Below are positions 1 to 64,000 of a stretch of 64,000 nucleotides of DNA, piece by piece. Origin of the DNA: Spironucleus salmonicida (lineage: Eukaryota); the NCBI RefSeq assembly GCF_000497125.1, contig NC_090602.1, positions 434,001 through 498,000 of the forward strand. The letters run 5' to 3'. The notes beneath the pieces were generated by a model. The model worked only from the letters and a program-made list of their open reading frames with translations, was not told where the DNA came from and made no database searches. Both the position numbers and the translations under genes were made by a program. Position 1 is the stretch's first letter, and every line of letters begins with the position of its first letter.

Positions 1-67
1 TCTACGTCCCAAATTTTTTTATATTTTGACATATAAAAGAAATGGTCAAATGAAATTATATTATCTA

Positions 68-1708
68 TCATATAATATGGATTAATACTTCTTCTTTAGT
101 TTTTGGTGGAAAATTTAATTTATAGTCGATAAGAAGCTGTGGTAAATCTTCGTTATTTAAATTGTAAAAGTCATTAATGAATGTTTTATATAATATAAGA
201 TATTTTGTTTTAAGGTAAACATTTATTGAAGACTCAAATTTTAGTTTTATAAGTTGCTGATTTATATAATATTTACAAAAACTTACTTAAGTAGACTACG
301 ATAGTTTTTTGTCAGGAATGTAGTTAAAAATTCCTTGAAATAGTAACACAGTTGACTGTAATATTTAAAATTATTCCCTTAATTACGTCTATTTTCTAAA
401 ATCAAAGATATCGAAATCTTCTTGTTACATATGAAGAATTTATTACTCATTGTTTTATTAGTATAAATAAGGTATTATTAAAATATTATTTCTAATTCCG
501 TTAAACTTCATAAGATAAAGGTACTAGCTTTGAAAGTTGAAACAGTTTGTTTATTAAAAAATGAATTATTATTTATACAAAATTAATTGGAACAATATCG
601 GAGGTGCGATATCAATTGATAAATTTAAGTATTGAAATGCATTTTATAGCTATAGTTGATCTGAATTTTAGGCTTTTTTGCTTGTAAATTGTTTTTAGTA
701 AATATTTTAGAATAAAATATTAAAAATCTAATGAAATTTGTTTACTTATTACTCTGAAACAAAGTTTCCAATTTCATATAATAATTCTTATAATTTAAAA
801 TCTACATAAACAAGTATTCCATGTGGATTTACGAAAAAAGTACGTTGATTAATATAACATGGTACTTGTTTTAATACAATTGTTTCCCCAAAAAATAAAT
901 GAAAAACTGACTTTTCTAATACTATTTTGTCTATTGAATAATATTTATTTAAGATGTTCATTGGTATATTATAAATAATAATATCAAATGAATAACTTAA
1001 TTATTGATGTACATCTTAAATATCTTGTAGTAATTTGAAAGAACCTTTTTCTTATAACAATTTTTAGGAAATAATTATTGAATCACGCTTATTTGCTAAT
1101 TCAGTATTTAATATATATCGGTTATCATCTATTTATAAGAGGTATGTTCTATCAGGATATAATTATAAGCAGTTAAAGGATGATACCTAAAACAAACAAC
1201 TACTTGATAAAATAATCTTACTATTATTAATTTCATAAATATTAATTTATTTAATTTTATATTGTATCATTTATGTTTATAGTTGATACTATAATGTAGG
1301 AGATATGATAGAAGCTTTAGACTCAACTTTATTAAATTGTTATCTTAATAAATTTATCTCAGTATTAATCAAATGACCATAAGCAAAATCGTAAAACTGC
1401 TATAAAGAATAAAATTTAATTTATTTAGCTTTTATTAATTGATTCTAATACTAAATATCGGTAAAGAGCAACTTTAACTGTTTCATAAATGACAATAAAT
1501 CCAGTTTCGATTAAAATTATAAAATAAAGTCCTAATTTTTATATTACCCTATGAATAATAATTTACTAAGTAAATAATTTAAGTTAAAATATAATTATAA
1601 CCCTACAACTTCTTTTTATATTTGATTTATTTTTATTAATAAGGATTTTGTATTAAAAATAACATAACACTAAATATTTTTAAGATTATTGATAAACATA
1701 CATTTCAT
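68..1708 (-). CDS. hypothetical protein (~546 aa), possibly the 3' part of a frameshifted gene with 1746-2459
   Basis: No in-frame TGA from ATG 1708 to TGA at 68-70; no recognisable domain. Confidence 0.45.
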
Positions 1709-1745
1709 AAATAAAATATCCTAATAAATATACCATATAATATAA

Positions 1746-2459
1746 TCATTCAGAATTTTATTAATATAATAACTGCTTACTTTGTTCTAATACCGACTAA
1801 AACTCCGATAAACATTCTTATCTATGTACTAAATCTTTATTAATATTAATTAAAAAGTTATCATCTGCGTTATAAGGCTCATACATTTTGTAATATTTGT
1901 ACTTAATGGTCACCGTGGCTATAATAATCGCCAAAATAATAAGCGATGGTAATGTAAATTGTTAGTTTGTAAATACTATGTATTAATTACCTTAATATAA
2001 TAATAAACCATCGTTTCGTTATATTGTAATGTGCTGTTACTTTTTTATTTATTATAAAAGTTTTTAATTATTTATTAATGAATCTATATCAAAAACTTAA
2101 TTTTAAACCATAAGTTTACAAGTATTTTTGCACTATTTTTAATAGGCACTATCTAAATGTAAGGTTTTTAATTTTTTAATAAAAATTGGGTTAGATATAA
2201 GATGAAATTTATAATAAAAACTTTAGCTATTTACAATTATACTATAGGATTATCTTACTAAATATTTTACCTAAGGTAGATTTGTAATATCACATTCAAT
2301 TATTCCTAGAGTATTCCTTTCACATATAAATTAAACCTTACCTATACTTATAATGTATTACTATTCTTAATCATCATATAGATTTTATATGTATAACTTA
2401 TACCCTATCTCAGTAATTTATAACTTGCTACTTGACAATTTGTCAATAAAGATTGCCAT
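1746..2459 (-). CDS. hypothetical protein (237 aa)
   Basis: ATG GCA ATC TTT... open to TGA at 1746-1748 with TAA/TAG=Gln. Confidence 0.45.
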
Positions 2460-2540
2460 ATAGTTAATAAAAAAATAAGTTATCATTTTAAAAAATTATA
2501 TTATATTATATTTTATATATACTGTATATAAAATAAAATC

Positions 2541-5033
2541 TCAATCCCTTGTCCTTCTTACTAATTCATATAATCTTCTTGCCTCACCAATTCTGGTTCT
2601 GAGTTCATCAAATCTAAAGTTAGCCTATTTTAAATAGGTACTCGGATAAACTAGTAGTTCTCTTCTGTTACTTAGTATGCTAACTGTTTTATGAGCAATA
2701 ATAATCTTAATGTGATCTGGATAATTAACTTAGAAAACTTTAGAATTATATAAAATACAAAGTGTTCCGCTTTATTCGTTTAAGTGATATCTTTTGATAT
2801 AAAGCTAAGGGAATGTCAAAAGGTTGACAACTTTGCCTACCAGTATCTCTGACATCTATTTAACTGTAAATGGATTTGTCTTAACATTACAAACTTTTTA
2901 AACATTTGAAACATAATCTGTTACAATTTTTTAAACAGCATCCTTTTATGTAGTACATGTCATCATCTTGATAGCGTAAGGAAGGTTAGGTAAATTAAGT
3001 TATAAAGGTTCATCAGTTAAATATTCATTAATATATTACTGCCTCTTTTTGTATCCATCGTTTATTTGATCAGGTGTAACATTTTTACCATAAACTCGGC
3101 TAGATTCATCATAAAAGTAATCGAAATATTTACTTATGAAATAATCGCTAGTTTCACGCTTCTCTGAAACAATAGGCTAAATACTTCTGTTTTCTAAATA
3201 TTCCTTGAAATACATAATAAGTTTATATTTCTTCTCAGATATAAACTCTTTAGCATGTTAAAATTTAATTCTTAATATAACTTACTATCTATCATTAGTA
3301 AGCTGCATTTCCTCTTTATTTTAAATTTGTACAGCATTCCTTTGATAGTTTTCAAAATTAAAAACATCAATATAATCTATATACTTGAGGTTTCCACTTA
3401 ATACAATAATTGACATATCATTAAACAAAACTCCCACACATCCATTACTTAATTAATAAGCAAAGCCATATCTATTAGAGAAATCTATCCAACTAAGGGT
3501 GAAGGTGTGGTTGTGAATTTAAAATGCGTCCCTGCATTAATTAAAGCTGGGAGATGCTGACATACATTTAAGCCACAAATCATATTCATTAAATACAATA
3601 GACTATATATCTGTAGGATAATTGTTTCTAAATTCTACTAATTTGTTCATATTTAACTCATCTGGCAACAAGTCTAGATATTACATAACTGGAGGAAATT
3701 CAATGGGATTTGGAAGCTTTATTGTAAAGCTAAGCAAGAAAAATGATGTAAATTTTTTGATTAATAAATCTTCGATATTGATACCTTTATTCATATTTTC
3801 TACAGTTTCTACTCGAGTCTCTTTGTTTGTAATTTCTTGTGTGACTTATTATTATTATGGTTTTTAATACACAATTTTTCCTTCTTTTAATTATTAAATT
3901 CGTACTGGAATTGGTTCCTCATATTAACAGAATTTAAGCATTTCTCTAGTATTCCAACGCTCAGCATTGAAATCAGCATCTCTACATTATAAAGGATATG
4001 CTTTAAGTTTTACTGCAGCTCCATCTTATAACCACTCATGTTACATAGCTTATTCAATAGTCATACGCTCATTTGGATCTGTAACAAGTAATTTACTAAT
4101 AAAATCAATCGCAAAATTTGAAACATTCGGATTAATTTTACTGTTAACTTAATATTCCCCTCTTACTATTTTTCTGTATGTATTTTAAATATTATTACTT
4201 TCAAAAGGGGGTCTTAAATATAATAAGGAATAAACTATACAGCCTAGTGACCACATATCTGAGGGATATGAATGGCCACTCTCAATAGCATTATAATCAG
4301 GCTTGCCTACATTACCTTATAACTTATAAACCAATTATTTACAAATTTCTTAGCATTCCGCATCAATATTCATATCACATTCTCTATTTATCTTAAGTCT
4401 TCTAAAAACATGAGAAACAATAGTTTCTGGCGGCAAAAAGTTTGGTGTTCCACAAAGTGTATAATGCATTTCATCATCAGCTTCTAACTAAACTGAAAGA
4501 CCAAAATCACCTATTTTGCATTATAAACATTAAGGTGGACGTTCTGCTCCTGGATCAATTTCTGGACATGGCAATATAGATAAAAATACATTTGATGATT
4601 TCATATCACGATGAATGATTTTATGTTGTTTCATATACTAATATGCTTGGCAAATTTCGTAGGTAATTCGCTAGACTTCTTCTTCTGTAAGGCCCTTTTA
4701 TCTTCTTCTAACTATATCAGATAATGTTCCACCATTACATAACTCCATAAGCATATAGTAATTTAAAGTATCTTTAAAAACATTATTAACACGTGCTATG
4801 TAGGGATGTATTAATTGTCTATGTATTTTAATTTCAGATGTAAATTTTTCAAAGAACTTCTTCTTTGTCAGTCTTGATTTCTAAGTTAGTTTACATGCAA
4901 AATTTTCCTACGAATACATATCAGTCACATGATACACTACAGCAAAACCACCTTTTCCCAGAACGTTATTTGTTTTGTAGTTCTTTCTATGGAATGCATC
5001 TTGTATAATCGCTGGAGCGCCTTGTAAGGACAT
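2541..5033 (-). CDS. PLK: polo-like serine/threonine kinase (830 aa)
   Basis: LGKGGFAVVY, FACK, IIHRDMKSSN, KIGDFGLS, TLCGTPNF, GHSYPSDMWSLGC; polo-box 1 motif [25 protein letters not shown] near 3420-3495. Confidence 0.95.
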
Positions 5034-5040
5034 TAATTTT

Positions 5041-5061
5041 GGAGTGGTAAAATCGGAGTGG
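5041..5061 (-). promoter_or_regulatory. tandem CCACTCC C-rich motifs just upstream of the PLK start
   Basis: GGAGTGG at 5041-5047 and 5055-5061; the same heptamer precedes other ATGs (37875-37881, 54623-54629). Confidence 0.6.
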
Positions 5062-5365
5062 AATAATATATTATTATATAATATATATATTTAAGCATGA
5101 GAAAGATTATTCGTCTTTTTCATAAATATTTGGTAGTATATTTATTAATATATAGTATATACTCATTCAATTTTTAGAAATCTAAAATAACCAATACTTA
5201 TCAAACAATTATACTTTTTATTCTTAAAAATTATAAAATTTGTATATAGTCTCTATTAAGCCAGCATTAACGGTTATTTGAGACTATTCTCTTTAAGACA
5301 TGTAATTCACCTCATGTTGTATTTATTATATATAACATGTAATATTATTAATTACCCATTCCTTA

Positions 5366-5764
5366 ATGGCTTTTTCACGAATTGTCCGGGATTTAGAATA
5401 CCAAGAAGTTCCAGAAGTATTGGAATTGAACTAATATTTTTGCGTTAATATTCATCCAGTTGGTAATCTTCTTTTTCAAGTAAAGCCACTCTCAATAACT
5501 GAAACTTTTACAAATAATTTAACAGCTTAACTTCCAGCAAAATTTGACAAGAAGATTCTATTTGGGCGAGGAGATCTCTGTATTTGTACTTTCAACGACG
5601 GAGTAAGTTCTGATGAAATAGGCCGTATTGACATGCTTTTAACAAAAGAGAATTTGAAAGAATTAGTCAAAGATGGTAGAATTGCCCCTTCCGAAATTAA
5701 AGAAGAAGCTATATATAATAATTATATATTAGAAGATGTATAAAGTTCAGAAAGCTACTACTGA
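5366..5764 (+). CDS. eIF1A-domain (S1/OB-fold) protein, eIF1AD-like (132 aa)
   Basis: GNLLFQV...AQLPAKFDKKILFGRGDLCI...IDMLLTKENLKELVKDG resembles the eIF1AD pattern; acidic tail. Confidence 0.7.
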
Positions 5765-5785
5765 AGTGAATTTATAAATTTCAGC

Positions 5786-6037
5786 TCACATATCAACATC
5801 AAAACTTTCATTGTTAGCTTCATCATCTTATTCATCTGTATCATCGCAACAAATTGCCTGAGATGAAGCAGGACCACTTGGCATAACATCTGCAGCTGCC
5901 ATCAATTTCAATGATCTAATTTAGTCAGTTAGCTGCTTTTGCATATCCATAAGTTTCATAAAATCTCCTTTGCCTGAATCTATAGAACGCTTAACTTTAG
6001 CGAGCTCGGTCTCTAATTTTTCAATATCCTAACTCAT
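5786..6037 (-). CDS. small hypothetical protein (83 aa), coiled-coil plus acidic tail
   Basis: MSQDIEKLETELAKVKRS...DDTDEQDDEANNESFDVDM-TGA. Confidence 0.7.
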
Positions 6038-6105
6038 ATTGATTTAGAAAAGGAAAATTTGTTTACAATAAAAATATACAATTATTATTAATTTATTTTT
6101 TAATC

Positions 6106-6492
6106 TCATTATTATTAAGAAATATTCTTATTATCAGATTTTTATATAATCAATTCGCCCGTATTTAAAAGAACCCATTCTATGAGAACTTATACATTCC
6201 AAGGGCCCAAATAAATTGCTTTTCTAAATCCATCTTCATAAAATATTAGCTAAGGGATCTAATTCACATTTTATGATATGCATATGTTGTTATTTTTACT
6301 ACAGGATGCGAGTCCTAGTAGGATATCGTCCCTTTTATCAAAATATAATTGCACATCTCTAAATATAAGTCCTGGATTATCACAATAAGAACAGTCATGT
6401 TCCATATAAAGCACTACAGTATAGTGCGTTAGATTAATGTATTAATCAAATTAATCACTAAAATCTGTTGTCAAACTAAATAAAATTAACAT
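6106..6492 (-). CDS. single-domain thioredoxin/PDI-like protein (128 aa)
   Basis: Hydrophobic N-terminus, VVLYMEHDCSYC (CxxC), LASCSKNNNICISQNVNQIPQLIFY (cis-Pro loop), YLGPWNVQVLIEWV. Confidence 0.7.
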
Positions 6493-6529
6493 TTCATTTC
6501 ATATATTATAAATAGTATAATAATAATAA

Positions 6530-6874
6530 TCACCAACTAAGCATGTTAACATTAATTTTCGACTTATTTTTAAGTCTATTTTTATTTATTTTTATACAAA
6601 TACAGTCTGTTATCTCCCAACTAAATGATATAGATATTAATAGCGTGCCTATAAGTAGTAGAACCCAGTCAATACAATTTAAAATTTCTTTTATCCTAAT
6701 TATCTCTAAGTCACAATTTTTTATTCCTAATAATTCACATGGAAAATTTAAGTAATGAGATAACCCAAATATGAGCATGATTATTATTCCAATAATAAGT
6801 ATAGAAATGTGCATTTAATAGTGATATCGTTCGTAAAAATGTATAATTACTTAATTCTATGTTTACAATATCAT
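6530..6874 (-). CDS. small protein with two predicted TM segments (start could be 6814)
   Basis: ISILIIGIIIMLIFGL and WVLLLIGTLLISISF; TGA at 6530. Confidence 0.5.
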
Positions 6875-7121
6875 ATTACCATTATAATATAAAATAGTTA
6901 TTATTATGATTATTTGTTGTATTTCTTTGAAATAATATACACAAAATAATACCATTCTAAGGCACCTGTAGACCCAATATAAATATAATAATAAATTTGT
7001 AATTATATAACATACAGATTCTTTCCTAAATTGATTCAACTTTTTTCCAATACAAAGTTATACAGCAAAATCACATTCTACGATCTTATGAGAAACTTTA
7101 AAAATAACCGTTCCGCTTAAA

Positions 7122-7613
7122 ATGTCACTTTCAGCTATAACCTAAAAAATAACAGTATTTTTATAGTAGCGAGATTATGTGTCCTTCTCAAACAAAGAAC
7201 TAGGTTATAGGTTGGGTATTACAACTACACGTATCTCTGATGTTCTTAACGTGCTAGCATCCGTACTGATTCTCAACCGCAAAAATCGCAATTTTATATG
7301 GAAAAGGTGTGATATTATTCATTAGTTCTAGGCATTCTACGCATCCCTAGACTCTGAAGGTAGAAATACGTCTATTTTTGAACATACGAAAACGGTTGTC
7401 TTCAAACTTAAATCTGGACACGAACTAGATAAAGACAGGCGTACGTATGATGTATTAGCTGTGCTACGCGCACTAGGCGTGATAAATAAAAATCGAAATT
7501 GGTCACTCAACGGTGAACCAGTAAATACATCGCATTTAAGTTTATTACCTACATATGAAGTGGATACAGGACTTGTTTACTAGTTTAGCTTTGGTTATGA
7601 ATTTGATCTCTGA
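7122..7613 (+). CDS. miniature E2F/DP-type double winged-helix protein, paralogue A copy 1 (163 aa)
   Basis: LGITTTRISDVLNVLASVLILNRKNRNFIWK and RRTYDVLAVLRALGVINKNRNW resemble the E2F RRxYDxxNVL...W signature. Confidence 0.8.
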
Positions 7614-8820
7614 GTTTTAATAATTATTTATATCTTGTATCATTAGTAATTTACTTTTCCAACTGACTTGTTCACTTATAATTAAGCTAATATTATAATT
7701 AATATTAGTTTAAGACAAGTCATAATATAAATATTCTTAATAGCCTACCTTCGGTTAAGGATACAGGTTTATCTATTTTGCTACAGAGCAATAAGTTCTA
7801 ACCACAAATTTTAGGGTAGCGAATAAATACTTTTACTTTATACAGTTCAATAAAGTACGCAGTAACAATGAAGAAACATCTGGCAATTTCCTTGCCTGGG
7901 AATTGGGCTAATCTGCAGCCTATATGCACCAAGATAATATTCCTCCTAGTGGCCTGTCTTGCTGTACCGTGGCGAGGCTGCCTAGTTGTCCATCGAGCGC
8001 ACTGTTGCGCTGCCTGTCATTATTTCAGGAGAAGCAGGCCATCCGGTAAACAAATCTGTCCAAGGCAGGAAAAATTACAAAAGTGCTATACTCTATAGGA
8101 TATTCACAAAAGATATCCAAAACCGCTAAGTTCAGTTTTTGCGATGGCCAGCAATATATGGAATTAATAATACTACCAACCAAAGGAATTCCTTTCTACT
8201 TGGGGTTATATCTATATTATGGATATATAAACTTATATAGCATAACTAGCGATCCGTACACTACCATTATTATATACCGATATGACCCTACGCGCCCCAC
8301 TTAGATTTAAATTATCCCTTTCAACATGACACTGAGCGCCACCACCGCCAACATTCTGAGCTTCCTCAACCAGCGTGAAAACCTCGAGTTCGCCAACAAG
8401 GACATCATAACCTAACTCAACACCACCTCGCATCGCATGTCGGACGTCCTCAACGTCTTTAGCGCCATCGGCATCATCGACAGGCACACTCGGACCTACT
8501 CCTGGAAGCGATGCGATGTTCTGCTGCGGTTCTCCGAGTTCGTTCAGAAAGTCGACTCGCCTGGCTGCAGCATGGGTATCTTAGAGCATACCCGGACCGT
8601 CGTCTTCCTACTCAAGACCGGCCAACCTATCGACAAGGTTCGACGCACCTACGACGTTCTCTCTGTACTGAGCGCTATTGGCCTGGTCGTAAAGAAGAGT
8701 AAGGCGTGGTCCCTCGTTCAGCTGTCGTACATCTAGATCCAGCAGACATTCCCCGTGACACCTCTCTCAGAGTACGACACCGGGATCCTGGACCTACCCT
8801 GCATTAGCTTCAGCTTTGAT
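7218..8820. repeat. left arm of 1603-bp inverted repeat (partner 32282-33884)
   Basis: Position p maps to 41102-p; ORF-track translations identical; no mismatch in the segments compared. Confidence 0.97.
7885..8076 (+). ncRNA. candidate structured non-coding RNA between the E2F-like paralogues
   Basis: GC-rich island with nested stems 7888-7901/8059-8071, 7950-7964/8026-8041, 7969-7978/8012-8020 and hairpin 7996-8011; G.U pairs favour the + strand. Confidence 0.45.
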
Positions 8821-8826
8821 GAGTGA
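8326..8826 (+). CDS. miniature E2F/DP-type double winged-helix protein, paralogue B copy 1 (166 aa)
   Basis: HRMSDVLNVFSAIGIIDRHTRTYSWK and RRTYDVLSVLSAIGLVVKKSKAW; collinear with paralogue A; ends in AGTGA. Confidence 0.8.
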
Positions 8827-9215
8827 TTTTTCATTATAAACATGACTTCATTGGTCTTATTTAAGTTTATAAGGTCCAGATAACGCAGAAGTCAAGCTAC
8901 TAAAATCTTAATATTAAAATTTATCACTAAATAATACTATTAATATTATTTTGTTAATCTTGAGAAAGGTATTCGATATTAAGGATGTCTAGTAAATTTT
9001 GCTATAATTATTAATTCAACAATTTAAAATCAATAAATACCCCTTTTTTGAGACAATTAACCACTACATCAGTTTATCTATCTATATTAGTGATGTAATC
9101 TACTGCACCAATAGCAAAACACTATTTAATATAATAATTCATTATAAAAGAGTATTGGTGATGAATTTTTATATATTATTTTAATTGTACATTTTCCCTT
9201 TCAGTTTTCAAAATT

Positions 9216-10598
9216 ATGCAGTTGAACCAAACTTTAGAAACATCCACGTTTGAATTACCAGAACATCTTATTCTTAACCCATAGACAGTGCTAATTAAAT
9301 CTTATCAAAATGAAGATCTGATGAATGAAATTATCAAACCTACCTTCCATTTGTAGCCATAATAACCCTTGCCATATATAGATCCTTCACCTACCTCTAA
9401 ACTTACATTAGGTTTAGAAAATATAATTTCATCTATAACACCACCTCTTCCTTATCTTATTTCTTCAATTGGCTCAATTTATGTATTTGCACAAACAAAT
9501 TCTCCGACACTCTAAATTCACGTAAATTCTGAGGAGAAAATACAACCTTTTAAAATACACTTAAGTAATTATATTTCTCTTTTCCATAATTAAGGAATTT
9601 AAGCTTTAACGTTCCTTTCCTCTTCTATTTTAGCCGTTACTTCTTATAATACAATAATAGTTTACGGAATTTTGCTTAACAACAATAAAATTCAAATTAA
9701 TTTCACATTTTAACTTTAAAACAACAAATTCACAAAATTAACAAAATAGCCAGCTCAAATTCAAAAGAAGTCAAATTTTTCATTCATTTTTTCTGCTCCT
9801 TCAGATCCACTAAATCTAATTTGCGGGTCTCATGATGGCAAATTTCTTTTTGTTGGTAGCCGAAAATCCTAATTTGTTAGTTTATTTTCTCTCCTATAGT
9901 TTGTAAAAATTCGTGAATTCCGCCTTAAATCAGCACCATTTTCTCTGGATTGCAACCAAAACGGCACTCTAATTGCAGCAGGTTTGAAGAACTAAATCCA
10001 AATTATCGACGTTATTTCCGGTCGAATCAGCACTATTTAGAACGTTAAATAAGCCGTTTGTTGTTTCTACAAAGCTACATTATTCAAACAGGAAAACGTA
10101 ACAATTCCACCAGTTTAAGAACTCAGCTTTGAGAATTTGTAGCAAAATGATGTCTTGGTTAATAAGTATCAGAGCATTGTGTACCAGACAATGCTCAGCA
10201 TGTAATAACAGACGAACCATAGGTCACTGGACTACCAATCACCAGAATTTGAATTTATAGCGTTTTCACAAGTAAATGATGTTAGTTTGTTCGTGTATAG
10301 TATTTAAAGATAATAATTGAGCGTTTAGGCGAGTCCGTGCTTAGCTTTCGACTTTTCGAGATAATAAGGGTTTTCTGTCGGGGGTAGAATAAGTTAAATA
10401 TCGTGGTGTGATGGCGTATTAGGGGCTGTTTGTGATGGGAATTGCATTATTGCAGCTACCAGAGAGAGTGGAGACGGTGTTAGCGGTATAGTCAGTAGTG
10501 TTGTAGTCGAATGTGGAGACCAGTGTAGTATTTGCGTTGGAAGAAGCATTGTGGTAGGTGGAAATAAGGGAGTTTACTGCTTTGATATTGTAGAGTGA
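9216..10598 (+). CDS. WD40/beta-propeller-like protein (460 aa)
   Basis: ICGSHDGKFLFVGS, SLDCNQNGTLIAAGLKNQIQIIDV, IVVGGNKGVYCFD; AGTGA stop. Confidence 0.7.
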
Positions 10599-11382
10599 TC
10601 AAGTGAAATTTGGTATTTTAAGAATCTTAGACGTAGTGCTTTTAATTTTCACTTTAATTCAAAATTTACTATATTATCATAGTTTGGCATCGAGGTTGTT
10701 ATCTCGAATAGGGTTTCCTCTGACGATACTTAATTTTGTTTGGGGTCTGCCGGTGTATATACCTATTAATTATAATATTTCGGTAAAGGTGGCAGTTATG
10801 CAAATCTGTAGGATTTGTTACGTGAAACTTGCATATGTATCGATGCACGCAGTAAACGGGTCGTGAGTTTCATTTTTAACAGAAACAAAACTTATTTAAT
10901 GATTTATAGTTTATGATGTATTCAAAGGCGAACATTTAGTTTGATCAATAGATAATTCTTCAAATATTTAAATAATCTTAAATTTTTTAAGAAATTATAT
11001 ACAACAGTGAAAAAATAATCACAATGATTTATTCTATTTTTCGTACATATTATATCAAAAATTTGCTATTAAAATTACACTGTTAAAACTATAAAAATAA
11101 AGAAGAAATATAAGTATAAATCATTACTTCTTAATATATAAAATCAATTTTAAATGTTCATGTAAGATAAAGTCTGACCAGAAAAGCATTAAGTAAAGAA
11201 ATATCAATGTTATAATAAATAATATACATATTTCTATTGTAAACAAAAATATTAGATATTTGTTATATTTATATTATTGATTGTGTGAATCTAAGGTAAT
11301 ATAGAAAATTAATAGAAACAGTTTTTAATAATTCTTTAAAAACTATACATTATCATATTGAATCCAGTATATAATTCATAAA

Positions 11383-12393
11383 ATGTATGGTATTTTAACA
11401 CAATCATCACCAGTCTAAAGCTAGTCTCTCAAGAATTCCAAAAAGTTACTGAGCCCTAATCAGAAGCATTATGATAACAAATTCGATTAAATGGTTGACA
11501 AAGAAGTCCAAAAAATACTTAATTTCAACCCTTCATATTTTAAAGCTGAAGAAGTGCAAAGTCAAGAAAGTATATAAACTTCGAAACCATAAATTACTTA
11601 AAAACTATTTAAATCTGATTTAATTTCTAATCAAATATTTGAAAAATAAAGGAAGAAACCTGAATAATCACAGCCACCATGGTCAAACCCATCATCTTAA
11701 TTTGTATTCCCATTTACTTTTTTAAACGATGCCATAATCATCTATAGAATTCAAGCATTACATTAATAACCAACAATTCTATTAGAAAAATCAATAAATA
11801 TTACTCCAGTTCCGTTTAATTTAGTTATAGAAGATCTAGTTTTATATAAAAATAAAGATAAAACTAAGCCTAAACTAACAAATCTAAATGCAAAACTGAT
11901 TTTTCCTTTCGAGTATATTGTAAACGATAATTTAACAACTAATATACAACCAGTTGTAGAAAATATCATCCCATTTCCATTTTAGGATATAATTATTGAC
12001 ATAGTAATTATTAAATATATAACATTAAAACTAGTAAAAACTTCTTCCAAGCTTTCATCAGAATTTCCACATCCCTTTACAGAACTTTTGCTTAGTTGTA
12101 CTATCTATAAAATTAATTTATATATTTCAAAATAGTAAGAATAAAATTCAAGTTTAATTTTTCCATTCAAATTCAAAATTGATGAAATTATTGCTTATAC
12201 TAACGATTAAGATTAACCTCTCAATCTTGAAATCAAAGAATTGAGAGTGAAAAAGAATCAAATTGAAGCAGAGTTGTCCCGAGCAAAAACGGAGAAAAAG
12301 AAAATGAAGCAATAACAATTAAGTATATAGCTAAGAAATATTACTGGGCTTTTGAATGCTAAAACAGCTCTAAAGGTAGAACTTTAAAAGTGA
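11383..12393 (+). CDS. hypothetical protein (336 aa) with repeated FPF-like motifs and a C-terminal coiled coil
   Basis: Open ATG-TGA frame, AGTGA stop. Confidence 0.7.
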
Positions 12394-13065
12394 AAAAAAT
12401 AAAACAGTGAATTAGTTTAATTAATAACTTAAAATTCTAAAAATTAGTTGGAAATAATTCAATCAATATCATCAGAGAATTGGAAAATTGTGTATTCCGT
12501 TACATAATATTATTAATTTTTGTAATCTGTTTTTATAGCATACAAACTAAAATTTACTTGAGTTAGAGATTAGAATAAAATTATTTTAATCTCTAAAATT
12601 ATTTAATAAATTAAACTGAGATTTTGATGCGAAAACCAATTGTTACCTTGTCAAAGTTTATTAGTTCTAAATCGCTTTATGATCATTTTCTTAAAATCAA
12701 TGACACTATCTATTTATATTAGTAAAATACACTTCATATTTAGTTTATTTAATAATAATAAGTAACTTGATTTCAATAATATTAGTTGATTTTTCTTTAT
12801 CTAGAAAGTATATTTTTGCAGTTTGTTTACTATTTACTCTCTTGGACTTTTATTAGAAATTGACTAATTTTAAATATTAATAGTATAACTATTGGTAAGA
12901 AATATATATTGGGCCTAAATTTCATTTTTATGATAAACCTTTATAAAATAGTAATATAATATATAATAGTTTAAATGTACAATTTGATACAGTTTAAATT
13001 TTGTTGATAATAATCTCTATTATAGTATATAATATTTATATTTACTTCTTTTGATCTATTAAAAA

Positions 13066-15249
13066 ATGAACGATCGCCAACGTTTATTAAAGTAATTTCC
13101 TACGTACATTAGATTTGTATTTGCATAACACTATGCAAAGAAATGGCAGCATTTATCAATAATTCTTTTCCCAGTAATGTTCTATATCCTTTTAATATCT
13201 CTTAAATATCTACTAATGTGGATGTCTGAAGAACCTATTCCTATAGGCTTTGCAGATTAGGCTTTATCTTTATTTCCAAGCGCATTTATGCCAGGAAAGA
13301 ATTAAAAATAGTATTTGAGTTACAAATAAGATGACAATACTTGGCCCTTAGATACTCTCAATTCAATATGGCCAAATATCCATAGTTATTAGAAACTTGA
13401 TGCATTTTAATATTTAGAAGCTGCTAGTGTTACGATCGGTAGTAAATCAGCTGTAATTGGCCCAATTTAACTATAAGATTTTTCTACTTTAAAAGCAACT
13501 ATTTTTTATAAGCAAATACCTGTTGTTACCTAAGAAGGAAAATTGGTGACTGATGGTACATTTCCTCATGTTTTAGGAGTATTTTATGATTAATGGTAAA
13601 AATCTCAAAAAGCAGCTGGTAATATTACACACGAATTATCATTAGCCACTTTAGGTTGGATTGATATTCCTGATGTTCCATTTATCACTACAAACTTGGT
13701 AAACGATGGGGCGTATCTAATTTTTGTATTCATAAACCATATTTTGCTACCTCTTTGTACAGTTGATATGGTCACGCAAAAGACCTCTGGATTTATGAAT
13801 TTAGTTTATGTATCGGGTTTAAAATAAACTGTTTTTTATACTGCAAATTTCGTATTCTATTATTGCTTTGCTTTAGTAATGAGCCTCATTAATTTTGGTT
13901 TTGCATGTGCATTTGGTTTATCAATTAAAGAAAAAGTTGGTGAAGTAATGGTTCTATCTATTTTCTTCCCATTTTTTGAGCTACCTTTATCATTTTTGTT
14001 TGCCTAAATTTTTACATCTACCTTTACAGCATCTATGGTTATGTGGTTCTCAGTAGTTTTGATTCCATAGTTACTGGTTTTAGTAGCTAATGCCGTTTTG
14101 TTTAAAGAAAACTTTGTTGCGTGGTTTTTACCTTCTGCTGCAATTGTCTATATTAATAATTAAAATCCTGCTATTTAAGAATAAATGACCTCAATTATTA
14201 TTACTATTTCTGTTTAATGTATATTGATTTTTGTGGTAGCTGTGTTTTTAGTAACATTTTTCAATTATGGAAAATAAGTTATTCGTAAAATGAAATAAAA
14301 GAATGTAATAGAATTTGATCAAGAAGTAGCTTAACACTAAGAAATGATTGACGAAACAGAGCAATCTATAGCTCCTATTTAGATTAGTGGAATAACAATG
14401 GCTTTCGGCTCTAAATCAAATCCATTTTATGCACTAGATAAAGTTAATATTGTTGTAAATAAAAATGAAATTAAGGGATTAATTGGGCATAATGGGTCAG
14501 GTAAAACAACTTTAATGAATGTCATTACTGGTGGATTAAAATAGACTTCTGGATAATTCAAAATTTCAGGATTCGTGTGTTATTGTCCTCAGTTTGATTC
14601 TTTACCTAATGATTTTGTTGTAAAAGATATTATTAAGATGTTTAGTGATCTAAGGGCCAGAGATGGAAATATTGATGCCATGTCCGCAGATACTTTAATT
14701 GATTTACTTGATGTTCGTGATTGCTTAAACAAGAAGATAAAAACAGTTTCTTATGGTGATCGACGTAAAATTTAGCTTATTTCAGCCACTGTAAACACTT
14801 TACCATCTGATATAGTTTTGTTAGATGAAGTTACTACTAATCTGTCAAGAAATGATGTAGTAGGTGTTTGGAAAATCTTATAACATCTCAAATCTTCGAA
14901 TTCTTCAGTATTATTTATTTCTCACGATTTAGACGAAGTAGAAACGCTATGTGATAGAATAGTTATGCTTAAGAAAGGTAAAGTAGTTTTAGATGCTGAT
15001 CCAAAGGCAATTATTTAAGATAATGAGTACGATTCAGTTGAAATATTCGAACCTATCAGCTCGATGGGCAGCTTATCATTATTCGGCATAGAAAAAGTTG
15101 GTGTTACTGGAAATTTTAACCACTATATTATTAAGCAAAAGATCGAATCAATCAATAAGAACATTTTAGAGTTCTGTGATGAAAATCACTGTATCATCAA
15201 AAGTGCTGACCTTCAGACTGTTTTCGAGGCGGTTGAAGGTTTAGTCTGA
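13066..15249 (+). CDS. ABC transporter, ABCA-like half-size (TMD-NBD, 727 aa)
   Basis: Multiple TM helices, then GLIGHNGSGKTT (Walker A), YCPQFD (Q-loop), VSYGDRRK (signature), LLDEVTT (Walker B), ISHDLDEVETLCDRI. Confidence 0.92.
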
Positions 15250-15263
15250 ACGAAATATGATTT

Positions 15264-16250
15264 TCACTTCTTTTTTTCTACTACCAATTTACCACTAGCC
15301 TTCAAAATATCTCTTCTATAATCTTTGAACTGCAACCTCTTAATACCTTCAAAAAGCGCTCTGAACTGCCCCAGGTCCATGTATTTTTCACACCCAACCG
15401 CCATTGAAATCACACTCATAATGTCATTAACGCAAGCTGGCGCAAATACCTTATCATCCACCCACTTCTTTCCGTTCCAGGTACCACCCTGTTGTTCAAG
15501 CTTGATCTTCTCACTGATTTCGATCTGCTCCTTCACGTACTGCTTGTGCTGCTGATAGTCCTCTATCATCTCGATTTGATCCTGAAACTCGTCGTAGCTC
15601 TGATTGATCAGTTCGCCCAACAAGTCAATGGGGATAACGTCATTTTCGTCCTTTGCGCCCAGCAATTTGAACGCTTCGAGGCCGATATCGATAGAATCCA
15701 CCTGAGCCACTCTGTAGTTTAGTATGTCAATAATTTCAGTTGCGCAAAGAGACTGGAGCTAAATATCTCGCTGTGCCTTCGTTTTGGCAAAATTTCGTGA
15801 TTTTCCATCCTCGCAAAATGGCTCTCTGAGCAATGAGGACGCTTGGTGGTAGGAGATTGGATTTACGTTTTTCATGCGCTAAAATAGTGCCTGAGATGTT
15901 ATTACGTTAAATGGGTTATTGGAACCTCGTGCACCTGAAAAGAATGTGCAACCGTACGCAATTTCATTTTAGAGTGCCTACTGAGACTGCCTTTGCTCTT
16001 ATGTCGTTGATAAATTTGTGATTTGTGGTAAGGGAGTCGGTGGTTTAGAAATTGGTCTTGAGAGTTGTGGTAGTGGAGTTTGAGGTTTTGATGGTTAGTT
16101 TGATATGTTTAAGTCTTGCTCTGTCATATCATCGTTTGGTGTATTATCATTTTCTTATTATGAATTTTAAGATACTTCTTCTTACTCTTCCATGTTTTGA
16201 GGTGTTTCTGGTAGTTCTTATAATGATTGTGGTTGGTCCGAGGTTGACAT
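15264..16250 (-). CDS. hypothetical protein (328 aa), possible degenerate EF-hand C-terminus
   Basis: Extends the 15264-15710 track ORF; EAFKLLGAKDENDVIPIDLL; AGTGA stop. Confidence 0.7.
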
Positions 16251-16321
16251 TAATTTTTGCGGTTCTATAAAATTATTAATTAATATATATTTATTAATCG
16301 AATTGTTTTTTCTTTCCTCCA

Positions 16322-16636
16322 ATGCGTCTTACGTGTTTGCTTCTTGTAGCATGTCCCAATTGCTAAGGAGAATTAAAAGCCAGTGTAGAATCTTTTGAAG
16401 TTAACGATATAAATGATGAATTTGCATAAATAAAAGTCAAAAAAATCATAGAAAAATTTGGGGAAACTATTATTAGAAATATGATTACAGATTTATAATG
16501 GGATTAACCGTAAACGTAATAGGAATGGATACAAATTTTATTATAAAAATCAATATTAGATGGAACTCTTAAGTGTGTAAAATGTGATAAAACATACAAA
16601 ATCATTAAAAGGCTTCCTATTTTTGTGGATGAGTGA
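16322..16636 (+). CDS. TRM112: Trm112 methyltransferase activator (104 aa)
   Basis: MRLTCLLLVACPNC...ILDGTLKCVKCDKTYKIIKRLPIFV: split Zn knuckle typical of Trm112. Confidence 0.85.
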
Positions 16637-16651
16637 GAGACTTTATCATCA

Positions 16652-17068
16652 ATGATTGACTTAATACTTTAACTGGCTACTAGATATGTATCCGTTTTAA
16701 AGCATCTTGGTATCTTATTTAAGAAGTTTAAGGGTAACCTCCAGCAAATTTTCCATTTATTGATAAGTCTAAATTTTAATGCAACATTTGAGTATGATTA
16801 AAAACATTATTATGAGTTTTAAATTGTAAGTAATCATTTTACTATATTGTTAAAGGTTTATTTTTCCTAAATGTATTTGTTGATTCATAAATATTTTACT
16901 TAGGTGTATACTAAATAAGTGGAGAGTGTAAAAGGTTATCATAACTTTATATAGGACTACTGTTATACCTTAGTGATCTTTAAGTTGGCTAGATATTATA
17001 AGAAGTAGCATACTTATTAATAATTGTTATTTACATATTCATTTTAACAATAATTAATATCAAATTGA
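16652..17068 (+). CDS. hypothetical protein (138 aa)
   Basis: ATG 15 nt after the Trm112 stop; open to TGA at 17066. Confidence 0.35.
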
Positions 17069-17587
17069 TATCATATTATTATACATAATATATTTAATAC
17101 ATTTCATTATATGAAAGAATCGCACAAGAGAACGTTAAGATTGTTATTATTTATCATGAGTATTGCTTACATCGTTTAAACTAAATTATTCATTTAGATT
17201 TCATCATTTGAGAACATATAAAAAAGAGGAATTTGGATTTAAAATTTTATAGAAAATAGAGTAAGAGAACAATTGAATTATATAATGTTAAACACAAAAA
17301 CAGCCATTCTGCTATATCTTTGTATTATTATATTAGTATATTAGAAATAATACCTTATAAATATACTCATTTTTATTGGTAGAGGAATTTAAATTTTCTC
17401 GAATCTTATATGTGAAGTTTTCTTATAAACGTTAATTTCCCTAATAGATGTGATATGATATTATTTTATTATAATTATTATAGTTTTGGAACAAACAAGA
17501 TTCAATTTTATATTCCAATAGATGTAATTTAATATTTATATTTATGTTATTATATATTATACTATTAAATTAGTTCCGCAATTTTTA

Positions 17588-18511
17588 ATGTCTTTAGACG
17601 CATCACTGCAAACTTATCTAGATTAACATTAAATTTATTCATAGCTTTAAACTTCATTAGAAGAAATGGTACGTGTATTACCACCATCGCCTGTAGACTT
17701 TTTAGCTGACTTTTTTGCGAAAATACCGAAATCTTCTGAATCAACTCGCGAAACTAAGCGTGTGGTACTTTTAGGTCCTCCTGGATGTGGTAAAGGAACT
17801 CAGGCTAAACACTTGTAGTAAAACTACAACTTACATTAAATTTCTCCAGGAAATCTATTGAGAGCCGAAATTTCATAAAAATCGGCTTTAGGAATGTAAG
17901 CTAAGGAGTTTATGGATGCAGGAAAATTAGTTCCTGATTCAATAGTAATCGAGTTAATTTCAAATTATACTAAAACCCTTTCTAAGAGCTAAGGATGGTT
18001 CTTTGATGGTTTTCCTAGAACAGAACTCTAAGCGTATGCATTAAAAGCTGATAAATCTTTAATTCCAACTCACGTTATAGAGTTTGTGGTTAATCAAGAG
18101 GAAGTAATTTCTAGAATTGGAGGAAGACGTTTTGATCCGATTACAAGTGTGACTTATCATATAACAAATGATCCTCCTCCAGCAGGAGAAGTAGCAAGCA
18201 GATGTATTATCAGAGATGATGATAAGGAGTAAGTTGTAAAAGATAGATTCAGAGTATATAATTCGAGTCTTTAAGGTATCAGAGAAGTTTTTGGTCATCA
18301 ACTAACTATTATTAATGTAAATGGCTTAGGAATTAAAGATGTGGCGGTTCTCTTAGACAACATATTGAATGCTCCTCCTTAAATAAAAAATCCCTAGACA
18401 AGAGAAATCATTCCTAGAGGCCCAGGAATAGTTAATGGAGAACAAGAATAATAAGATTGGAACATTGCAACTGCTAATAATGATAGACCTAAAATTGAGG
18501 AAATCGAGTGA
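17588..18511 (+). CDS. adenylate kinase with N-terminal RIIa/Dpy-30-like domain (307 aa)
   Basis: YLDQHQIYSQLQTSLEEMVRVLPPSPVDFL; VVLLGPPGCGKGTQ; GKLVPD; GWFFDGFPRT; LID segment RRFDPITSVTYH; RDDD. Confidence 0.92.
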
Positions 18512-18521
18512 AAACATCAAA

Positions 18522-18962
18522 TCAGTATCCATGTTATTCGGCCAAGGTATTAGCTTCTGTTACACTTGCTACTACTTTTTTAGAGCTTTCTATTAAATAT
18601 CCAGCCACAACAACCTCATCTAATATATTAAATGCTTTGCTGTAATTAAATATTAGATCAAGTTCACATACTTATCCAAAATGTTTATCTAAGCATTCTA
18701 CATAAAATTGAATAGCTTCTAGAGCAATAAGTTCGTTATCATCATCATCTACACAGAAAATAAAAAACAAAGAAGCATAACGTTTGAAAATGATTTTTTT
18801 GTCTCTCCATTCAATGACGTTACATCCTTTTGACACTCTTTCGGTGACTTATTAAGATACTTCTTATATGATCTTAGCTCTTTGACTAAAGGGAGTGTTA
18901 TCATAGAATTATACTAAACGGGTTTTTCTCAACTTATTCACTAATAAAACAAAGTTTATCAT
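18522..18962 (-). CDS. clathrin adaptor small (sigma) subunit, most like AP-1 sigma (146 aa)
   Basis: MINFVLLVNKLRKTRL, EWRDKKIIFKRYASLFF, DNELIALEAI, VCELDLIFN. Confidence 0.93.
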
Positions 18963-19031
18963 TTGATTTAGAGTGAATAGTAATATAAATTCATAATAAT
19001 TACTATATTATTGATATACAAATTCAATTTA

Positions 19032-19289
19032 TCACTTAACAGGATTTCCCATCATATCAAACTTTGGCATAAACGGCATGACACAATCGATAACTAAAAT
19101 TTAATTGAAGACGGCGACGGGCTTCTTTGCATCTTTTGCTTTTACTTTTATAGCGGGAGAAGTAGGTACATGTTCTAGGCTTGCAATAAGGTCTTTCTCA
19201 ATAGGTAATTATTTAGCTTGCATTTCTTATACCTACGCATGCATTATAAGATGCTTCTCTATTATGTCTTCCATATGTGTTTGTTTCAT
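19032..19289 (-). CDS. small hypothetical protein (85 aa)
   Basis: MKQTHMEDIIEKHL...PKFDMMGNPVK; AGTGA stop. Confidence 0.65.
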
Positions 19290-19841
19290 TTAAAATAATT
19301 AATATTAAATTATTGAGTAATAAGATATACAATTTATAATGAACGAGATGGATTAAAACTGCATTTTTTTGCAAACTGAATTTTTTTAGGCATATCCAGA
19401 TCTTAAAAGCGACCCTAAAATATGTTAGTTTTAGCACGAGGATCATAATTTAGTCTATGTCCCATATTTATAGCATCATTAGAAAATTTAAAATATAGAT
19501 AAACTCTAGCAGCAATATGATCAATTATATAAAGATACAGTAGAAACACTATTTATCTTATCAAATAATGAAAATTGTACGATTTAAGATATTATAGATT
19601 AGAGAAAGTATGGTTTCGAGTTATAAGCAGAAAATAGTATAAGTGACGATTGATAGTACTTAAATATAACAGTATATATTATGATGAATTTTTATTCACA
19701 CAACAATTACATATTGTTAAGTATATAATTTAATACTTTGCAAACTCCATATACTAATTTCCCAGTAAAAATGTAATACCTATGAATACATAATTACGTA
19801 ATATTGTTAAATAAATCACCATTCCATAATTTCATTTAAAA

Positions 19842-20483
19842 ATGTCAATTCTCTACACATGTATAGCTAGATAGGACACAGTTTTAGCCCATTAAGGCAA
19901 GGATGATCGCTAGAAGAAACAGTTTTTTGGTTCCCTTAAAGAAATCTTAGCCTCATTCGGTGCGCAAGATAACATGCGCGCTTCAAAGCAGCAAAATAAT
20001 ATGTTTTTCTACGTCTTGATACAAAATGGCGTGACATTCCTAACGTTTACTGAGTCTAATGTCCAAAAAGGTGCAGCATACGGCATGTTATCAGAAATTG
20101 CGAATCAGTTCTCCTCTAGATATCAGCCATCAGCCTACAAGTTCGCTCAAGAGCTCTCCATGGACGGTGAAATGCGGGACATTCTTAACCAAAACATGAA
20201 GAATATAGTTAAGTTTTCGAGTAAAACCAACGAGTTGCAGTCGAATCTTGACGAGGTTAAAGGTCTCGTTATGGACAACATAGCGAAAGTAATGGAAAGA
20301 GCCCAGAATCTCGACCAGATCGCCGATTCAGCGTTGCAGCTTCGTGATAATGCCGAGGACTTTGTTGTCAGCACGAACAAGGTCAAGAACCAAATGCTAA
20401 AGAAGAAAATCATGATGATCGTCGGAATCGTTATTGCTGTTATCGTAGTCATTCTGGTCATCGTACTGCCCTTCGTGATTTGA
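19842..20483 (+). CDS. VAMP7: VAMP7-like longin R-SNARE (213 aa)
   Basis: MSILYTCIARQDTVLA longin start; VKGLVMDNIAKVMERAQNLD (zero-layer R); C-terminal TM. Confidence 0.9.
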
Positions 20484-20491
20484 TTTTGTTT

Positions 20492-21631
20492 TCATTCCAA
20501 AAAGTCTATCCGTTGCCGCGTCTGTACGAACTCCTCAATCTGTGACTTCGTCAAGACCGAAACGGTGTTGAAATACGCGCAAAATGAGTCGTGGATGAGC
20601 TCGTCTAAAACTGAATCGATCAATTTTGCGCTATAAGCTGGATCACAGTGTCGGAATTTGTTACCAAGGGGAGAATTTTTATGCATTGTAAAGCTTATTT
20701 TATCTTTAAGGAGTTTTTATTTTGTAGAATGAGATATAGAAGGCAAGTAATATACTGGCAGTTGGGGAGGTTTTAATAGCAAGCTTTGTTCGTGATTTGG
20801 CTCTGGTTGTGCAGGTTTTACAGCTTAAACAACCTAGTGATAATAATTTACTATATCCGATTATTATGCCTTTTCTACACTGGAAATAATGCTTTAAGCT
20901 TAAATTAGCTAGTTTGATGTTTAAAATTTTGCAGAAACCGGCTAGTTTAGCGAAGGAATCTTAGTTATGAGTATCTACTCTTTAGAGAATTATGTAAGTT
21001 GGTTTGTGACGTAAGGCTCTTGGTTGTCAATATTTTGTGTTTGAGAAATATGTTTTTCGGCATGGAGGCTTGAGATGTTAAGTTAATTTTAGTTATTTTC
21101 CGTAGTTAATGTAGTGTTTATAATTACTTGATCTGTGTTGAATTATCTATCTATCATATTTATTTTTTATTGAATTACTATAGGTTAATGCTAATTTTGC
21201 TAGGTCTACTCGGTTGAATTTTAGATTGATTTATCCGTTTTTTAAGTATGATTTAATTTTTTAATCAATTTAATGGTATTTTTATCTTTTTTAATTAGAT
21301 CACATACCCAATCTCTAGCTCGTAATAATTATTTTTAAAGGTCTAATAGTTATATACGGCTAAACTAAAATAAAGCTTTATTTACGTCTATTGATTCTTA
21401 ATAAATTAAATCTATTGTAGAAATAGCATTTTATTTTAATATTTCCTTAATTTCTTAGGTGTAACTGTTAAATATGATTTGAAATTATAATTTATTATCA
21501 ATAATATCTATTTCCTTCTCAGAAAATATAATTAGTTTAGTTTTAGGGATTCGATACATGCCATTATAAATTGAAGTATATGATTGATTGATAATATGTT
21601 TATTTGTAATGTGTAATTTCATATATTTCAT
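20492..21631 (-). CDS. hypothetical protein (~379 aa; start uncertain)
   Basis: Frame of the 20492-20686 track ORF extends to in-frame ATGs at 21157, 21559 and 21631. Confidence 0.6.
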
Positions 21632-21682
21632 TTTTGAAATTTATAATATGAATTATAGAATATATAAATGAATAAAATAAAA

Positions 21683-23191
21683 TCATAAATTTAATTCTTA
21701 TTCAGCAGCTTCTAAAGCTGTTTAAAGATACAAACCTAATTATTTTTCAAATAATTCATTAAATATATCATCCGAAATATGAGCCCCTATTGTTGATTTT
21801 CTAATATCTTTTCTAAATCTCAAATGGCTGCTGTTAGCCTCTTACATATCATGTTAATCTTGTTTTAACTTCCTTACAACATCTTTTCCTATTTATGGTA
21901 AAAACACTTTGACTCCAGATACTTCAGGTTCTTCTCTATTTTGTCTTTATTTTTTGATATCTTTAAGCTTTTATTGGTAATCGTCTTCATAATAGGTTAA
22001 TTATTGTTATTAGTTGACTTATCTTTTACTAACTGGGCGTTATACTTCTGGTTCATTAATATACTCATATTTATCGTAATTTTAATCTTAATCAAAATTA
22101 TCGTAAGTTTCAATATCTTATATTTAATTTTACAATTACTAAAGATATTCTTATTTTTATTATTATGGATTTTTTGCCACATCATCGTAAGTTTATTTTC
22201 TCTTCTTATGTTATTACATAAGTTGAGGAGTTGTTTACATTTCTTAATAAGTAACATCATCCACTATATTTTTAATTATTTCTCTTTTCTCTCTATCAGT
22301 GTGCGGTAATTTATCTACATGATCAGATCTTTTTCTTTATGGACAAATAATTCGTTATTTACCCTCAAGAGATCTACTGTTTACATAATTTTAATTGTAT
22401 AATTCATCAATATTTGATTAATATGGCGGATTAATCTCAGTGGATCTGATATCGGCTTGTCTTGCTTATTTTGGGGCTGTAACAATTTACTCAGTTATTT
22501 AACTTTAATGGATGTATCTGTTTGGATACTCATCATGATCGGAGTGATATGAATTGTTTGACTTGTTAAGTTGATTATTGATTTCTTTCAATCTAACATA
22601 TTCTTACCTAGCATTTTCATCATTAATTTTTAATTTTTATATTTTCATTCTTTCTTCAATCTATTTGGCTCTGATGTTTTATTATACTACTTGGTTTTAT
22701 TCTTCTCTTTACATTTACTAAATCTATTATGATAAAATGGCCTCTTATTCTTTTTACTAATAAGATGCCGAATTTTCTGATTTAAATTTTTACAATTCTT
22801 TTCTAACAGTAACTAATTCATTCATTAACTCAAGTTATTAAGTATGTGATAATATTTATGCTGCCTCTTCTAATTACAAATCATGTGAAACTTTAACATT
22901 CTCTTTTTTATCATTATCACGAAGTACAGATTTTAATAAATTTAGTTGAGCTTAAACCTCATCTAATAGCATTTCTTTGTGGTCAGTATTTTAAGCTGGT
23001 TTTAAGTCCTCCTCAGTTAAGATTCCTATTTTCGTTCCTGGAATTTAATAAGGTTCATTTGAAACTGGAATATGAAATACATTAACTTCCTCTATAGGTT
23101 ATGCTGTTGATTTGATAATAAACTGATTTTATGCATTTTGTTATTTTTTCTTTGCCATAAGATACAATGAAAATGATGGAGGAATTTGCAT
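21683..23191 (-). CDS. coiled-coil hypothetical protein (502 aa)
   Basis: MQIPPSFSLYLMAKKKQ...; Q/E/K-rich; CACTCC motif upstream. Confidence 0.7.
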
Positions 23192-23255
23192 TATTGAAAT
23201 TAGGAGTGTTAATTTATTATTGATATATTATATTTTTATTTTTATTTTATTTCTA

Positions 23256-26200
23256 ATGAGATCTGTGTCGCCACTTTCGAATTTAGATACACTTACAATT
23301 TCATCAGAAGATTCGACCTAAGAACCATTAAATAAGTCTCTTATCATATCTTTGAATTAATCTGCCTTATTTACTTCATAAATAGGCTAAAAAGAAATTA
23401 ATAATAGAGTATTTGGTTTAGCTAAAGATTTACAATAAATATTATCCCCTACTATTGGAAATATTACATCAATTTTCAAAGTGGATAATATTCCCCGTCT
23501 TAGGCTAATTTTTTAACGATGGCAAAAATAATATCAGAAATATTAGTCAATAAAATATTAGATCCGACCAATATTTGATTTATGGAGGGAATTATCTTTT
23601 GATCGACAAGTTAACAAAATTTAAGAGGTATTAAATATCAAACTAGTATTCAGATCTTTCATTGCTATAAAATACTTATATAAATAAAGTAAGTAATTAG
23701 AATAATATAATAAGAAAAGACAGTACATGATTACAAATTACTTTTTTCAACATATTATTAATAGATATAATCGTTTTTAAATAATAGAATATAATGGTTA
23801 GATAAAGTAATTATCAAAATATTTTACAACTTTGAAATAATTCTTTATAAAATAAGCTAATATGCTTTAACATATAAAACATCATGAGATATCTCATTAT
23901 TTTGTCAATTGGAGGAATCATATAAAAGGAATTAATTATTATAATAAAAGCCTATTGATGTTTGGTCTATAAAAATTAATCTAGTTATGTGTAATTAGAC
24001 TTGTTACTTATGATTAAAATTATGATAGAATAGTATTAAGTAAAAAATTTATAGAAATTTCAAAAAATATTCATTAGAATAAAAAAATCTAATGTGATGT
24101 TAGTAATTAAATGTAAGACTATGTTATATAAACTGATATTGATAAAGATCTTGGGATGTACAAAAAATTTGTATAGAAGATCGAATTTTAAGATGAAAAT
24201 AAATAAGATATTAAAAGATTAATCTATAAGGCTAAAAACGAATAGTAATTAGGCAACCATACTACTGATAGTTTTAAGTCTTAGCTCAATGGCAATTCAG
24301 TAGAACAAAGTGATTCTCAAATATAACTAACTGTTTAAAGTCCTTATAACAATCCTAATAACATCGATATCTCATAATCTTTAAATGAAAATACTGGAGA
24401 GAACGTACATAATAATTTAGAAAATCTATAACATACTGAAAATATTAATTAGTTAGAAGAATTTCTCAATTAGGTTGAAACTTATTAAAATGATTGTCAT
24501 AAATTAACTAATACAACTGAAGAATCACGTCTGATTGACTAACTAAATTTATACAAAACTAAACTTAAAAATTTGGATTAAAAGGATCTTCTTACTTAAG
24601 ATTTAATAAATAGAACAACAAAAATCGATGATGGATCATCTATTTATGAAGATAAGGATAAGTTAAATAATTTTATTAAAAACTAACAATATCCATAGTC
24701 AACAAGCTATCAAATTAATGATTTATACGATTAACTTAAAAAATATAGTTATAAATCTGAGTTTCCAGATAATTTACTTTTTAAAAGAAAATAATAGGCA
24801 AAGTGTAGTGTTCCAGAATAAGAGCCCTCGGATAAAAAATTTATTTCAACTTTAACTAGACAACAATGTATTGTTAAATCACTATTATTTATTATAAATA
24901 GAAATCTCAAACTCAAAATATTAACAAGTTGGCGTATTATTATGCTTAAAAAATAATCTTATAACATAAAAAATGATTTAGCACTGCGATTTTTTAAATT
25001 CAAAATATAAGATAAGTTCTTTTAAATTGTAAAAAAGTAGTATTTCTATCTTAAAAATAAAGAATATGTTTTATAACGAGCTAGATAAGCAGTTCAATTT
25101 ATTCAAAAATAGTTTTGTATCAGAATTTTACACATTAACGCAGTTACTAGCAAGCTTTTAAACATAAAATATTTATATATCTCACATATGAATTTAAAAA
25201 AACTTAAAATTAAATCTTTTACAGAAATTTACAGTAAATATAAGCGATTAACAAATGCTACGTTTAGATTGAAACTGATCCAAAAACATATGAAAAAACT
25301 TACACTTCTCTCAATTTTTTAATAATTAATATCTGTTTATGATCAGATTTAGAACTTATATTTAAAAGCAGATAATTTTATTTTCTAGTCTAATAATTTT
25401 ATCGCTATTCTAAGTTTTAACGTTTGGAGATAGAAATTATCATCACAATAATCCGCAAACTTTGCATTCTAAGATATCTACAATCAATTTGTAACTAAGT
25501 ATATTCCGTATTCCTAAGATCTCTAGAATCAGTTTTGTAACTAAAAAGCTATATAATATGACATTATTGAACCTATAGAGGTTCATATTTTAACCCCGGG
25601 CAACTGGCTTCACAACTATCAAAAAATCTTCAAAAATTGGCACAAGTATTCCATTTTCACTCAATTAGAACAAAAAATTATCGTATCGCGTCAATTATCA
25701 GTAAAATAACAAACATTTGTTAAATTTTTGCTTCTTATTAAGTGCCAAAACTTAGTTAAAACTACTGAATTTTACAGGAAAAAACTCATTTTCAACTACC
25801 TCAATCGATCGTTTTCCACAACTATCAAAACGTTAGATTTCATCGAAAATCGATTACTTAAGATAAAATGCACAACCTTCGATTTATGGTTTCAACTAAC
25901 AGAAAAAGTTAACTTTTTGAGTAAAAATGAAGTGGAAATTGATATCAATTTAAAGTTCAATCTCAAGAAACGCTTTTTTAAAAAAATGATAAATTTTTAC
26001 AGAAAGAATTTAGAGCTGGAGACGCTGAAACAGCAAATTCTGACTCGTAAAATATTCTTCACGAAGTACAAATTTATGTTCATTTTAGGTTCTTTCAGCA
26101 AGCGAAAGTCACTTACTGGCGAAGCGAAAAATCAATTTTAATGTCTATTTTCGCCAATATATATTTTTAGCAAATTGTGCGTTTTCAAGAAAATTCAAAT

Positions 26201-26438
26201 TGAATATCATTTTCCACTTCTTTTTTTCGATTTCAAAATCTCATATCTGTGCGCAAAAGCCAAAGTTTCCAGCGTATTCTCCCCACAAATCGAGCGTCTA
26301 AAATCGTAGTTGCACGCAAAAATCCTCACTGGCCAGCTAGCTCAAAACTACCCCACTGCCATCCCAGACACGCTCTCGCTGAGCACGCTAGACCTCAAAA
26401 TGGACGCCATCCAGCAACGTCTGGAAAACTTGAAGTGA
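23256..26438 (+). CDS. large helical protein with scattered F-x-x-W motifs, possibly Sfi1-like (1060 aa)
   Basis: Includes track ORF 25728-26141 in frame; IFQRWQK, IFDLWR, SFNVWR, IFKNWHK, TFDLWF; AGTGA stop. Confidence 0.6.
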
Positions 26439-26448
26439 TCAAAATTGG

Positions 26449-27081
26449 TCAGTGGCTCCTCCTCTCATCGTCGATGATGCTCTCCACAATCTGCCTCTCC
26501 TCCTTCGCATTCGTGTTGCTCCTCTCGACTACCTTTAGGATTTCGTCGATTTTGTACACAGCTATTGACCTCTCGGTTCCTGTATACTCTGTGTCGTTCT
26601 TCGGCCATTGCCGGTACTGCTCAGGGTTTAGGTGGTGTTTTAGGCCTGATAGGCGCTGCTGAGGCTCGATTTTGCAAAGCTGCGTGTAAAAGGCTTATCG
26701 AGGCCGTGCAAACACTAGCAGATCATTTTTCAGTAGTCTAGAGTACGGCTAGTCTGGCTTTATCTCAATGAAAACTGGGAAGAATTGCGGGGCCACGGTA
26801 TCGTCAGTGAAGTAGACGTGAATGAAGGCGGTGAATGAACTCACACCGAATACTGAAATCTCGTACGGTGGGTCCAAAATTGATCGCTAGGGCTTGCTAA
26901 AAGACGGGTCTATAATGAAAGTAACCTTTTTGATAAAGTGAGATAATTCAAGATTTTGTGATGATTAGAAAAATAGTGACCAATAGTGCCATAAATCCCC
27001 ATCATCCGTCTTTTTGAGTTCTTTTCGCACAAAACCGTACTAGATACCTTTGATAATTATCTTATCTACAAATTCACTCAT
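26449..27081 (-). CDS. YEATS-domain protein, Yaf9/GAS41-like (210 aa)
   Basis: WHYWSLFF, FIKKVTFIIDPSFSKPQRSILDPPYEISVFGVSSFTAFIHVYF; C-terminal coiled coil. Confidence 0.85.
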
Positions 27082-27129
27082 TTAAAGAAAAGGGAAATAC
27101 TTATATTATATAATATATAATAGTAAATG

Positions 27130-28140
27130 TCATTAAAATGTATTTAGTATTTTAATAAACTCGTCTTTTTAATTGCGGCTCGTTACAATTAATGTGGCTA
27201 AGTCCTAACTCAAAATATGTATCTCATCGCGTATACTTTCAATATGCTAGATATTGTTTTTATTTTTATCTTCTAAGTCTGACGTCCGGTTGAGTAGTTT
27301 TATTATTGTCTGGCTTTATACTTCTTTCTAACTCGTCAACCGGACAATCTAAGTTTCTAAAGTTTTGATTTAGTTTTAGTATTGTTATGCTTACGTTATA
27401 TTTTATTATTGATATATGAAAAATGCTGAACTTAATTCTTCTATATTGCACTTATTAAATTGTATAGCTTTAGAAAGTTATTCTCTAATATATGACAGGT
27501 CTTGCACAATATCTTTCTTTTTCTATTAGCAAATATCATCAAACTTGGATGAATATTTTTAGAATTTCTACTCGAAATCATCTGGAAATTGACTGTTTAT
27601 TGATTCTTTTAATCCAAAACATTCTTCTTTTAGTTGCTGCAACTGATTACTAATTATACTTAGTTGCTCAATTTTTTCTTACTGTGATTCTCGTGACCCA
27701 CACTATTCAGTTTTAATTTAGATTTTCTGCTCCATCAAAATTTCGATCTGACTGCGATATGAATCCAGTGTAGATTTATAATGAGCCATTTCCGTTTTAA
27801 ACAGCACCTCAAGCTTGTCAACTTATTCCAACGATGGCATTTCAACGGTTAACTAGTTCTAAGTTTATCCAATCAGCTGACCCACGTGTTCTTAGAGATA
27901 CTTTAGTTGACATTGAATCTCATCCAAATTCTGTGTAGAGTATATCTTCTGATCCAAAAATTCATATAATTACCGTATGACTACATTAATATTTTTGCAA
28001 TCCCGGCGCTTTGCGTAGTTGTTGAGTGAGGAAAAGTAAATGGAGAGCCTGATTTTGTGCTCGATGTCCAGATTCGAGTTGGAAAGGGCGAACTCTTTAT
28101 TATCCTCCTTCTATGTCTTTGCACCGCAAATTAGCAACAT
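27130..28140 (-). CDS. coiled-coil hypothetical protein (336 aa)
   Basis: ATG 28140 in frame with TGA at 27130; Q/E/K-rich. Confidence 0.6.
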
Positions 28141-28181
28141 TCTAAGCGTTGTAGATAAATTGTAGACAGATTAAAAGAAAG

Positions 28182-30311
28182 TCACTCGCTGTTTTTGGGG
28201 ATTAAGGAAATGTCGCCTATTGATCTTCTGAGGTCTGTCGGCTTCATGACCGCTGATGACACCAGCACTGATGGTTTCCCTTCCTCCAGCATGGAGGACT
28301 AAATGACACCTCTGGAGTAAGGATTTTCTGGTGATGGCTGGTCCTCAAGCTCATCTTCAGGCTCTATTCCAGTTGATTCTGACGACTCGTTCAGGGGGTC
28401 TTGCTTCTCTGTGTTAGTCGTTTAACTCGTTTCCAGAATATCTTGAGAAAGAGTTTTCATCTCAGGTTGTCTTGAGTTTGATAATTCGTATGACGATTAC
28501 GCTATTGGGGCTAAGATTTATTGTGGTTTAATCTCTGTAAATGAGTTTCTTATATATGTTGGAGCCAGCTCAGGAGTTTCCTCTTTCGTCTCTTCTTCTG
28601 TTTGGTCTTTTTACAATTCTTCAAGATCAATATGTTCCTATAATTACTATTTAGAAAATTTTTCATGAATATACTCGTCTTAATTTTCTATTTTTTCAAC
28701 CTTTGGAGTATATTATTTTAAAATTTCTTATTATTTTTATAACATGTCCTAAGTCGAACCAACTTTTGTTTAATTGGTTTCCTTTGCATCATTTTCTTGT
28801 GCTTCAGTGATATCGATGCTTAACTTTCTATTCAGTTATTTCTCTGCGGTTTGTTTATCTATATTATTATTACTTTCGTCAATATTTTCTATTTCACTAA
28901 GTTCTTCCTCTTCGGTCTCATACTCATCCTCAAGAACCTACTATGATAATTCATTAAGTACTAACCCCACTTTAGGCACAGTCTCATCATCTACTTTAAC
29001 AAATGAGGATTAATGCGTTGGTAGTGTTTTATTACTTTTTTTATTTTTTGGGGTTCCTTTAGGTTAAAATGTTGATTAATCCTATGTTTCAGAATCTGTT
29101 TAATATGACTAATCTCCAAATATAACTTATGATTTTGCCTAGTTATCATTTTATCGATTTTAATGCTAAGGTTAGGGCGTAAGTTATTTCTATAATTATA
29201 ATGGTTCAAATATACGAACACTTTTTTGTATATTTTAAACCGGTGTCATTTAGCCTTTCATAAAAGCTATATCTGGCTCGCTCTATCCTTTATTAGTTTT
29301 AGCACTAATAGGCTTTTTGTGCTCCGTTTCACCTAAGGCAAATTCTTCAAATATCTTTAATTTTTTCATAACATCATCATCATCATGTGTTGACTACAAC
29401 GTATTAGGCAGGCTTTATTTATTAATTTAGTCTAAAATATCATGGTTTAATATAGAGTCTGAATTTTCTCCTCCAAACTATGAATTTCCAATTAATTACT
29501 CTAAATTATTAGCTTGTTGAATCCTTGTGTATAATAGCTACCCTTAAGTATTATCATAATCTATTTCCTATTAGTCATAATCGTTAAGGTTATTTATAAA
29601 CTCATCATTATTCAAATCAATCCATTTAATTGGGTCTTATTTATTATATTTAGAATACAACATATATAGACCATACCCTTGTATTTTATATTTAATACAA
29701 AACAGTTTAACCATTTTCAATAACCAAATTGGTCCTATAACCACTATTTAATTCGCCTGCAATTTAATTCTAGTTAGCTCGTAAATTGGATGTTAATTCT
29801 AAGATATGTTAGTTTTTACTGAATCATCTATTTATTCTAAAAATTAGTCGTTATGCGATGATAAAATAAAAAAATTAGTTAAAAACCCATGCTTTTTCCC
29901 TAATTTTTTGATTACACTTTACCCAGGGCCATGACCAATAAAACATACATTTCGATTTTCAATCTACAAGCCTGATGAGAATGTATCTAAGTTTGAAACT
30001 CGAGCTAAAGAAAAATCAAATAATGGATTTAATATATAAAATTCTATATGTGAATCAGTGCAGTTTACAACTGTAACACCAAACGTTATAAGCTGAGTTT
30101 TTGATTAAAATGACAAAACAATAGTTTACGGTAAGTTGAAACTACCTTTAATTTTTAGTAAAAATAACTTCTAGCCATTATAATTTATACTATTTATGTT
30201 TTCAATAGGATATTTTTCAATTTGCTATGCTAAGATTAATTATTACTGGTTAATAGCGTTAGTCTAGTCTTCTGTCTATGGGACATTATTTTTTGCCGAT
30301 CCACAGCCCAT
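28182..30311 (-). CDS. hypothetical protein with MGCGS dual-acylation N-terminus (709 aa)
   Basis: MGCGSAK start; globular N-terminal third, low-complexity acidic/Ser-rich remainder; AGTGA stop. Confidence 0.75.
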
Positions 30312-30370
30312 TTTGAAAGTTAGTATTAATATTATTATATAATATAACATGTTGACTTCAATTTTTCAAT

Positions 30371-32059
30371 TCATTCTTTTGCACCAGACTAAGGCACAAC
30401 TTATTCCCCAGTACTCTACATCCATGTTTTATACTTCTCCGCGCCACCCCAAACGCCATCTTCTATTTCTAATCCAATCTCTCTTGCCTTCTTGCATGCT
30501 TACATGCAAAATTCTTAGTCAACTATGAAATAGACAAAATTTCCACCGGTTGCACGCCACTAATTTTCTAAATCGTCCTTTCTAATACTCACATATTAAC
30601 TATAAATGCACTCCACAATGACAGAGTAAATTTCAATTTTATCGGCCAAACTGTCCAAAATCAACCGCTCCTTCGTAATATCAGGCTGAAAAGCTGGATC
30701 TGTAGAACTAGTATAAACTGGCATTTTGCTAGCCTACCTCTTCTACTTGATATCAGCCTTCATAACTGCTAATTTCTTGTTGTATTCTTTCAGTTCGCAC
30801 TCGCGAACATACTCCAAAGTGCTAACTTAGTCCACCTTGTCCAAAACGATCTGAATAAGTCCCTTTCTAGCGATTTTCCGCTGATTCAAAAACTATAAAA
30901 ATGAGTGAATTTTACTGACATTTTCGCAACTTTTGCTAATTCCACCTAGAAAAACATTATTATTATACTCTTACAGTAACAATTCTTTGATTGATTTTAG
31001 GCTTTCGATTCGTCTTTTGAAGTGCATTCTGTTGTTGAATTCACGCGTCTTGCGCTAGAGCAAAATGGCTGAATTTCTCTGATTTTTCCAGTCTCGAACG
31101 GCCCTGAAACACCGAAATTCGCGCGAAATCACGAGACTGCCACTTTCGATTTGACAGTTGCTGGCATGAATTTCCGCATAAGCAGCAGAAACATCGTGCA
31201 AAAACGCGAGTTTTGAGGCCAAATAAACGATCGGAAGCAACTTGTTGCGCTGCAAAATGAACGTCTGAGGAAGAAGTTTCTCGGCAATCGGCTTCAACTG
31301 CTTCGCAATCGCGCGCTACTCGAATTCTGCGTCCTAGTAGTCCTTATTGGCCAATGTCTATTTGATTTTGATTTCCCGCTCCAAAGACTGTTACTGAGAT
31401 CTCCGCTGGGAGACTTCTGGATAAAATTGGCCGTCTTAGAGCTGTTTTTTGTTGTGGTTTATGAAGTTATCGATAAGGGGAGTAATGGGTGGAATATAAC
31501 GGTCTTGGAGCAGGTTTTTAGCGCGATTTTGCTGCGCTTTACGCTTCTTGAAATCGTCTTCGATGCGCTTTTTCTTCACCAGTTACTTCTATCTGTTGGA
31601 CTCGTTGATGAACATTTTGAGCAGCTCTGGGTGCCTGCGCATCTCTGCTATGCGGTCTTCGGTCGAGAGCTTGTCGAGGCCGAGGGCCTCTAGGGAGTCA
31701 ATTGCATTAGCGTTTGGGTCCGCCTCGTTTGTAGCATCATTTGCTTGGTTTTGCGAGACTGGTAGGATCTAATCTAGGTTCAAATTTTGGAACTTGTTCG
31801 TGTTATCTTTAGAGAGCTATGTGGCCTTCTTGCACTCTTAAATCTACTGTGTTAGGTTCTCTAACTCGCGGAAGACGTCTTCTGAAGTCATTTCTTTCTG
31901 TATTTGGTTCTTCTCTTTCTTTTTGCTGTTCTTAGTCTTCGGTTCATGAGATACGTGTTTCAAGGGGTCCACATATTGAATGTTTAGTTGCTACGCTATG
32001 AGTGATGCGGAGGCTGAAATTCGCGTGAAATTGGGTACTTTGAATGCGCTAAAGTTCAT
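30371..32059 (-). CDS. coiled-coil hypothetical protein (562 aa)
   Basis: MNFSAFKVPNFTRIS...; includes track ORF 31055-31297. Confidence 0.7.
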
Positions 32060-32269
32060 TAAATTGCGGTAGGAAGGAATGGTTAAAAAATATATAATAA
32101 CAATGGTAAAGTTACATTTTCTTAAAAAAAATAGATATTTTTAGTTTTTGTCGAAGTAAGCGTAGGTGAGGTTATTAGTTACGTAATTGCTTAATATATT
32201 GATTATTATAGGTTAAAGTAGCAGGTATATACATATTTTTATAGTGTTGCGAAAATAAAACGAATCAAT

Positions 32270-32776
32270 TCACATATCAGGATCAAAGCTGAAGCTAATG
32301 CAGGGTAGGTCCAGGATCCCGGTGTCGTACTCTGAGAGAGGTGTCACGGGGAATGTCTGCTGGATCTAGATGTACGACAGCTGAACGAGGGACCACGCCT
32401 TACTCTTCTTTACGACCAGGCCAATAGCGCTCAGTACAGAGAGAACGTCGTAGGTGCGTCGAACCTTGTCGATAGGTTGGCCGGTCTTGAGTAGGAAGAC
32501 GACGGTCCGGGTATGCTCTAAGATACCCATGCTGCAGCCAGGCGAGTCGACTTTCTGAACGAACTCGGAGAACCGCAGCAGAACATCGCATCGCTTCCAG
32601 GAGTAGGTCCGAGTGTGCCTGTCGATGATGCCGATGGCGCTAAAGACGTTGAGGACGTCCGACATGCGATGCGAGGTGGTGTTGAGTTAGGTTATGATGT
32701 CCTTGTTGGCGAACTCGAGGTTTTCACGCTGGTTGAGGAAGCTCAGAATGTTGGCGGTGGTGGCGCTCAGTGTCAT
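32270..32776 (-). CDS. miniature E2F-like protein, paralogue B copy 2 (168 aa)
   Basis: Same as 8326-8826 except the C-terminus (SFSFDPDM vs SFSFDE). Confidence 0.8.
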
Positions 32777-33884
32777 GTTGAAAGGGATAATTTAAATCTA
32801 AGTGGGGCGCGTAGGGTCATATCGGTATATAATAATGGTAGTGTACGGATCGCTAGTTATGCTATATAAGTTTATATATCCATAATATAGATATAACCCC
32901 AAGTAGAAAGGAATTCCTTTGGTTGGTAGTATTATTAATTCCATATATTGCTGGCCATCGCAAAAACTGAACTTAGCGGTTTTGGATATCTTTTGTGAAT
33001 ATCCTATAGAGTATAGCACTTTTGTAATTTTTCCTGCCTTGGACAGATTTGTTTACCGGATGGCCTGCTTCTCCTGAAATAATGACAGGCAGCGCAACAG
33101 TGCGCTCGATGGACAACTAGGCAGCCTCGCCACGGTACAGCAAGACAGGCCACTAGGAGGAATATTATCTTGGTGCATATAGGCTGCAGATTAGCCCAAT
33201 TCCCAGGCAAGGAAATTGCCAGATGTTTCTTCATTGTTACTGCGTACTTTATTGAACTGTATAAAGTAAAAGTATTTATTCGCTACCCTAAAATTTGTGG
33301 TTAGAACTTATTGCTCTGTAGCAAAATAGATAAACCTGTATCCTTAACCGAAGGTAGGCTATTAAGAATATTTATATTATGACTTGTCTTAAACTAATAT
33401 TAATTATAATATTAGCTTAATTATAAGTGAACAAGTCAGTTGGAAAAGTAAATTACTAATGATACAAGATATAAATAATTATTAAAACTCAGAGATCAAA
33501 TTCATAACCAAAGCTAAACTAGTAAACAAGTCCTGTATCCACTTCATATGTAGGTAATAAACTTAAATGCGATGTATTTACTGGTTCACCGTTGAGTGAC
33601 CAATTTCGATTTTTATTTATCACGCCTAGTGCGCGTAGCACAGCTAATACATCATACGTACGCCTGTCTTTATCTAGTTCGTGTCCAGATTTAAGTTTGA
33701 AGACAACCGTTTTCGTATGTTCAAAAATAGACGTATTTCTACCTTCAGAGTCTAGGGATGCGTAGAATGCCTAGAACTAATGAATAATATCACACCTTTT
33801 CCATATAAAATTGCGATTTTTGCGGTTGAGAATCAGTACGGATGCTAGCACGTTAAGAACATCAGAGATACGTGTAGTTGTAAT
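32282..33884. repeat. right arm of 1603-bp inverted repeat
   Basis: Reverse complement of 7218-8820. Confidence 0.97.
33026..33217 (-). ncRNA. second copy of the candidate structured RNA
   Basis: Reverse complement of 7885-8076. Confidence 0.45.
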
Positions 33885-33980
33885 TCCTAATATTTATCCT
33901 AATTCTTTGTTTGCAAATGTAACATAATCGCGTTGTTAGAGGAATCCTGTTATCTTATTTGTAATTGCTAAAAGAGTCAT
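33489..33980 (-). CDS. miniature E2F-like protein, paralogue A copy 2 (163 aa)
   Basis: N-terminal 32 codons diverged (MTLLAITNKITGFLQQRDYVTFANKELGQILG); remainder matches 7218-7613. Confidence 0.8.
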
Positions 33981-35846
33981 TTTTAGAGAAATGGTAGTAG
34001 ATTAAGATTCTGATATGACAGGAAATATTAATTTATTTAAATTAATAGTTAAGTAAGCGAAATTGCTACCCGGTTCGTAAATATAGTTTATAATCTAGCC
34101 GATATAATTAAGTATAAAAATATATTTTTTATTCCCTAATTGCTAGTTTATGGTGTTAATTTTGATAATAAAAACTATTAATATTAGTTTTATATTATTT
34201 ATTTTAATATTCGGTAGAGTTCTGCAGATTTAAGTTTTTTTAAACGTTTACTTAACTTAATATAAATTAAAAATAATACTATTATCTTGTGTTTCCATAG
34301 TATTAAATTAAAGTGAAGAATAAAAAAATGCTAGTAACATAGTTAGTTAATAATTATTTTTAAATTCTTTATATGTTGGAATTAGATAAAATAAATAAAA
34401 TTATGAGTTAATCCAACTTTTAACATATTATAATAATATCAACTTATAGTTAATTCGCAATAATAAAAAACACTATTAGAAAAGTATTCGTAAGTAAACT
34501 GGATATACACTTTTATTGACTATAATATTTTTATTTAAACCACAAATTCTTTACTTTACGTCATTAATAAATATAAAAATTATATGTATAATTGTAAAGT
34601 TACTTTAAATTTTGCGAAGTGTGATTTCATTAATTTTGCAGATATGAATAAAAGTAGATGACATAAACTTATAATATATTCTACATATATAATCATAATT
34701 TATATGTGAAAATATAGTGCTTCCAATTTAATTTTATACTCCAACAGTATAAAATTACTACTAAATATATCTCTATTGTAAACGTAAGGATTATAATTTT
34801 ATTTTACGAATAATAAGATTTGCGATATGACTAAGATAACGAAATCTGTTATTAAAACGTCTGAATAGTCTTCTATCTACATAATATTTGGTCGATTAGT
34901 TTAAATATAGCTTAATGTTAGCCTGTATAATTAATAGTTTCAAAATTATAAAACTCAATTTGTTACAGATATCAAATAATAAAAATATTATATTTGTTAT
35001 TTATAAATATAAATGAAAAAAGAATTTAAAAATTAAACTTTTCATACTTTCATTTTACTATAATAAATAATTTTCCAGTTATATGATTTTTAATATAGAC
35101 TTGTATCGCTATCCTTTTAATTCATTTCGTATTTAGTAACCATGTAAGTTAAGTCTTTATAAATCAAATATTATTGATTTTTGATCTAATGTTATACAGT
35201 CCATCATGCAGCTAGTTGTTTTACATTTAGCAAATATTTATCTCAGTATATTGAATATTATTGAAAATCAAAAATTATAAAAACCCACTAGAATCATAAT
35301 ATTTCAAAATAGATAAAAATAACATCATATGAAATTATCAATCTAGGTACGATTAAACAAAAGTGACTTCTAGAGTAATTCAAATATAATAAATGAATTT
35401 GATATTATAGTAATAACATAATAATAGAACTATTGTGGAATTTTAGACAGAGAATACGTAAATCACGCAAGAAAATAGAATCTTGTATTTTATACAAAAT
35501 TATCAACTCCTTTATTTGATAATAATTTAATATTAATTATTAACATAATTATTAGTGAAATAATTCTCTTTATTACTAAAACTAAATAATTATAATGTTT
35601 TAGTATCAAATATTAAAATAAATGTTATTAAAATAACATTTAATTTCATGATAAATATACTATAAAACACATTGATTAACACAATATAATAATGTAATAT
35701 ATCGCAAGCCTGTATAATTATTCCACTTTAAGCATATGATTTATGTTATTTAAATAAACCTAGTTTTCTACTATATTTCAGAACATGCCGAATGATATTA
35801 ATATGTATTATTTTCAAAACTCAGTTCACTTCATTTCTTCTCAAAA

Positions 35847-36443
35847 ATGAACCGCCCAATGTCAGGACTTAGAAAATAAATTTAGTAAGAAGACCAGCAG
35901 AAATGTTCTGCAAACTCAAATATAATATCTAATTTCATGTTTGAAAATTTTAAGTTGCCAAATTACGTGCCCATTGATGCTGCAGCTATCGACGTGGCGC
36001 AACCAAACGCCCTACAACTTATCGCAAAGAAAGTACTAGTTTTAGAGTAAAATTAGATTGAAATTAACGAATGTGTTAATAAAATAGTAAATCTTGGCGA
36101 CGATCAAGAGGACTGGGAAAGTAAAATTAATAACATTGTACAAAAATTGTTCAACAGCTACATGGCGAAGGGGGTAAATGGAAAATTCTTAGAAGCAGAC
36201 CAGAAAATAAGTGAAATTCAATAGTTCTTGGAATTTCCGAATGGTAGTAAAATCAGTTGCGTCAACCTAGCAGAGCGAATCGCAGATGTTGAAATGCACG
36301 TATTCAGTGATAGTATGAAGCTACTTAAAGACGATTACTAATAGATAAAGAAGTTACTAACAGATATACAATAAAGGATTCATTCTAACGAGGCTGGAAA
36401 AGAGCCCAAAGAACCGAAAGAGCCTAAAGAAGGAAACGAGTGA
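35847..36443 (+). CDS. hypothetical protein (198 aa), ends in a KEP repeat
   Basis: MNRPMSGLRKQ...KEPKEPKEPKEGNE; AGTGA stop. Confidence 0.7.
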
Positions 36444-36490
36444 AATGTTATTATTATACATTATTAATTAATATAGTGAAAATAAATCAA

Positions 36491-37228
36491 ATGGATTACG
36501 ATAAGTTCAAAGATACAGGCAGCACCCAGCAATTACCAGCAGAGGTCTAGCAGCTCATAAATGAAACTAGCAGCGAATTAGGAAAGACCAGCCAAGCTGC
36601 GAGCAATATCGAAAAATAGTACATAAAAGTATCAAAGCAGAACAATCCCGAGCAGCTCAAAATCTTCAAAGAAAACGTAACGAAGTAGCTTTAGTCACTT
36701 AATTCTGTAAATATCGTAGGAATTAATACGAAAATCTAGTAAATAAGCGCTTTCAGCAAGTCAAAGGGCGGCGAAAACAAGGCTAAAATCGACCAGCAGG
36801 CCCAGAGACTGCAGGTCCAAGCAGACCAGAAGCGCACCCTAATATCTAATTTGTCCCAGAAATTCAGGCAGATTCCAGTTCAGGAGCAGCTCGATTCGGG
36901 TGATGCGGAGATGGGGCTGAATAACTTTAAAATGGGCGTAATTCAACAGGAGGCTGAGGAGCAGGTAGACTAGATCAAGAATATCCACTAAGACATGAAC
37001 CAAATCAATTAAATGATGAAGCAGATGTCGAATCAGGTCTACAAGGGCGGGGAGACTATTAACCTCATTAGTGACAACGTAGAAGAAGCCGATAAGAAGG
37101 TAGAGAAGGGCGTTAAGAATCTTATCACTGCAAAAAAGACATAAAAAAGCAAGAATAAGTGGCTATTTATTGGACTAGGTGTTGTTGCGGCTTTGGTTGT
37201 CATATTATTACTTATATTTTTAATTTGA
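36491..37228 (+). CDS. syntaxin (Qa-SNARE, 245 aa)
   Basis: IKNIHQDMNQINQMMKQMSNQVYKGGETINLISDNVEEADKKVEKGVKNLITA followed by a C-terminal TM. Confidence 0.88.
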
Positions 37229-37246
37229 GTGATAAATGGTTGGATT

Positions 37247-37858
37247 TCACATAGTTTTTTCAACATCTAATCTGTCTTTCCACTTATTTCTCTCCTGGTC
37301 GATTAAATCGTCTAATTCTCTGATTTGCGTTCTGATTCTTTAGTTCCTTTCTCTGCAATTCTGAATTTCTCTTTACGCCTGTCCAATAGCGTCTCCTAAT
37401 TTTTTAAAACTTTCATCCCTTTTCTCTGCCACAGCCTTGAAATACTATTCATGCTTATCGAATAGATCACGGAATGTATCAGCATCAGCATCCGCTAGAG
37501 GAGTGAATTAAGGAGGTGTTGGCAATATCTATTATTACTCTTATACCTAAGTTAAAGGTTGATCTGCCATTTTATGCTCTATTTATACTGGCTCAGCTTT
37601 AATTTCGGGTATAAATTCAACTGTTTTAGATGGTTCTGGTATAGAATCTGCAATAATTTCTTAACTCACAACTTAGTATAATGCTATTTCTATATATGCC
37701 TCTTATTTAGTGCGTTAGTTTACGCATAAAACAAAGTCATCGCCAGAATCATAGTTTTCATCTTCCACTTATTGAAGTATGTCACCTGCTTTAGCTACCA
37801 TCTCATTTTCAACATCATCAGGAGTTATATCTGTCTACGCTTTATAAGTTAGCAACAT
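37247..37858 (-). CDS. protein with a divergent N-terminal SH3-like domain (203 aa)
   Basis: YKAQTDITPDDVENEMVAKAGDILQQV...NQRTKQEAYI; later PTPP and a charged helix; CCACTCC upstream. Confidence 0.6.
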
Positions 37859-40175
37859 TTATGTTATTAAATTTGGAGTGGATTAATATAAGAAAATAAA
37901 TATTATTAATAAATATAAGTCACTACGTTTTAAATATGGAAACTAAACCAAAGCTATTAATATAAGATGTAAACTTACATGATTTCTTGGCTATTACATG
38001 ATGCAAAGAATATATAGATATTGGTGTTTCGGATTATTACTGCTTAAACATAAACTATCTAGATTTAATCTTATGTTATATAGTATTGATGCTAATCTCT
38101 TCCCACGTTGATTTATTCTCTACTATTTCTGGAGGATCTAGCTTATAAATACCTGTATCTATTAATGTCCAATCTGATTATATGAAATATTTGTTAAGTT
38201 TAGATCTTTTATGTGACATCATTTTATTTCTTTTATTATAAATAGACATATAAGTAAGATGTTTTATTTATAATGAATAAAAAGGAAATATTGTTATTGC
38301 TACTATAGACATTAATAATTTTATTATTGACACACTGTGTCTATAAAATCCACAAAGAATTTAGATTTATCTTATCATCGCATAGATATAATAAAATTTT
38401 TAATGATATCTTAACAAATTTAAATATAACTTATAAAAATCTATAACAAAAATCAAAAGATAAATTATTATCATCTTTAGATTATACTGATAGGTAGATA
38501 TCAGGCATATTTTTTTAGATGAATAAGTCAATGCGCAAGATATTTGCTATTAATATCATTATTTTGTTTATAATTATTCATAGATAATAAGGTTATTTAG
38601 TGTAATGTAAACGTAATAACTTAAACTTAGATGTAATATCAAATTTTACTTAGTTTTACTAGCCTTAGTATAATAATATTTTAGGAAAAATCTAAAATAC
38701 AACTTTTTAGTATAATAATAAAATAAAAACATAGCTAGATTATATCAAATTACCTCATATAAATACAAAAAGTATAATAAAACTATATTCTATTTCTTCA
38801 AACTTTGATTACATTTTCGTTTTCTCTCCAGTTAGCTAAAAATTTTGGACACTGATTTCACTAATTTATTTATTGTGTTATAAATTGACAATAATGACAA
38901 AAACACGTTATTAAAGAATATTTTATATGATAAATATAGGTTTACTTTAAGCAATTCTTTTAGTATTTATTTATATATTATCATTCTAGATGCTGTTATA
39001 AATTTCAGGCAAAGAAACCTCCAGTATTCTATAAATTAAAAAAAGTCTTAATATTAACTAATTTTACAATATGATGGTATAGAGAGATTATGATAATCGC
39101 TATTTAAAATTAGTTACAAGTTTATTAAGTTTGTAATAAATGTATAAAAATAAATATAATGTTACTTCATCTGAAAATTATGATCTAAGTTATCATTTTT
39201 CTACAAATTTTTCAACCCCTATTTTTAGTGTGAATAATCTTAAATTTTTAAATCAAGGCATTAATAATTTAGCCTAAATATCATGTTATCCTAAGGGGAT
39301 AAACTGTAATTAGATAAATAATTTATAAGACAAAATTGATTAATATTGTGCTAAGAAAGATGGAGCTACATAACAATGTAAAATTGCGGTCGAATTCATT
39401 ATTTAGAATATTTCATATATTTATTAAGATTTTGGTATTATATTCACTGTAGATTATTAAGAAAATAAAACTAATGTTAAATTAATTGAAGGTGTATTTA
39501 ACACCGAATTTTGATTGTACATTTTATGATATGATTATTGTTTCATCTATACTAGGTTAACTATATAATTAATATATATTAGTGCTAGCCTTAAACTTGG
39601 TTTAATTAATTATAATAAGGAAATATCATGTAAATGTATTCAAATCACATCTACATACTACAAATTTGTAACTCCTCTCAATGACTTCCTTAAATTAATT
39701 TTTTAATATAGATTACTAAATCATAAATGGAAATTCCAAAAAATAAACTATATATTTTATTATATTATAAATATTACGAATTTATTGAATTTAATTATGA
39801 GAAACAGTGCAAAAACATTGCTGACCCCTTAATTAATCCCTAAATAAAGTATACGCATTCTTTCACATTAACTAAACTTTTAACCTATGCAAATACTTTA
39901 ATAAATTGCTAGATAAGGTTCAGTTCTTCATTTTCCATAGCTGACGTGTGAAGAGGAGATTGCACTTAAGTCATAACATTTAAATGCTACAATGGATATT
40001 GAAGATTTTTAAATGTGATCCTAGTTTTCATTAACTGTTGACACAATATTATAGTTTAGCTATATTTTAACAGATTCTAAGGATTATATTATTAATGATA
40101 TTTATATGTTATTTGTATTTATAATATAATATACAATAGGATATATTATCATATAACGTGAAAATATTATTGTTA

Positions 40176-40721
40176 ATGAGCAAGTCAATTGCTTTCGCTT
40201 TCAACTAGGACCGGTAATTTATTAACAAAATCAAGTTCTATAATGATGTGTTCGAGAATAAAGAAGAGAAGATGATGAAATCAACAAATTTTCCTAAAGT
40301 ATTATTTAACGAAACTAGAGTTCCAAAACAATTATTATTTGATATTAATACAGTGGAATATGTAACGACTTAGATACCTGAAATAGATGGAAATGTTAAA
40401 TATACCTCTTTAGAGGAAAGAAATTATTAACTTTTTGAAATGGAATCATTTGTATAAATTATGCGAAAAGCCCCTGAAACTTGGTCAAGAGCAGTGAAAT
40501 AGAGATCTTGCATGAAATATAGTTCAATATCTCATTCACCATAGTTTAAGTAGAATTAATCTTGTACTTAGTCGTAAATGCTTCCTAAATTAAATAGTTC
40601 ATAAATGCTGCCTTCGATCAATTAGCTACAAAATAAGTATTAGTCAGTGAACAAGAAGATAATACGTTAGAATTAAGTGCTACGCACACAGAATACTTAA
40701 GCTAAAAACAATTTATAGTGA
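40176..40721 (+). CDS. hypothetical protein (181 aa)
   Basis: MSKSIAFAFNQDRQFINKIKFY...; AGTGA stop. Confidence 0.65.
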
Positions 40722-40786
40722 GAATAGTTTTTTCATTATAGTATATTAATATATTATGATTGATATTATACTGGTCCGCCTTAGAA

Positions 40787-41299
40787 ATGACATTTATAAC
40801 AGATCTAAATAATCAGAGAAAAAATCAATCTCCAATTCCGCTTAACACTAATTTTAACTCAAATAATCAGCCTATATTACCATCATAACGATCAGCACTT
40901 CTTTTAGCAGCACATTTTACAAAAGTTGTACCAATGCAAAAAGGAAAAATTGATAAAACAGCACTTTCTAGACCTCCATATAATTCAGTTGAACCAAAAA
41001 TTAAAATATAACCATATTTAATTTAACCTCCACGACCTAGAACTACTAAGCCGAGATTCTATCGCCTTCGTGAGGCACCTAATCCAGAAATAATATTTGA
41101 AGATGAGTTTACTGATCCGATGTATAGAGATTATTTAGACCGTATTAAAATGCAAGTTGGTGGCGGGTTGCTAGATGGAAATCAGTCAAGTTTAGCGAAA
41201 CAAAGACAAATGCTGAGACCAGTTACAAGTATTGCAAAGGCATTACGCTGCTAAGTTGATATTGGCGAACTGAATGTAGAAGTTTACAAATTTAAATGA
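40787..41299 (+). CDS. hypothetical Pro-rich protein (170 aa)
   Basis: MTFITDLNNQRKNQSPIP...ELNVEVYKFK-TGA. Confidence 0.65.
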
Positions 41300-41846
41300 A
41301 TTTGTGCCATGTCAATCTCTAATATATTTTTACACTAAAATCGAATTATTAATTTCTATCGTTAAAGATAAAATAGTGAGTTATTATAGGATGTGTATCA
41401 TATTTCGTGTCAAATTTCCCGGATGATTAGTTTATGTTATCATAATTACTTTTACAAATAATAGTAAATATATTAAACAAAACTAGGGATTAAAAAAGCA
41501 TGTGAAAGATCTTATAATTAATACTATTAAAACTAACTATTCTTTATAGTTTATTAGTTAGTATGATGAAGCCTAAGAATATAGCTAGGTGATGACGTTA
41601 TACATTGCATTTCGTAATTTTATTTACAATATTTTATTAATTTATAATAGAATAAAACTAATATAACAACCAACAATATATACTAAATAATAAATATAAT
41701 TTATAGTTTCATGAGTAAACTATACAATTTATTTATACAATTTAATAAACAATTAATATTGTATATAATCACTGTTTTATTGTCTCTTTAATAATTTTTG
41801 ATTTATATTTATATAATATATAATTTTTTATTTTCCTCTTTCTATT

Positions 41847-43403
41847 ATGCCTTTTAAGTCAGAACACCTGAAGCCCAATACGGCATCTTTTATATACGCT
41901 TCACCATTCTTATTTTTTTCATTTTTGAATTGGAAATTTGACGAAATAGCAACAAACAATGCTCTACCATTTATACAAGATACTTTCAGCATTTCCAAGC
42001 CATTGGCACAATGGCTCTAGTCTGCTTATTTTATCGCCACAGCAGCCTTTGCTATCCCATTCAATAAACTTGGTGATATTTTTGGTCTTATTTTAATCTG
42101 CTAGATCTGTGCTTTTGCTATGGCGTTATTTTAGTTCCCATCTGCATTCCTAAATAATTTTTGGGCACTTTTAGTATTCAAGTTTGTATGCGGTGCTATA
42201 GCAGCGGGTGCAGTGGCTAATAGAAATGCCCTTCTCAGCAAATTTAATTATGAAAAATCACGAGAATTCATCGCTAATGCACTTATTGTAAATGGTGTGG
42301 CTGGTATTATTATTCCACTCATAGCAGGAGCAATCATTGACAAAAAGTGGCAGATGATATTCGTTTTTAGCGGTTTTTGCAGCCTCATCTCCTTTATACT
42401 TAGCCTCCAGTTCACCAATGTTGAGCGGTAAACCAACAAGCCAATTTTTGATATTTTCGGCTCTGTTCTGATCATTTTCGGTGTGGGTGGCCTCTGCGTA
42501 TCGCTGACGTTCCTAAGCCAAAAATAGTGGATACTCGCAGGTGTTTCGCTATTCGTTTTTGTTGCGGCAACGACGCTATTTTTCTTCCTAGAAAGCTCGC
42601 ATCCAGAGCCAGTTTTGCCTCTATTTTTGATGAAAAACCCTGTTGCAGAGCTGTCTATTTTGCACGTTTTGGGATTCATATGTTTCTCTGCGAACTAGTA
42701 CTTGCTTCCGCAGGTGTTCTCGCATTTAAACGCAAAATCGATTTTAACGGGTGGTGTACAGACGGCGAGCCAGATAACGAATGTTCTTACTGCGCTCGCA
42801 CAGAAGTTCATCGGCCAAAAAATTGTGAATCGTTACGCTCTTAATTTTTCGCTATTTGGGCTTTTGGTGTCATTGGTGTTATAGTCAGTTTTTGTTACTA
42901 ACGTGTATGCTTATGCTGTTTTTTACACATTCGCACAGACATTCAACACTCATTTGACCTAAGTTTATTATCCTATGTTGCTGCTTGCTGCACCAAAGAA
43001 ATATACACAACTTTTAGCTGGAATTCCAACTAGTGCACGAACAATAGGCAATTCGCTTAGTTACTGTTTTTTCAGTTACTTTCAAGAGCTCACTTTAGGC
43101 TTATTGCCTGGAGATTCAGAGAAAAAATTTTATGGTTCAATTGTAATGTGTTAAGTCGTAATAATGGTAATTGTTATTATTATGTTAATTATAGTAATTT
43201 TCAGAGTTGGAAATACACAATCGGAGTTTTAAAAATTAGGGTACAAGGAGAAATAGGTAAGAGAGCTGAATGTGGATGAAGATAAAGTTTAGCGTATCAG
43301 GGATACATATTTCTAAAAAAAGGTGTTGAAATAGTCGAAAAAACTATTGAAAACGTTTACATCAGATCATGAAAGCAGTGCAAATGTGTAACTTGAAATT
43401 TGA
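41847..43403 (+). CDS. MFS transporter, DHA2 (EmrB/QacA-like, 518 aa)
   Basis: DEIATNNALPFIQDTFSISKPLAQWLQSAYFIA...KLGDIFG; FDIFGSVL; EPVLPLFL; many TM helices. Confidence 0.9.
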
Positions 43404-43429
43404 AACAGTGTGTTAATAAAATTTTCACT

Positions 43430-44224
43430 TCATAATTTATTATTCTTTATCTTGGTTCAGCTGTTGCTCAAGAAAGTTTACGAAACCTAGTATTTTTTAA
43501 CATTATTAAAAATCACGCATCTAAAAGAACTCTTAGAAGAGTTCTAGTTACTCTTCTTTGATACATTTTACTTCCTAAATAAATTTGGATTTCAAATCAC
43601 CTTAATATGATGCTCTTTTTTCACCAATTTCCATTTGCTTAATTAAAATATTTTTGTCGAAAATCTATTTTTCCTTGAAATTATTCACCTCAAGAAGATA
43701 ATTCGCACGCTTGACATCATTTAAAAGTATTTTCTTTGCTTGCTGTAGAGATTAAAATTTTTATGGATCTGGATGTGATCCGTCTGGATGTGTTTATCGA
43801 AACAACTAATTTGATAGGTTTCGAATGACTTCTTTATCTACGTTATATTATACTGGAAGACCAAATTACTGAAAATGATTTACAATCATTTTTATACAAT
43901 TATAAAAGTTTATTTTTATATATATTAGTATAGATCTTGCAAATTTCAATATTTGAAATTATTTTTAATAGCCTTCAGGATCCTTCGATCCTGACTTGCG
44001 TATACTATATCTGTTTTTTATTTTCTAATAATAGGTGGTTTTGCAGAGATAGTGGATTTTTCTGCAGTAGCTGAATTCGGTGAGTTCGATATCTGGATTT
44101 GATTAGATTGATATATAAGTTTGCACTACTCATAGGTTATGTTATTTTGGCGGATTGGTGGTAGAATAGAAGAGAATTTGTGCTGTTAACTTGTTAATGT
44201 ATTAGGAAAATTACTTTTCTTCAT
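43430..44224 (-). CDS. hypothetical protein (264 aa)
   Basis: MKKSNFPNTL...; TGA immediately followed by AGTGA. Confidence 0.65.
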
Positions 44225-44335
44225 TTTTGAAAAATATTATTTATATAGAAGAATAAATATAAAGTAGATTTTTAGTAACGTAAAGTAAATATTATATTCT
44301 TATATAGTTAAAAATTAAAAACTGCCCTTTCTTTA

Positions 44336-44737
44336 ATGTCTCAAGAGTTAGTTCGTATTGATTTCTTGCGGAAATAAGTTGAATAACTATACAAAAAGCA
44401 GTCTTTAGATGAAATAAAACATAATATTAGAGAAATTTTAGGTAACTATGAGCGAAATAATACGTTGTAATAGCTAAAGTTAACAGATCTTAATAAAGAA
44501 GTTAATGTGTTTATAGGTTAAGAAGATTATAAGAAAAATCGATTTACCAGATTATTTGATGATTTTTCCGGTAAAGAAGAACTGATTGAACAAAATTTAT
44601 AGGAATTTGAAATTAAGGATTTCGATATAAATAATATCGAGGATTTATAGCTATAGGCAGATTTATTAGACGTCGATGCAGATATTGATACACAGCTGAG
44701 GAAAACGGGTGATATATAGGAAGATTAATTCGAATGA
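44336..44737 (+). CDS. acidic coiled-coil hypothetical protein (133 aa)
   Basis: MSQELVRIDFLRKQVEQL...EDQFE-TGA. Confidence 0.7.
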
Positions 44738-47150
44738 GCATATTTATCACTACAGCATTTCCAAAACTATTTCCACGTCCTAAGGTGATATTTTACCTTA
44801 ATGAATCAATATAAACTCAATTGCTTCTAAATAATTCTAATAATATGATTGTCCGCGTCTTACTAAGTTAAATAAGCAAATAAATCCAGATATACCTATA
44901 ATAAATTATATAATAGCTAAAGCTTCTTACTTTTTGAATATAGATAAAATCTGCCTTTAGCTCTAAGAAATACATGTATCTAAAACATGAGTAACTTACT
45001 ATAATAGTATATTATCTTCGTAAATACAATTATCGATAATATTTACAGCATCATGTTAATAGAAATACATCATTACCTGGTGTATCTTATTTTCAAACAT
45101 AAATTATATATTTTAATGTTTAGTGCAGTCATGAATAAATGATTGATGCAAATCATTATAACAAAGATTTGAAAAACTACTTAAATCATCAATATTCATT
45201 TCATATACTTTATATCTCAATAACTCGATATCACGTTTTGAAAATGTGATTTTTGAAAGTATAAGTTTAATAACATAAAATTTAGGAATTAATTCTTCAA
45301 ACTAGTCTCTATAGTTTAAATTAATTTAGTATTACGTGGTGAGTAAATGGTTTAATAAAATGCAAAGAAACCCTAGAATGATATAAACTATTAATATATA
45401 TATAAAAATCTTGAATTTTTTGAAAAAGTGTGTAGATAAGAATTTATTAGGAAATCCAGAAAATGATAAAATTCCATATATCAATATTATAACATACAAC
45501 AATACAATAGCGATGAAGTTAAGAGTAATATTATAATTGTGTTTGTTATGCAAATAAATTCCAGCTTCTGAAAGATAAGTCACGTAATTATTTAGTTTAT
45601 CTTACATAAGTTTAAGGATATCTCTAACCTTAATAAAGTCAGATTATTTGCATTTATCAAACCCTAAACGTTAAATATAAATACTGATACTTTAACCATT
45701 AATACTTAAATCATTTTATTATAATATGTGTAAAATACTACATTTAATTTCTTAGTAAGGGGATTTTAAGTTTAATACATTTTAAGAGAAGTATTTACTT
45801 GAAAGAATAGAAACAAGTTCTGATGGATATAAATTACCTAATAAATTAGCAAAAAGGCCTAGCTACTTCGAAATTTCTAAGATTTCTTCTACTTTTTTAA
45901 AATAATCCCCTTAGTTACATTAATCAAAATAAAAAACTAACTGTATTGTTATAATGACTAAATAAGAGATAGTCAAAAATAGTTTTGCTTTCATATTAAC
46001 TTTCATCAATAAAAATGATAACAAAATAATAAGTAGTATCATAATCTATTCTAAATTATAATAATTATAATTATAGTGTAGACTTAAATCATTATCTTTA
46101 ATAAATTTTTCTAAATGTTTATGGATACCGTTAAGTGAAATAGCTAAATGATTACGAGTGTCACGTCTAGGATTTAATAATTACATAGAACTTATATTAG
46201 TAAGCTCTGAAAAATATGAAGATGCACCTTATGTCACCTCAAAATCCGTGATACACTAAAAATTTTACTATTCAAATTAATTAGAATTATTAAATAACTG
46301 TGGAGATCTATTAGAAATCATCCACTCTTTCACATCTTATAATAGATGTAAAATAAAGCAACTTGCAATTTATTATGGCCCTCCTTAACCTTCGATTGCA
46401 AAATAACTTTAAATATCATCACTAAGGAAGGATTTTATCTCAAAATTAATTTATGTCATAATTAATTCAACTTCCTAGTTGGATAAAGTAAACTAATTAT
46501 CTTATAACATCGAATTATACGAACTCAGATTAATTAAATTATTATGCACCTTAACTATAGATGCTAAATCTTCTGTATAATACCAATCTTCTTAAGAAAA
46601 ATTTTAATTTTTTTTAATTTAGTATGCGATAAACTTTGATAAGTTAAAATTAAATGCTACTAAAAATATTAGTAAAAAGAAAAACATAACAATATATTAA
46701 TATATATTAATCTTTTAAATAACAGTTATTTTCTTCTTTGTGGTTAAATATAATCCTAATTGGTATAAGAAGAAACTTTTTTAGTACATAAAAGCTAGTA
46801 ACCACATAGCTGTACAAAATAATAAGGGATAAAAATTATAAACTGATAAAACAGATGATTTAAAGCGAAAAAATATTTAATTATACAAAATAGTTTTATC
46901 TTACCAATCTTAAATAATTTAAGATATAAAATTATTTACAACAAATTTTCCTAGCTACTTTTAAGATTTTAGTTAAAAACAATATTATTCATTAGATATA
47001 GCTGTTTATATAAAGTTGCTATTTCTGATTATTTTTTTAGGATATATTATATCTACATTTTCTAAAAAATATCTTTTTTTATTAACTAGGTTATACAATT
47101 ATTACAATGAAAAACTTTAGCTAGAAAGATTTTAATTAAATTTTCGATGA
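44734..47150 (+). pseudogene. probable decayed gene (frameshift plus in-frame TGA stops); 3' end undefined
   Basis: ORF 44734-45249, then a different frame open for ~300 codons to TGA 46149 and continuing in the same frame ~330 codons to TGA near 47148. Confidence 0.35.
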
Positions 47151-48862
47151 ATAAAAGCATCACATAAATATGAAGGCTCAATATTTTTTATATTACGGGT
47201 TTGTATAACTCTGTCATTTTACTACAATACAAAGAAAACTATTCCTGCAACACATTATAATGCAACAATTATATAAAAACCATACCATAAATGCTTTTAT
47301 GATTTTAGTTCACTTATAAAATATTACTTTATTTCTTTATATAAATTAGTCTTTTAATACTATACACTACTAAATATTGACGTAAAATCAGCGTGATTAG
47401 TAGTTACTAATTATGTTTAAGTAATACAATCATAGCTTGAAGATTCTTAAAAGTTTAATAATAATTGATTATTACGTAATAGAATCACGCTTTAATAGGA
47501 AATCTACTTACTTAGTTTAAAAGTATTGACAAACTAAATTAGTAATTAATGATAAACCTATGAATGATAATAGTGCTTCTATAAAAATTACAGTTATTTA
47601 ATAATTAATTTCATACAGCACACTTTATTATAAAATTTATCTAAACTTGGATATTCTTCATTAATATTTATAAGACTATACAAATATTAAACTTGCTTAA
47701 CCTTTTAACCAATAATTTGACAATCATACTATGCAAATAAAAGATTACTCTCTTACATGTTATTTGATATCTTGTTATATAAAATATTATCTAGAACTCC
47801 ATTAATATTAAAGTTTATAACTTTATAAAAATAGCCATTTTAACCATCTAAATTATCCATTGATATTTACTAAGAAAGTAATAATAAATCATTAAAATCC
47901 TTTTAATTGTGATTATTCATGAATTTATAATACTAATTCAATATTTTAAATAATAATATTTGGTGTTATTTTAAACAGCTTTCGTCATACTCTTCATTTT
48001 ATTAAATTGCCAATTTAACTGAGAGAACAGAATTAACTTGCCTAAACGAAAAAATATTTCTAATAAATGATAACATAAAATAAACGAAAATAAGGAACAC
48101 TAAACAGTTGGGCGTGAAAAGTTTAATTTATCTAGTACTTGCAAACTTTTAAAATATTTAAATAAAAGTATAAATAGATACTACGAAATCTTCATAAAAT
48201 GAATATCTGTTTTTCGAATAATAGTTCCATTATATTGATTTAAATATGATTAAGCAAAATCTAACTAATAAAATAAATATGAACATCTAATAAATTTATG
48301 TTATGATTCCTAACCCGATAAAAAAAATGTCATATATCTATTAGACTACTTTAAAGATAAATAATTAAGGCTGCATGTATATTTATAGTAAAAATACTGC
48401 AATATAAATAGATTTAACTGTAGTCATAATTAAAAATTGTATGAAAATAAGTAAAAAACTCTTACTTAACATGTTTATAAAGAAAACTGGCAAAGATGTA
48501 AATTAGAGACAAATAATAATATTAATGCATATTTTATACTTATACTAATTAAATCTAAGCAATAATAAAAATATAGAGACTAGAATAAGTTATATTATAC
48601 TTAACGTGATGCTTAAATATGTGAAAAAAATATTATGCTAAGTAACATTTGTTATACTTAGTGAGATAACTCCAAATAAAAATAGAGTATTGAATATTTT
48701 CTATGCTTTTTCGATAGGTTCTGATTAATTTTATAAAAAATATTTTCTGTTTAATTCAATTACTAATTTGAACATTATCAAAAAGAAGTAAAATATTTTA
48801 ATTATATAATAATAATATATTAAAAATATTAAATTATTATTAATATGTATCATACTAAATTA

Positions 48863-48877
48863 GGGCGGCTAGCTCAG

Positions 48878-48908
<31 letters not shown>

Positions 48909-48935
48909 CCCCGGGTTCGATTCCCGGGTTGTCCA
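48863..48935 (+). tRNA. tRNA-Ala(UGC)
   Basis: Cloverleaf: GGGCGGC/GTTGTCC acceptor with G3:U70, GCTC/GAGC D-stem, CGCGC-TT-TGC-AT-GCGCG anticodon arm, CCGGG-TTCGATT-CCCGG T arm, discriminator A. Confidence 0.97.
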
Positions 48936-49015
48936 AATTTATCAGATATTAAGGTAAATTTTTGCTTTAAATCTTAATCTTAGAAAAATATGAAAATAAA
49001 TATAGATAAAATTCT

Positions 49016-49603
49016 TCATTATCCAAGCCAACCCCAGTTTTTCTATTCTTATATAATATGCTTCATCTACTCTTCATTCTTTCTTAATTATACAACACTT
49101 GCCTATCTAGCCTCAGTTGCTTAGAATTTATAGAATTTATAGCTTTTTTCTCTATTTAATGAAATTCTTATTTCCTTTTCAGTTACCATAGTTTCTGGTT
49201 TATTTCTAGGTTCTATGAAGGAAAGCATATTATTGACCAGTGATATAGGAAATGTTGGAAGTGTATATGCGGTCATAAGATAGTTAGTAACATCTGGAAT
49301 AAATTTTTTTGATACAAAGATAACATCATTAATATATGACTCATACTACAATAGAGACTGTGCAGTTAAAGTTATTGTAGCAAATTTCGGTGGACGAGGA
49401 TAAAATGGCGAAAGATCTGGTATATCTTCTGTTTCATTGAAGTCAATGGATTTTACTGGTCCAAAATGGCTAAATATTTAATTTAATAGAATTTAAGAAG
49501 CAAAAATGGGCAGATTATATGCTTTAATACTCTTAGACCCAATCTTATCTGTAAATATATCACACACTTTATTATTAGAGATTCTTACTTTTAGGATCTT
49601 CAT
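49016..49603 (-). CDS. Rrp7-like ribosome biogenesis protein (195 aa)
   Basis: RRM-like AYNLPIF...IFSHFGPVKSIDF; C-terminal KFYKFQATEARQASVVQLRK resembles the Rrp7 tail. Confidence 0.6.
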
Positions 49604-49844
49604 ATAGAAGTGAAAATAATATAAGACACTATATAATGTATTTAAATATAATGATAAATTTAACTATATATTTTTATATATTATTATGAAGCATATATTT
49701 TTTCCAACTTCATTTAAGTAAATCATAAACGTATAGAATAAAAAAGGAATATTATTTTTGTGATTATTAAAATAAAATATAATAAATAAATTTTTAATTT
49801 TCATATAATATATACAATTAATATGCATTTCTTTCTCAATCAAA

Positions 49845-51527
49845 ATGAAGTCTACAACTTATTCATTTGCTCCAACAAATACTGATGCATAGTGTGCAGC
49901 TACAGCTCATGCATATTTGTAACGCTAATTAAATAACGAAGCAACATCTTGTACATTTCATGTTACACCATAATCATAATTTATTCATGATTTTTATGAC
50001 ATCAAAATTCCTGAAGAAATAAATGATGTATTCCCAAGAGCTAGGCATATTTTAGAAGAATCTACTGTTTATCTCAAGGACACTGATTCAGTAGCAAGAG
50101 TTTTAGAAGTATGTGCACTGTATAATAAGTAGTTCTATCCAGTTTTAAATAGTGAAGAAAAAGTATCTGGTGTGATAGGCATTAAAGATTTATTCTTAGC
50201 TCTTATGAATCCTAGGGAAGAAAAAGCTCTGACTTCAGTATAAACATCCATTTTAAATATAAACATTGCTTTAAAGGGCTATTAATCTAGAATTGCATAA
50301 GATGCAGATAAAATTAAGAATTATGAAATTTACACAATATGCTCTGATTTTCCGTCATTCTTAGAGGCATTTTCTGGTTTTTCTGACGAAGATTGGAAAA
50401 GAGGTATTTTTATTACTTCTAAAAATGAAGATATAAATTTCTATATTAAATAAAAACCAGCAGGTCTTTTAATTATTACAAAAAATTATGAAAAGCCTAT
50501 TAACTTAAATTTAGCGGAGGATGCACAAATAAAAGTTAAAGGCAATATTTAGCGTCATTTGTAGGACTCAGTATGTGATATTATCGAAACAGAGATGACT
50601 GCATAATCAGCAGCTCTTTTAGTTAAATAATCTAGTCCTATTATACTTTACTTAAGCAAAGATTAAAACGCAATTTGTTCTCACTTGGCCACTTTAGACG
50701 ACATAAAAAAGCGCTTATTAAGATATTAAAATTTACCTGGTGTTGTGGTAGTAGATGATAACTAGCGTATAAAAGGAACTATCAGTAGAGATTAGTTGGC
50801 AAGACAGAGCATTATTTAAATTCATTTAGTTGGAACTAATAATATGATTTCTAGTATTGACGGAATATAGTCTAGTGGTGTTGAGATATTAAGTATAACC
50901 GATAATCATCATTTGAATTAAATTGAAACTGATAGACCACTTACGATTTATTGTAGAAATGTATCTTCAACAAGCACATTAGTTACAGAGTAATTTTAAG
51001 AAATTGGCATTGTACCTCCTATTTCAATTGCAGGTTTATTGTTAGGTGGTATATTAACTGGTACGAGAGGGCTTACAAAAGCTACTGTATTAGATAAAAA
51101 GTGTTGTGATTACTTGTCATTAATTCTAGGAAAAGACTGGACAGAATTAAATACATAAATAATGCATGCTGTTTAATTTTCATTATCTAAAGAAGTCATA
51201 CTTTCTGACTGCAAAAGCTATGCTTGCAAAGATGGTAAGTTTAAAGTATCTCAAATTGAAATTTAGGATGTATAATGTCTTTAATCTACTTTTTGGGAGT
51301 AAGTTAAAGATATTCTAGGATAAGTTTAAGGAAAAGATGTATTTGCAGGATGTTTTGTAACAGACATGGCCAGAGAAGAAAGTATGTTAGTTATTACAGG
51401 GTCTTAAAAATATATTGACTGTATTACATATAAATTATATTAAGGAATAGATAGTGTTTTTGATTTAGGATCTGTCCTTAGTAGGAAAAAATAGTTGATT
51501 CCTACTCTGTAAGCGATGTTTGATTGA
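49845..51527 (+). CDS. family II (DHH/DHHA2) pyrophosphatase homologue with CBS-type insert and degenerate active site (560 aa)
   Basis: NTDAQCAATAHAY; CBS-like YPVLNSEEKVSGVIGIKDL and VVVDDNQRIKGTISRD; EILSITDNH; SSTSTLV; IAGLLLGGIL; VSQIE; VLSRKKQLIP. Confidence 0.85.
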
Positions 51528-51580
51528 GAACTAAACTTTTATATATTATATAAATATGTAGTAATATATTAATTTTAAAA

Positions 51581-52282
51581 ATGCGCGTAATAACGGCTTT
51601 GGAAGATTTACATATTACTTACTATAATGTAAAGACAATAAAAGATAAATTTATATCTAAGGGATAGAATATACCTCCTTTTGTTATAATATATGGTTAA
51701 ACTTATAATATTGATTAGGAATAAGCGGTTGATTTAATCAAGAAAAATAAAATCCAAGTTGATATATATGAGACTGTCGTATTTGAAGAAAAAGATGGAT
51801 CCAAAGTATATGACCCTAAGAACAATTATATTGCTCTTAAAGAAATAGATATAAAATATACTAAGGGCGAAGGTAAAATATTAAAGTTCCCATTTAGGCC
51901 AGATGAATGTATACCTCCATTTAGACTTTAAGTATATGTGAGGTAAGATTTAACAGAAGAAATAAATAAAGGTTATGTTAAACCAGAAAATATTATCGAA
52001 TTTATAGATCCAACAATGACAGTTGATAAGCTAGTTGAAGATTAAAAAGAAATATTATTGCAGACAATTCATCCATACGACGAATAAGCTAACTATCAGA
52101 CTGAAATGTTCCTAAAGATACCTTATTAATATGTGTCAAATAATAAACTTTATATATAATTAGTAGGGATTTATTCTAAAGAGTCTATTCCTCTTGAATT
52201 TGAAAATCATAATGTTTTCTTCAAAAGGTTAAGCTTACAAAAATTTATAAATAGAGGATAAGTAACTGAAGTATTAAAGTGA
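51581..52282 (+). CDS. hypothetical protein (233 aa)
   Basis: MRVITALEDLHITYY...; AGTGA stop. Confidence 0.7.
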
Positions 52283-52286
52283 GGGA

Positions 52287-53015
52287 TCATTCATTAGTCA
52301 CTCTAAATCTTTATAACTACCTACTCTCCATTTATTAAAAATCTATATTTTCATAACCTTTTTCGCTATGTATATCAGCAAATTTAAGGCCTTGGTCTCC
52401 ATATATATCAATTTTAGAAATAGTATTAAACTTACGTAATTAATCTAAAATTTAAGAATTTAGTTCAGAGTATTATACTTTTTAACTCGATGTATCATGT
52501 AAATTTCTTGATTGCAATAATGGAACTTTAATAATAGTTTAATCTGCTTTTTATAGTTCTTATTTTTCCATAACAACTGATAATTTAAGTTAATCTGATT
52601 TATTTTATATAGTTACCGGGCTTTAAATCGTAGAATCTGGTAAAACCACATTCGGTGTATCAATATTTTTTAATTGCTATTCTGCTAACTAGTCCTTACA
52701 ATATAAATGCTTGGAAATAGTACTATTTTAAAATGGACTTTTAGCACGTCTTAGATTTGAATTTAATGAAGAATCAGCATCATTAATTTTTTATTAAATT
52801 AATATTGCTATCTTTTATTCTTTTGTTAGCTATACTCTATGTTTTTTTTGGCTAAAGCCTGTTGATAATTACGGCTAGATTGGTTTACCATTTATATGAT
52901 TAGGTAATATCAGATTTTATTTGCTGTTAGCTTGAATAAGAACCATTTATTAGTCCTAAGTTTTATGTTAAAATTCTACCTAGGTTTAAACATTTTAGGT
53001 AAGACCTTACCCCAT
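52287..53015 (-). CDS. hypothetical Gln-rich protein (~242 aa; start could be 53039)
   Basis: ATG in frame with TGA at 52287. Confidence 0.55.
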
Positions 53016-53386
53016 TAATCGCGGATAAATAATAAACATATTATAATTATGTATAATATTTATTTATAGAAAGTGGTTAAATTATTTAGTAATTTGTATA
53101 GAAACCTAGGATTTAAAATATTTTGAGATCTTTACTATGTGTAGTTGTAAAATAAAAATTCAATAATAAAAATTTATTTATATAGAAAGTGTTATGGAAT
53201 TATTAATCTGAATGATATTATTTTATTTTTCATTTACTCTATACTTGATAATCGCTTATTTGGACATATAATGATTAACAGAGCTCTTATTATACTTTAG
53301 CATCATAAATAATAATTTATATAAGTATTTAATTATTATATAAATTAATTATTTCTATAATATGATTTTTACTTTCCTATTTATAA

Positions 53387-53623
53387 ATGCCTAAGTGCGC
53401 TTCTAAAAATACAACTAAGTCTGCAGATAAACCTTCCACCACTAAGCCTTCTAAATCTGTAGACAAATCGGAAACCAAAAGTACATTGTCACCTGCTCTC
53501 TAGAAAGCATAAGAAACTCGCAGAGCTAATGCTAATGCAAAGAAAGAGCAAAAGCTTAAACGCCAAGAAACCATGAAGCGTGTTGCAGCTACACGTTTAG
53601 CTAAAAGAGCTGACAAAAAGTGA
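53387..53623 (+). CDS. small Lys/Ala/Ser/Thr-rich basic protein (78 aa)
   Basis: MPKCASKNTTKSADKPSTTKPSK...KAQETRRANANAKKEQKLKRQETMKRVAATRLAKRADKK; AGTGA stop. Confidence 0.8.
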
Positions 53624-53944
53624 CGAATTTTATCTACACAAATTCTCAGATATATTTTAAAACCTCTTCTCTCTATATTTTAATAAATTTCTTAAGTATT
53701 ATTATATAATAATATTTACTAAAATAATTTTGATTGAGAAAATTTACTATAAGTTTAAACTTTATTTATAACTATATTTATAATCTAAATTCTACTAAAT
53801 ATATTCTAATCTTTAAATTATAGTAACAAAAAAAGGTTAATTCATAAGAAATTTGAAAATTAATACACTAAATGACTTTTACATTTATATGATAATGTTA
53901 TATAGATCAGGGAATATAAAATTAATAATAAATCTATTAAAATT

Positions 53945-54613
53945 GGTTGAGCTCAGGCAGAGCACCTTAACCTAGCACGCGGTCTGGACTGGTTTTTTGG
54001 TGATAACCACGTCAACGGCGTCCGGAATGTCTGGTGCACCGTAGAAAGTGACCTGGTAGCCGTCGGCAAAAACCTACGAAGATGCTATGCCGTATTTGAG
54101 GAGGAACTCTGCATTCTTGTAGTAGTTTACGCCGTGGATGCCCACTTTGCCCTTGAAGCCGTACAGGATTGCGAGCGCTGCGATGGCCGTTGGCTCGGTG
54201 AACTACGTCCAGGTTGTGTTGAACTACCGCATAAGGACCATCTTGGCACACGCCTCGGCCGCTGACTTTGGGGAGTCCGGTACCGCTTCAGAGATGACCT
54301 GGCGCGGTCGCAGCTCGAAGTCGGCGTCCAGAGCCGCATAGCAGTCACCGGACCAGAACCTAAAGTGCCCGACCCGCTGGCCGCCACGCTGGAGGACCGA
54401 AACTGGCTGGCCGTCGAACTTCGTCTTCTGGGCGCCCAGAAACTGCGCCAGGAGCGAGGGGAACAGGGCCTGGAGCTGGCCCGCGGGGACCCAGCAGGGC
54501 CAGCAGGGCGAGTCGGCGAAGACCAGGAACTCGTGCTGCGGCTGGAACCTCTGCTGCAACACGGTGGGGAGTACGCTGGGGAGCAGCGAGCACTGGGGAT
54601 ATGGAGAGTCCAT
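53945..54613 (-). CDS. GC-rich hypothetical protein, weak THUMP/methyltransferase-like pattern; 3' end unresolved
   Basis: ATG 54613 with CCACTCC upstream; strong GC3 codon bias down to ~53945; first in-frame TGA only at 53489. Confidence 0.6.
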
Positions 54614-54728
54614 TCGTGAAGCGGAGTGGAGGGGGTCCGCACATCAGGATATAATAGGGGGCCTGGCGCGGCAGATGGCTCGCTGGGCAAATAGTATATA
54701 GTATCCGATAGTTCTGCGAACCACGCAA

Positions 54729-55106
54729 ATGGACACCGCCAGGAAGTTCGTCATCGTAGTGGCCAACGGCACGCTCTTCGACGCCAGCTTCACCCCGTGC
54801 GCCGCGGCCTTCCAGACGCTCAGGGCCGTGCAGGACAGGTGCAACAAGCTGCTCGTGGTTACGAAGGTGGACGGCGCGGAGCAGCAGGAGGCCGTGAGGC
54901 AGCAGATGGCGGCGCTGCTCCCCAACGTGCCCGCGCACCACCTGCTGTTCTGCGAGCAGGCGAAGAGCATCTACAGCTTCGTGCGCCAGTTCGACTCGCT
55001 GGTGGACCTCGTGGTGGACACGTTCCAGGAGAGCTACGACGAGACCGCGAAGTTCTACCCCGGGAAGTACCACCTCGTGCAGCAGACGCTGGACCGCGTC
55101 CTCTGA
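54729..55106 (+). CDS. PEX22-like (plant-type cytosolic domain) protein (125 aa)
   Basis: LLVVTKVDGAEQQEAVRQQM...HHLLFCEQAKSIYSFVRQFDSLVDLVVDT resembles plant PEX22 KVLFCSTxxGRTSFVRQLEPDWHIDT (from memory). Confidence 0.65.
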   Translation: MDTARKFVIVVANGTLFDASFTPCAAAFQTLRAVQDRCNKLLVVTKVDGAEQQEAVRQQMAALLPNVPAHHLLFCEQAKSIYSFVRQFDSLVDLVVDTFQESYDETAKFYPGKYHLVQQTLDRVL

Positions 55107-55129
55107 GTTCCTTTATGTTCAGTAAACCA

Positions 55130-58100
55130 TCACTCGTACTGGTTGCACAGGAACAGGTAGGTGGCCAGGGCCATCTTCCGCTTGTACAGCACGTCGTCGC
55201 CCTGCACGAGCTTGTTCAGGGGGTTGTGGCTCATCACCTGCATGGCCTTCAGCGCGCTGTGGATGTCCTCCTTCATCTTCTGCACCTCCGTCTCGCCGCG
55301 GATGATCATGTCGCGCATGTTGAACGCGTGGAAGTACGCCAGGTCCAGCTGCCCCGCCACGAAGTCCCGCACCAGCATGTCCATCTCGGGCCGCTTCGCC
55401 TCGTTGCCCGTCTGGTGGTAGATGAACTTGTCTAGCCGGCTGAAGATCACGCTCGTCTGGTCCCGGTCCACCTGCAGCTCCGTCAGGGCGAAGTCCCGCA
55501 GCAGCCGGTACGATTCCCGGATGCGGGTCGTCGTGCGGTCCAGCGCCTGCGGCTTCTCCTTGATCATGAACGAGTACAGCTTGCCCCAGTCCTGCGAGTT
55601 CACGCGCTGACAGCTGCTCAGAATGAATAGGAATGAGTCTAGGTCCGCTGCAGCTTGTAGCTGCTTTGTCATCTGGCATTTCTCGATTCGTTCTAAGATG
55701 AATTATTTCACAATATCGTCATCATCATTATAAAATGATAATTTCATTGAGTCCACCATTCGTTGCTATGATCTAGGCATTTGCTGATTAGGGGCTATAG
55801 CCTGTCGCTAATTACCTGGTGGGGACACTGGCGGTGGACGCTATGCTAATACTTTAACTGGAACTGGAACTTAAGGTTCTTACCTTGGTTCCCCTTCATC
55901 AAAGCTAAACTTATTTAATGGATCAGAAAATAGCATTCTTTCGCATCTTACTGCACCTTCCAATACCTAAAAACGGTGTTTCATTGTTTCAGGAGTAATA
56001 TCAGTTGTCTAAAAGAGCTCTTCTGGTGCCAATTTTGTCTTGCGAATAACCTAAAGTGCCCTAAATATTTGTTGGTCTGTTGGTTCTTTCACATCATCTA
56101 ATATAAGTTTCTAACTTGATACATCAGGAACATCCCTACGAGCTGCCTTGTAAACCTTAAACATATCATGCGCAGCAGGTTCAAATTCAGTGGCAACACA
56201 TGAATCTCGAAGGAAGTCAAAATGTTTTCTAGGCTTACTTCGCTCAGCCTACATGATTAAACCGATGGAATGTGGACCATAACCTGTCTCACTGGTGGCA
56301 TGCATAAGAATATAGTCATGAGATCGGGACCAAATAAAAAGAATACGCTTATAAAGAGCAGTTATATATTCAAAATCTTCTTTAGCAATTTTCTGTTGAT
56401 TTAGTAAGTGTAGAATACGATCTTCAGATGATCCAAAACAACCTAAAAAGCTGAGTTTCAGGAGCTTCAAGATCTCATATTGTTTCCTTAAATCTGTTTT
56501 TGCGCAATCGTTAATATAAAAACGTTCAGTATCAATAAGCATAAGTTTGAAGTCCTAATTAGTACGATCAGAAAAATATAAGCTGAACTTGTTATCTACA
56601 ATCCAAAATTTCACATTAAGTTCCTCTATCTTCTTTGCCTGATCAACAATTCTGTCTAGCTATTTGATATCACTACTGTTAAGATCTCCATCCTTATAAA
56701 GAACATGAAAATCAAAATGAATATGGCTGCTGATGACTCCTTCAATTTCACGCTTATTTTCTGCCGTTAGAACATCTCCTTTGTTCTGTAATACACGATT
56801 TAGCCACTATAAAAATTCATATTGCTGTAATTTAATTTACATCAGTCTAGAACGCTGCAATCTACGGATCTATAGTCGAAGTTCATCTTTATTAGTAGTT
56901 AATTTTTCATATTTAAATGGAAATTCAAGCCCATATTATGCACTAAGAATAAGAAGTTGTAGTATTATGTTGATATTTTTTGTCCTACTCATAAGATCAG
57001 TTTTCTAGATACAGCGGTGAAATGTTTCAAACGGAGATGAACCAGATGATAATCCATAGCGCAGCAAAAGTTCCACACAAGTTTTGCGTTCAAGAGAGTC
57101 AATCTACTGTGCCTAATTATAAAGTTATCCGAAAAGATCCTTAATCTGTCCTTCAGAAAGATCATAAATGCGGTCTGAAATTGCATGTATAGATTTAGGC
57201 TATTAATCATATTGAACTCCAAATACTGGGTCCTATTAGAATACAACTATCTAGTTCCGCTAAAGATCTACATGTGACTATATAAATCGTTTCAGAATGA
57301 GTTAATAAAATACACTAACATTTTTATAGAACCACAAATCCTGAAATTATTATCGGGAAGCTTCTTCTACTTTCGCTTTCTGTTCGTCTGTCAACATATG
57401 AAACTTAGACAAAGTGGGCTGCTTCTTTTACATCTATGAAGAATAGTCATTGGAAACGATTTGTAGCAACACCTAGAAATCCTTATCTCCCCTGTCTGGT
57501 CCTTATTAAGTAGGTTGTTATCCAAATATATAACCTACCATATCTCTGGGACTAAGAACCATGGTTGTAGGAACAAATAATAAGTTTCGTTTTGCGTAGT
57601 AATATCGAGGATTATATTGGTCGCAAATACGACGTACAGCCAGTTTAAGTTAATTTAAACTAATTTTTCTAATTTAGTCGTCAAAGAATAAATATGGTGG
57701 TGGTGTCTGAATTGTTCGTGTTATTGGAGTTTGAATAAGTGGTTCCACTACACTATTAAGACGACTTAACGGTTTTAGCATTTAAACTTACTACTTTACG
57801 ATAGGAGACACGAAACTAGGGGTTTAACTTTTTAATTACTATTAAATAAATTTACGTTATTTGGTTGTTGGTGGCATACGGAAATCAGATACTTAACCTG
57901 TAAAGGCTTTAATATCAATATCAAGACCAAACGCTCCCTGAATTAGTGAATTTTAAGTAAAACCGATCTCAACTGCTTACATTACCTCCTCTGATGACTT
58001 GCTTTAACGGTATCTCTGAATAACTTTGTTGAGATGTTCTGTAGGTAAAAATGCAACAGAGTTGTTACAGGATATAGTTTTTAAAACTGAGCTAAAGAAG

Positions 58101-61100
58101 CGATGTAAAACAAATAACTATGCCTATTATTAAGTCTCTGTATTAAAGAAATGTTTCTAACTAATTTTTATTCCATGAAACACTGAATTTTTCGGTCCAA
58201 AATTCATTATGTTTGACATCAAATTCGTAATCAGTAAATTATCACAAGCAATACAACGAGTATAGAAAGTCGATGCGGAAATTAAATGAACTCCAAAGTC
58301 TGACCCATAATCTGCCTATTTTAAATGTGTTTTAATTAATTCTTCAATGAAAAAGTGCTACTTTTCTGGTATGAACCTCTCTAAAATATTGGAAACTCGG
58401 TTTATCTTTAGGAATCTTACAGAAAAAGCACAAAACTCGGCAAAATCAGCTGCCTTATTGGCAAAGCTCTCAATAAATTAAGAAGCTGAATCATAGAAGC
58501 TAAAAGAGTTCTAAAAATAGATTTTACGGAAATCGAAGTTATAGTAAATTGCTTGTAAAGGAACAAATAACTCAAAAGGGCAAGCTTAAGCTAAAACTCT
58601 GGTAATAGGAAGGTCAGCAAAGGTGCTCAGTTAAAGGTTGGTTAATACACCACCCTAGCGTACGACCTAATCAGCAACTAGATAACTGATGATAGCATTT
58701 TAAGGAGCATAGTTTTACCGATGAGGTTCAAAGCACCCTCCATATGATAATATACGCGCTCTATCTATCAGTGATGTGAATGCAATAAAGCGCTCACGTT
58801 GCTGTATCTCATTTTCTGTTTAGAATACAGTATCATATAACTATCTATTAGTTTCCTCATCCAAATACTAATGTCCACCACGAATAACTATATTATCATA
58901 ACGGCACCCTCCTTAGTACGCTACAGTGATTAGTTATTTATTTAAAATAAAATCGACAGCGCCTGGTTGATTCTCGCTAGAAGAAAAAAATTCCCCTAAT
59001 TTCCAATTTTGATTTATTTTACCGCCCCATTTATAACTAGCACAATCTTCAGCTATTGAATCCATAGGTTATTCACAAATATCACAGGTTTTTCCATTAA
59101 GGATAGCCTTTTATCCATCTAGGCACTCACTACAAATAGTTGTATCTGGATAACTACTATTATTGCGCTAAAAACATTGAATAAACTGATAACTATCATT
59201 TTATAGTTTAGCAAGAGGAAGATATATATAACTTTTGATAACTGCCTTTCCACGTTCAACTCGCTTGACATCGTAGCTATTTATATCAGATACCTTAACT
59301 TCTCTTGAAACTGCCATAAACTAGCTCACAATCTGTTACCCGCATGATGCATTGTTAAAAATCATAAATTTGTTAATCTGATCCGAAATTTACTATTACG
59401 ACTGCGATATAGTAGGGAATTAATTATTGTAGTAAAGTACCATACCTTTGTCAAAATTTGTATTGCATAAATAATAAAAGGAATTGATTGAATCTAGTTA
59501 ATAATAATTAACAATCTTATCTGACACAGCTACTTCAATGTAGCTTAATCCAGAAAAGTCGTAAAACTGAGTTGAAAAATGAGAATTTGGTAGCTTAGAT
59601 CCGTAAATATGCGAAGCAAATACATGCAAATTGAACTTGCGATTTATGTTAAAAATCTAAATTAAAGATGCTTGCAAAATGAGCTCATTTTAATTATAGT
59701 GGTTCACAGTCATCCTAGTAAATTTATCGGTTAAATGCGTCGAATTTGAGCTTTCCTACTGCAAAGATGCCCCAAGCGCAGTATAATCATATGGTTAGTT
59801 TATAGCACAGTTTCCATCGAAACCTGAGACTTTTATGAAGTTAATAATTGAATTAAAAAGCTTTTAGCCGTCTTGTTTGGCTGCATGCGCCGAAAAGTAG
59901 TTCTTTTTTAATTGGTAAAACTCCTGCATCGACTGGTGTGGCACTTATTAACGATAAACCAGCACCTGCTCCTCGATAGAGTTTTCAGCCAAAATCGTGA
60001 AAACTGACGGCTACACGACCCCCAGCTACTGGTAAAAGATGTTAACAATCAGCTCAACCTGCCGTGTAGAAACGAACGGCAGCAGAACAAATCCAGGGAG
60101 CTGCTTGGACACGAATCCGTTGTGGATTTGGGTTGTCAAAGTGTACGAAATCAGCGCAGATTCTCCCAGCAAAACGACGCTCAAACGGTCGCTGGAACCG
60201 CTGAAATTTACTTCCTTATGCAGCTGGAATTTGAGCTCAACAAGGCCGCTTTATATCAGATGTTTCTTCACGCTCGGTAGCGTGAAATCTGGCACGACCA
60301 TTAGGACTTGCCCGACGCCGAAATTCGAGAAGGAGCGCACGAATCCGTCGATTTCAGCCTTGCGGCCCACCTCTGGAATTTGACTTTCCTCGGCCGAAAA
60401 GTCGTCCTGAAGCCACAGATTCTTTAGGATTTGGCCCGTGAGGTACGCCGTGAAGGAGAGATATGAAACATGTGATTTGCTAGATAGTTTCTCCTTTCGC
60501 AGCTTGTTATCGCCCAAAACCCGCTGAGCTACGATATCAGAGTCCAAGAATTGTTTAATTCGAGTTTATTCTGCCAGGGAGACATCATATTTGTAAACAA
60601 TGGATTTGGAGCCTATTGAAATGTCCGGTTTCAGATAAGAAAGATGGCGTGGAATTGTGTTATTTTCACTTAAAATGTTGTTGAAATATCCTATTTCGAC
60701 TGCTGCGAAGAGCTACTCCACTTGTTGTGCAGAAAGCCGGTCAATTTTGAGAAGAAAACGCGCATAAGACTCTAAAAATGAAGCATTTCGCAATAAAAGG
60801 CATTTTCGTTTGCACATTATTGTTTGTAGTGGTTTGTTTGTTATTAATAGCTCATAGCGATTGTTATCGTCCTCAGATATGAAAATTACGTCGCAATCAT
60901 CGTCATAAATAAGGCTTGATGTTATTCCCAGGCGTTCTAATCGCTATGCTGTTGCATAGTAATCATATCCAAAAACAGCGATCTTACCTTTTCCTTTCAT
61001 CTGAAGATAAAAAGCAATTATTTCAGCTACATCAGCAGATAATGACCACACTGCATAGTTATCTCCTGTAAGAAACTCTGGGAAAGGATAATCCAATAGG

Positions 61101-61552
61101 CGCTGCCGCACTTTAGCATATATCGCATGATTTTTTTATGTAGGAAGGGGGAAAACTAATGCTTTAGCAATAGCTTCTTCGAGCGATGTAGTAGTAGCAA
61201 AACCTGGAGTAGCTTATTGTTGCTTTTCAGGCATTATGGCCTTCTCAAGGTTAGGTATATACATATCACCACCTGGAAAACGAAATTGAGAGACAAATTT
61301 ACCATTTTTGTAAAACTAATTCGCTGGCTATAGACGTTCATTTGTAAGATCTACTTTATATCGATAAAATATTGATAGCTAATCCTTGAACGTAGCTGCT
61401 TCTAACGCTGAAATCCAGAATGGTTACTAAGGATTTGTAGTTACTACAAGAAATAAGTGTTCTTATTATGTAAATTTTTAACCAATTATGTGCGTCACAA
61501 CCTACCCTCCTAACGAACAAGGAGGTTACTTAAGAATATCTTTAACAAGCAT
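55130..61552 (-). CDS. CHD/SNF2-related chromatin protein with degenerate ATPase, Cys-rich fingers and SANT-SLIDE-like region (2140 aa)
   Basis: One frame joins track ORFs 60251-60547, 56249-56542 and 55130-55672; VFTILAENSIEEQVL (SNF2 C-lobe); several CxxC pairs at ~58000-59200; WSRSHDYILMHATSETGYG (SLIDE-like). Confidence 0.7.
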
Positions 61553-61780
61553 TATAAAAGGGTATAATACTATATAATAGTATAATATTAGTCTATTATC
61601 AAGAATTAATTATATTTAACTTGTTATTAGTAAACTGGTTATTTATTATTATATCAAATAATTATAATAATTTTTAAACCATTGCTACTATGGTTTTTAT
61701 ATTGCAAATTGTAATATTATTTAATTGTACTTATCTCTATTTAATATAATTCTATATACATAATATATTAAATAATTAAA

Positions 61781-62404
61781 ATGTATAATGCCTTTAGTTA
61801 TGAAGTTTAGTCTAAATTACCAGATAATATGAAGCCTTAGCTTATTATTTAATAAAAATCTTCAGCTAAATCTGAATGTTTAACTATTTTTTAAGATCCT
61901 AGATACCCTATCTGGATACCAAAATCAGAATTAATTTATTAATATTAGGAGTTATTAGATGAGTTTTCTGTGGCTAAATCATTGTTTAGGAATGATATGA
62001 TATAACCTGTAGCTGTACTTCATATTCAAAATTTATCATACTATTAGTTTAGGTTCCCGTTAAAAGATATATTTGTTTTAGTCGAGGATGCTGAAAAAAT
62101 ATAATAAAAAAGAACTATATAAGAACCAAAATTTAATATAGCATTGTAACATTTAATTAAACAGTTTGATTAAGATTTGATGACACTATGGTCTAATAGT
62201 ATTAGTTTAGAATCAGCAATATATTATTTGATTAAATATTTTAGAAAACAAGTTATAGTTTTTACATAATAAAATTATTATAGATTGGCATAGACATTAT
62301 TTAATTTAGGGATTACTTCAGCTTATAATATGGATTATGATGCTTAAGTTATTATTTAATAAGATTTTACTTATAGTATAAAAGTTAATATTCTTAAATA
62401 TTGA
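61781..62404 (+). CDS. hypothetical protein (207 aa), possibly the 5' part of a frameshifted gene
   Basis: MYNAFSYEVQSKLPDNMK... to TGA at 62402. Confidence 0.55.
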
Positions 62405-64000
62405 TATCTAGTTTAGATAAATAATACAATGGAACAGTCCAATGCTAGAAATTGGTTATCACTGAAAATTCAATCTTAACATCGTTTTAATCTCAATTCT
62501 TAGGGATAAGTTCATAACTAGAAAACTATCATTTAGAAAACATTCTATAAACTTAATAACAGACGGTCAGCAATAAAAATATTGGATCATCATCTAGGAT
62601 TTTGTATAGTAACCTATCTTTGATATAGTAAATTGAATCTAAAGAAATATTTTAATTACATCCTTTATCTTAGAAATTATTTAGTGAAGTAAGAAGCAAA
62701 AATGATACCTTTACTAATTCATAGTTTATAGGATATAATACAAATCTATGCCATTAATTTTTAAAGGTTTAACAAACGTTAGAAGAAACTTCAGGCAAAA
62801 AAGATTTATTGGATAAACTTCGCATTGGATTATCACATATTAAAATATTTAATTATATTGTTATAGTACCAAATTATTGTTATGATATAGTTTTATCTTA
62901 TTATTAGCAGCAAAATATAAGTATTAACTTAGATTTAGAAAATTAGCAACACTCTACTACTATTTTAACTGATTCTTAACTAATATCTTATTTAAAGGTA
63001 ACGTAAATGAAAGGGGCGTTTATCAATCCAACTTATTTAGCTAAATTTGTAATATTTCCATTTATTTCGACAAGACTTACTGAAATATATGTGGAACAGC
63101 TATATTAGTTACATGACATTAGTATTCCGTTTATATATATTTTAATTACACTTTTAAGTATTGAAGAATAGCTATTAGTTTTTAAATAACAACAATCTAT
63201 TTAGGTATATGAAGAATTTGAAATATTTAGCTAGAGCATATAAAATTTTAACCTTGAATTTAATAATCCATTTGAACTATCTAATTAGGTAAATAGTCTT
63301 ATTTAACAGCATGGGTTTGATCTTAAGTAAAATATTACTACAACATTAACAACAGAGTAATTAAATAATGCTAAAGAGGATTAATATCTTACAAATAAAG
63401 AAGTTAATAATAATATGAATCATTCTATTCCATATGAACTAATTTTATAAAGTTCATATCATGATATTTCGCTGATAAATAAAAAGTTTAATACTCATCG
63501 TATATCTAAAGTATATTTTCCCAATCATCATTTAGATTAACATATTTTCTAGCATAGCGGTTTATCCTATTTAAATTTAGTAAAATCTGAACAATTATAA
63601 TTGTAGGATTGCTATAATATGATATATGGCCAAAACTTATAAATATCATGTGAGGATTCCTTTTATGCTAGTAATTTAATTCAATAATAAAATAGCAGTT
63701 ATTAAGATTATTATAAAAAGATTTTTGCAATTTAAGAAGAATCAACATTTTCTTTAGATCTTTTATAGACATTTTTAGATTCTAACTATGCAATAAATCC
63801 ATTAAATATTCAGTCCTATGATACACTTGAAAGCAGTAATAACATAAAGCATTATGCATATATGCCTTCATATATATTGTATCCTCATAACTATGAAATT
63901 ATAAAGGTATATCATAATAATTTATTGGCATCAACGTAGTAGGACTAAAGTACTTTATGTCTTGGTGAATTATTTGATTAAGAAGAAAAAAAATTACCAA
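62341..64000 (+). CDS. long open frame running off the window (first ATG only at 63007)
   Basis: No in-frame TGA seen from 62341 in the segments read; natural-looking codon usage. Confidence 0.55.

What the first reader, a model, noticed from the sequence alone, without database searches (positions are those of the whole stretch)
54729..55106. PEX22-like gene in a lineage generally considered to lack peroxisomes
Seen: a 125-aa protein with LLFCEQAKSIYSFVRQF...VVDT and an upstream LVVTKV-D-x-E-x-x-E-x-V helix pattern, with no N-terminal TM. Known: PEX22 is the membrane anchor and co-activator of the E2 enzyme PEX4; the plant-type domain carries VLFCST...SFVRQL...HIDT (recalled, not searched); diplomonads lack a canonical peroxin set. 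Inference: a soluble relic PEX22 retained for a non-peroxisomal E2 role, or a marker of a cryptic reduced peroxisome.
Basis: partly seen in the sequence, partly recalled or inferred. Interest (0 to 1): 0.7.

Follow-up and report, generated by a model that had tools for sequence, protein, structure and literature searches.

The report
Anchorless PEX22-domain protein in diplomonads
A small, conserved diplomonad protein turns out to be a stand-alone copy of the domain that normally tethers and activates a ubiquitin-conjugating enzyme on peroxisomes, kept without its membrane anchor in organisms regarded as having no peroxisomes.

Summary
The 125-aa ORF at 54729..55106 (+) is real and is a gene. 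It has same-length relatives in Giardia duodenalis, G. muris and unnamed hexamitid-like sources. Its codon-position bias is extreme (GC3 0.976) and RNA-like run contigs cover it.

HAD_Pex22 (PF22978) is the best Pfam hit for 13 of 14 family members. The target scores 25.5 bits, just under the 27-bit cut-off; one relative scores 37.4. The family profile's best solved-structure hit is Arabidopsis PEX22 (6xod_B, E 2e-5). Confident models of the target and of a Giardia orthologue both rank 6xod_B first of 48,161 chains (Z 12.4 and 14.8), ahead of generic HAD folds (10.6 and 11.9).

The protein has no membrane anchor and no HAD catalytic aspartates. Its best-conserved block aligns to the PEX4-binding strand and helix of AtPEX22.

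Most likely it is a soluble relic PEX22 domain serving a non-peroxisomal E2. That function is inferred and was not tested, because no genome or E2 sequence was available. A cryptic peroxisome is unlikely.

The gene sits in a 1.67-kb, 61% GC, two-copy segment of a 29% GC genome that uses TAA/TAG for glutamine.

The parts
54729..55106 (+). CDS of the 125-aa anchorless PEX22-domain protein (stop TGA)
   Evidence: ORF. Pfam HAD_Pex22 E 1.3e-05. Relatives. Model pLDDT 85.5. AtPEX22 is the top fold match at Z 12.4. GC3 is 0.976.
54930..54995 (+). Residues 68-89 (PAHHLLFCEQAKSIYSFVRQFD): strand beta3 plus helix alpha3. This is the family's best-conserved block and it aligns to the PEX4-binding region of AtPEX22.
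   Evidence: Mean column conservation is alpha3 0.96 and beta3 0.75. The PEX4-interacting residues 212-233 (beta-strand 3 plus alpha-helix 5) come from passages of PMC8922245. The residue-number mapping is my inference, accurate to about 2 residues.
54747..54776 (+). Residues 7-16 (FVIVVANGTL): degenerate HAD motif I, with both catalytic Asp positions replaced (V11, N13)
   Evidence: Alignment A2: the nucleophile position is V/M/T and the second Asp position is N/E in all 13 full-length members. The canonical DxDGT motif is recalled knowledge.
54614..54728 (.). 115-bp divergent spacer between the target and the minus-strand gene. It is 55.7% GC, with one short AT-rich patch about 25-40 bp upstream of each ATG.
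   Evidence: Sequence, GC. AT-rich stretches within 50 bp of start codons are described as promoter-like in S. salmonicida (passages of PMC1805757).
53937..55609 (.). 1673-bp G+C-rich (61.3%) two-copy segment carrying the target, the 5' 676 bp of a minus-strand gene and the 3' 480 bp of the 2140-aa minus-strand ORF
   Evidence: In DNA run X1 it forms its own unitig at depth 22.6 against 10-11 for the flanks and for an unrelated contig. It has two left and two right neighbours. GC profile. The second copy is not in the window.
53950..54613 (-). Divergently transcribed neighbour gene (at least 221 aa, four TAG=Gln codons), with no Pfam family. It is a paralogue of the N-terminus of the 2140-aa ORF.
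   Evidence: Translation. No Pfam hit. BLASTP gives 27% identity over 248 columns, E 1e-18.
55130..55672 (-). Convergent neighbour: the last 180 codons of the ORF 55130..61552 (2140 aa under code 6). Its stop lies 23 bp from the target's stop.
   Evidence: GC3 is 0.928.

Best explanation
The gene encodes a stand-alone, soluble copy of the PEX22 cytosolic domain. This is a cap-less, catalytically dead HAD/Rossmann-like fold, conserved at about 125-129 aa across diplomonads (Giardia and hexamitids). In plants and fungi this domain binds the two C-terminal helices of the E2 enzyme PEX4 through its strand beta3 and the following helix, and it stabilises and activates the E2. The diplomonad protein has lost the N-terminal membrane anchor and the tether but keeps that strand-helix block as its most conserved part. 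I therefore propose that it works as a cytosolic obligate partner or co-activator of a ubiquitin-conjugating E2 (a PEX4 descendant or another UBC) in a peroxisome-independent ubiquitination step. Shown here: the gene is real, it is homologous to the PEX22 domain, it has no TM and it has no HAD catalytic residues. Inferred: E2 binding and co-activation.
For: Gene reality and conservation:
- Relatives at E 2.7e-18, 4.5e-13 and 4.2e-05.
- 14 proteins of 106-140 aa, including G. duodenalis and G. muris 'hypothetical proteins'.

PEX22-domain homology:
- PF22978 is the best Pfam family for 13 of 14 members, best E 2.1e-09. P0006 scores 37.4 bits against the cut-off of 27.
- Family profiles hit 6xod_B at E 2.1e-05 (next hit 0.015) and at E 2e-04 (next 0.053).
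- Foldseek ranks 6xod_B first for both models, E 1.1e-04 and 1.4e-04.
- VIA-align over 48,161 chains ranks 6xod_B first. For the target: Z 12.4, rmsd 2.5, 119 aligned, against 10.6 for the next fold. For the Giardia model: Z 14.8, rmsd 2.2, 124 aligned, against 11.9.
- Fungal Pex22p structures also match at Z 7.6-8.0.
- ESM Atlas: the top feature hit is a plant HAD_Pex22 cluster (0.90, 180 of 256 features). The top structure hit is 'putative PEX22' at TM 0.82, with the next at 0.77.

Interface:
- The most conserved element is alpha3 (0.96), together with beta3.
- It aligns to AtPEX22 KVLFCSTEIGRTSFVRQLE. By my numbering this is the 212-233 PEX4-binding region, which is the part best conserved between plant and yeast Pex22 (PMC8922245 passages). 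By my count, 8 of 22 positions are identical there, against 21% overall.

Not an enzyme and not anchored:
- No DxD motif in 13 of 13 full-length members.
- No TM-grade segment in 14 of 14 members.

Precedent:
- Peroxisome-free Plasmodium, Cryptosporidium and Gregarina keep Pex4 plus a putative Pex22 (PMC5737649 passages).
- Preaxostyla keep Pex19 or Pex3 (PMC6759080 and PMC9746703 passages).
Against: - No E2 partner was identified or tested. The genome is not held. None of the 54 of 63 non-nested window ORFs that I scanned carries UQ_con or a peroxin domain.
- The target's own Pfam score (25.5) is 1.5 bits below the curated cut-off.
- Single sequences do not reach PEX22 in the PDB. The target gets no significant hit and P0006 gets 6xod_B only at E 0.79 among noise.
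- Generic HAD folds follow closely at Z 10.6 and 11.9. Three of 14 members also touch Hydrolase_6 at E 7.5e-4 or weaker.
- PEX4-PEX22 specificity rests on non-conserved salt bridges (PMC8922245), so conservation of the block does not prove E2 binding.
- Without an anchor the protein cannot do PEX22's defining job of tethering.
- I found no report of a PEX4-type E2 in diplomonads.
Confidence: 0.45

Rival explanations
1. It is a PEX22-derived or HAD-like pseudoenzyme that has been re-used as a scaffold or small-ligand sensor with no link to ubiquitin conjugation. It could bind another protein, or a phosphorylated metabolite or nucleotide, in the degenerate HAD pocket.
For: - The fold is shared with many nucleotide- and phosphate-binding proteins: NT5C-like at TM 0.77, and deoxyribonucleotidase-like, MDP-1 and USP at Z 8.5-10.6.
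- D97 (the motif-IV-like Asp) and S102/Y103/T106 are nearly invariant outside the putative E2 surface.
- No PEX4 is reported for diplomonads.
- The presumed Giardia orthologue behaves as a regulated soluble protein. GL50803_2012 was up-regulated by host secretions (PMC4751611 passage). The link of that tag to P0013 rests on a recalled numbering convention.
Against: - The strongest conservation lies on the strand-helix block that is the E2 interface in solved PEX22 complexes.
- The HAD nucleophile and the second Asp are both gone in 13 of 13 full-length members, which weakens a phosphate-pocket role.
Confidence: 0.33
2. It marks a cryptic, highly reduced peroxisome in diplomonads, with the protein recruited to the membrane by another factor.
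For: Entamoeba was long thought peroxisome-free, then found to have peroxisomes with only seven peroxins (abstract of PMC8629394 in the listings). PEX22 is otherwise a dedicated peroxin.
Against: - No TM or tether in 14 of 14 members.
- The papers read list Giardia among peroxisome-free organisms.
- Peroxisome-free apicomplexans also keep Pex4 and a putative Pex22, so retention does not imply an organelle.
- No peroxin domain occurs among the scanned window ORFs.
- A genome-wide census could not be run.
Confidence: 0.03
3. It is an active small HAD phosphatase that merely resembles PEX22.
For: HAD-superfamily folds fill the lists below PEX22. There are weak Hydrolase_6 hits in 3 of 14 members.
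Against: - Motif I has no Asp at either catalytic position in 13 of 13 full-length members.
- There is no cap.
- PEX22 outranks every HAD enzyme by sequence profile and by structure.
Confidence: 0.03
4. The ORF is not a native gene: it is foreign GC-rich DNA, a contaminant or an assembly artefact.
For: The island is 61% GC in a 29% GC window, and it is a collapsed two-copy unitig.
Against: - The neighbouring island gene uses TAG=Gln four times, as the rest of the genome does, and it has an AT-rich paralogue 6 kb away.
- Orthologues exist in Giardia.
- Runs of a second study hold the segment joined to the window's right flank.
- G+C-rich segments with high-GC3 genes that have Giardia homologues are a described feature of S. 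salmonicida (PMC1805757 passages).
Confidence: 0.01

Closest known systems
Arabidopsis thaliana PEX22 (PDB 6XOD chain B; Pfam PF22978 HAD_Pex22)
   Same: Same domain. It is the best profile hit (E 2.1e-05) and the best fold match (Z 12.4 for the target and 14.8 for the Giardia model, aligning 119 of 125 and 124 of 129 residues). The two share the LFC...S.VRQ(L)EPD...DT block, which covers the PEX4-binding strand and helix.
   Different: AtPEX22 has 283 aa, with an N-terminal transmembrane domain and a long unstructured tether (PMC8922245 passages). The diplomonad protein is the bare domain of 125 aa. Identity is only 17-21%. The host lineage is regarded as peroxisome-free, and no PEX4 partner is known.
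Fungal Pex22p (S. cerevisiae 2Y9M/2Y9P/4BWF; O. polymorpha 5NKZ)
   Same: Same Rossmann-like fold, Z 7.6-8.0. It serves as E2 (Pex4p) binding and co-activating domain (abstract and passages of PMC8922245).
   Different: It is more distant than the plant protein, is membrane-anchored and falls under a different Pfam family name (peroxin_22, as cited in PMC8172628).
Pex4 plus putative Pex22 retained in peroxisome-free apicomplexans (Plasmodium falciparum, Cryptosporidium parvum, Gregarina niphandrodes)
   Same: A PEX22-like protein is kept after loss of peroxisomes, and the authors propose a new, non-peroxisomal ubiquitination role (PMC5737649 passages).
   Different: A different supergroup. The authors call the orthology unclear, and the T. 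gondii protein has two predicted TMs.
Relic Pex19 (Monocercomonoides) and Pex3/Pex19 (Paratrimastix) in Metamonada
   Same: These are peroxins surviving in peroxisome-free metamonads with re-used functions.
   Different: They belong to a different machinery (membrane-protein insertion) and a different lineage (Preaxostyla). PEX22 or PEX4 is not mentioned for metamonads in anything my searches returned.
Cap-less HAD phosphatases (MDP-1 1U7O/1U7P, deoxyribonucleotidase-like 3BWV, T4 Pnkp phosphatase domain)
   Same: Same core fold and size, Z 9.2-11.9.
   Different: They have the DxD nucleophile motif (recalled), whereas the diplomonad family has none. They rank below PEX22 in every search.

Membership tests
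PEX22 (peroxin, PEX4 anchor and co-activator) | C-terminal soluble Pex22 HAD/Rossmann-like domain | tested here: met
   AtPEX22 is the first-ranked match by family profile, Foldseek, VIA-align wide and the ESM Atlas. 13 of 14 members hit PF22978.
PEX22 (peroxin, PEX4 anchor and co-activator) | N-terminal transmembrane anchor (plus tether) to the peroxisomal membrane | tested here: not met
   The protein begins at the domain. The maximum KD(19) is <=1.41 in 14 of 14 members. The longer annotated Giardia forms add only 6-11 polar residues. A 'longer' homologue search found no extended form, which is weak evidence.
PEX22 (peroxin, PEX4 anchor and co-activator) | Binds PEX4 through strand beta3 and the following helix, and activates it | not testable with these tools
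   No diplomonad E2 sequence could be obtained: there is no genome and no E2 in the window. The only indirect evidence is that the block is the most conserved part of the family.
PEX22 (peroxin, PEX4 anchor and co-activator) | Co-occurs with PEX4 and the RING peroxins PEX2/10/12 in the genome | not testable with these tools
   No whole genome is held for this window. Literature searches returned no diplomonad PEX4.
Pfam PF22978 HAD_Pex22 | Whole-protein score at or above the curated gathering score (27 bits) | tested here: inconclusive
   The target scores 25.5 bits, P0004 24.1, P0005 24.6 and P0006 37.4. The collection's precomputed table lists PF22978.2 for the target and 10 of its 13 relatives.
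HAD phosphatase superfamily (active enzymes) | Motif I DxD with the nucleophilic Asp at the end of strand 1 | tested here: not met
   V11 and N13 in the target. The two positions are V/M/T and N/E in all 13 full-length members. The canonical motif is recalled.

The most novel reading that the evidence does not exclude
Diplomonads retain a PEX4/PEX22-type E2-plus-co-activator pair that has been freed from any membrane. Together with the parallel retention in peroxisome-free apicomplexans, this would mean the module has an ancient, essential, peroxisome-independent substrate. Examples would be quality control at mitosomes or the ER, or recycling of some other import receptor. It would make that hidden function directly testable in Giardia, which has genetic tools.
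Probability: 0.25. Interest if true: 0.7.

Novelty: new variant of a known kind. Interest (0 to 1): 0.5.

Why it matters
PEX22 is known only as the membrane anchor and activator of the peroxisomal E2 PEX4. A conserved, anchorless PEX22 domain in a whole lineage regarded as peroxisome-free has three consequences.

- It adds a peroxin relic to Metamonada beyond Pex3 and Pex19, which supports a peroxisome-bearing ancestor.
- It parallels the unexplained Pex4/Pex22 retention in Plasmodium and Cryptosporidium, pointing to a peroxisome-independent job for this module.
- It gives functionally blank Giardia 'hypothetical proteins' a concrete, testable hypothesis: E2 binding.

My searches returned no paper that reports a diplomonad PEX22, although automatic Pfam tables already tag these proteins.

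Tried and rejected
- **Single-sequence searches.** The target against PDB sequences gave nothing significant. NCBIfam gave nothing near its cut-offs. The word-index search found only the query itself. P0006 against the PDB put 6xod_B at E 0.79 among Pumilio noise.
- **Search for longer (anchored or fused) relatives.** None among 8000 scored candidates. The tool itself calls this weak evidence.
- **Whole-genome peroxin and E2 census.** Impossible, because no genome is held.
- **DNA around relatives in metagenome contigs.** The alignment was too divergent. P0004 alone and alignment A3 both found no confirmed locus, so synteny and GC bias of relatives remain unseen.
- **RNA evidence.** No RNA holder is listed on record. 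The 2019 runs are RNA only by the tool's guess. A poly(A)+adapter loose end at 53632 and zero cover of the 53703-53904 spacer strengthen that guess. Contigs cannot give strand, ends or level.
- **ESM Atlas for the neighbour gene.** Not accepted, because the protein needs the code-6 reading. I did not pursue it.
- **Earlier scan notes.** None for this genome, this sequence or these words.
- **Literature on Giardia E2 repertoires and PEX4.** Nothing usable.
- **Rejected reading: LGT of the island.** Arguments against it are the TAG=Gln use, the AT-rich paralogue and the Giardia orthologues.

Full report

The window as a whole reads TAA and TAG as sense codons. Under NCBI table 6 it resolves into very long ORFs, for example 1368 aa with 109 reassigned codons and 2140 aa with 107. 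Several of these carry ordinary eukaryotic domains: Pkinase plus POLO box, ABC transporter, DHH/DHHA2/CBS, E2F/DP, adenylate kinase, longin-synaptobrevin, SNARE, YEATS and MFS. Three further observations point the same way:
- the family has Giardia relatives;
- a transcript ends in poly(A) 9 nt after its TGA, and passages of PMC1805757 give 9-14 nt as typical for Spironucleus salmonicida;
- the composition is patchy in G+C (see below).

Under table 6 the target's frame stays open upstream to 53889. That stretch overlaps the opposite-strand gene and looks like no protein, and every homologue starts at the equivalent of M1. The closest upstream in-frame ATG would add 18 non-hydrophobic residues.

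**It is a real, conserved gene.**
- An exhaustive phmmer scan of 1.84 billion representatives found three relatives besides the query itself. They are 125, 126 and 129 aa long, with E 2.7e-18, 4.5e-13 and 4.2e-05.
- A profile of these four found 14 proteins of 106-140 aa. They include 'hypothetical proteins' of Giardia duodenalis assemblages and G. muris.
- Codon-position G+C is 0.63/0.35/0.976, a periodicity that only coding sequence shows.
- Contigs of three runs from a second study cover the gene. X5 and X6 cover it in full; X8 covers it from 54794. The tool guesses these runs are RNA. They carry a poly(A)+adapter end at 53632 and leave the AT-rich spacer 53703-53904 uncovered, which supports the guess. 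Strand, ends and level cannot be read from contigs.

**What it is.** Five partly independent lines put PEX22 first.
1. **Pfam.** HAD_Pex22 (PF22978) is the top family for the target at E 1.3e-05 and 25.5 bits, 1.5 bits below the curated 27. It is also the top family for each relative, and P0006 clears the cut-off at 37.4 bits. Overall 13 of 14 family members match at E <= 0.01; the fourteenth is a fragment.
2. **Family profiles against all PDB sequences.** Arabidopsis PEX22 (6xod_B) comes first at E 2.1e-05, with the next hit at 0.015. With the 14-sequence profile it comes first at E 2e-04, with the next at 0.053.
3. **Fold of the target.** An AlphaFold2 model of the target (pLDDT 85.5, pTM 0.79) has 6xod_B as its best Foldseek hit (E 1.1e-04, TMq 0.69). 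6xod_B is also rank 1 of 48,161 chains in a Foldseek-independent structural scan: Z 12.4, rmsd 2.5 Å, 119 residues aligned, 21% identity. The next is a deoxyribonucleotidase-like HAD protein at Z 10.6. Fungal Pex22p structures appear at Z 7.6-8.0.
4. **Replicate with a Giardia orthologue.** Its model (pLDDT 95.9, pTM 0.89) gives the same answer with a wider margin: 6xod_B at Z 14.8, rmsd 2.2 Å, 124 aligned, against 11.9 for the next fold. Foldseek also ranks 6xod_B first, E 1.4e-04.
5. **ESM Atlas.** The nearest cluster by language-model features is a plant HAD_Pex22 cluster (0.90, 180 of 256 features). The nearest by structure is 'putative PEX22' at TM 0.82, ahead of NT5C-type nucleotidases at 0.77.

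The limits should be stated as plainly. The relationship is invisible to single-sequence searches. Generic HAD folds are only 1.8-2.9 Z behind. I could not build a tree with true PEX22s, because the session gave me no PEX22 sequences.

**What it is not.**
- It is not membrane-anchored. No family member has a TM-grade hydrophobic window (maximum KD19 <=1.41 in 14 of 14, always on beta-strands), and the protein starts directly with strand 1. A search restricted to longer proteins found no extended form, which is weak evidence.
- It is not a phosphatase. At the HAD motif I position the two catalytic aspartates are V11 and N13 in the target, and V/M/T and N/E in all 13 full-length members. The canonical motif is recalled knowledge.

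**How it most likely works.** Passages of the Arabidopsis PEX4-PEX22 structure paper (PMC8922245) make three points.
- This is the region most similar between plant and yeast Pex22.
- Binding is dominated by a conserved central hydrophobic patch, with non-conserved salt bridges setting specificity.

Counting along the alignment, and using the 175-residue chain against the 111-283 construct (an inference good to about 2 residues), residues 212-233 correspond to target residues about 68-89. These form strand beta3 and helix alpha3 of the model. This is the family's most conserved part: mean column conservation is 0.96 for alpha3 and 0.75 for beta3, against 0.47-0.71 for most other elements. It is also where the target is most like AtPEX22, with 8 of 22 positions identical by my count against 21% overall.

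I therefore commit to the reading that the protein is a soluble E2-binding co-factor descended from PEX22. Homology, loss of the anchor and loss of catalysis are shown. E2 binding is inferred. Confidence is 0.45.

The main rival, at 0.33, is that the domain has been re-used for a partner or ligand unrelated to ubiquitin. A cryptic peroxisome (0.03), an active phosphatase (0.03) and an artefact (0.01) are unlikely, for the reasons given under each rival.

**Comparison with what is known.** PEX22 is listed as a fungi-plant-protist peroxin with a TM (PMC8172628 passages). There are two precedents for peroxin relics.
- Peroxisome-free Plasmodium, Cryptosporidium and Gregarina keep Pex4 and a putative Pex22. 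The authors call the orthology unclear and propose neofunctionalisation (PMC5737649 passages).
- Within Metamonada, Monocercomonoides keeps Pex19, and Paratrimastix uses Pex3/Pex19 at its mitochondrion-related organelle.

Three searches returned no paper describing a diplomonad PEX22 or PEX4: PEX22+Giardia; Giardia+PEX4+ubiquitin-conjugating; and Metamonada/peroxins/Pex4. The one paper that names the presumed Giardia orthologue, GL50803_2012, lists it among up-regulated 'hypothetical proteins' with no fold information (PMC4751611 passage). The link of that tag to P0013 rests on a recalled numbering convention. Automatic Pfam tables already attach PF22978 to these proteins. The novelty is therefore one of recognition and interpretation: a new, anchorless variant of a known domain family in a peroxisome-free lineage.

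**Context: the G+C island.** The gene lies in the most anomalous stretch of the window.
- Bases 53937-55609 are 61.3% G+C, against 29.3% for the rest. No other 1673-bp window exceeds 45.4%.
- GC3 is 0.976 for the target, 0.928 for the 3' end of the convergent ORF and 0.796 for the divergent gene. Even the 115-bp spacer is 55.7% G+C.
- The other 62 non-nested ORFs have GC3 of 0.18-0.54.

In the DNA run X1 this exact stretch is a separate 1673-bp unitig at depth 22.6. The window's flanks, two alternative flank contigs and an unrelated contig all sit at 9.7-11.3. The unitig joins two different left and two different right neighbours, and both alternative flanks are AT-rich. So the island is a two-copy segment whose edges coincide with the compositional edges. 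The second copy is not in the window. X1 may be the source of the assembly, so this is not independent confirmation of the arrangement.

The island is native rather than foreign. Its other gene uses TAG=Gln four times, and that gene is a 27%-identical paralogue of the N-terminus of the adjacent 2140-aa ORF (E 1e-18).

G+C-rich segments holding high-GC3, weakly expressed genes with Giardia homologues were described for S. salmonicida and left unexplained (PMC1805757 passages).

A second duplicated segment in the window (7119-8820 and 33983-32282, inverted, 98.3% identical) is also G+C-elevated. It is 0.41 inside against 0.20-0.26 in three of its four flanks. GC-biased gene conversion between copies is a testable explanation, but gene ends coincide with these edges, so this remains a lead.

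**Verdict.** Interest is 0.5. A peroxisome or diplomonad specialist would find it a noteworthy, moderately surprising relic, and it turns a blank Giardia protein into a concrete experiment.

Noticed in passing
window 53937-55609: The G+C island (61.3% against 29.3% elsewhere; target GC3 0.976) is a two-copy segment. In DNA run X1 it is its own unitig at twice the flank depth, with two left and two right neighbours. Its edges coincide with the compositional edges, and both alternative flanks are AT-rich. This may bear on the unexplained G+C-rich regions of S. salmonicida (PMC1805757); GC-biased gene conversion between copies is one idea.
   Followed up: partly
window 7119-8820 and 32282-33983: An inverted duplication of 1703 bp at 98.3% identity carries E2F/DP winged-helix genes. 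It is also G+C-elevated (0.41 inside against 0.20-0.26 in three of four flanks), with a sharp drop at the repeat edge.
   Followed up: partly
window 53950-54613 (-) and 60653-61552 (-): The island's minus-strand gene has no Pfam family. It is a paralogue (27% identity, E 1e-18) of the N-terminus of the 2140-aa ORF. In this copy it has no TGA until 53489, so it runs into an AT-rich spacer that the RNA-like runs do not cover. Those runs instead join the island to the alternative left flank.
   Followed up: partly
window 55130-61552 (-): A 2140-aa ORF under code 6 (107 TAA/TAG codons) has no Pfam domain at E <= 0.001. Its last ~160 codons lie inside the G+C island, so composition changes abruptly within one reading frame.
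   Followed up: no
window 53441-53632 (+): A short stretch is covered by very deep contigs in the RNA-like runs (word depth about 580-1200, against about 110-125 for the island). It ends in a poly(A)+adapter loose end at 53632, 9 nt after a TGA at 53621-53623. This is probably the 3' end of a highly expressed small gene.
   Followed up: no
whole window: TAA and TAG are read as sense codons (NCBI table 6), and TGA is the only stop. In the G+C-rich island the reassigned Gln codons seen are all TAG, whereas TAA dominates in the AT-rich spacer read-through.
   Followed up: partly
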